This document shows, piece after piece, positions 1-32,000 of a stretch of 32,000 nucleotides of DNA (the stretch's first letter is position 1; each line of letters starts with the position of its first letter). Source of the DNA: Candidatus Heimdallarchaeota archaeon (GTDB lineage Archaea > Asgardarchaeota > Heimdallarchaeia > Heimdallarchaeales > Heimdallarchaeaceae); the NCBI GenBank assembly GCA_030668875.1, contig DAOVER010000019.1:26651-58650 (forward strand). The letters run 5' to 3'. The notes under the pieces are model-generated. The model saw nothing but the letters and a program-made list of their open reading frames with translations, ran no database searches and was not told where the DNA came from. The position numbers and the translations under genes were made by a program.

Positions 1-4
1 AGAA

Positions 5-898
5 ATGAAACTTATCGAAGCAGCTCGTAAACTAGATAGGACAATGAATACTGACATATCTATAGAGAATCAAATTCTGCCGTTCATTTGGAAGTTTATG
101 ACTCCAGCCTTGACTTTGCTTCCCTTTCATACTACCAATATTTATGTTATCGGTGATGAAACGAAATATATTATTGATCCCGGAGCAAATAGTGTGTCAG
201 ATATTGTAAATCTTCTGAGTTTTATCGAAGAGCATATCAATGAAATTGAGGGTATCATTTTAACAAGTGCAAATGCTGATCATTGTAATCAGGTTCTGGA
301 ACTGAAAAAGCGATATAATTTCCCAATTTACTCTTCTCATAACGTATCAGAGGTTATGAAAAAGGAAGATTGTGTTGTTAACCATATTTTAAAAGAAGGT
401 GACAAAATTCAATTAGGAACCTACAAACCTTCAGATAAGGACTGGTTTCTGGAAGTCATAGGGCTTCCTGGGAACTCCCCTGGATGTATTGGTTTATTTG
501 ATTCGAGAGGTATTATCTTTACTGGCTCAACACTTCATAAAACATTAACTAGCACGCCTGGTCCTTATCCTAATTCATATGATGAATTATTTAGAAGCAT
601 TGAAAGGCTGAAGAAATATCCTGCTCGTTTTGGACTTTCTGGTCGCGGAAATATAATGACAGATGTGAATGCCTCAATATCACTCAATTTAAAAAGAATG
701 AAATGGGCAGAGAAATCTATTTTAAAGCATCTTAAAGCAGGTATTTCTCAGATAGATGAAATTGCAGAAGAACTTGCTAATAAAAAACTACCCTTATGGA
801 AAAGAGTGACAAGGAATACAATTGAAGCAAATCTTGAGAAACTTGTTATACAAAAAAAGATCATACGCAGAGGGGAAGATTACTTACTCTCAAATTAA
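5..898 (+). CDS. Metallo-beta-lactamase-fold protein (LACTB2-like, probable C-terminal winged helix) with degenerate metal site; may be 5'-partial
   Basis: MBL scaffold motifs TTNIYVIG, IIDPG, IILTSANADH, LPGNSPG, IFTGS and LSGRG sit where TNxYLIG, LIDxG, THxHxDH, TPGHSPG, FTGD and PGHG are expected. The frame is open to the window edge (codon 2-4 is GAA), so the true start may lie upstream. Confidence 0.75.
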   Translation: MKLIEAARKLDRTMNTDISIENQILPFIWKFMTPALTLLPFHTTNIYVIGDETKYIIDPGANSVSDIVNLLSFIEEHINEIEGIILTSANADHCNQVLELKKRYNFPIYSSHNVSEVMKKEDCVVNHILKEGDKIQLGTYKPSDKDWFLEVIGLPGNSPGCIGLFDSRGIIFTGSTLHKTLTSTPGPYPNSYDELFRSIERLKKYPARFGLSGRGNIMTDVNASISLNLKRMKWAEKSILKHLKAGISQIDEIAEELANKKLPLWKRVTRNTIEANLEKLVIQKKIIRRGEDYLLSN

Positions 899-955
899 CA
901 TGCAATTCAAAATTCCCACATTAAACTTATATTTGAGAGTTATTCTATCAAATCA

Positions 956-2404
956 ATGAGTATCCCCGTTATACTAGAAATTTGTGATCCTAACTCATGT
1001 GGACTAGAATGTGTTAATATTTGTCCTCAGAATAAGAAGGGTAAATTGGCAATTGAGATCAAAGAAGATAAAGCACACATTATAAAAAAGCATTGCATTA
1101 ATTGTTTGCAATGTGTTTATGTTTGTCCATTAGATGCTATAGAAACTACAATAGGTGTCAGTAAAAAAGTAACTTCTTCAAAACTAAAAACAGAAAAAAC
1201 AAAGAAAACTGGACGAGAAGAAAAAAACATTTTCACTATCGATGAAACGGTATTTGAAAGGTACAGTGAAAAGAAAACTATTTTCAATAGAAGAATCTGG
1301 GATGAGAGTTATGAAGGTTATAAGAAACCGATATATGGGAAAGCATCAGAAAGAGCAAAATTGGGGATAGATGGATACTCTGAAATCGAACAAGCTGCTA
1401 TGGATGCTGCATGGTCGATTGAAAATCTTGTTTCTATGAAGGAATTTCATGAAGAGCGTTCAAAAACACTAACTAAAGAGGAAAAAAAGAAGGTTGAGGT
1501 TGCTAAAGTTAAAACAGATGTTAAGCAAGTAAATTATGATGTTCAACAACCTCAGCAATACAAAGTAGAAGACCCCAAAGAAATGACCACTTGGTTGAAA
1601 AAAGTAGCAAAATTGTATGGTGCAAATCTTATAGGAATAGCAAAGCTTGATCCAAAATGGATATACTCCGAAGATAGAATGGAAAGAGAATATGTTCTTC
1701 CCAAAAATCTACAGTATGCGATAGTTATTGCAATTGAAATGAATCAAGGAGCAATAAACACTTCCCCAAAGATGCCTTCTGGCATTGCAACTGGTTTAGG
1801 ATATTCGAAGATGGCATTTGTTAGAACTCTAGTTTCAAAATTTGTTAAAAATCTAGGATATGAAGCTATACCTGCTGGAAACACTTTAGGACTCTCTGTT
1901 CCACTTGCAGTTGAAGCAGGATTAGGTGGTTATGGTAGACAAGGTTTGCTAATTACACGAGATTATGGGCCTAGGGTTAGAATTGGCAAAATATTGACTG
2001 ACATGCCTTTAGTTGCAGATAAACCTGATTACAAATTTGCTAAATCAGTCGTTAAATTCTGCCGTACATGCAAAACATGTGCAGAAAGATGTCCTTCAGC
2101 TTCAATACCTTTTGATGATGATGAGAGTTACAAAACTTATAGTACCAGTAATAATCCTGGAATTAAGAAGTGGTATATAAATGTGGAAACTTGTTTTCTC
2201 TTCTGGTTAGAGAATGGTGGAGATTGTTCAAATTGTATAGCTGATTGTGAATACAATCATGTTCCAACTTGGCCTCATAAATTTGCAAATTGGATTGTTA
2301 TGAACTTTCCTTTTCTTAATCCTATTTGGCCATCTATAGGAAAAATGTTAGGTTATGGTGGTAACAAGTCTGCTAAGAAATTCTGGAAGAAAATTAAGGT
2401 GTAA
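956..2404 (+). CDS. rdhA: Reductive dehalogenase-like (RdhA/QueG family) cobalamin and Fe-S protein with an extra N-terminal RLI/ABCE1-type 2x[4Fe-4S] domain
   Basis: Core motifs KKVAKLYGANLIGIAKLDPKWIYS, LGYEA, VPLAVEAGLGGYGRQGLLITRDYGPRVRI, then CRTCKTCAERCP and CFLFWLENGGDCSNCIADC (the RdhA twin Fe-S motif). N-terminal C10-x4-C15-x3-C19-x3-C23-P and C47-x2-C50-x2-C53-x3-C57-P. No RRxFLK Tat signal. Confidence 0.85.
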   Translation: MSIPVILEICDPNSCGLECVNICPQNKKGKLAIEIKEDKAHIIKKHCINCLQCVYVCPLDAIETTIGVSKKVTSSKLKTEKTKKTGREEKNIFTIDETVFERYSEKKTIFNRRIWDESYEGYKKPIYGKASERAKLGIDGYSEIEQAAMDAAWSIENLVSMKEFHEERSKTLTKEEKKKVEVAKVKTDVKQVNYDVQQPQQYKVEDPKEMTTWLKKVAKLYGANLIGIAKLDPKWIYSEDRMEREYVLPKNLQYAIVIAIEMNQGAINTSPKMPSGIATGLGYSKMAFVRTLVSKFVKNLGYEAIPAGNTLGLSVPLAVEAGLGGYGRQGLLITRDYGPRVRIGKILTDMPLVADKPDYKFAKSVVKFCRTCKTCAERCPSASIPFDDDESYKTYSTSNNPGIKKWYINVETCFLFWLENGGDCSNCIADCEYNHVPTWPHKFANWIVMNFPFLNPIWPSIGKMLGYGGNKSAKKFWKKIKV

Positions 2405-2413
2405 CATTCCACT

Positions 2414-3271
2414 TCATTGCTTAAAGAAATCTGCAAGTTTATGTTGTCCCTTGAAAGTTGTTTTTTCTGGAGTCATCACACTCAAACCTTTTTCTTCCAG
2501 CATCTCTCTGAAGTTGCTAGCAATAGGTGGGGCGTAACCAGAAAAATGTTGATTGATATAGACATAAGCTGACTTCTTGTTAGAGTTATTTGCTAACCCC
2601 TTAACTAATTGCCCTACCATCTCTTCTACTAAATCACTTCTGTCTAAAACTTGTCTCCCTAATCCTGTCTGAGTGCCGTGTGATCCAATAATTCTTAGAT
2701 AGAAATAATCCTTTTTAATTTCCTCATATAATTTGAGTTTGAGATATGGTAAATAAGCACTTACTATCCCCAGTTTATTGTCATTAAGGAAATCATAAGT
2801 TTCTTCATTGAACCATGTCTTATGTCTGAATTCTAATAAGAGTGTATAATCATTGTGTGGAAAAAAACTTACAAATGTTTCTAATTCGTCCATTGTTTTT
2901 GCAGTTTTGTCAAAACTAGGGTAGAATTGCATGACTAGGGGACCGAGCTTATCCTTCAATGGATTCATGATATGTAAAAAGGATTTTAAACTTTCATGGG
3001 TTGTAGCAAGGTTTTCAGCTTGCGCGATTATTTTTGGTATTTTTGCTGTAAGAACAAAGTCATCTGGTAATAATCTTGCCCATCGTTTTGTGTTCTCTAA
3101 TCTTGGAAAAGCATAGAATGTCGAATTTATCTCACAAGTAGTAAATTGTGTTGAATAATATGCGAGTAACTCATAATTTTTAACATCTGATGGATAAAAC
3201 CCACCTAAATTTGCCTTCCAATCACCATAATTAAATCCAGTACAACCAACATGAACTTGTTGATTTGTCAT
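2414..3271 (-). CDS. DUF72 (YecE/YunF family) TIM-barrel protein with C-terminal PIP box
   Basis: VHVGCTGFNYGDW, YYSTQFTTCEINSTFYAFP, FVLTAKIP, LGPLVMQFYPSF, LEFRHKTW and YVYINQ match the DUF72 pattern. ATG at 3271 is preferred over TTG at 3280. The protein ends in QHKLADFFKQ. Confidence 0.9.
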   Translation of the reverse strand: MTNQQVHVGCTGFNYGDWKANLGGFYPSDVKNYELLAYYSTQFTTCEINSTFYAFPRLENTKRWARLLPDDFVLTAKIPKIIAQAENLATTHESLKSFLHIMNPLKDKLGPLVMQFYPSFDKTAKTMDELETFVSFFPHNDYTLLLEFRHKTWFNEETYDFLNDNKLGIVSAYLPYLKLKLYEEIKKDYFYLRIIGSHGTQTGLGRQVLDRSDLVEEMVGQLVKGLANNSNKKSAYVYINQHFSGYAPPIASNFREMLEEKGLSVMTPEKTTFKGQHKLADFFKQ

Positions 3272-3393
3272 TATAATCAACTCTTGAAATAGTTTTCAAT
3301 TAAAAAACCCGTTATATTTGCTAAAAATCTTTCTTATCTAATTGCGGAGAGAACTACTATAATCTATTTAATATCTCTTGAGAACTGTATTTT

Positions 3394-3493
3394 GCCTTTA
3401 GGCGACCCCTTGCCCGTGAGGGGAAGTAGTGGCAGTTAGAACAACTCTTAGGGTTTCGCCACTAACTCTCCTCCATCCACCAGGGTATTTTTT
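3394..3493 (+). ncRNA. Candidate structured small RNA or cis-regulatory element, family unknown; strand tentative
   Basis: About 56% GC over 3395-3485 (hand count 51/91) in an AT-rich intergenic region. Stems CCCCT(3406-10)/AGGGG(3419-23) and TAGTGGC(3427-33)/GCCACTA(3458-64). TATA-like TTTAATA at 3367-73 and a T6 tract at 3488-93. Confidence 0.4.
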
Positions 3494-3578
3494 CTATTTA
3501 CCTATTTTGTTTTATCCAAAAAAAGTGAAAAATTGAAGAGAAAAGAAAATGTTAATGCTAAAAGGGAAAAATATAAAA

Positions 3579-3959
3579 TTAATACTTTCTTGAAGACAAT
3601 CTTGACTTATTGAATGTAGAATCTTTTTTATTATTTTGAATTTCGTAGCATTTCCTGCAATATACAGGTTTAACTCCTGTGGGCTTAAATGGAACTTCTG
3701 TGTTTTTATTACACGCATAACAAACTGCTTTATGCAGCTCAAACTCCTTTTCGTTTGATTTTTTGTAACGATCTTTTTTTCTTGGAGTCCTTCTTCTGAC
3801 TTCATTATTACTACTATCACGTACTCGGTTGTTGGGTTTGGCTCCAGATCTATATTTAGGTTTATCTCTAGTTTTGTAAATTGGTTTTCTTTTTGTATTT
3901 CTACTGTTTTTTAATGTGAGATGTTTGCTAGAGCCCACATTCTTCTGTTTATTATTCAT
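3579..3959 (-). CDS. CxxC-x17-CxxC zinc-ribbon protein with a long Lys/Arg-rich N-terminus
   Basis: CYAC-NKNTEVPFKPTGVKPVY(17 aa)-CRKC, the VPFKP/PVYC signature of this family. GGTG lies upstream of the ATG. Confidence 0.9.
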   Translation of the reverse strand: MNNKQKNVGSSKHLTLKNSRNTKRKPIYKTRDKPKYRSGAKPNNRVRDSSNNEVRRRTPRKKDRYKKSNEKEFELHKAVCYACNKNTEVPFKPTGVKPVYCRKCYEIQNNKKDSTFNKSRLSSRKY

Positions 3960-4152
3960 TTGAACACCTTTATCTACTAGATTATTCTGTTATCATTTCC
4001 TTACAATTATTTTTGTTATTTTTGTATTTATTTATATCAGCTAATTCTTCTCTCTCTCTTTTTAAACACGTCTGTCTTTGTACTATCTTTGTGTCTATTG
4101 AGTTCAATTTAAAAAGGCTCAAACATTACATCGCTAAAAGGTGGATTGTGAA

Positions 4153-5463
4153 ATGGACACATTAGAAAAATTGTCGAAACATATGCTTGTTGATGGTTTT
4201 CCATTGATACTTGATATGGAAAAAAGCCAAGGCTGTCGAATTTATGATAAAAAAACTGATAAAACTTTTCTAGACTTCTTCTCATTCTTTGCATCCAATC
4301 CTGTTGGTATGAACCATCCTGAGATGGTAAGCAAGGAATTTATCAATAAGATAGGAACAATAGCAGTTAATAAACCAAGTTGCTCAGATTTTTATACAGA
4401 TGAAATGGGTGACTTTGTTGAAACTTTCAGTAGAGTAGGAATACCCGATTTTCTTCCAAATCTTTTCATGATATCTGGTGGTGCTTTAGCAGTAGAAAAT
4501 GCTCTTAAAGCTGCTTTTGACTGGAAAGTTAGAAAGAATTTTGCTAAAGGTATTGAAGAAGAAGTAGGTTCTAAAATTATTCATTTTGAACAAGCATTTC
4601 ATGGACGAAGTGGATACACCCTTAGCTTAACAAACACTTTCGATCCACGTAAAATAAAATACTTCCCTAAATTCAAAGATTGGCCAAGAGTTATCAATCC
4701 TAAAATCACTTTTCCTCTTGAAGATAATATTGAATCGGTAATGCAGTTAGAGGAAAAAAGTTGTCATCAAATACATGATGCTATAGAGAAATATGGAGAT
4801 GATATTGCAGCTTTAATCATCGAACCTATTCAAGCAGAGGGTGGTGATAATCATTTCCGACAACAGTTTTTTGAGAAATTAAGGACTATATGTAACTCCC
4901 ACGATATTATGCTTGTTTATGATGAGATTCAAACTGGTGGAGGTATGACAGGTACTTTCTGGGCCCTTGATCAATTTGGTGAAAAAGCTAGACCTGATAT
5001 TATCGCCTTTGGAAAGAAAATGCAAGTATGTGGAATTCTTTCTTCCGACAAAGTTAAGGAAGTGGAAAACAGTGTTTTTGAAGAATCTAGTCGCATAAAT
5101 AGCACTTGGGGAGGCAATCTTGTTGACATGGTCCGTGCTACAAAATATTTAGAAATAATAGAGAAGGACAACTTAATGGCTAAGACAGCTACTAATGGTA
5201 AATACATGTTAGATCTGGTTTATGAATTCCAAACAGACTTTCCTGAGCTAATATCCAACGCTCGTGGAAGAGGATACTTCATTGCCTTTGACCTTCCTGA
5301 TACTGCAACGCGTGATAAAATCAAGAAAATAGCTTATGATAAACAGCTATTGATTTTAGGTTGTGGTGAAAAGACTATCCGTTTCAGACCATACCTCACA
5401 ACTGAACAAGCTGAAATAGATGAAGGTATGAATATTCTTTTAGAGATTATTAAATCTCTTTAA
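4153..5463 (+). CDS. lat: L-lysine 6-aminotransferase (class III PLP aminotransferase)
   Basis: KHMLVDG N-terminus, FLDFFSFFAS, SGGALAVENALKAAFDWK, AFHGRSGY, IEPIQAEGGD, DEIQTG, PLP lysine in FGKKMQVCG and STWGGNL. ATG 4153, alternative GTG 4141. Confidence 0.9.
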   Translation: MDTLEKLSKHMLVDGFPLILDMEKSQGCRIYDKKTDKTFLDFFSFFASNPVGMNHPEMVSKEFINKIGTIAVNKPSCSDFYTDEMGDFVETFSRVGIPDFLPNLFMISGGALAVENALKAAFDWKVRKNFAKGIEEEVGSKIIHFEQAFHGRSGYTLSLTNTFDPRKIKYFPKFKDWPRVINPKITFPLEDNIESVMQLEEKSCHQIHDAIEKYGDDIAALIIEPIQAEGGDNHFRQQFFEKLRTICNSHDIMLVYDEIQTGGGMTGTFWALDQFGEKARPDIIAFGKKMQVCGILSSDKVKEVENSVFEESSRINSTWGGNLVDMVRATKYLEIIEKDNLMAKTATNGKYMLDLVYEFQTDFPELISNARGRGYFIAFDLPDTATRDKIKKIAYDKQLLILGCGEKTIRFRPYLTTEQAEIDEGMNILLEIIKSL

Positions 5464-5612
5464 TTTCTTTTCTTCTCCATTGCGATGATTTTAAATATAT
5501 ATCTTTTTGTTATTTTTTATAGCTAATAAATTAGCTCAAGAGAAATATGATTCATGATTAAACTTATTATTTCGAAATTTCATCATGAATCTGAAAAATA
5601 AGGTGAAAAAAA

Positions 5613-6524
5613 TTGCCTCTAGTAGAATGTGTGCCTAATTTCAGTGAAGGAAGGCGTGAAGAAGTAGTACAACAAATAGTTGATGCTATTAAAAAAACTG
5701 GCAAGATAACTCTTCTTGACAGTCGTATGGATCCTGATCATAATAGGGCTGTAGTTACTTTCATAGGTGAACCTAATGATTGTTTAAAAGCAGCTTTTGC
5801 AGGATGTAAGAAAGCAACAGAGCTCATCGATATGAATGAACATCAGGGAGAACATAATAGATTTGGAGCTACAGATGTTATTCCTTTCATACCTGTTTCT
5901 GATATTACGTTAGATGAATGTGTGATTCTAGCAAAGAAACTTGGAGAAAAAATAGCAAAGGAACTAGAAATCCCCATATATCTTTATGGTGCTGCTGCAG
6001 AGAAACCTGAAAGAGAAGTTCTACAAAAATTCAGAACTAAAAATTTCCAATATGAGCAATTGAAAGAAGAAATTGCAACAAATGATGATCACATTCCTGA
6101 TTATGGTGAAAGAGCCACTCATCCCACTGCAGGAGCAACAATTATTGGTGCTAGAAACTTTCTTGTCGCTTACAATGTTTATCTTGATACAAATGATATG
6201 GAAATAGCAAAAATTATTGCAAGAAATATTAGACACAGTGGTGGTGGACTCAGATATATCCAAGCGGGAGCAATGGAAATAACTGAACGAAAGTGTGTTC
6301 AAGTTTCAATGAATATAACAGATTACAAAGGAACACCTATACACCGTGTTTTTAATATGATCAAAAGAGAAGCGGAAAGATTTGGTGTAGCAGTAACCGA
6401 AAGTGAGATCTATGGAATGGTTCCAATGGATGCTTTGCTTGATGCTGCAGAAAGCTATTTACAATTGAACAAATTCAATAGAGATCAAATTATAGAAAAA
6501 AAAGTAAATTCTAAGAGTGAATAA
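5613..6524 (+). CDS. ftcD: Glutamate formimidoyltransferase (FTCD transferase domain, stand-alone)
   Basis: LVECVPNFSEGRR, DPDHNRAVVT, IDMNEHQGEHNRFGATDVIPFIP, GARNFLVAYNV, VQVSMN, ESEIYGMVP. TTG start preceded by AAGGTGA. Confidence 0.93.
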   Translation: MPLVECVPNFSEGRREEVVQQIVDAIKKTGKITLLDSRMDPDHNRAVVTFIGEPNDCLKAAFAGCKKATELIDMNEHQGEHNRFGATDVIPFIPVSDITLDECVILAKKLGEKIAKELEIPIYLYGAAAEKPEREVLQKFRTKNFQYEQLKEEIATNDDHIPDYGERATHPTAGATIIGARNFLVAYNVYLDTNDMEIAKIIARNIRHSGGGLRYIQAGAMEITERKCVQVSMNITDYKGTPIHRVFNMIKREAERFGVAVTESEIYGMVPMDALLDAAESYLQLNKFNRDQIIEKKVNSKSE

Positions 6525-6525
6525 T

Positions 6526-7164
6526 ATGAGTAAAGAATTAATCGAAATGAGAATAACAGAATTTCTTAATGTCCTAGCATCTGATGCTCCTGCACCTGGC
6601 GGTGGAGCAGCCGCAGCTATCGCTGGAGCTATGGGAGCAGGATTAGGTTCAATGGTTGCTAACCTAACTATTGGTAAAGAAGGATATGAAACTGTACAAG
6701 ATTTTTTCAAGGAAAAGCTTGCCAGAACTGAGGCTTTAAGAGCTAAGTTAACTGAATTAGTTGATTTAGATGCTAATGCTTTTAGTGGAGTCATCAAATC
6801 ATTTGGTTTACCAAAGGGAACAGAAGAGGAAAAAGCTACTCGCTCTGCTACAATTTTAGCAGAATATAAAGTTGCTACTGAAGTTCCCATGGAAACTTGT
6901 AAAGCATGCCGAGAAGTTATAAACCATCTAATTGACATGGGTACTAAAGGTAATAAAAACGCTTTAAGTGACATCGCAGTTGGTGCTTTATGCGCTCTTA
7001 CTGGACTTAAATCAGCTGTTCATAATGTTGAAATCAATCTTGGTTATATTGTTGGTAAAGACAAAGCATATGCAGACCAGATGGAAGCACAACTAGAAGA
7101 ACTATTAGAGAATATAGACGAAAAGGTCAATCAACTCGATGATGATGTTAGAGCAACCTTCTAA
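6526..7164 (+). CDS. Formimidoyltetrahydrofolate cyclodeaminase (FTCD C-terminal domain, stand-alone)
   Basis: FLNVLASDAPAPGGGAAAA, LGSMVANLTIGK, LVDLDANAF, ATEVPM, GNKNALSDIAVG and NVEINL. ATG is 1 nt after the ftcD stop. Confidence 0.9.
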   Translation: MSKELIEMRITEFLNVLASDAPAPGGGAAAAIAGAMGAGLGSMVANLTIGKEGYETVQDFFKEKLARTEALRAKLTELVDLDANAFSGVIKSFGLPKGTEEEKATRSATILAEYKVATEVPMETCKACREVINHLIDMGTKGNKNALSDIAVGALCALTGLKSAVHNVEINLGYIVGKDKAYADQMEAQLEELLENIDEKVNQLDDDVRATF

Positions 7165-7202
7165 CAACTTTCTTTTTCATTTTATTTTCAATGTGATAAA
7201 AT

Positions 7203-7748
7203 ATGAATCTTATTTCCAAACTTCGATCTGTGCTGGACCCAATTGATAGGGAATTTCAATTAAAGGATAATCTTCGTCTTGCAGCTGTTCTAATACCAAT
7301 TTTTCTAAAAGATGAGAAAGTTCTTTTTACAAAACGAACTGAACAAGTAAAACATCATCAAGGACAAATTGCTTTTCCTGGTGGAAGATTTGAAGATAAG
7401 GATGAAAACCTTCTTACTACGGCTTTACGAGAAACTCACGAAGAGGTTGGAATAAAACCTGGAGCAGTAGAAATTTTAGGCAAACTTAACCCAGCAGATA
7501 CCATAAGTCATCACCATGTTCATCCTTACGTAGGGACAATATCTGAAGATGTTAGTTTAGAGATAAATCTTGATGAAGTTGCAGAATACTTCTTTGTTCC
7601 TTTATCACAATTACTAGCGGAGGAAACCTTAAAACAAGGAGAATTTGATGGGGAAAATAGATTTTACTATTCAGTGAATGAGTATAAAATCTGGGGTATT
7701 ACCGCTGGTATTTTATCTGATCTCTTAACTAGATTGAAATCAATCTAG
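7203..7748 (+). CDS. CoA pyrophosphatase-type Nudix hydrolase (NudL/PCD1-like)
   Basis: AAVLIP, LFTKRTEQVKHHQGQIAFPGG (UPF0035-like), Nudix box GGRFEDKDENLLTTALRETHEEVG, and IWGITAGIL. Confidence 0.9.
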   Translation: MNLISKLRSVLDPIDREFQLKDNLRLAAVLIPIFLKDEKVLFTKRTEQVKHHQGQIAFPGGRFEDKDENLLTTALRETHEEVGIKPGAVEILGKLNPADTISHHHVHPYVGTISEDVSLEINLDEVAEYFFVPLSQLLAEETLKQGEFDGENRFYYSVNEYKIWGITAGILSDLLTRLKSI

Positions 7749-8143
7749 AACTTAAGTTCATCTATTAAACTTTCGATTTCTTCGTCTTCATCAGGTTTTT
7801 CTTCTGATTCTTCTTCAATTTCTTCGTCTTCTATCATGGTTATAACTGGTATTCTCTGATCTTTAAGATGGTATATGTAAGCTTCTTTGTCTCCCAGAGC
7901 ATCTAACATACTGCCAGCTAACTCGCTATAAGCATCGTCTAAAGTTACAATAGAGTCCTGTGTTTGTTGCCAAGTATAATATTCGCTTTTATTCGCATGA
8001 AAGTATGTGACCATTTCTTCAGGATTGAAAAATTTCTTTTCGATATCATCTCGTATAGTTGTAAGTTTGAAAAGGTTGAATCGGTATTTTTCTAACATTT
8101 GCCCACTTTTTTCCAAGTATTCCTTGAAAGTAATTTCTTTCAT
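7745..8143 (-). CDS. Hypothetical protein with acidic C-terminal tail
   Basis: 132-aa ATG ORF filling the gap. Its TAG stop overlaps the convergent Nudix stop (shared CTAG). No family recognised. Confidence 0.65.
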   Translation of the reverse strand: MKEITFKEYLEKSGQMLEKYRFNLFKLTTIRDDIEKKFFNPEEMVTYFHANKSEYYTWQQTQDSIVTLDDAYSELAGSMLDALGDKEAYIYHLKDQRIPVITMIEDEEIEEESEEKPDEDEEIESLIDELKF

Positions 8144-8236
8144 GAATCAATATAATAATCTTTGAATATAACTTATTCGGCTTAAAAACACAAAATAGAG
8201 GGTAAATTTCTTAAATAGTTAATACAATGTCCTCTC

Positions 8237-8746
8237 ATGTTTGATAATCTAGAGCTACCTTCAGGTATGGTCGATTATTTAATTTCAATAACACCAATTC
8301 TAGGAATATCTGGGACATTGGATAATTACACAATGTTTGTTTTTAGAAAATATTTTGCACTGTCTGATAACAAATTAATAGTCCATTTTGAAAATTCAGA
8401 TATCCCAGAAACGATGAGTTTGAACATTCTTCGTAAAGGAGAAGATAACACAATACTCTCTGGACATAAAAATGAGAGACTAGACCAGAACCGTTTAGAA
8501 ACTTCTAATGTACTTAAAAATCCATATTATGTGCATTCTGTGATAACCTTTGAAGTAGAGCTTGAAGAAAAGTTAGATTATCAAGGAAATGAAACATTGG
8601 CAATATATGAAGTAGTAGCAGCGTTGGGAGTTGCGGGATTAGATCCTACATTTAATGATAAGGTTACATTAGCAAAAACCATTGAAATAATGTCATTATC
8701 AGCTGTAGATAACTATATTATAGAGCGAAAAATAGAAAATTGTTGA
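8237..8746 (+). CDS. Hypothetical protein, first gene of a coupled three-gene cluster
   Basis: 169-aa ATG ORF whose stop abuts the next start. No family recognised. Confidence 0.6.
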   Translation: MFDNLELPSGMVDYLISITPILGISGTLDNYTMFVFRKYFALSDNKLIVHFENSDIPETMSLNILRKGEDNTILSGHKNERLDQNRLETSNVLKNPYYVHSVITFEVELEEKLDYQGNETLAIYEVVAALGVAGLDPTFNDKVTLAKTIEIMSLSAVDNYIIERKIENC

Positions 8747-9118
8747 GTGAATCTAATGCCTACTCGAAGCAGCAAGAAATACGTGAAATATGAGCTTAGC
8801 TATGACCAAAAAAGAAAACTCCTCAAACTTTCATCGAAGTACAATATTGATCCAGAAAACATTATTTTGATTATTGAAGGATTCTTTGATGAATGGTCTG
8901 AAAATACTACTAATATCAGATGGGAGACTGTTCTAATTTACTTGAACACTAAGATACTTGCAAAGCGAATAAACGATATGGCAGATGAAATTGTTGAAAT
9001 AAAAAAGAGGAACAATATAGAGAAAAAGATGCAAGTTGAATATGAAGATGATTATCTAGCATTGATAGAACTAGGTAAAGCGCTTGAATCTTTAACGAAA
9101 ATTGGTGATAAGTCATGA
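8747..9118 (+). CDS. Hypothetical protein, possible ribbon-helix-helix-like N-terminus
   Basis: GTG directly after the upstream TGA (alternative ATG 8756). ATGA overlap with the next gene. Confidence 0.6.
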   Translation: MNLMPTRSSKKYVKYELSYDQKRKLLKLSSKYNIDPENIILIIEGFFDEWSENTTNIRWETVLIYLNTKILAKRINDMADEIVEIKKRNNIEKKMQVEYEDDYLALIELGKALESLTKIGDKS

Positions 9119-9537
9119 AGAAAAAGCAAAATTTCAATGTTCATATTCCTGATACGATTTCAGAGCAAATAGATAACATAGAAAATATTGTAGATAATTT
9201 TCTTTCAAATTACATGTATCTTGAAAATGTTGAACTAGACGATTTAACCAATGAAGAGAATCTAGAAAAAGAATTCAACAAGTTATCTGAAGAATTCAAC
9301 AAAATAAGTCAAACTTATGGCAAACTGCGTCAAGAACATGGTGTTCTGAACTTCCATGGTAATGAGCTTTTTAGTAGAAACACTTTAACTGGACTAAAAC
9401 TTGGATTAGTTATGGGCAAGCTTGAAAGAGCGAAATCAATCTGGGGAGATCAGTTATCATTAGATTATAATGCTGCAAAAGAGTTAATACAGTATTTCTT
9501 TGAAAGGTATCTTAAGAAAAGTGAAGATGATGACTAA
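9115..9537 (+). CDS. Hypothetical helical, coiled-coil-rich protein
   Basis: ATGA start/stop overlap with the previous gene and GGTGA upstream. No family recognised. Confidence 0.6.
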   Translation: MKKKQNFNVHIPDTISEQIDNIENIVDNFLSNYMYLENVELDDLTNEENLEKEFNKLSEEFNKISQTYGKLRQEHGVLNFHGNELFSRNTLTGLKLGLVMGKLERAKSIWGDQLSLDYNAAKELIQYFFERYLKKSEDDD

Positions 9538-11033
9538 TTCTCAATTGAATTAATCTTTTCATCAGATTGTTCTTTGTTTTTACTCTTCTTTTGTTTTATT
9601 TTCTTTCTGCTTTTTTCCACACCATTTTCTTTATCTTCCTTCAATCTAGGAGAACGAAAAGCCATTCTAAGAAGTATTGGTGTTAGAAACACAGTTACTA
9701 GTACAATTAATATTGTAATTGAATATAAATCTCCAGCAAGTGTTTGAATTTCAGACGAGAATTTAGCAGCTTCTGCTATCCCTATAGCAGCAATAATTAA
9801 TGTAATTTCACCTTTAGGCATCATCCCTAAAGAGATTTTTCCGGAAGAAATGATATTTGGTTTGATAGTAGTTTCCCATTTAATTTCTTTCTTCATAGAA
9901 CTCTTTTCTTGATCTTCTTGGTCTGAAGAATTGGATTTACTACGAACTTTTTTGATTGATAATGCCAATCTATCTTTTAGTGGGTTAGTAGAAAACATCG
10001 CTCCTGTGAAAGACCCGATCATTTTAGCAAGAATAACTAATGGAATTATTACCAAGTAGACATAATTGAATTCATCTAGAATGAAAGAACTACCAACAGA
10101 GAAAAAGAATAGAGGTATTAGAGACCCTTCTCCGAATTTTATGAAGGTTTCGAGAGGTTCATTCATCATAAATTTAATTCTTTGCATACCGATTCCTAAA
10201 AGAAACGCACCTATAGCGGCAGATATTCCTAAAAATTCTGCGAAGAAGGATATAATTAGTAACAAACCAAAAAGTATTCCTACAAACAAATAACTTGTTG
10301 AAGATACAGAAAATACTCTGAATCTATTTTCGAGAAATTCAATTAGTTTTGGTAAAAGATAAAGGATGAATATCGTCAATAATACTATGAATCCTACTTG
10401 GATTAATACATCCCATAGAAGACCTAAACCTGTTCCGGATGTACCTGAAAATACAATACCTGATACAATAAGAAGTAATAACATAGCTAAGAAATCATCA
10501 AAAACAGCTAGACTGAGTAGTGTTTGCCCTTCTTTCGAATTAAGTTTCTTCATGTTACTAAGTGTTCGAACTGTTGTTCCGATACTAGTAGGAACGAAGA
10601 TTAGTGCAAAGAAAGCTGCAACACCTATATTTCTTTCACCAAAAATTGCTCCGATTAAGAAATAACCCACTAGTAACCCTAATCCATAAGTTATTGTTAC
10701 ATCTGTAAAAGAAATCAAAATATTCCGTTTTCCAGCCTTTTTTAACTCTGAAGTTTTAATTTCTGATCCCACGATAAACAGTAACAGTAGAATACCTACT
10801 TGAGCAAATGGCTCTATTCCTTCAGCCATGTCTATAAAACTAAATGTGAAATTTTCACCTATACTAAATTCATCTATGCCAAACAAAATAAAAATTGGTC
10901 CTCCTAATACTAAACCTGAGAGCAGTTCTCCAATTATTGAAGACAAATGTATTTTCTCAAAAATTTCTCCGAAAATTCTTGCAAGAAAAATTGCAACCCC
11001 AATGTAAAGAAATAGAATAAAATGAAAACTCAA
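9534..11033 (-). CDS. Cation:proton antiporter, CPA2 (KefB/GerN-like), with charged internal insertion and basic tail
   Basis: About 13 hydrophobic segments, SSIIGELLSG, GILLLLFIVG, PTSIGTT, AVFDDF, IGAFLLG, PLFFFSVG, GMMPKGE. TTG start with GGAGGGG upstream. Confidence 0.9.
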   Translation of the reverse strand: MSFHFILFLYIGVAIFLARIFGEIFEKIHLSSIIGELLSGLVLGGPIFILFGIDEFSIGENFTFSFIDMAEGIEPFAQVGILLLLFIVGSEIKTSELKKAGKRNILISFTDVTITYGLGLLVGYFLIGAIFGERNIGVAAFFALIFVPTSIGTTVRTLSNMKKLNSKEGQTLLSLAVFDDFLAMLLLLIVSGIVFSGTSGTGLGLLWDVLIQVGFIVLLTIFILYLLPKLIEFLENRFRVFSVSSTSYLFVGILFGLLLIISFFAEFLGISAAIGAFLLGIGMQRIKFMMNEPLETFIKFGEGSLIPLFFFSVGSSFILDEFNYVYLVIIPLVILAKMIGSFTGAMFSTNPLKDRLALSIKKVRSKSNSSDQEDQEKSSMKKEIKWETTIKPNIISSGKISLGMMPKGEITLIIAAIGIAEAAKFSSEIQTLAGDLYSITILIVLVTVFLTPILLRMAFRSPRLKEDKENGVEKSRKKIKQKKSKNKEQSDEKINSIEN

Positions 11034-11095
11034 TCAATACCCCTCCTTGAAATAATGAGGTTCAGAATATTGTAAGTGGGTTTTTGAAATAACAT

Positions 11096-11584
11096 TTAAT
11101 CATCCTCTTTGGCATCACAAGCGCAATCCCAAGATTCTTTAACTTGTGCAAGTATGTCCATAAGAGAAATTACACCCAAGATTGGACCTTTTCTCTCCTT
11201 AACTCTTGGAAGAAAAACTACATCATAACTATCCATTATGCTAGCGATTACCAATACTGAATCATCATCACTAACTGTTGGTAATTGTCTTTTTGCTAAA
11301 TCAAAAGCTGTCATGCAGGTTAATACGCGTGACCTTAACAAAGCATCATGAAGATCCGTCTTTCTTTTTTGAAGAAGTGGAAGAATATCCTTAATTGTCA
11401 ATATTCCGATGTATTTATCCTTCTCGTCAGTAACAATTGTAATGGGAGATGATTGTTCTAGAAAACTGTTGATAAGATCAATACAACTTATATCCTCACT
11501 AACCGTTGAAACCTCATGAATAGGAAAATTCTCTGCTTTCATGTCACGAATTTCTGCAAACATATCCTCTAAAGTTTGGTCCAT
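11096..11584 (-). CDS. Stand-alone CBS-pair (Bateman module) protein
   Basis: CBS-like segments IVTDEKDKYIGILTIKDIL, LPTVSDDDSVLVIASIM and ILGVISLMDIL. Paralog of 12969-13475. Confidence 0.8.
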   Translation of the reverse strand: MDQTLEDMFAEIRDMKAENFPIHEVSTVSEDISCIDLINSFLEQSSPITIVTDEKDKYIGILTIKDILPLLQKRKTDLHDALLRSRVLTCMTAFDLAKRQLPTVSDDDSVLVIASIMDSYDVVFLPRVKERKGPILGVISLMDILAQVKESWDCACDAKEDD

Positions 11585-11713
11585 AAGCTGTAATATGGTT
11601 GATAAAGATAAATCTTACTGAACGTCGAAATGATATTAATAGTCTATATTTCAAATATAGATTTAATCGTTTGATGCTGACTGTTGATTTTCATAAGTAG
11701 CAATTGTACCTTG

Positions 11714-12976
11714 TTAATCACTTTTACTAGTTAGTTCTCCTAGTTTCTCAATAGTCTCGCTCATTTCTCCCTCCGTAGTAGGTTTCGGTTTTTCTCTAAA
11801 TACGAGTTTAAGAAGTAAGGGTGTTACTAAGACTGTAATTAATACAAGCAATATTGCCATTGAAAAGATATCTTGTGAAAATATTCCGTTCAGAAGACCT
11901 ATCTCTGCAATAATTATGACAATTTCAGCTCTTGGCATCATACCAACTGCTAGCTGTGTAGCCTCTTGAGGTTTAAATCCTGTAAATGATGATCCAACAA
12001 ATACTCCTATAGCCTTTGCGCCAATTGCTATTGGTATAATTAACAGATTTGCTAAAGTGAATATTCCCCAGTCGAGTTGAAAAGTAGCTCCAACCGTGAA
12101 GAAGAAGAGTGGAATAAATATACCGTTACCCATTTTTACAAAAGTTTCTTTAATTTCCTTAACTATTATTGTATTTCGCTGAATTGAAAGACCAAAGAGA
12201 AATGCAATAATTGCTCCTGAAAAACCTAAGAAACTTGCAAAGAATGATAAGGAAACTATTAATGCAAAAATCAATCCAATTGAAAAATATTGAGTAGATG
12301 AACGAGAGAAAATGTTAAATCTTTTCTCTAAGAACTTGAATACTTGCGGGATAATAATTACTACACCAACAATAAATAGCGCTAAATATAGGATTTCAAG
12401 CCAAGGATTTACTTCAGGATTTGGGAATAATGTTCCTCCTAAAACAAGAACGAGAATTAATGCTAGAAAATCATCTAGAACTGCTACTGAAAGAACAGCT
12501 CTTCCTACCTTTGAATCTAGTTTTCCTAAATTACTTAGAGTCCGAACTGTAACTCCAATACTAGTTGCTGTAAACAATAACCCAAAGAAAAGTGCAGTTC
12601 TATAATCCTGTTCAAGTAAAAAGTAGCCTGTAAGAAATCCTCCAGCTAAAGCTATTAGAACTTCTGTAATTGATATTGTAAGACATTGTTTACCTATTTT
12701 CCGTAAATCCTTAATATTTATCTCTAATCCAACAATGAATAATAGTAAAAGTATACCAATTTGAGAAAATTGCTGTAATGATTCTGCGTTCATGAAGAAC
12801 GAAGCATCTACTCCAATCAAAATGAAAAGTGGACCTCCTATTAGTATCCCTGCAACTAACTCTCCAATAATTGCGGATAATTTTAACCTCTCGAAAATTT
12901 CTCCAAATAATCTTGCCGCGAAAAGACCTATACCTATGAATAATAGAATATGGGTGATTTCGAGACTTTCAACCAT
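11714..12976 (-). CDS. Cation:proton antiporter, CPA2 family
   Basis: SAIIGELVAG, GILLLLFIVGLE, ATSIGVT, AVLDDF, PLFFFTVG, GMMPRAE. ATG 12976 has GGTGA upstream and overlaps the CBS stop by 8 nt. Confidence 0.9.
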   Translation of the reverse strand: MVESLEITHILLFIGIGLFAARLFGEIFERLKLSAIIGELVAGILIGGPLFILIGVDASFFMNAESLQQFSQIGILLLLFIVGLEINIKDLRKIGKQCLTISITEVLIALAGGFLTGYFLLEQDYRTALFFGLLFTATSIGVTVRTLSNLGKLDSKVGRAVLSVAVLDDFLALILVLVLGGTLFPNPEVNPWLEILYLALFIVGVVIIIPQVFKFLEKRFNIFSRSSTQYFSIGLIFALIVSLSFFASFLGFSGAIIAFLFGLSIQRNTIIVKEIKETFVKMGNGIFIPLFFFTVGATFQLDWGIFTLANLLIIPIAIGAKAIGVFVGSSFTGFKPQEATQLAVGMMPRAEIVIIIAEIGLLNGIFSQDIFSMAILLVLITVLVTPLLLKLVFREKPKPTTEGEMSETIEKLGELTSKSD

Positions 12977-13475
12977 CAATTTCACCGTTTCGAACTACAT
13001 TATATTGTTGTTTAATTTCTCTACATTTTAAGATCAAATCTTTTTGTAAGATAACCCCTTGTAATTCTGATTCCTTTTTTGAGATTGCTCTTGGAAGAAA
13101 ATTCGTCTCATATTTCAACATTAATTCTGCAATTTCTGATAGTTTAGTATCATCATAAATATATGGGAGATGAGTTTTTGCTAAATCACATGCTCTAGTG
13201 GTAGATAGCATTTGACTTCTAGAAAAAGCAGTACGAATATCTAAATGCTTAGGTAAGAAAAGTGCAAGAAGATCTCTTAGTGTAATGAACCCTCCTGATA
13301 TGCGCTTTAGGTTGATAACATGAACTATGTGTGGTTCTTGATCAAGAATCACAGTAAATATATCAAAACATTCAGTATCTTCTATTATAGTTTTAATCGG
13401 TTTTAATGGGAAATTCGAAGCTTCTATTTTACTTAGTCCGGTGAGTAAATCTTGGAAAGAAATATCCTTATCCAT
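12969..13475 (-). CDS. Stand-alone CBS-pair protein
   Basis: GGFITLRDLL, LPYIYDDTKLSEIAELM and LQGVILQKDL. Shares AxNFP, EDxxCxD, DLAKxxLP and FLPR with 11096-11584. Confidence 0.75.
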   Translation of the reverse strand: MDKDISFQDLLTGLSKIEASNFPLKPIKTIIEDTECFDIFTVILDQEPHIVHVINLKRISGGFITLRDLLALFLPKHLDIRTAFSRSQMLSTTRACDLAKTHLPYIYDDTKLSEIAELMLKYETNFLPRAISKKESELQGVILQKDLILKCREIKQQYNVVRNGEIDG

Positions 13476-13584
13476 GCAAACACAAAGTTAAGAGTTAATT
13501 ATATGTTTTGTTATAAAGGATTAAGGGGAAAACTAGTCCTTACTAAAAAAACAAAAACTGTAGTTACGTCCTATTACGATATTT

Positions 13585-15002
13585 CTACTTCTTCCTCTTC
13601 CATTTGCTTTTCAATGATTTCCTTGGTCGTTCATCTAGCACTCGTTCATAGGTATCTTCTGTGAGCTTCAATTCTTCAATTTTGTGCGCATCTTCTTCTG
13701 ATCCTTGTTGAATACTACTTATTGTTCCTCGATAAAGAGTTGCTTTTGCTACATGTAGCTGTTCAATTTTTCCTCCTACTTCCCCAGCTCGATGTATGGC
13801 CCATTTAACAAGTAAAGGACCTATAATTTGAACTATGATAATTGTTCCAGTGATAGTTGTTACAACTAAGTTTGCTTGCTGGTGAACAGCTTCTCCGTAA
13901 ATAGATGCTGGAAAATCATTGAAAATCTTAACAGCTAAACCAAGTGCAACCCTGCTTGACTGAATAAACATAAACCCAGATACCTCTGTATTTCCTTTGG
14001 GCTTTTCACTGCTAGTGCTGTTAAACTTACTGCTCCAACTTTACCCAAGGTTCTTCCAACTAGATAAATTGCACCTACACCACCAATTAGAAGTAAATCG
14101 GCTGGGTTCATTCTAAATCCGACAAGTATGAAGAAAACTGCTACGACAGGACCCCCAATTTTGTATATATCATGAAAAAATTTTTGTGTTTCTTTATCGG
14201 TTCTTTTCGAAACAGAAACGATAATAATTCCAAATACCATAGCTGCAAGAATCGCAGATGAACCTATTACAATTGACAAACCAAGAACGACTATCAGAGA
14301 ACCTAGAGTAACTACTATAGATTCTCCATGACCTTTAACACGATTTATTGCTAGGGTTATAACAAATCCAAAAACAATTCCGATACCTATAGCTGCTCCT
14401 GCTTCAAGACCAAATTCAGCAAGTATATGCCATACACTGATATCTCCAACTATTTGTCCTTTGGTAATATTTGTTGTAATTTGAACTAATAAAATCGCTA
14501 TGATGTCATCTATAGCTAAAATAAATAATACCGCTTGCGTTAAAGGACCCGAAGCCTTATACTCCCATAAAACATCAGCTGTTGCAGCGGGTGCTGTTGC
14601 ACTCGCAAGAGCCCCTAAGATAGCTGCAAAATTCCAGCTTAAAATCCCAGATGCACCCACTAAAACTGTTACGATTGCGAATGTTCCAAGACTGTCTGCA
14701 AGAAGAATTAAAACCATTTTTTTATCTATTTTCCTTAATTCTTTCCAACTTAATTCAGCTCCAATGTTAAAACCAATGAAACCCAAAGCTATAGTAGTTA
14801 ATGTTGGTGTCACTGAATTAATGAAAGATTCTGATATGAACGTTTGCCAATATCTATTCGGAAGTCCTATTAGAAAACCTGAGAGAATAAATTCTAGGAC
14901 TTGAGGGACATGAATCTTTTTTAGTAATTATGCTCCAGCAAATCCTACTACTAAAATTGAACCAATTTCTACTATTATCAGCCCTATATTTACATCACTC
15001 AT
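13585..15002 (-). pseudogene. Disrupted cation:proton antiporter gene (about 472 aa if repaired)
   Basis: ATG at 15002 gives MSDVNIGLIIVEIGSILVVGFAGA, then an in-frame TAA (14928-30), then LLKKIHVPQVL...TPTLTT. A 1-nt deletion in the G-run at 13950-52 breaks QAG|VALGLA. The ORF track splits this gene into two pieces. Confidence 0.85.
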
Positions 15003-15139
15003 TAGCTGAATATGTCAAATCATTTGATTATTTAATTCTTATCATAGTTATACTTATCGAGAAATAGTTGTACTAAACCTCATACTAATAATAAGCTTTT
15101 CAAGGTTAAGTTTAAAAATCTCCCTTTTTCTTTAAATTC

Positions 15140-15973
15140 ATGAGTTCTGAATTTGAGAATATAGCAACTACGCTTTTCATTCAAGTTGGAGAAGGTGGAG
15201 AAGATAAAATTCGTGTTCTTTACTATGAACCTGAAGGAATAATCAAAGATACTGTTGTCTTAATACCAGGTTTTGGTTCTTTACCCTCTGCTTGGGATAT
15301 CTTTCTAAATGAAATGAAGGAAAATTATCGAATTTATGTTATAGAAACAAGAGAAAAGTATACTGCTGAATTAAGAAAGAAACCAGAATTACATGAGAAA
15401 AGATTTGCACAAGATATTGCTGATACAATAGACTATTTGATGCTCGAAGATTATCTTATTGTAGTCTCATCTATGAGCGCAGCTTTCGTTTTAGTTGCAC
15501 TGAGTATGCATCTCATAAAACCTAGAAGAACCTATTTGGTAGGACCAGTCAGAAAGGTAGAGATTCCTAGTTATGCTTGGCCATTTGCATACATAGCTAT
15601 TGGTCCTGTTTGGTATTTGATACTAAAACCTTTGATTAAATTTTGGCTCAAATATGTTTATCTTGATCGAACTCAAAAGGAACAAGCAAAGAAATATTTT
15701 GGCTACTTCGACAGTTACAATGCTCCCCGAGTTAGAAAAAGTATACTCACTATGAAAAAATTCAGATTAATTGATGAGGATTTAAACAAGATAGACGCAA
15801 AATGCATCTTGATAGGGGCTGAAAAAGATAAAGCTCATGCTGCTGATATCACAATAAATGTTGGGAAAGCAATTAAAGACTCTGAATATTATGATCTGGA
15901 AACAAATATTGCTACTCACAGTACACCTTTTGTTGAACTTATAGAAGAATTAGAGAGCAAAGCAAAGAAGTAA
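15140..15973 (+). CDS. Alpha/beta-hydrolase fold protein with non-canonical nucleophile elbow
   Basis: VVLIPGFGS oxyanion segment, VSSMSA at the GxSxG position, LIGAEKD acid and THS histidine. Confidence 0.75.
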   Translation: MSSEFENIATTLFIQVGEGGEDKIRVLYYEPEGIIKDTVVLIPGFGSLPSAWDIFLNEMKENYRIYVIETREKYTAELRKKPELHEKRFAQDIADTIDYLMLEDYLIVVSSMSAAFVLVALSMHLIKPRRTYLVGPVRKVEIPSYAWPFAYIAIGPVWYLILKPLIKFWLKYVYLDRTQKEQAKKYFGYFDSYNAPRVRKSILTMKKFRLIDEDLNKIDAKCILIGAEKDKAHAADITINVGKAIKDSEYYDLETNIATHSTPFVELIEELESKAKK

Positions 15974-16170
15974 ACTTGAATAATATCAACAGCAACTCAT
16001 GGTAATCCTATTCCAATACTAATGTAGATTTTTTTTTGGAAAACAAAAAAACCACTGAACAAGAATATAATTTTATTTTTCCAAAATGGAGAAAGTATTT
16101 AAGTTTCCAATCTAAAAGTAACGAGATAAAAAGCTTAAATAACAGCTTCAACACCTAGTTTGATTAGTTT

Positions 16171-16204
16171 ACTTTATCACACTCAAATATATATTTGATA
16201 AAGT
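16171..16204. promoter_or_regulatory. Nested inverted repeats around a TATA-like core upstream of the TPR gene
   Basis: ACTTTATCA(16171-79)/TGATAAAGT(16196-204) and the perfect 16-bp palindrome TCAAATATATATTTGA (16183-98). GGAGG at 16214-18 precedes ATG 16226. Confidence 0.4.
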
Positions 16205-16225
16205 GTAAGTACCGGAGGATAAGAG

Positions 16226-18565
16226 ATGTTTGCTCCCTTTACAAAACGGCATGATACGGCATTTAAAAGTGCTATAGTGATTGACCTCATTAATAAATTA
16301 AAAGAGGAGAAGGAAAAAAATATCAAATCCTTTTCAAAGCACTGTCTTAATTATGCTTTGAACAATAAAGTTGATGACAATCTAAGAAATCTTTCAGTTG
16401 ATGTTGCAATTTGTAATAGAGATTTCAAATCAGTACTGACTTTAACTGAATCTTACTCAAGGACAGAATATTATATTTATAGGGCTTACGCATTCTCCAG
16501 ATTAGACGAAATTAATAAGATTGTTAGTTTGAAATTAAGATTTCAACAGAAATATACAAACGCTTTAGATAGTCCACGAAATGCATTTATTATAACAAGC
16601 ATGGAATTCCTCCTCCTCTATGGAGAGCAGAATTATTCAATGGCCATAGCCACAATCGAGGAATTAGAAGAATTAATATCTAAATATCCAGAGGAACTAG
16701 ATGGGAAGTTATTTACTTCTTTGATTTTAACTCTAGCTTGTCAAACCTATTTACGTGTTCATAATTTTAGTAAAGTAGATGAAGTTGCGAGAAAAATTTT
16801 GAGCTATGCAGTTGAACAAAATGATCCTTATTTCCAATCAGTTGCGTTGAACCTGATTACAACTGTCCTTATTAATAATGGAGAGTTTCGGAAAGCTCAA
16901 CGGATGTTATCTGCTGCGATTCTTCCGACTGAAGAGACAGGTTTGGATGCAGATAGAGCCAGTTTACTAAATAACTCTGCAAATCTTGAACTAGCTAAAG
17001 GAGACTATAAGAAAACGGTGAAACTCTTACAACAAATCTATGTTTTAATTGCTAATAGTCCTCACGCTCAAGCTATAAGTGCGGTTAATATTGCTGAGCT
17101 TCATATATTACTGAACAATATGGAAGAAGCTGAAAAAATGCTTGAGGAAGCAATCAATATTGAAACCTTTCATAGTTTTAATCTGATTGAACCTTATCTG
17201 TTATCATCTTGGATTTGTACCAAGAAGCAGAAATACAAGGAAGCTCAGGAATACCTGGATATAAGTAAAAGAACACTAGAAGAAACAGGAGAGCTAAGAA
17301 AGAAACCAAATATTCTCTATTTTCAAGGAAGGTTGGATTATGAGAAAAAGAACTTAGATGATGCTTTAGAATCTTTTGAGTTAGCAAACAAAGCAGCTGA
17401 AGAACTACAAAACATCGAATTTATGATCAAATCTCAATTTCAGTTAGCCAAGCTGTATCTAGAAAGGTTTAACGAAACCAAGGAATTATCCAATTATTCC
17501 TCAGTATTAAATTATATTAATAATCTGACATTCTTGTCAGAGGAACAATTTCTTCCCAGATTAATGTGTGATTTACACATCTTGAAAGGGAGACTTCTTG
17601 CACAAGTAGGTAAAAGAACTAAGGCTGTTGGGGACATTCTAATAGCTTTAGAAATTGCAGAACGATTCAGATATCGATCTCTTCAACATGATATAAAAGA
17701 ACTACTTCGTGAGGTTGAAAGTGATAAATCTGATGAGGATGAAGATATCAAAACATTAATGGATAGGGGGATATTTGAAACCGATAAAATTTCAGAAATT
17801 TTGCAGAAATATGAAGGTTTTAAGTTTGTTAAATCTCCCAAAAAGGTTGACTCTAGGCTGCAATGTGTAGCTTTAGTGGAAAAAGATTCAGGAGTGATAA
17901 AATATCGTTATGCTACTAAATATGAACAAGATAATTCTGCATCAATTGTACCATCTTTAGTTGCAGCAATTAACATGTTTTCTTCATTGGTGTTTGATGA
18001 GGATATTTTATTTGAAGAATTAAAAGAAGAAGACAGAGAACTCCTAATTAAGCACTTACACCCCTATTTACTAGTTATAATCACAGATCGAATAACGTAC
18101 AATCTGAAAATTAAATTTGAAAGATACGCTGAAGAGATTAGGAAGGTTTTACCTAGTTTAGGAACTTTAAATTTCGGTAAGTCACAGATTGAAAAACTTG
18201 ATTCCATCACAAACATATACTTCCTTGAGAAAACAAGAATTAAGAGTGAAAAAGAAGAGAAGAAGAAAAAGATTACAATAGTGGAAAAGAAGCCAGAACT
18301 TAAAGAAAAGCAGATTCAAGAGGAAGAAGAGAAAAAATCTAAAAAAGTTCCTTCATCAATCATAGATATATCTGACGAAAAAAAAGAAAAAGAAGAACAA
18401 CAGGAAATTGAAGTTTCAAAAAAAGAAGAAGGAATTTCTAAAGAAAAAGAATCGTCAGAAAAACCAGAACAAGATAGTATGATGGAAGAATTAGAAAAAG
18501 CTGTTGAAGAAGTTGAAACAGAGTTTAGCGAGAAAAGTGATGAACTCAAACCAGAAGGAAGTTAA
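16226..18565 (+). CDS. Large TPR-repeat protein with C-terminal longin-like domain and Glu/Lys-rich tail
   Basis: Repeated helical TPR-like units (ALNLITTVLINNGEFRKAQRML, LLNNSANLELAKGDYKKTVKLL, FQGRLDYEKKNLDDALESFELA). Segment QCVALVEKDSG...SLVAAINMFSSLV...LLVIITD has the longin beta-beta-alpha-beta-beta-beta-alpha pattern. Low-complexity acidic tail from about 18241. Confidence 0.75.
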   Translation: MFAPFTKRHDTAFKSAIVIDLINKLKEEKEKNIKSFSKHCLNYALNNKVDDNLRNLSVDVAICNRDFKSVLTLTESYSRTEYYIYRAYAFSRLDEINKIVSLKLRFQQKYTNALDSPRNAFIITSMEFLLLYGEQNYSMAIATIEELEELISKYPEELDGKLFTSLILTLACQTYLRVHNFSKVDEVARKILSYAVEQNDPYFQSVALNLITTVLINNGEFRKAQRMLSAAILPTEETGLDADRASLLNNSANLELAKGDYKKTVKLLQQIYVLIANSPHAQAISAVNIAELHILLNNMEEAEKMLEEAINIETFHSFNLIEPYLLSSWICTKKQKYKEAQEYLDISKRTLEETGELRKKPNILYFQGRLDYEKKNLDDALESFELANKAAEELQNIEFMIKSQFQLAKLYLERFNETKELSNYSSVLNYINNLTFLSEEQFLPRLMCDLHILKGRLLAQVGKRTKAVGDILIALEIAERFRYRSLQHDIKELLREVESDKSDEDEDIKTLMDRGIFETDKISEILQKYEGFKFVKSPKKVDSRLQCVALVEKDSGVIKYRYATKYEQDNSASIVPSLVAAINMFSSLVFDEDILFEELKEEDRELLIKHLHPYLLVIITDRITYNLKIKFERYAEEIRKVLPSLGTLNFGKSQIEKLDSITNIYFLEKTRIKSEKEEKKKKITIVEKKPELKEKQIQEEEEKKSKKVPSSIIDISDEKKEKEEQQEIEVSKKEEGISKEKESSEKPEQDSMMEELEKAVEEVETEFSEKSDELKPEGS

Positions 18566-18658
18566 TGGAAATTTATAAGAATTCTCGTATTTTATGTAAT
18601 TAGGTAAAATATAAATATGTATCAGAAGAGTAATAGCTAAAAACATAGAGGAATAAAA

Positions 18659-18826
18659 ATGAGTGGAAAATGGCAGTGCCTTTTATGCGGTTGGATATAT
18701 GATCCAGCAAAAGGAGACCCTGAAGAAGGTATTGAACCTGGAACTAAGTGGGAAGATGTGCCTGATGATTGGGTATGTCCCGAGTGTGGAGCAACTAAAG
18801 ACGATTTTGAACCTTATGAAGAATAA
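18659..18826 (+). CDS. Rubredoxin (55 aa), missed by the ORF track
   Basis: My translation: [55 protein letters not shown]. Classic CxxCG...WxCPxCG, with GAGGA upstream. Confidence 0.97.
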
Positions 18827-18829
18827 GAG

Positions 18830-18877
18830 TTACTCTCTTTCTTCTTCTTTCTTCGTTTTTTTTTCTTATTTTCTTCT
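18830..18877 (+). terminator. Pyrimidine/T-rich tract after rubredoxin, probable archaeal-type terminator
   Basis: Nearly pure C/T run including a T9 stretch immediately after the stop codon. Confidence 0.45.
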
Positions 18878-18923
18878 GAATTTAACTACATACCATTATA
18901 AATGTCTCAACAGAGTTATTTTC

Positions 18924-19211
18924 ATGAGTGTGGGTTCCCTTCCTAGACGGAGTTATATTTTTGAACATGTCAAACTCTTTCTAATTTTCATCATTTTCTC
19001 TTCTGGGTTCTTTTTCTATCTCTATTTGATTATTGAATATGAGCTTCGCAACTGGGCTGATTTCTTATTCTTTGTTCTAATAGGCCTTATGCTAACTATT
19101 CGCCAGATTGTAAAATTCTATAAAAAAAGAAGATACTTCTCTAATTTCATTGATTATTCTAAATATGTTGATGATTTAATCCTAACCGACAACTCAACAC
19201 AAAATAAATAA
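18924..19211 (+). CDS. Small two-TM membrane protein (95 aa), paralog of the next gene
   Basis: ATG 18924 starts MSVGSLPRRSYIFEHVK. The track's extension to 18663 overlaps rubredoxin and is spurious. Two hydrophobic helices followed by KKRR. Confidence 0.7.
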   Translation: MSVGSLPRRSYIFEHVKLFLIFIIFSSGFFFYLYLIIEYELRNWADFLFFVLIGLMLTIRQIVKFYKKRRYFSNFIDYSKYVDDLILTDNSTQNK

Positions 19212-19233
19212 GTGCACTTAGTATTATAATTCT

Positions 19234-19662
19234 GTGTCCAGTCCTCTTCCCTTCCAAAAAGTGTATAGATTTGAAATTATCAAATTTATCCTTATAGTTT
19301 CTCCAATTATTGCAGGATGTATCATTTTTGCAGTTTTTGTTCCTATATCGGAAAAATTGAGCTGGACTGATTTTCTTTTCTTTGCTGTTATTTGTTTCCT
19401 TATTATCCTAAGTCAATGTGTTTCATTCTTCTTTAAGAGGAGAAGAATTAAGGAGATGCAAGATACTCTAGGGGTGATTACTTCTAAGATAACAGATTTT
19501 ACACCTAGTACCTTTACAACAGCTAAATCTTCAGCTCCAAAAGAAGCAGTTAAAATTGATGAATTTGCTGTTGCTTATTGTCCTACTTGCGGAAAAAGCT
19601 TTACTAAGAAATACAAATTCTGCCCTAGCTGCGGATCTTGTAAAATTAAAGGCATGTTGTAG
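19234..19662 (+). CDS. Two-TM membrane protein with C-terminal zinc ribbon
   Basis: Two TM helices, KRRR, then CPTCG...YKFCPSCG. Confidence 0.8.
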   Translation: MSSPLPFQKVYRFEIIKFILIVSPIIAGCIIFAVFVPISEKLSWTDFLFFAVICFLIILSQCVSFFFKRRRIKEMQDTLGVITSKITDFTPSTFTTAKSSAPKEAVKIDEFAVAYCPTCGKSFTKKYKFCPSCGSCKIKGML

Positions 19663-19717
19663 TTTATTTGTGTTAAATAGGGGAAAAAGAAAGAGGAAGA
19701 AGAAAATATTGGTGATA

Positions 19718-21166
19718 TTAATCTAAAGTTGGTTGAGTAGACTTCATTTTATCTGCTTTAATCTGATCAACTGTTAGTTGCATCTTTTCAGCAAACTCAA
19801 CTTGTTCTTCCATCTTCTCCTTTAGTTCTTCTTGCTCTCCTTCTATATTCATTGATGCTTCTCTTTCCTGTGCTTCATCTTCAAGTTTCAGTGCTCTAAT
19901 AGTTATATATCCAATAATTCCTGCAATGAGGATAGAGCCTGATACAATGCCAAAAATAATTGCTGTTGGTATGACTCCAGCTAGAGTTGCAGCTATCGTT
20001 GCTGCAAGTAATGAAGCTGCATTTATCACTAAATCAATAACCCCACTAACTTTTCCCAGATGCTCATTTTTTACTACAGTTTGAAGAAGGGTTGAAAATG
20101 GAACATTAAAACCTACATTGACCACTCCTATAAAAGCAAATCCAACATACAACCAAACTGCTCCTCCTGGTAAATATGGTGCTCCTGCTATGAAAGCTAA
20201 ACACAAACTGGCAACCATTACAATGATTGTCATGAAGGTTAATTTCTTCTTCAGTTCACCTTTGATTGATAGGATTATAGCAGCAATAATTCCGCTTATT
20301 GCAGAAAAGCTCATAATCAATCCAAAATCTTGTTCATTCATCCCAAATTCAAAACTCATAAATGGAACTGTCAATGGATCTATGAACCCTATTAAGAAAA
20401 TTACGAATGCAAATAGAACTATCACAAAGGTAATTATTCTATCACTGAAAGATAACTTGAAACCATCCCTTAAGCCAACCATCATGCTTCTCATAGAGAC
20501 TCTTTCTTCTTTTTTAGGTGGTCTCAAATTTTTTCTAATTGAAACAATTAGTCCTGCTGAAATAAGGTAAGAAATTCCATCTATAATGAAAGCTATTTGA
20601 AAACCAAATATTGCAGTGAGAAATCCAGCCAAGAGGGGTCCAATTAATCTTGCTACATTGCTTGAAGTTTGAATAAAACTATTTGCTGTAAGTAATTGTT
20701 CCTGTTTTACTATTCTAGGTATTGATGCTGATTTTGCAGGAAAGAAGAACTGTCTGATAGACGAATTTACCAATGCAAAAATGTATAGATGCCAAATTTG
20801 TGTAGCAAAAATAAGTCCGAAGGCAGATACTGCCCCTAAGAAATCTCCGAATACCATTATTTTTTTTCTATCAAATTTGTCACTAAGAACTCCTGCTATT
20901 GGCCCCAGAAGTAGCATGGGAGCTATTGTGAATGTTGTCATTAAAGCAACGGCTTGAGTAGCTTCGTTTTCTGTTAAATGGGAAGTAAACGATAAAGCAA
21001 GGAAAATAATAGCTATGCTGGTAAAATATGATCCTAAATTGCTTATGAACCCACCTAGGAATAAAGCAGAAAAATTCCGATTTCCGAGAAGCGAAACAAA
21101 TTTAGGCTTTTTTGATACATTGACACTTACTTCAACTAGTTCATCTTGTGTTTTATCTTCACGCAT
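19718..21166 (-). CDS. MFS transporter (DHA3/macrolide-efflux-like)
   Basis: NRNFSALFLGGFISNLG, motif A GVLSDKFDRKKIM, FFPAKSASIPRIV, ANS...GPLLAG, QTVVKNEHLGKVSG. About 12 TMs and an acidic tail. Confidence 0.9.
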   Translation of the reverse strand: MREDKTQDELVEVSVNVSKKPKFVSLLGNRNFSALFLGGFISNLGSYFTSIAIIFLALSFTSHLTENEATQAVALMTTFTIAPMLLLGPIAGVLSDKFDRKKIMVFGDFLGAVSAFGLIFATQIWHLYIFALVNSSIRQFFFPAKSASIPRIVKQEQLLTANSFIQTSSNVARLIGPLLAGFLTAIFGFQIAFIIDGISYLISAGLIVSIRKNLRPPKKEERVSMRSMMVGLRDGFKLSFSDRIITFVIVLFAFVIFLIGFIDPLTVPFMSFEFGMNEQDFGLIMSFSAISGIIAAIILSIKGELKKKLTFMTIIVMVASLCLAFIAGAPYLPGGAVWLYVGFAFIGVVNVGFNVPFSTLLQTVVKNEHLGKVSGVIDLVINAASLLAATIAATLAGVIPTAIIFGIVSGSILIAGIIGYITIRALKLEDEAQEREASMNIEGEQEELKEKMEEQVEFAEKMQLTVDQIKADKMKSTQPTLD

Positions 21167-21200
21167 CTAATATTACCTTTTTCTTCTAATATAGCTTTAA

Positions 21201-21251
21201 CTGGTCACGCTATAAGAAAATAATGAGAAAAAGTGACCATTCAGTGACCAG
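21201..21251. promoter_or_regulatory. Three copies of GTGACCA (one inverted) in the MFS promoter region
   Basis: TGGTCAC 21202-08, GTGACCA 21233-39 and 21244-50, with TATAAG between them at 21211-16. Confidence 0.45.
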
Positions 21252-21536
21252 AAGGAAAGTGCTTTGCTATTAATTTTTTGAATATTCTTCTTGTTATTTA
21301 TCATGTATTTCGCAAATCAAACATTAAAGTGCTTTAAAACAGTTTTAAAATACAAAAGTTAAACTAACTCTCAAATAAGCTTCAGTCTCCAATTCTGTTG
21401 TTTTATATTATAAGTGTCTTGTTACAACATTAAGCTAAATGGTTGATACTTTCAGAAAAAATCACTGTTTTGTTTTTCAAAAACTTTAATAATTTACATT
21501 GTGCTGAATTATTGCTTCTTAACACAGTTGATGATT

Positions 21537-23345
21537 ATGGTAGAAAATAAAGAAAAACCTTGGCAACCAATTAAGGGTCAAATCATGACTAAATGGGCTG
21601 AAGAGATAGATTCTGAAATTCCTTTACCTGAATATCCAAGACCTCAGTATAGAAGGGGAAATTGGATAAATCTTAATGGTCTCTGGGATTATGCAATCAA
21701 GCAAAAAAAGGTAAAAAAAGTAAGTTTGTTTGATGGAAAGATCCTCGTTCCCTACCCCTTAGAATCAGCTTTATCAGGAGTTAAGAAGAAACTCAAAAGA
21801 AACCAAAGACTGTGGTATCGTCGTTATTTTACGATCCCTGAATCATGGGAAGGGAGAGATTTATTATTGCACTTTGGTGCAGTCGATTGGGAAACAGAAG
21901 TATGGGTGAATGGAAACCTTATTGGTTATCATACTGGAGGTTACAATCCTTTTTCTTTTGAAATATCTCATTTTTTGAATAAAGGACAACCTAATGAGTT
22001 ACTATTAGCTGTTTATGACCCTACGAATTGGGGAATGCATGAGAGAGGAAAACAAACGCTCACACCAAATGCTATATTTTATACTTCAGTTTCAGGAATT
22101 TGGCAAACTGTATGGATTGAATCCGTGAATAAAACCAGATTTTGTAGCATTAGAATGGTTCCTGATATTGATAATAAAACTCTACGTATTTCCTTATCAG
22201 GTATTAATATTCTCAATAATGATAAAATCTCTATTTCTATCAATAGCAAAAACAAAGAAATAACTTCTTATGATGGAAAATATCAAGAAACAATTGAACT
22301 CAAAATACCTAGACAAAAATTATGGACCCCTGATTCTCCTCACTTGTATGATATCACTTTTGTTCTGAAAAGAGGTAAGATTGAGTTTGATAATGTTGAA
22401 AGTTATTTTGGTATGCGTAAAATCAGCATAATTAAAGACAAGAAAAGTATTCCACGTTTAGCATTAAATAATGAACAACTCTTTCATTATGGGCCACTAG
22501 ATCAAGGTTACTGGCCAGATGGTCTCTATACTGCTCCAACAGATGAAGCTTTACTTTATGATATTCAATTTACAAAAGATCTTGGTTTCAATATGATTCG
22601 AAAACATTTGAAGGTTGAACCTGCTCGTTGGTATTATCACTGTGACAAATTAGGCATACTAACTTGGCAAGATATGCCTTGTGGTGGAAGTATAAAAGCT
22701 GGAATCATTGGTATGTTCTTAGGAAAAATCAACATCCAAGTTGGGAGATTATTCAAGTTAAATAGAGCATGTTTCTATAATGAATTAGGAGAAATGATTG
22801 AAAATCTCATGAATCATCCATCAGTTGTTGTTTGGATACCTTTTAATGAAGCTTGGGGACAATTTCAAACTAAAGAAGTAACAGAATTTATTAGATCCAT
22901 AGATAGTTCTAGACTAATTAATAGTGCTTCTGGTTGGGTTGATAAGAAGGTTGGCGATATTAAAGACATTCACGCTTATCCTGGACCCAAAATGCCCAAA
23001 ATCGAAGAAAAACGTGTTGCTGTTTTGGGTGAATTTGGTGGTTTAGGATTCATTGTAAAAAATCATATCTGGAAAGCTAAGCTTTACTGGTCTTATAAAA
23101 AGTACAAAACCAAGAAAGAACTAGTCTCCAAATATATTGACTTAATCAAGAAAACTAAGGTTTTAGTTAAACAAGGTTTATCCGCAGCTGTTTATACTCA
23201 AACTACTGATATTGAAGGTGAAATTAATGGTTTTATTACTTATGATCGTAAAAAAATCAAAATGCCAATGAAGAAAATTGCCCCCTTAAATAAAAGTTTG
23301 TACAAGAACCCCTCATTTAAGAAGAAAAAACAAGTGAAAGATTAG
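21537..23345 (+). CDS. Glycoside hydrolase family 2, no signal peptide
   Basis: WINLNGLWDY, LHFGAVDW, HTGGY, SGIWQTVW, SYFGMR, GFNMIRKH, NHPSVVVW, acid/base PFNE and nucleophile GEFGG. ATG 21537 or 21531. Confidence 0.92.
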   Translation: MVENKEKPWQPIKGQIMTKWAEEIDSEIPLPEYPRPQYRRGNWINLNGLWDYAIKQKKVKKVSLFDGKILVPYPLESALSGVKKKLKRNQRLWYRRYFTIPESWEGRDLLLHFGAVDWETEVWVNGNLIGYHTGGYNPFSFEISHFLNKGQPNELLLAVYDPTNWGMHERGKQTLTPNAIFYTSVSGIWQTVWIESVNKTRFCSIRMVPDIDNKTLRISLSGINILNNDKISISINSKNKEITSYDGKYQETIELKIPRQKLWTPDSPHLYDITFVLKRGKIEFDNVESYFGMRKISIIKDKKSIPRLALNNEQLFHYGPLDQGYWPDGLYTAPTDEALLYDIQFTKDLGFNMIRKHLKVEPARWYYHCDKLGILTWQDMPCGGSIKAGIIGMFLGKINIQVGRLFKLNRACFYNELGEMIENLMNHPSVVVWIPFNEAWGQFQTKEVTEFIRSIDSSRLINSASGWVDKKVGDIKDIHAYPGPKMPKIEEKRVAVLGEFGGLGFIVKNHIWKAKLYWSYKKYKTKKELVSKYIDLIKKTKVLVKQGLSAAVYTQTTDIEGEINGFITYDRKKIKMPMKKIAPLNKSLYKNPSFKKKKQVKD

Positions 23346-23442
23346 CCTAGAAACAGTTTCTTTCTATTCTATTTGGAATAAGTTATTTTTTGGACTAATA
23401 GCTAACTTAAAAACATCAATCCCTACTACTATATTGAGGACT

Positions 23443-23658
23443 ATGATATTAACTGTTGAATACAATATACCTGACATGCATTGTAAGAAATGTGCAGAAA
23501 AAATCTCACTTGCTCTCCAATTTACAGCTGGTGTTTCTTCCACAATTGTAAATCTAGAAAGCCTCCACGCAACAGTTCAAATCGATCCTTTAATAATAAA
23601 TGGAACTAAAATTAAAGCGATGCTTGGAGCTTTAGGATTTAATGCAATGATACTCTAA
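23443..23658 (+). CDS. Heavy-metal-associated (HMA) domain protein
   Basis: IPDMHCKKCAEKI (MxCxxC). ATG preceded by GAGGA. Confidence 0.85.
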   Translation: MILTVEYNIPDMHCKKCAEKISLALQFTAGVSSTIVNLESLHATVQIDPLIINGTKIKAMLGALGFNAMIL

Positions 23659-23755
23659 ATTTTCACTGCTATATGCTTGAAAACATGCTCTTTTTATATC
23701 AATACAAAGAAAATAGCTTTAATTTTCTTACTTCCTTAATTAACTATTAAAACTG

Positions 23756-23977
23756 ATGATAAACATGAATGAAATAAAACTGAACGTTGAAGGTATGACA
23801 TGTGGTCACTGTCAGATGTCCGTGAAAAAAGCTCTTGAAAATGTTAAAGGTGTTAAATCAGCTGTTGTTGATTTAGAAAAAAAATCTGCTGTTGTAAATT
23901 ATAAATCTGATAAAGTAACTGAAGAAAGTCTTGTTCAAGCAGTTGTTAACGCTGGTTACAAAGCAGAAATTTTGTGA
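23756..23977 (+). CDS. copZ: Copper chaperone CopZ
   Basis: LNVEGMTCGHCQMSVKKAL...AVVNAGY. Alternative ATG at 23765. Confidence 0.92.
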   Translation: MINMNEIKLNVEGMTCGHCQMSVKKALENVKGVKSAVVDLEKKSAVVNYKSDKVTEESLVQAVVNAGYKAEIL

Positions 23978-24013
23978 AAGATTAGAACTCCTTAATCTAG
24001 TTGTAAATGAGGG

Positions 24014-26350
24014 TTGACTTCTGTGAGTGAAAAAGATACAAAAACGATTAATGTTACAGGAATGACATGTGCAGCCTGTGTTTCTAGAGTAGAAAAGGCT
24101 CTTGTTTCCTTAGATGGAATTGAAACAGCTTCTGTTAATCTACTTAGTAACAGCGCACAAATAATTTATGATTCTGAGATTGTTAATGATAAACAAATAT
24201 TGAAAGCAGTTGAAAAGGCAGGGTACAAAGCTTCAGAGAAGTCTGATGATTCATCATATATGAAAAATGAAAAACTTATTGATATGAGAAACAGGTTTAT
24301 TGCAAGTTTAGTTCTGGCTTTACCAGTTTTCGTTTTTGCTATGGGACATATGATCCCATTCAATAGCTGGTTTCCAAGTCTGGCTACATGGTTAATGAGT
24401 ACCTATATTTTTCCGAATATGTTACTTTCAAATTTCCTTCAGTTAATCTTAACAACACCCATCCAATTCGTAATAGCTTATCCTTTCTATAAAGCAGCTT
24501 GGAAGAGTTTAATTAACAAAAGTGCATCAATGGATGTCCTTGTAGTTCTTGGAACAAGTGCTGCTTACTTTTACAGCTTATTTTCAATAATCTACGCTTT
24601 CTATGTACCTGCTTATCATGGTTCAGTATTTTTTGAAACAGCTGCGATACTTCTTACTTTCATCTTCTTTGGGAAATATCTTGAAGAAATTGCTAAAGGA
24701 AGAACATCAGAAGCAATTAAGAAATTAATCGAACTTAAACCTGATACAGCTTTAATCATACGAGATGGAGAGGAAGTTGTAATAACAATTGATGATGTCG
24801 TGGTTGGAGATATCTGTGTAATCAAACCTGGAGATAGCGTTCCAGTTGATGGAATTGTTATCGAAGGTCAAACCTATGTGAATGAAAGTATGATAACTGG
24901 AGAAAGTGTTTCAGTATTCAAAGAATCAAATGATGGTATGATTGGTGGAACAATTAATGAAAATGGTTTCATTAAAATGGAAGCAAAAAAAATTGGTAAA
25001 GATACAACACTTAGCCAGATCATCACAATGGTAGATGAGGCTCAAACATCTAAAATACCTATACAGAAGCTTGCAGACAGAATTTCTGCATGGTTCGTCC
25101 CCGCTGTAGTAATATTATCGCTAATTACTCTCACAGTTTGGTATCTCCTATTTCAATTTGGACCTCTTGATATCAACACAATTACCGGTGGGGTAGAAGC
25201 AGGCATCAGTTCGACATTCCTCTATTCTTTCCTATTAGCGATTACAGTCTTAGTAATATCTTGTCCTTGTGCACTAGGTTTGGCAACACCAACAACAATT
25301 ATGGTTGGAACTGGCTTGGGAGCGCAAAATGGTATTCTAATACGAAACGGTGAGGCTTTGGAAATAGCTCGAAATGTTAATGTTGTTCTTTTTGATAAAA
25401 CTGGAACAATAACTGAAGGATCTCCAAAAGTTACAAATATAGTTACTAGAACTAAACAATTTGATGAAGGAAGTATTCTCAGAATCGCTGCATCTTTGGA
25501 AAAAGGTTCCGAACATTCAATTGCAAAAGCAATAATCCAAAAATCAGAAGAGGAAAAAATCTCTCTCTCTAAAATTGAAGATTTCAAAGCACATCCAGGT
25601 AAAGGTATTGAAGCAAAAATAGATGGAATTCAATATGCGATCGGTAATCGAAAGTTAAGCATATCATTATCAGCTACAATTGAAGAAACTTTAGAACAGA
25701 ATATGGAAGGTTTAGAAGAACAAGGTAAAACAGTTATTCTAGTAATTCAAGAAAACATTGCAATTGGTTTCATCGCAGTTTCTGATACAATTAAGCAAAA
25801 CTCCAAAGATGCTATTACCATGCTACAGCAAATGGGGTTAAAAGTTGCAATGGTGAGTGGTGACAACAGACGAGCTGCAAATGCAATCGCAAATGAAGTA
25901 GGCATTGATGAGATCCATGCTGAAGTTTTGCCAGAGCAAAAAGTTGATGTTGTATCGAATTACCAAGACAAGAATCAAAAGGTGCTTTTCGTAGGTGACG
26001 GAATAAATGATGCACCAGCATTAGCTAAAGCTGATGTTGGAATTGCTATAGGTTCAGGTACCGATGTTGCTATAGAAACAGGAGAGATAATACTAGTTAA
26101 AGATGATTTGAGAGATGTTGTAACAGCAATAGATCTAAGTAAGAAGACCATTCGAAAGGTGAAAATGGGTCTGTTCTGGGCATTAATATATAATACATTA
26201 GGGATTCCAATTGCTGCAGGGTTTTTAGTACCTATAGGTTTTCTATTACCTGCAGAGTTAGCTGGATTGGCAATGGCATTGTCATCTGTTTCTGTTGTCA
26301 TAAATGCATTGCTTCTAAAAAAATACAAGAATCCTTTCGAGAAAAGATAA
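24014..26350 (+). CDS. copA: Cu(I)-exporting P1B-1 ATPase with one N-terminal metal-binding domain
   Basis: GMTCAAC, TGES, CPCALGLA, DKTGT, SEH, GDGINDAPA, YN (ALIYN) and MxxSS (AMALSS). TTG start after GAGGG. Confidence 0.95.
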   Translation: MTSVSEKDTKTINVTGMTCAACVSRVEKALVSLDGIETASVNLLSNSAQIIYDSEIVNDKQILKAVEKAGYKASEKSDDSSYMKNEKLIDMRNRFIASLVLALPVFVFAMGHMIPFNSWFPSLATWLMSTYIFPNMLLSNFLQLILTTPIQFVIAYPFYKAAWKSLINKSASMDVLVVLGTSAAYFYSLFSIIYAFYVPAYHGSVFFETAAILLTFIFFGKYLEEIAKGRTSEAIKKLIELKPDTALIIRDGEEVVITIDDVVVGDICVIKPGDSVPVDGIVIEGQTYVNESMITGESVSVFKESNDGMIGGTINENGFIKMEAKKIGKDTTLSQIITMVDEAQTSKIPIQKLADRISAWFVPAVVILSLITLTVWYLLFQFGPLDINTITGGVEAGISSTFLYSFLLAITVLVISCPCALGLATPTTIMVGTGLGAQNGILIRNGEALEIARNVNVVLFDKTGTITEGSPKVTNIVTRTKQFDEGSILRIAASLEKGSEHSIAKAIIQKSEEEKISLSKIEDFKAHPGKGIEAKIDGIQYAIGNRKLSISLSATIEETLEQNMEGLEEQGKTVILVIQENIAIGFIAVSDTIKQNSKDAITMLQQMGLKVAMVSGDNRRAANAIANEVGIDEIHAEVLPEQKVDVVSNYQDKNQKVLFVGDGINDAPALAKADVGIAIGSGTDVAIETGEIILVKDDLRDVVTAIDLSKKTIRKVKMGLFWALIYNTLGIPIAAGFLVPIGFLLPAELAGLAMALSSVSVVINALLLKKYKNPFEKR

Positions 26351-26466
26351 TATTTCAAAATTTTTTCTTTGTTTTTTCGGATACTTATCAATGTTCCTAG
26401 CTTGTAAGTGTATTCTAGTGCTGTTTTATCCGAATATATATGAGTGTCTGAATATTCAGTTACCTA

Positions 26467-26985
26467 ATGATAGGAATTGAACTGGATCTCATCAATAAAA
26501 GAAAGACCACCAATATTAGTTTTATTGGGACAATTGATTATCCAGCTTCTTATATACCTCACTTGATTGAAGGATTAAATTATTCTAATTTCATACCTTT
26601 TATTAGATATAGAACAAACAGATTGTTTTTCATATATTGGCAATCTTTTACCTCTAATTGTCTTACATTAGAATATCTTACCGATTTGCGAATGAGATTA
26701 AGTTTGAAGTATTATAAAGGAGATACAATGAAAGTTAATGATTATAGTGTAGACACCTTCAATGAGTATGAAGCACATTTTTTGAAAGGTCAATGGAGAA
26801 ATGAAAAGGATCGTGTTAAAGGAGTTTTTGAACTAATGACTGTTCATGCTGGAAACTTCTTATTGCTTTTCGACATATCCACAACAGAAAATGACTTTTC
26901 TAGCTCTGGAATTTCAGAATTACGAGAAATACGTGATAGTTTTAACTTCTCCGATGAACTTGAAATAGATACGGGAATAAATTGA
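26467..26985 (+). CDS. Hypothetical protein, possibly PsbP/Mog1/DcrB-like fold
   Basis: 172-aa ATG ORF. IDYPASY near the N-terminus and IRDSFNF near the C-terminus resemble PsbP-like family ends (weak). Confidence 0.5.
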   Translation: MIGIELDLINKRKTTNISFIGTIDYPASYIPHLIEGLNYSNFIPFIRYRTNRLFFIYWQSFTSNCLTLEYLTDLRMRLSLKYYKGDTMKVNDYSVDTFNEYEAHFLKGQWRNEKDRVKGVFELMTVHAGNFLLLFDISTTENDFSSSGISELREIRDSFNFSDELEIDTGIN

Positions 26986-27060
26986 GTCTTCATTCGTTGT
27001 TGGTAAAGTTTATATATTCCTCAACAAAGTGTGCAAAAAGAAAAAACTAGGAGTTCTCAC

Positions 27061-28299
27061 ATGAAATTTAGTAAAAAATGGTTATTTATGATTCTAATTG
27101 GTTTCATCATATTCTCATCGTTTCCCCAAACAACATCTGGTGTGGTTTTTTACACTGATTTCATGCCACATCTTGCAGAAGGAGGTAACGAAGAATATGT
27201 TCTCATTTACAAATACGATACAATCTCAAATGACAAAGTTGTTTTCGAACATCTAAAATCACGTATCTGCAGACGAACTCCAACTGAATTTCAAACAGCA
27301 GAATCTGATGATACTCTCATAATAACATGGGATTTCACTTATGAAGGAAGGGCAATAGAATCAAATAAAACAGATATCATATATTTCAACGACCGCTCTT
27401 ACGTGTTCATAGCAGCGGAGGATACAACATCAGGTTTTCTATCCTTCTTTGTTACTTTTAGTGAAGATAATGGAGCTACATGGGAAGATATTCAATTACT
27501 AACCAATACTACTGTGATTATTGATTATTTCTTGGGATTTGGAGCTGCAAATCTAGCTACAGACTTATTCATAGCTTATAGTTATAAAATAAATCCGTCA
27601 GGTTCTATTACACGATCAGAAATACTAACCATTGATCCAATCTCTCTAGATGTAGAGCTAAGTGCAATAAGTAACGATTATTATGGTGATGATTTCAATC
27701 TCTACGCAGATGAAAATATTATATATGTTGTTTCAACTTATGAAGATGCTTCTGAAAGATTTATCAGATTAACCTCTACTTCAAATGGTACTGATTTTGA
27801 TGAAGCAGAAGCATTATTAGCTCCTCCATATGGGCTTGCTGATTATTTTGAACCTACTGTAGTGGCATGGAATAAAGGTCTCTTTGTTGTAGGACACGAT
27901 CTAATTGAAGATATATTTGATGAAGAACAAAACATAACTTTTACAGAATATCTCCTCTGGGGATATTACGTTGGAGACATAGCTGATTCCGAAACCTGGG
28001 TAGACAAAACAGTAGTGAAAGATGAAGCAGCAGGGTATACACGTAAATCGCCAAGTCTATCAACCTACATGGGGCAAATCTTCTTAGCTTTTGAACTAAC
28101 AGAAGGAGTAAAATTAGGTGGAGGACGTCCAGAAGTAGCATTTTCATTTTCTACAAATGGAAATACATGGACAGATAATTATATGGGTGATTTCACTGTT
28201 TACTTCAATCCTGGTATTTTCTTTGCAATTGCAACAGTAGCCTGTTTTGCAATAACTTTACCAGTTTATCTCATAGTATCCAAAGCTAAAAAGAAATAA
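27061..28299 (+). CDS. Secreted, C-terminally anchored protein with Asp-box (BNR) repeats, sialidase-like beta-propeller
   Basis: Signal peptide MKFSKKWLFMILIGFIIFSS, Asp-box SEDNGATW plus degenerate TSNGTDF and STNGNTW, four N-x-S/T sequons, and a C-terminal TM followed by KAKKK. Confidence 0.7.
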   Translation: MKFSKKWLFMILIGFIIFSSFPQTTSGVVFYTDFMPHLAEGGNEEYVLIYKYDTISNDKVVFEHLKSRICRRTPTEFQTAESDDTLIITWDFTYEGRAIESNKTDIIYFNDRSYVFIAAEDTTSGFLSFFVTFSEDNGATWEDIQLLTNTTVIIDYFLGFGAANLATDLFIAYSYKINPSGSITRSEILTIDPISLDVELSAISNDYYGDDFNLYADENIIYVVSTYEDASERFIRLTSTSNGTDFDEAEALLAPPYGLADYFEPTVVAWNKGLFVVGHDLIEDIFDEEQNITFTEYLLWGYYVGDIADSETWVDKTVVKDEAAGYTRKSPSLSTYMGQIFLAFELTEGVKLGGGRPEVAFSFSTNGNTWTDNYMGDFTVYFNPGIFFAIATVACFAITLPVYLIVSKAKKK

Positions 28300-28376
28300 T
28301 TTCTCCTTTCTCTCATTTTATTTATTTTTAAAATTGAAAGAATACTTTTTTATATTTCACTTACCAGTTTACAAAC

Positions 28377-29057
28377 ATGTCTAATTCTGCTTACAACAGT
28401 TTTATTGTAATATTAGGTTTTTGCCTTATAGGTTTACCAATAATATTCATTTCTTTGAGCACAGCTCCTCCTCCTTTATCGCAGTTTCAAAGTACCATAA
28501 ATCTGGTTTCTATTCCTGGAGATTCTTTAAGTGAAGAAATTTTGGTGAATATGAAAAATGTTAATGGTAGCACATCTGATATCTGGGATGAGATTTCTGC
28601 AGTTCCTCAACTTGCAAATATCAATAATATCTCTGAACTAATATTGGCAGAAAATGAGTTTATGAGCAATTACAGTATAGATGTTTATACAGGATTTAGC
28701 GAGGAAGTCCATCTATTCATCTTGGATATGGTGGTAACCACAATTCCAACTGTTAATGAAACAAAAGACACTTTCATGGAACTATTTGGTGGATCAAATG
28801 GAACTATGCTTTCTTATATGTATTCTCCAGATGAATGGCATTCATATTATATCGACCAATCTAGCTATCCTTCAGTTAATGAAACCATAGAAGATTTCTA
28901 TACAAATTATGAATATATGGTTACTATATCTTTCTTTGCTGATTTGGATATAAATGGAACCCAAATAACTACAAGTTTTGAACGATTGGTCTTAGTTGAT
29001 GATTCTGGAATAGTAATATTCTTTCTCACAAATGAGGTTGCATGGGAGACGAAGTAA
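28377..29057 (+). CDS. N-terminally anchored extracellular glycoprotein of unknown function
   Basis: One N-terminal TM, an acidic ectodomain and seven N-x-S/T sequons. Confidence 0.65.
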   Translation: MSNSAYNSFIVILGFCLIGLPIIFISLSTAPPPLSQFQSTINLVSIPGDSLSEEILVNMKNVNGSTSDIWDEISAVPQLANINNISELILAENEFMSNYSIDVYTGFSEEVHLFILDMVVTTIPTVNETKDTFMELFGGSNGTMLSYMYSPDEWHSYYIDQSSYPSVNETIEDFYTNYEYMVTISFFADLDINGTQITTSFERLVLVDDSGIVIFFLTNEVAWETK

Positions 29058-29082
29058 TTTCATTTCCGTCTAGAGTGGTAAA

Positions 29083-30174
29083 ATGTCGAAAGAATGGAGA
29101 CTATTAAATTTAGGAGAAGTTCCTTGGAAGAGAACTCAATCTATTTATCATGCGTTAGCTTTAGTTCAAGAGGAACTAAAAACACCAAACACTCTAATTA
29201 TTATTTGGCCTAATGAACCATTTGTTTGTATTGGTCTTCATCAAATCATTGATACTTCTATAGATTTAGAAAATATTACCTCCATGAATTTACCTTATAT
29301 TAGAAGAGCCTGTGGTGGAGGATCTGTTTATTTGAATAATGAACAGATATTTTATCAAATAATATGCAGAGAAAAAGGATATCCAAAAGAGATGCAAGAG
29401 TTTTATGAATTGTTTTTAGATCCTACTGTTGAGACTTACAGACATTTTGATATTCCAGCTCAGTTTGTACCTGTAAACGATATTATTGCTGAGAATAGAA
29501 AAATAAGCGGAAATGGTGCAGTAACCTATAACAACTCAAAGGTTCTTGTTGGCAATTTTATTCTTGATTTTCCTGCTCAAAATATGTCAAAGATTCTTAA
29601 AGTTCCTGATGAAAAATTTAGAGATAAAATTGCTTCTACTTTGGAAGAAAGAATGGGGAGTTTTAGCTGTTTCTTAGATAAAATCCCCTTAAAAGAAGAG
29701 ATAATAAGAGAGTATGTTGCAAATTTTGAGAAGAGACTAGATATAAATCTGATTGAAGGGGAACTACTCCAAGAGGAAATAGATAAGATAAAGGAAATCG
29801 AAGATTTGTATGATACTGATGATTGGCTTTATTATGTTGAAAGAACTGGAAAAGAGACATACCAACAGAAAATAAAAAGCGGAACTTATTTCACATCTGT
29901 TATCAAGAAATTGCCAGGAGGTTTGATTAATTTATTCCTACAGTTTGATGAAGATAAACTCCAAGATATTATTATCTCAGGTGATTTTAGCTTAAATCCA
30001 CCTTTTGTACTTCATGAGATTGAAGAAGGATTAAAAGGAACTCCAATTGATTATGATGCTATAAGAATCAAACTAGGATCACTTCTTGATGAAAACGATG
30101 TAGAAATGCCAGGGATACAAAGAGAAGAATTAGCAAAGTTGATTGTAGAAGCATATGAAAAACTGAAAAAATAA
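29083..30174 (+). CDS. lplA: Lipoate-protein ligase A family protein with C-terminal accessory domain
   Basis: FVCIGLHQ, IRRACGGGSVY, VNDI, RKISGNG, and C-terminal IIISGDFSL. Confidence 0.85.
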   Translation: MSKEWRLLNLGEVPWKRTQSIYHALALVQEELKTPNTLIIIWPNEPFVCIGLHQIIDTSIDLENITSMNLPYIRRACGGGSVYLNNEQIFYQIICREKGYPKEMQEFYELFLDPTVETYRHFDIPAQFVPVNDIIAENRKISGNGAVTYNNSKVLVGNFILDFPAQNMSKILKVPDEKFRDKIASTLEERMGSFSCFLDKIPLKEEIIREYVANFEKRLDINLIEGELLQEEIDKIKEIEDLYDTDDWLYYVERTGKETYQQKIKSGTYFTSVIKKLPGGLINLFLQFDEDKLQDIIISGDFSLNPPFVLHEIEEGLKGTPIDYDAIRIKLGSLLDENDVEMPGIQREELAKLIVEAYEKLKK

Positions 30175-30230
30175 CTCATGTAGTGTCCATTAATTTTTTA
30201 AATTAGTTAATTAAATTCAATTTGATTTAT

Positions 30231-31091
30231 ATGAAAGTTAAGGTTTTCACTGATGTTACAACTTTTATTCCTGAAGAACTTGCGAAGGAATATGACATAG
30301 GTTTTGTTGAATTGTATCTTATGATAAATGATAAAGCTCATAAGGAGACAACAGTTGATCGAGAGAATTTCATAAATAAGGTAAAAGATATGGATCCTTA
30401 TCCAACAACAAGTCTCGCAAATGCTAATGATTACTTAGAAGCTTTTCAAAAAGCTTTAAATGATGGTTATGATCATGTGTTTCATATTGGATTAAGTTTG
30501 AATCTTTCTAACTCCTTGAGCACTGCAAATATAGCAGCGAAAAAACTAAAGAAAGGACAAGTTACTGTTTATGATAGTAGAATCATGGGAGCTTGTGAAG
30601 GGATAATGGCATTAACAGCTTCAAGACTTTTTAAGAAAGGAAAAAGCGTTGAAGAAGTTGTCAAATATCTTGATGGTCTTGATGATAAAATATACGGAGC
30701 AGGATTATCTTATAGTTTTGATGTCTTATTCAAAACTGGAAGAGTGAAGAAAGGAGCTGCTATCTCTGTGATTTCTTCTGTTATGAAATTAAAACCACTG
30801 TTTGAGCTTAATTTCGAAAAAGGTCTCATTAGTTTGGGTGGTGGAAAAGGTTTCAAAGGTGCTATAAAGAAAATTATGGAGAATATTCAAGAGAAAACAG
30901 ATTCTGAAACTGAACACATTCTTATTCTTAGTGATGCTCTATCTCCAGATTTGATGAATACCATGGAGGAAGAAATTAAAAAGATTAGAAAAATAAAGGA
31001 AGTTCATTATTGGCCTATATCAGTCATTGCTGCACATACTTTAGGTAAAGGAGCAGTTACTGCAGTATTAGGTCCATCTTGGGAAATTTAA
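30231..31091 (+). CDS. DegV/FakB family fatty-acid-binding protein
   Basis: KVFTDVTT, PTTS, LSLNLSNS, YDSR, KTGRV, LKPLF and AHTLGKGA follow the DegV motif order. ATG 30231. Confidence 0.85.
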   Translation: MKVKVFTDVTTFIPEELAKEYDIGFVELYLMINDKAHKETTVDRENFINKVKDMDPYPTTSLANANDYLEAFQKALNDGYDHVFHIGLSLNLSNSLSTANIAAKKLKKGQVTVYDSRIMGACEGIMALTASRLFKKGKSVEEVVKYLDGLDDKIYGAGLSYSFDVLFKTGRVKKGAAISVISSVMKLKPLFELNFEKGLISLGGGKGFKGAIKKIMENIQEKTDSETEHILILSDALSPDLMNTMEEEIKKIRKIKEVHYWPISVIAAHTLGKGAVTAVLGPSWEI

Positions 31092-31097
31092 TCTCTT

Positions 31098-32000
31098 TTA
31101 GCTTTCTTTTTTAAAAATTAGTATATTTTCTTTTTGCATTATATTATATAGCCCAAAAATTATTTTATCTATATTTCTCTCTAATTTGTAACCCATATTC
31201 TGGAATTGGTTTATGGTCATTTCTACTGTTTTGATTTCTTCTTTGTTAATTCTAGCGTTACCAATAATTATGACACAATATTTGTCTTTCTTAAGTACTC
31301 TATCCATTTCTAAATAGGTTTTTTCCATGTCGTTGTTATAACTAGTAATCTTATCTTTTCCTTTTCCTCTAACACCTATGAAATCTTTTCTGATTATATC
31401 AATATCATGACCAAGAGCTGAAAGTGCATGTTTATCATTTTCTACATAATCTAAAGCAATGGAATAGGGAGGAGAAGAGATAATTCCATCAATTGAATTT
31501 GAATCTAATCTCAACGCTCTTGAATCTCCTTGATAAATCTCAACCTTACCTAGTTTGAGATTGTGCTCTTTTTGTAAATCTGCATAATCAGAAATAGAAG
31601 TTATCATCCTTGCGGAATTCTTCAGAAATGACTTCCTGAAATCTTTCTTTCGTCTTCTTATCTTATCGCTATGAGCTATTAGTTCTGAAACCTTGAAGAA
31701 ATTTCTTACTTCTGCTTCTTTTATTGTACTAATTATTTGTGATATCTTAGTAATTATTTCTTCTTCTTGATCTCCTTCTAATTTCTCAAGTTTTTCCTCA
31801 AATTCAGTTTGATTATAGATAATATTATCAATATGATCTATGGATTTGGTTTTAACTTGAGAGATTAAACTACATACTTCTGATATATCGACACCAATAC
31901 AATTAATACCTAATAACTGAGCTTCTAAAGCTGCAGTTCCACTACCTACAAAAGGATCCAAAATGGTTTCACCTTCTTTTACTTTCATGAAGTTGATTAG
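31098..32000 (-). CDS. Amino-DNA methyltransferase (SPPY, N4-cytosine type likely), 5'-partial
   Basis: Motif I ILDPFVGSGT precedes motif IV IISSPPY (alpha-type order). The frame is open to the window edge (LINFMKV), so ATG 31988 is internal. Confidence 0.8.
   Translation of the reverse strand, partial: LINFMKVKEGETILDPFVGSGTAALEAQLLGINCIGVDISEVCSLISQVKTKSIDHIDNIIYNQTEFEEKLEKLEGDQEEEIITKISQIISTIKEAEVRNFFKVSELIAHSDKIRRRKKDFRKSFLKNSARMITSISDYADLQKEHNLKLGKVEIYQGDSRALRLDSNSIDGIISSPPYSIALDYVENDKHALSALGHDIDIIRKDFIGVRGKGKDKITSYNNDMEKTYLEMDRVLKKDKYCVIIIGNARINKEEIKTVEMTINQFQNMGYKLERNIDKIIFGLYNIMQKENILIFKKES

Follow-up and report, generated by a model that had tools for sequence, protein, structure and literature searches.

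The gene and its neighbourhood

The window, a stretch of 32,000 nucleotides, comes from a 3.2-Mb, 92%-complete Heimdallarchaeaceae (Asgard) genome bin assembled from marine-sediment metagenomes. Close to its beginning it contains a gene whose product is a predicted reductive dehalogenase (RdhA) homologue without Tat signal or membrane anchor and with four putative [4Fe-4S] sites, two in an N-terminal domain (N-domain) and two in the catalytic core (Table 1). The start codon is secure, because all full-length homologues share the same initial Met and the Fe-S domain starts directly after it. Translation and residue conservation bear out the gene layout described in an earlier note on this DNA: an open reading frame with two Cys motifs in the N-domain, a linker, and an RdhA core with two Fe-S motifs of its own. 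The AlphaFold2 model of the whole protein has a pLDDT of 88.8 and a pTM of 0.78. Full-length homologues, annotated as "reductive dehalogenase", are found in Heimdallarchaeaceae and Hodarchaeales with 48-89% identity; among the fused homologues the full-length identity goes down to 38-40%, with Thor-type homologues at 38%. The host genome also encodes other proteins with a B12-binding domain.

Table 1. Features at the RdhA locus, with coordinates counted from the first nucleotide of the window.
Feature	Coordinates	Strand	Basis or remark
MBL-fold gene (500 aa; Nudix/MBL-like), 3' part	1..898	+	Directly upstream of the RdhA gene
TATA-like TTATATTT	927..934	+	Sequence read; ~25 nt upstream of the ATG
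Ferredoxin-fused RdhA homologue (P0001), whole gene	956..2404	+	482 aa; translation, TIGR02486, homologues
N-terminal 2x[4Fe-4S] domain, residues 1-65, ABCE1-like subtype	956..1150	+	Cys conservation, ABCE1 matches, Foldseek, pLDDT
N-domain cluster motif 1, C10-x4-C15-x3-C19-x3-C23-P24	983..1027	+	Translation; Cys invariant
N-domain cluster motif 2, C47-x2-C50-x2-C53-x3-C57-P58	1094..1129	+	Translation, invariant Cys, Fer4 family matches
Flexible linker, residues 66-92, Lys-rich in the host's family only	1151..1231	+	pLDDT, length and charge comparison
RdhA catalytic core, residues 93-482, corrinoid-binding fold and two [4Fe-4S] sites	1232..2401	+	PDB sequence search, Foldseek
Active-site triad Y283 (1802-1804), N309 (1880-1882), R342 (1979-1981)	1802..1981	+	Alignment to 4uqu
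Core cluster motif C369-x2-C372-x2-C375-x3-C379-P380	2060..2095	+	Invariant Cys, identities checked
Core cluster motif C413-x10-C424-x2-C427-x3-C431	2192..2248	+	Invariant Cys, identities checked

None of the usual marks of an exported, membrane-anchored enzyme was found, in agreement with the earlier note as to the Tat motif and rdhB: residues 1-40 contain no twin-arginine (RR) motif, the highest KD value in a 19-residue window is 1.23, too low for a membrane helix anywhere in the protein, and no small membrane ORF resembling rdhB is present in the window's first 8 kb. At four homologous loci, too, the gene has no membrane ORF next to it. Within the host's family, three genomes have the same upstream neighbour, a gene for an MBL-fold protein of ~500 aa on the same strand, separated by gaps of 57, 56 and 44 nt, and the downstream genes encode a DUF72 protein, a class III aminotransferase and FTCD. 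The fused homologue of the LC_3 genome adjoins an aromatic ammonia-lyase gene, and beside homologue P0039, whose motif is of the Thor type, there is an overlapping gene for a UbiE-like methyltransferase. Among the loci compared, no partner gene is conserved across the whole fused clade, and no electron-donor gene is linked within the neighbourhood. The TATA-like element ahead of the RdhA gene could be its own promoter, possibly giving a leaderless mRNA.

Catalytic core, N-terminal Fe-S domain and linker

The protein matches the NCBIfam reductive dehalogenase model TIGR02486 with 199.8 bits, above the cut-off of 160.35, and the Pfam family PF13486 with 14.9 bits, under the gathering cut-off of 24.3 bits; membership of the RdhA family is thus given by NCBIfam and not by Pfam. 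Against PDB sequences the core shows E-values of 4.9e-58 to PceA of D. hafniense (8q4h), 2e-53 to PceA of S. multivorans (4uqu), 4e-17 to NpRdhA, and 6e-6 to QueG, the last over ~95 residues. The Foldseek search with the AlphaFold2 model gives an E-value of 1.3e-29 and a TM of 0.64 for 8q4h_A, 2e-18 for NpRdhA and 2.5e-7 for QueG, so the ranking PceA, NpRdhA, QueG is identical by sequence and by fold. In the residue-level alignment to 4uqu, Y283, N309 and R342 correspond to Y246, N272 and R305 of PceA; this triad and the eight Cys of the two core motifs (369/372/375/379 and 413/424/427/431) are invariant across 44 sequences. Because of the TIGR02486 match, the first rank of PceA in both searches and the retained triad, the core is assigned by sequence and model to the bona fide RdhAs of the PceA type.

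PceA is the best solved match of the core and has both Fe-S motifs and the Tyr/Asn/Arg triad in common with it. Unlike the present protein, which has an N-terminal ferredoxin instead, PceA has a Tat leader, is anchored through RdhB and faces the periplasm. NpRdhA (4ras/6zxu) and BhbA share with the present protein the cytoplasmic location, the lack of Tat signal and RdhB, and the fusion of an electron-supply module to the catalytic core. They differ in the module itself, which in their case is an NAD(P)H-linked flavin/2Fe-2S reductase at the C-terminus, and in the vestigial second B12 domain of their core; here a 2x[4Fe-4S] ferredoxin is placed at the N-terminus, and flavin and NAD domains are absent. 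No Pfam or NCBIfam match to a reductase of the NpRdhA/BhbA type was obtained, and the protein stops 51 residues past its last Fe-S motif. QueG was considered as an identity for the core and rejected: it is cytoplasmic and belongs to the same B12/2x[4Fe-4S] superfamily, but its model TIGR00276 reaches no more than 42.7 bits where 200 are required, its fold is ranked third, and the protein has the PceA triad. QueA, which makes the substrate of QueG, has no match (PF02547) in the 92%-complete host genome. The core is thus distinct from canonical QueG, as the earlier note had proposed.

The eight Cys of the N-domain are invariant in 27 homologues with 28-77% N-domain identity to the query, and the domain is modelled as a confident ferredoxin fold (pLDDT 82-95; 89.7 for the model of the domain alone). 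Its best NCBIfam match is the RLI model NF009945, with 40.8 bits over positions 9-77 and the runner-up at 27 bits. When the whole host genome is scanned with NF009945, the true ABCE1, a ribosome recycling factor encoded elsewhere in the genome (C64), shows 814 bits and the present gene 43.7 bits, again over positions 9-77; besides ABCE1, it is the only gene to match the Fe-S region cleanly. Other ferredoxin proteins reach at most 25 bits, mostly through the second motif only, and one match of 36.9 bits over positions 5-167 is interrupted by 13 stop codons. A profile built from 27 N-domains gives full-length alignments (4-65) to PDB sequences solely with ABCE1/Rli1, at 46-58 bits; polyferredoxins outscore these in total just by repeated matches of the second half, and the other hits cover the second half only. 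ABCE1 is likewise the sole full-length match when the PDB is searched with the single N-domain sequence and when the profile is run on the host genome. Across 40 Heimdallarchaeia genomes this profile gives 79-98 bits for the RdhA fusions and 32-59 bits for ORFs of ABCE1 size (~600 aa). A less sensitive word-indexed homologue search with residues 1-75 reached two close orthologues and a 4Fe-4S protein of Methanothermococcus.

The comparison of folds points the same way. The best nine Foldseek matches of the N-domain model are ABCE1/Rli1 structures, with a TM of 0.78-0.81, 30-41% identity and an rmsd down to 1.2-1.5 Å in 63-column alignments; generic ferredoxins come next, with a TM of 0.61-0.72. 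The Cys spacing is common to the N-domain and ABCE1 (3bk7, 6tmf, 3j16). In both, motifs 1 and 2 also stand further apart, by 23 residues here and 25-26 in ABCE1 as compared with 17-19 for DUF362 and polyferredoxin domains, and the intervening stretch has a basic loop that ends with GK. By these matches and the model, the N-domain is closest to the Fe-S domain of ABCE1/RLI. Unlike ABCE1, the protein contains neither the ABC ATPase domains nor the hinge: there is no ABC_tran match, and the 40.8 bits with NF009945 compare with a whole-protein cut-off of 469 bits.

Of the Pfam families to which the earlier note had looked for confirmation, Fer4 matches at motif 2 of the N-domain and PF13486 stays below its cut-off. 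PF04068 (Fer4_RLI) gives no match at E<=10 for the N-domain alone, nor for the gene in a whole-genome scan that gives 41 bits for the host ABCE1 and 24.5 bits for a divergent paralogue of ABCE1; it was therefore dropped as a marker of an RLI type. The C-x4-C-x3-C-x3-CP spacing, which the earlier note had taken as a signature of ABCE1, is also present in Heimdallarchaeia proteins of two other kinds: the ferredoxin insert of DUF362 proteins, which scores 41-47 bits with the N-domain profile, and polyferredoxins of 147 aa, which score 28-30 bits. Since PF04068 is unmatched and the spacing occurs in these other proteins, it is best read as the mark of a subtype of ferredoxins, with ABCE1 as the best-known member, and not as a signature of ribosome binding. 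The ABCE1/RLI label of the earlier note thus holds for the nearest relative, by NF009945, PDB and Foldseek comparisons, but not for the Pfam family. In a quick IQ-TREE tree of the Fe-S domains (64 columns, SH-aLRT support), all domains with the C-x4-C-x3-C-x3-C spacing are separated from the generic ferredoxins with a support of 93; the RdhA domains are placed beside the DUF362 and polyferredoxin domains and outside ABCE1 with a support of 85, a weak placement on so few columns. The N-domain may or may not be a direct copy of the ABCE1 domain, the support of this tree being too weak to name a donor.

The linker between the N-domain and the core is predicted to be disordered: its mean pLDDT is 72 in residues 61-70, 57 in residues 71-80 and 44 in residues 81-90, and residues 79-88 are below 50. 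It has 21-29 residues in 27 of 28 fused homologues and 35 in the other one (P0073). Its net charge varies from +10 to -4 across the fused homologues, with +6 in the Lys-rich query and -4 to +3 in the Hodarchaeales, LC3 and Thor-type homologues. The Lys-rich character noted earlier is thus confined to the host's family, whose proteins have ~12% Lys overall, and the linker was discarded as a nucleic-acid-binding element, the charge not being kept outside this family. A steady length with variable sequence and charge is as would be expected of a tether.

Distribution, origin and previous descriptions of the fusion

The census of Asgard genomes that the earlier note had suggested was made by a six-frame search of 399 genomes, 89 of them high-quality. 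An RdhA homologue is present in 258 of the 399 genomes and in 61 of the 89 high-quality ones, mostly as a single copy. Matches over the whole query, from residue 10 or before to the end, come from open frames with a length of 450-582 aa (450-506 aa in almost every case) and belong to five family codes; in the host's own family this fused form is present in 23 of 29 genomes. Further Asgard families show forms of 360-420 aa without the N-domain. In a tree of 187 core sequences, from which the N-domain was removed, the Asgard RdhA sequences group together and the fused proteins form essentially one clade, with a support of 95. Three members of this clade have no detectable N-domain: one has lost a Cys of a motif, and the other two, which may be incomplete, start inside the core. 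A larger clade without any Tat-bearing member surrounds the fused clade, and the proteins nearest to it, 350-400 aa long, have no Tat signal. Because the fused clade is nested among Tat-less relatives without the N-domain, the domain was, by this tree, joined onto an enzyme that was already cytoplasmic; it did not replace a Tat leader, as the earlier note had supposed.

The earlier note had left it undecided whether this architecture had been described, and it had. Putative reductive dehalogenases of Thorarchaeota with an additional N-terminal 4Fe-4S domain and the PceA triad, and with neither Tat signal nor RdhB, were reported by Manoharan et al. (2019; PMC6737245), and complete N-terminal 4Fe-4S ferredoxin domains were reported for RdhA-like proteins of Heimdallarchaeia, with the suggestion of extra electron paths from the quinone pool (Microbiome 2025; PMC12219181). 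The published proteins resemble the present one in their N-terminal Fe-S domain and RdhA core and in lacking Tat signal and RdhB, and they fall in the same clade of the core-only tree; both papers differ in labelling the domain as generic 4Fe-4S or ferredoxin (pfam00037), without mention of the Cys spacing or of a likeness to ABCE1. No paper that brings together "reductive dehalogenase" and "ABCE1" was found in the literature searched. The fusion is therefore already published for Asgard archaea and widespread in their genomes, and its discovery value here is small because it is both published and annotated; the assignment of the extra domain to the ABCE1 subtype appears to be the sole new point.

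Electron supply and alternative readings

RdhAs depend on low-potential electrons for reduction to Co(I), and a common solution is to fuse a ferredoxin or reductase module to the enzyme, as in NpRdhA (PMC6737245, ref. 25). The N-domain is probably a module of this kind, a built-in, tethered ferredoxin through which electrons enter a soluble, cytoplasmic PceA-type corrinoid/Fe-S dehalogenase homologue. This reading is preferred because the cluster ligands are invariant, the length of the linker is kept, the enzyme is predicted to be cytoplasmic and fused supply modules have precedents, and also because the same Cys-spacing subtype is present in redox proteins of the same class, the DUF362 proteins and polyferredoxins. 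If the ancestors of the enzyme were already cytoplasmic, a soluble route for electrons would be needed. What follows on the loading with clusters and cobalamin, on where the electrons come from and go to, and on the substrate is our inference. Residues 1-65 would bind two extra [4Fe-4S] clusters and would be held ahead of the core by the flexible linker of ~27 residues. A soluble donor, which may be a 2-oxoacid:ferredoxin oxidoreductase, a hydrogenase or a free ferredoxin, would deliver low-potential electrons to the N-domain, from which they would pass through the two core clusters to the cobalamin. The N-domain would thereby take over the job that RdhB and menaquinol have in the respiratory enzymes and the C-terminal reductase has in NpRdhA and BhbA. 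Halogenated aromatics are the probable substrates, as proposed for Asgard RdhAs.

The identity of the substrate is where another reading retains some ground, unlikely as we consider it: the protein would apply RdhA-like chemistry to an endogenous or common metabolite, as the product of a near-universal Asgard housekeeping gene, which is compatible with a ferredoxin role of the N-domain. The frequency of the gene in the census, usually as a single copy, the grouping of the Asgard sequences in the core-only tree, and the local synteny, kept within the host's family and also within Thor/Loki (PMC6737245), all agree with such a role. The PceA triad for halide chemistry is nevertheless invariant, natural organohalogens are abundant in marine sediments (PMC6737245, PMC12219181), and the neighbouring genes point to no alternative substrate and vary between families.

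A different source of electrons is implied by the classification of the Heimdall enzymes in PMC12219181, in which they are grouped with "quinone-dependent" respiratory RdhAs, a counterpoint to a soluble donor. The enzyme would then be a membrane-associated, quinone-dependent respiratory dehalogenase, with the extra domain providing added electron paths from the quinone pool, and the PceA of D. hafniense (8q4h), nearest to the core, is indeed quinone-dependent. We regard this as decidedly improbable, as the protein has neither Tat signal nor membrane helix, no membrane ORF adjoins the gene here or at the four homologous loci, the nearest relatives in the tree are the short Tat-less proteins, and a folded Fe-S domain from residue 1 leaves no recognisable route of export.

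Docking of the enzyme on ribosomes or RNA by the ABCE1-like module, with the B12 core reducing a substrate borne by a nucleic acid in the manner of QueG, had been offered by the earlier note as the alternative to a built-in ferredoxin and is very hard to maintain: the nearest relatives of the N-domain are indeed ABCE1 Fe-S domains, QueG is in the same superfamily and the linker is basic in the host genome, but the twin ABC domains and hinge that make most of the contacts of ABCE1 with the ribosome are absent, PF04068 is unmatched and the Cys subtype is shared with DUF362 proteins and polyferredoxins, the basic linker is restricted to one family, and the core, far below the QueG cut-off and with QueG only third by fold, keeps the PceA triad in a genome in which QueA was not found.

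With the built-in ferredoxin as the preferred reading, the protein would, if expressed, be a natural test bed for how electrons are supplied to a cytoplasmic archaeal B12 dehalogenase and for whether a cluster pair of the ABCE1 type can shuttle electrons. A bolder and much less probable extension is that the Fe-S module of ABCE1 and the front domain of RdhA go back to a single ferredoxin cassette of the Asgard era, either of them having been recruited from the other, and that the near-universal RdhA acts on an endogenous substrate. If this were true, the ABCE1-type domain would be a proven electron-transfer module, which would bear on why ABCE1 has redox clusters, whose function is still debated. 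The fused proteins are among the most widespread candidate dehalogenases in the Asgard archaea of marine sediments.

Gene context of RdhA genes in the host and in distant homologues

Directly upstream of the RdhA gene there is a gene encoding a 500-aa MBL-fold protein, and this arrangement is kept in three genomes of the host family, with gaps of 57, 56 and 44 nt. The Pfam scan of this protein shows Lactamase_B as its sole match, and the protein could be a partner of RdhA or its position could simply reflect synteny. The window also contains another ORF of 482 aa, which encodes a transporter-like protein unrelated to the RdhA gene, their identical length being a coincidence. A second member of the RdhA/QueG superfamily, of 320 aa, is found in the host genome. 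It does not show an N-terminal ferredoxin and scores under both curated cut-offs (91.5 bits with TIGR02486, the RdhA model, and 48.6 bits with the QueG model). Among the distant fused homologues, which are RdhA proteins with an N-terminal ferredoxin domain, the neighbouring genes differ from locus to locus, and two of these neighbours are included in the table.

Location of the genes, ORFs and domain matches described in this part
Feature	Location	Strand	Remarks
500-aa MBL-fold protein gene	window 1-898 (part); full gene L015:147-1649	+	
Second 482-aa ORF	window 19718-21166	-	multi-pass membrane protein, acidic C-terminal tail
320-aa RdhA/QueG protein	host contig C19:24996-25958 (locus L014:97-1059)	-	
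Host ABCE1 gene	contig C64:11587-13464 (locus L001)		outside the window
PF04068 match, 183-aa host ORF	contig C88:23538-23615 (locus L002)		weak, 18.4 bits
Aromatic amino-acid ammonia-lyase gene (PF00221)	L006:4337-5857		directly upstream of the fused homologue of Heimdall LC_3
UbiE-like methyltransferase gene	L008:7362-8120		4-nt overlap with the stop codon of P0039 (fused homologue, Thor-type motif)
Ferredoxin units, DUF362 proteins and 147-aa polyferredoxins	L009 (G068:C8), L031 (G069:C6), L010, L011		
ABCE1-like ORF pair	L012 (G085:C81) and L013 (G085:C8)		others in G089, G055, G071, G068 and G069

Ferredoxin units and ABCE1-like ORFs

Two kinds of Heimdallarchaeia protein, DUF362 proteins and polyferredoxins of 147 aa, contain a ferredoxin unit whose first motif, C-x4-C-x3-C-x3-CP, is identical to that of ABCE1, and this spacing defines a wider ferredoxin subtype, beyond ABCE1. 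PF04068 domains without clusters are present in Tsr3-type proteins.

Several Heimdallarchaeia families (f5 and f7) have a pair of ABCE1-like ORFs, each roughly 600 aa long. L012, the one such ORF scanned with Pfam, shows ABC_tran domains and a borderline PF04068 match (24.5 bits), and its Fe-S domain (CP-L-N-K-K-G-R) is closer to the RdhA N-domain than that of canonical ABCE1 (55-57 versus 42 bits).

Second cluster motif of the host ABCE1

The ABCE1 of the host and its relatives at L016, L017 and L019 were compared with those at L018 and L020. In the host's own ABCE1 the second cluster motif is degenerate, C-S-G-V-A-I-C-x3-CP, with Val in place of the second Cys, and the same replacement is found in four further genomes of genera g1 and g2, whereas genera g4 and g5, which belong to the same family as the host, retain the canonical C-x2-C-x2-C-x3-CP. 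The replacement suggests that ABCE1, an essential translation factor, has a cluster of 3Fe type or one altered in another way.

Follow-up and report, generated by a model that had tools for sequence, protein, structure and literature searches.

A conserved C-terminal PIP box points to a Heimdallarchaeal DUF72 protein as a candidate PCNA partner

The DUF72 gene and its neighbours

The window, by which we mean the whole analysed stretch of 32,000 nucleotides from a Candidatus Heimdallarchaeota archaeon, carries on its reverse strand a gene of the DUF72/YecE family. The open reading frame extends over 2414-3280 (minus strand), and an upstream TTG at 3280 would yield a protein of 288 amino acids; we placed the start at the ATG at 3271, which agrees with the orthologues and gives 285 amino acids. 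The Pfam model DUF72 (PF01904) is matched over its whole length (E=4.8e-47, 161.3 bits against a cut-off of 25.3), and a search of the ESM Atlas returned DUF72 clusters only. The following features are referred to in the text, with residue numbers counted from the ATG.

956..2404, plus strand: reductive-dehalogenase-like Fe-S protein, convergent, with 9 bp between its end and the DUF72 stop, and separate from the feature under study
2414..3271, minus strand: DUF72/YecE-family gene, 285 amino acids, single copy in the genome
2423..2446, minus strand: canonical PIP box, residues 276-283, with the anchors Q276, L279, F282 and F283
2447..2491, minus strand: linker, residues 261-275, variable except for the invariant P268, [FY]273, K274 and G275 just before the PIP box
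2492..3259, minus strand: TIM barrel of eight strands, residues 5-260, AlphaFold pLDDT 93.6
2687..2701, minus strand: Y191-x-R193-x-I195 in strand 7 (Tm1631 R191); position 195, usually His in the family, holds Ile in 35/35 orthologues
2825..2833, minus strand: E147-x-R149 (Tm1631 R145), where strand 5 ends, near-invariant family-wide
3041..3043, minus strand: K77 (Tm1631 K72), where strand 3 ends, unchanged in all 35 orthologues
3113..3133, minus strand: E47-N49 and the aromatic pair F52-Y53, equivalents of Tm1631 E42, N44, Y47 and Y48

Positions 2411-2447 are covered without a variant by contigs of four sequencing runs on marine sediment, all from one study and one of them possibly the source, so that an assembly error in the tail is unlikely. 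A single contig of run X4 (depth 21) has a C>T change at window position 3133 that turns the family-invariant E47 into Lys; it may come from a strain whose allele is damaged or be an error of the contig.

The convergent gene encodes a protein that exceeds the TIGR02486 cut-off (199.8 against 160.35 bits) and has an extra N-terminal Fe-S domain; it is syntenic with DUF72 in relatives, as are the other local neighbours, genes for an MBL protein and an aminotransferase and formiminotransferase genes. Here and in the orthologues the neighbours belong to histidine utilisation or encode aminotransferase, Fe-S protein and IMPDH. The 25 families listed for 99 neighbours of PIP-type DUF72 genes are housekeeping save one SRAP, a protein that was not found in this 92%-complete genome. 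Genes for a LigD-type ligase (L025, L055, L134, L152), a RadA-like protein (L032, L121) or MutS/MutL (L200) lie sporadically near some DUF72 genes. The local gene context lends no support to a function in repair; the main contextual support is the published enrichment of DUF72 near polB2 with SRAP (PMC11791011).

The C-terminal PIP box, its conservation and its docking on PCNA

The original prediction had located an exact PIP box at the end of the DUF72 protein, and both its sequence and its coordinates are right. Residues 276-283 read QHKLADFF (Q276 at 2446-2444, F283 at 2425-2423), are followed by KQ and the stop codon, and satisfy the consensus Q-x-x-[LIM]-x-x-[FY]-[FY] as defined in a review of archaeal PCNA partners that covers NucS, NreA and TIP (PMC4929162). 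The motif lies outside the folded domain: the barrel ends at residue 260, the PIP box ends two residues before the stop, and the tail is modelled at a pLDDT of 73 and then 64. The preceding linker had also been described as low-complexity, which does not hold, the entropy of residues 261-275 being 3.14 against a protein median of 3.19. Its first part, with the invariant P268, is modelled at pLDDT 94, and confidence drops from residue 271 onwards.

The chance of such an ending was estimated from how often Qxx[LIM]xx[FYW][FYW] occurs at internal positions of the 2827 ORFs that were crudely called in the genome. A PIP ending at most two residues from the C-terminus is expected with 1.4e-4 per protein, and nine such proteins are seen against 0.40 expected (Poisson p=5e-10). 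A strict PIP near the C-terminus is found in eleven proteins including DUF72, and six of the ten others are DNA enzymes. Hel308, Dpo4/DinB, Nre, PolB and Fen1 carry it, as do a ligase-associated exonuclease-like MBL protein, whose family match lies below cut-off, and a DUF2797 protein; three unannotated proteins with the motif are probable chance matches. Relaxing the last position adds a family 4 UDG, an RFC-like ATPase and a UDG-linked radical SAM protein to the list. Since the PIP-tailed set consists mostly of DNA proteins, a PIP tail is a good marker of the PCNA interactome in this genome.

A lack of conservation in close orthologues had been named as the observation that would speak against a functional motif. 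Among 35 close orthologues (DUF72 proteins of 43-100% identity) the PIP box is kept in all 35, strictly in 33 and with an F-L ending in two, so that no refutation came from this side. The anchors are essentially fixed: K274, G275 and Q276 are each present in 35/35, position 279 holds Leu in 34 and Ile in one, position 282 Phe in 33 and Tyr in two, and position 283 Phe in 33 and Leu in two. The spacers 277, 280 and 281 vary freely. This tail sits behind a linker in which the most frequent residue reaches a mean of 54% in these orthologues, against 73% in the barrel. At the level of DNA the anchors Leu, Gln and Phe are written with several synonymous codons, and the PIP box is retained where the gene downstream of DUF72 is a different one.

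The genome encodes a single PCNA (G000:C12:44617-45402) with both Pfam domains, the conserved A250-P251-R252 and an intact PIP pocket. When DUF72 residues 254-285 were modelled with this cognate PCNA, the complex scored 0.79 in three runs, compared with 0.02 for the best of three controls, a pass that may express likeness to the many solved PIP-PCNA complexes and possibly memory of them. In calibration the docking mark was reached by 58/80 solved pairs and by 2/110 mismatched pairs. The runs share at least 80% of their contacts, with a partner pLDDT of 60-63, and join PCNA residues 41, 44-48, 127-132, 231-232 and 248-255 with DUF72 residues 270-283. The check that had been suggested with the prediction thus came out in its favour: the tail is placed in the canonical PIP pocket, formed by the interdomain connector loop (IDCL) and the C-terminus, and L279 lies deepest in the modelled complex. 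Judging from motif, conservation and in-silico docking, we consider it very likely that the DUF72 tail docks on PCNA.

Distribution of the tail in archaea and bacteria

DUF72 is present in 264/300 Asgard genomes. Tails were surveyed in a non-random sample, in which a PIP of seven or eight residues after the barrel was counted; a homologue scan from a single DUF72 protein gave mostly Loki-type copies. In this sample the motif follows the barrel in 35/53 Asgard copies and in 25/25 Loki-type copies, in 5/79 copies of the Thermoproteota sample after removal of two false matches, and in 5/30 copies of a further archaeal phylum. Loki-type, Thor-type and thaumarchaeal copies keep it behind very different linkers. 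Several DUF72 subfamilies are tail-less, and most Thermoproteota copies are without a clamp motif. In a quick tree of 113 rows, from which rows above 62% identity or with fewer than 170 core residues were left out, all true PIP rows fall into one weakly supported clade of 53 rows (SH-aLRT 90). This clade also contains PIP-less fusions to a C-terminal CxH domain, and members of the other archaeal clade sampled are tail-less or have a different C-terminal domain. PIP matches in L169 and L191 and clamp matches in L261 and L262 were discarded on inspection.

Two variants of the architecture were seen on the way. In one Asgard family of the same class, a DUF72 paralogue has a C-terminal zinc ribbon with four cysteines behind its PIP (L015, L026-L034, L036, L037). 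In the other variant, DUF72 continues into a fused C-terminal domain whose C-K-H motif looks SWIM-like, lacks the PIP and often lies beside a second, divergent DUF72 gene (L035, L039, L054, L056, L116-L145); such fusions occur in both the Asgard and the Thermoproteota samples.

A comparison of archaeal with bacterial C-termini, also proposed with the original prediction, gave a divided picture, with a PIP in an archaeal branch and with several tail-less subfamilies and PIP-less sampled bacteria beside it. No PIP was detected in 119 short-type bacterial DUF72 copies or in 29 copies of a bacterial genome sample, and the 119 short copies contained no clamp motif of any type; 60 matches of the beta-clamp regular expression among short bacterial copies were false and lay in the last barrel helix. 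Other bacterial members do end in a clamp-like motif. E. coli YecE ends with QSSLF and the S. aureus protein with QLKLF, the staphylococcal QLKLF-type ending is kept across 119 clusters, and QxxLF-like endings occur in 5/29 sampled bacterial copies (Pseudomonadota and Bacillota). Endings of this type fit the published beta-clamp consensus (PMC11139829). The tail motif follows the clamp of the host, PIP in archaea and QxxLF in these bacteria, and this is the best argument that the tail serves the clamp. In the early 2000s Dalrymple and colleagues reportedly named 'Duf72' as one of the putative binders of the beta clamp, and the bacterial DUF72 clamp motif has probably been noticed before. A switch between archaeal PIP and bacterial beta-clamp motif has been published for PolB2/iRadA (PMC11791011). 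Three further copies, P0047, P0056 (L199) and P0057, are close to the PIP-type archaeal ones and have tails that look beta-clamp-like or like shortened PIPs.

The barrel pocket, the proposed role and its alternatives

Among solved structures the best matches are two DUF72 proteins, 1vpq (T. maritima Tm1631; Z 24.5, rmsd 2.6, 239 residues aligned) and 1vpy (E. faecalis EF0366, also 1ztv; Z 24.2, rmsd 2.8, 232 aligned). The next fold match is the endonuclease IV 5zhz (Z 13.9, rmsd 3.3, 210 aligned), tied with sugar epimerases at 13.6 and 13.2. The Heimdallarchaeal protein shares the TIM barrel of the solved DUF72 members and differs from them by the PIP tail added beyond the barrel and by the replacement of two family histidines. 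On its open face the barrel has a polar and basic pocket conserved in the family, beside the F52/Y53 pair. In 35/35 orthologues E47, N49, K77, Q115, E147, R149, Y191, R193 and N240 are invariant and lie at strand ends, and the position of K77 is Lys or Arg in 252/253 family rows. A docking study of Tm1631 placed N44, K72, Q114, R145 and R191 around the scissile phosphate in silico and proposed E42, N44, Y47 and Y48 as a wedge that probes lesions (PMC3828134). The equivalents of the five scissile-phosphate residues (N49, K77, Q115, R149 and R193) are all invariant in the orthologues, and K77 is a candidate nucleophile or phosphate ligand. The histidines at positions 84 and 195, present in 83% and 67% of the family, are replaced by Gln and Ile in the Heimdallarchaeal orthologues, which also lack a strand-6 Asp frequent in other family rows; His198 and His242 are newly conserved in them.

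The original prediction had placed DUF72 near endonuclease IV and UV-damage endonuclease, and the relation stands at the level of the fold, with a TIM barrel of the same broad group and a Glu ending strand 5, and fails at the metal ligands. By strand register on the model, read without superposition, strands 3-8 of DUF72 end with K77, Q115, E147, S171, R193/I195 and N240, in contrast to His, His, Glu, Asp..His, His, Asp.His and Glu at the strand ends of the genome's own endonuclease IV. The nine His/Asp/Glu ligands of the trinuclear zinc centre are by this register absent from the DUF72 strand ends, save possibly the strand-5 Glu, and DUF72 crystals were without metals (PMC3828134). At the sequence level hhalign gave a probability of 0.13% between DUF72 and the genome's endonuclease IV (one sequence only), and Pfam AP_endonuc_2 was not matched by the DUF72 protein. 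Membership of DUF72 in the endonuclease IV family was rejected: the zinc ligands are missing, and a true endonuclease IV is encoded separately in the genome. No UvdE was among the best 50 fold matches, which remains compatible with the kinship to UV-damage endonuclease that has been stated (PMC11791011). DUF72 may work like a lesion nuclease while standing outside the endonuclease IV family.

We propose that DUF72 is a non-core PCNA partner whose tail, F273-F283, would insert Q276, L279, F282 and F283 under the interdomain connector loop of PCNA. The PIP box would keep the barrel on clamp-loaded DNA, alternating there with Fen1, PolB, Dpo4, UDG and NreA. The pocket may then bind a DNA phosphate at a damaged site or a strand break, and process it without a three-zinc centre, and altogether a role in DNA repair or end processing appears reasonably probable. 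The chemistry that we favour would act on an abasic site or a blocked end; K77 might serve as the nucleophile that forms a Schiff base, and R149/R193 would hold the phosphate. In this detail the proposal is speculative and may well be wrong. The original prediction went further and put the protein into replication-coupled repair. The conserved PIP and the model in the canonical pocket agree with a place on the clamp; replication coupling is not implied by a PIP alone, because NreA, UDG and other repair factors carry PIPs too. Moreover, many subfamilies are without a clamp motif, so the activity of DUF72 need not depend on the clamp.

Several other explanations of the tail and the barrel were weighed. 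The PIP could bring to the replisome an enzyme that does not act on DNA but on nucleotides or small molecules, for instance one resembling sugar-phosphate epimerases or lyases or one that sanitises nucleotides. The metabolic neighbours, the many sugar epimerases and isomerases among the nearest non-DUF72 folds (Z 12-13.6, tied with endonuclease IV) and the resemblance of the Tm1631 pocket to nucleotide-binding sites (PMC3828134) would suit such an enzyme; we nevertheless find it rather unlikely, given that, save DUF2797, all annotated proteins of this genome whose C-terminus has a strict PIP act on DNA, and given the polB2/SRAP association (PMC11791011) and the sporadic LigD, RadA-like and MutS/MutL neighbours. 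It is unlikely, too, that the Heimdallarchaeal clade docks on the clamp in a catalytically altered or inactive form, as a lesion sensor or adaptor or with a tail that, like TIP or p21, competes with other PIP partners, and cuts no DNA. The nine invariant pocket residues fit an active site better than a scaffold, and the new His198 and His242 may compensate for what has changed, namely H84Q, H195I and the missing strand-6 Asp, which together with the E47K contig and the presence of a true endonuclease IV are the points in favour of inactivity.

The tail itself could be conserved for another cause, binding a different partner or folding back on the barrel or a dimer, so that the likeness to a PIP would be a resemblance only. 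PIP-like motifs can be promiscuous, residues 279-283 form a helix in the model, and the [FY]-K-G preceding the Gln is conserved to an unusual degree. Against this stand the switch of bacterial tails to the beta-clamp type, the persistence of the PIP across very different archaeal linkers, the low pLDDT of the tail on its own (64-73) and the modelled docking at the canonical PCNA site, and we regard the explanation as improbable. A chance match or a constraint on the DNA, such as a T-rich archaeal terminator or an overlap with the convergent gene, has in its favour the T-rich Phe codons and the gene end 9 bp away, but is refuted for practical purposes: an ending of this kind is rare per protein, and the synonymous codons at the anchors together with the retention of the PIP beside different downstream genes exclude a terminator or an overlap.

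The preferred reading, a DUF72 protein held on PCNA by its tail and probably acting on DNA, has precedents among non-core archaeal partners. NucS/EndoMS and NreA (PMC4929162) likewise carry a canonical PIP at the very end of the chain, beyond the folded domain, and iRadA/PolB2 (PMC11791011) are PIP-type in archaea and beta-clamp-type in bacteria. DUF72 differs from all of these by its unrelated TIM-barrel fold and by a PIP in one archaeal branch, and is known here from sequence and model. E. coli YecE and the staphylococcal DUF72 proteins belong to the same family and have a C-terminal beta-clamp motif of QxxLF type; they differ in the clamp and the type of motif, are distant in sequence and stand beside many tail-less bacterial copies. 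PIP-tagged repair proteins are well known, and DUF72 is not a new kind of system. In the literature searched we found no statement tying DUF72/YecE to PCNA or a clamp and no experiment on binding or activity for any DUF72 protein. We regard DUF72 as a newly recognised candidate for a non-core PCNA partner, with a PIP box that is very probably functional.

Crystal structures of DUF72 proteins have existed since 2004, and the idea of a repair function has so far come from one docking study and from gene context. The conserved clamp tag speaks, independently of these, for work on clamp-loaded DNA by the PIP branch of DUF72 at least. We speculate, with due reserve, that DUF72/YecE might be an unrecognised, metal-independent class of clamp-loaded enzymes that process DNA lesions or ends, a TIM-barrel abasic-site lyase or end-cleaner with an invariant Lys, which would be near-core in Asgard archaea, with the PIP branch as a regular component of the PCNA interactome and a docking motif matched to the clamp of each domain. 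A mutant with FF changed to AA would be a clean handle for the biochemistry of DUF72 and for genetics in tractable hosts, e.g. with E. coli yecE. With this candidate the non-core PCNA interactome of archaea gains a widespread member, and gains it in the lineage nearest to eukaryotes.

Other C-termini of this genome deserve mention in their own right. The DUF2797 protein with a strict C-terminal PIP (G000:C12:27764-28687; L001:1765-2685) is an uncharacterised candidate PCNA partner. PIP-like C-termini were also seen on the ligase-associated exonuclease-like MBL protein (C88:16735-17751; L007), on a HEAT-repeat protein (C22:56527-57246; L271), on a TdeIII-like restriction endonuclease (C37:12823-13674; L272) and on the UDG-linked radical SAM-HhH protein (G000:C86:18090-19253; L274), which matches TIGR03916 above cut-off.
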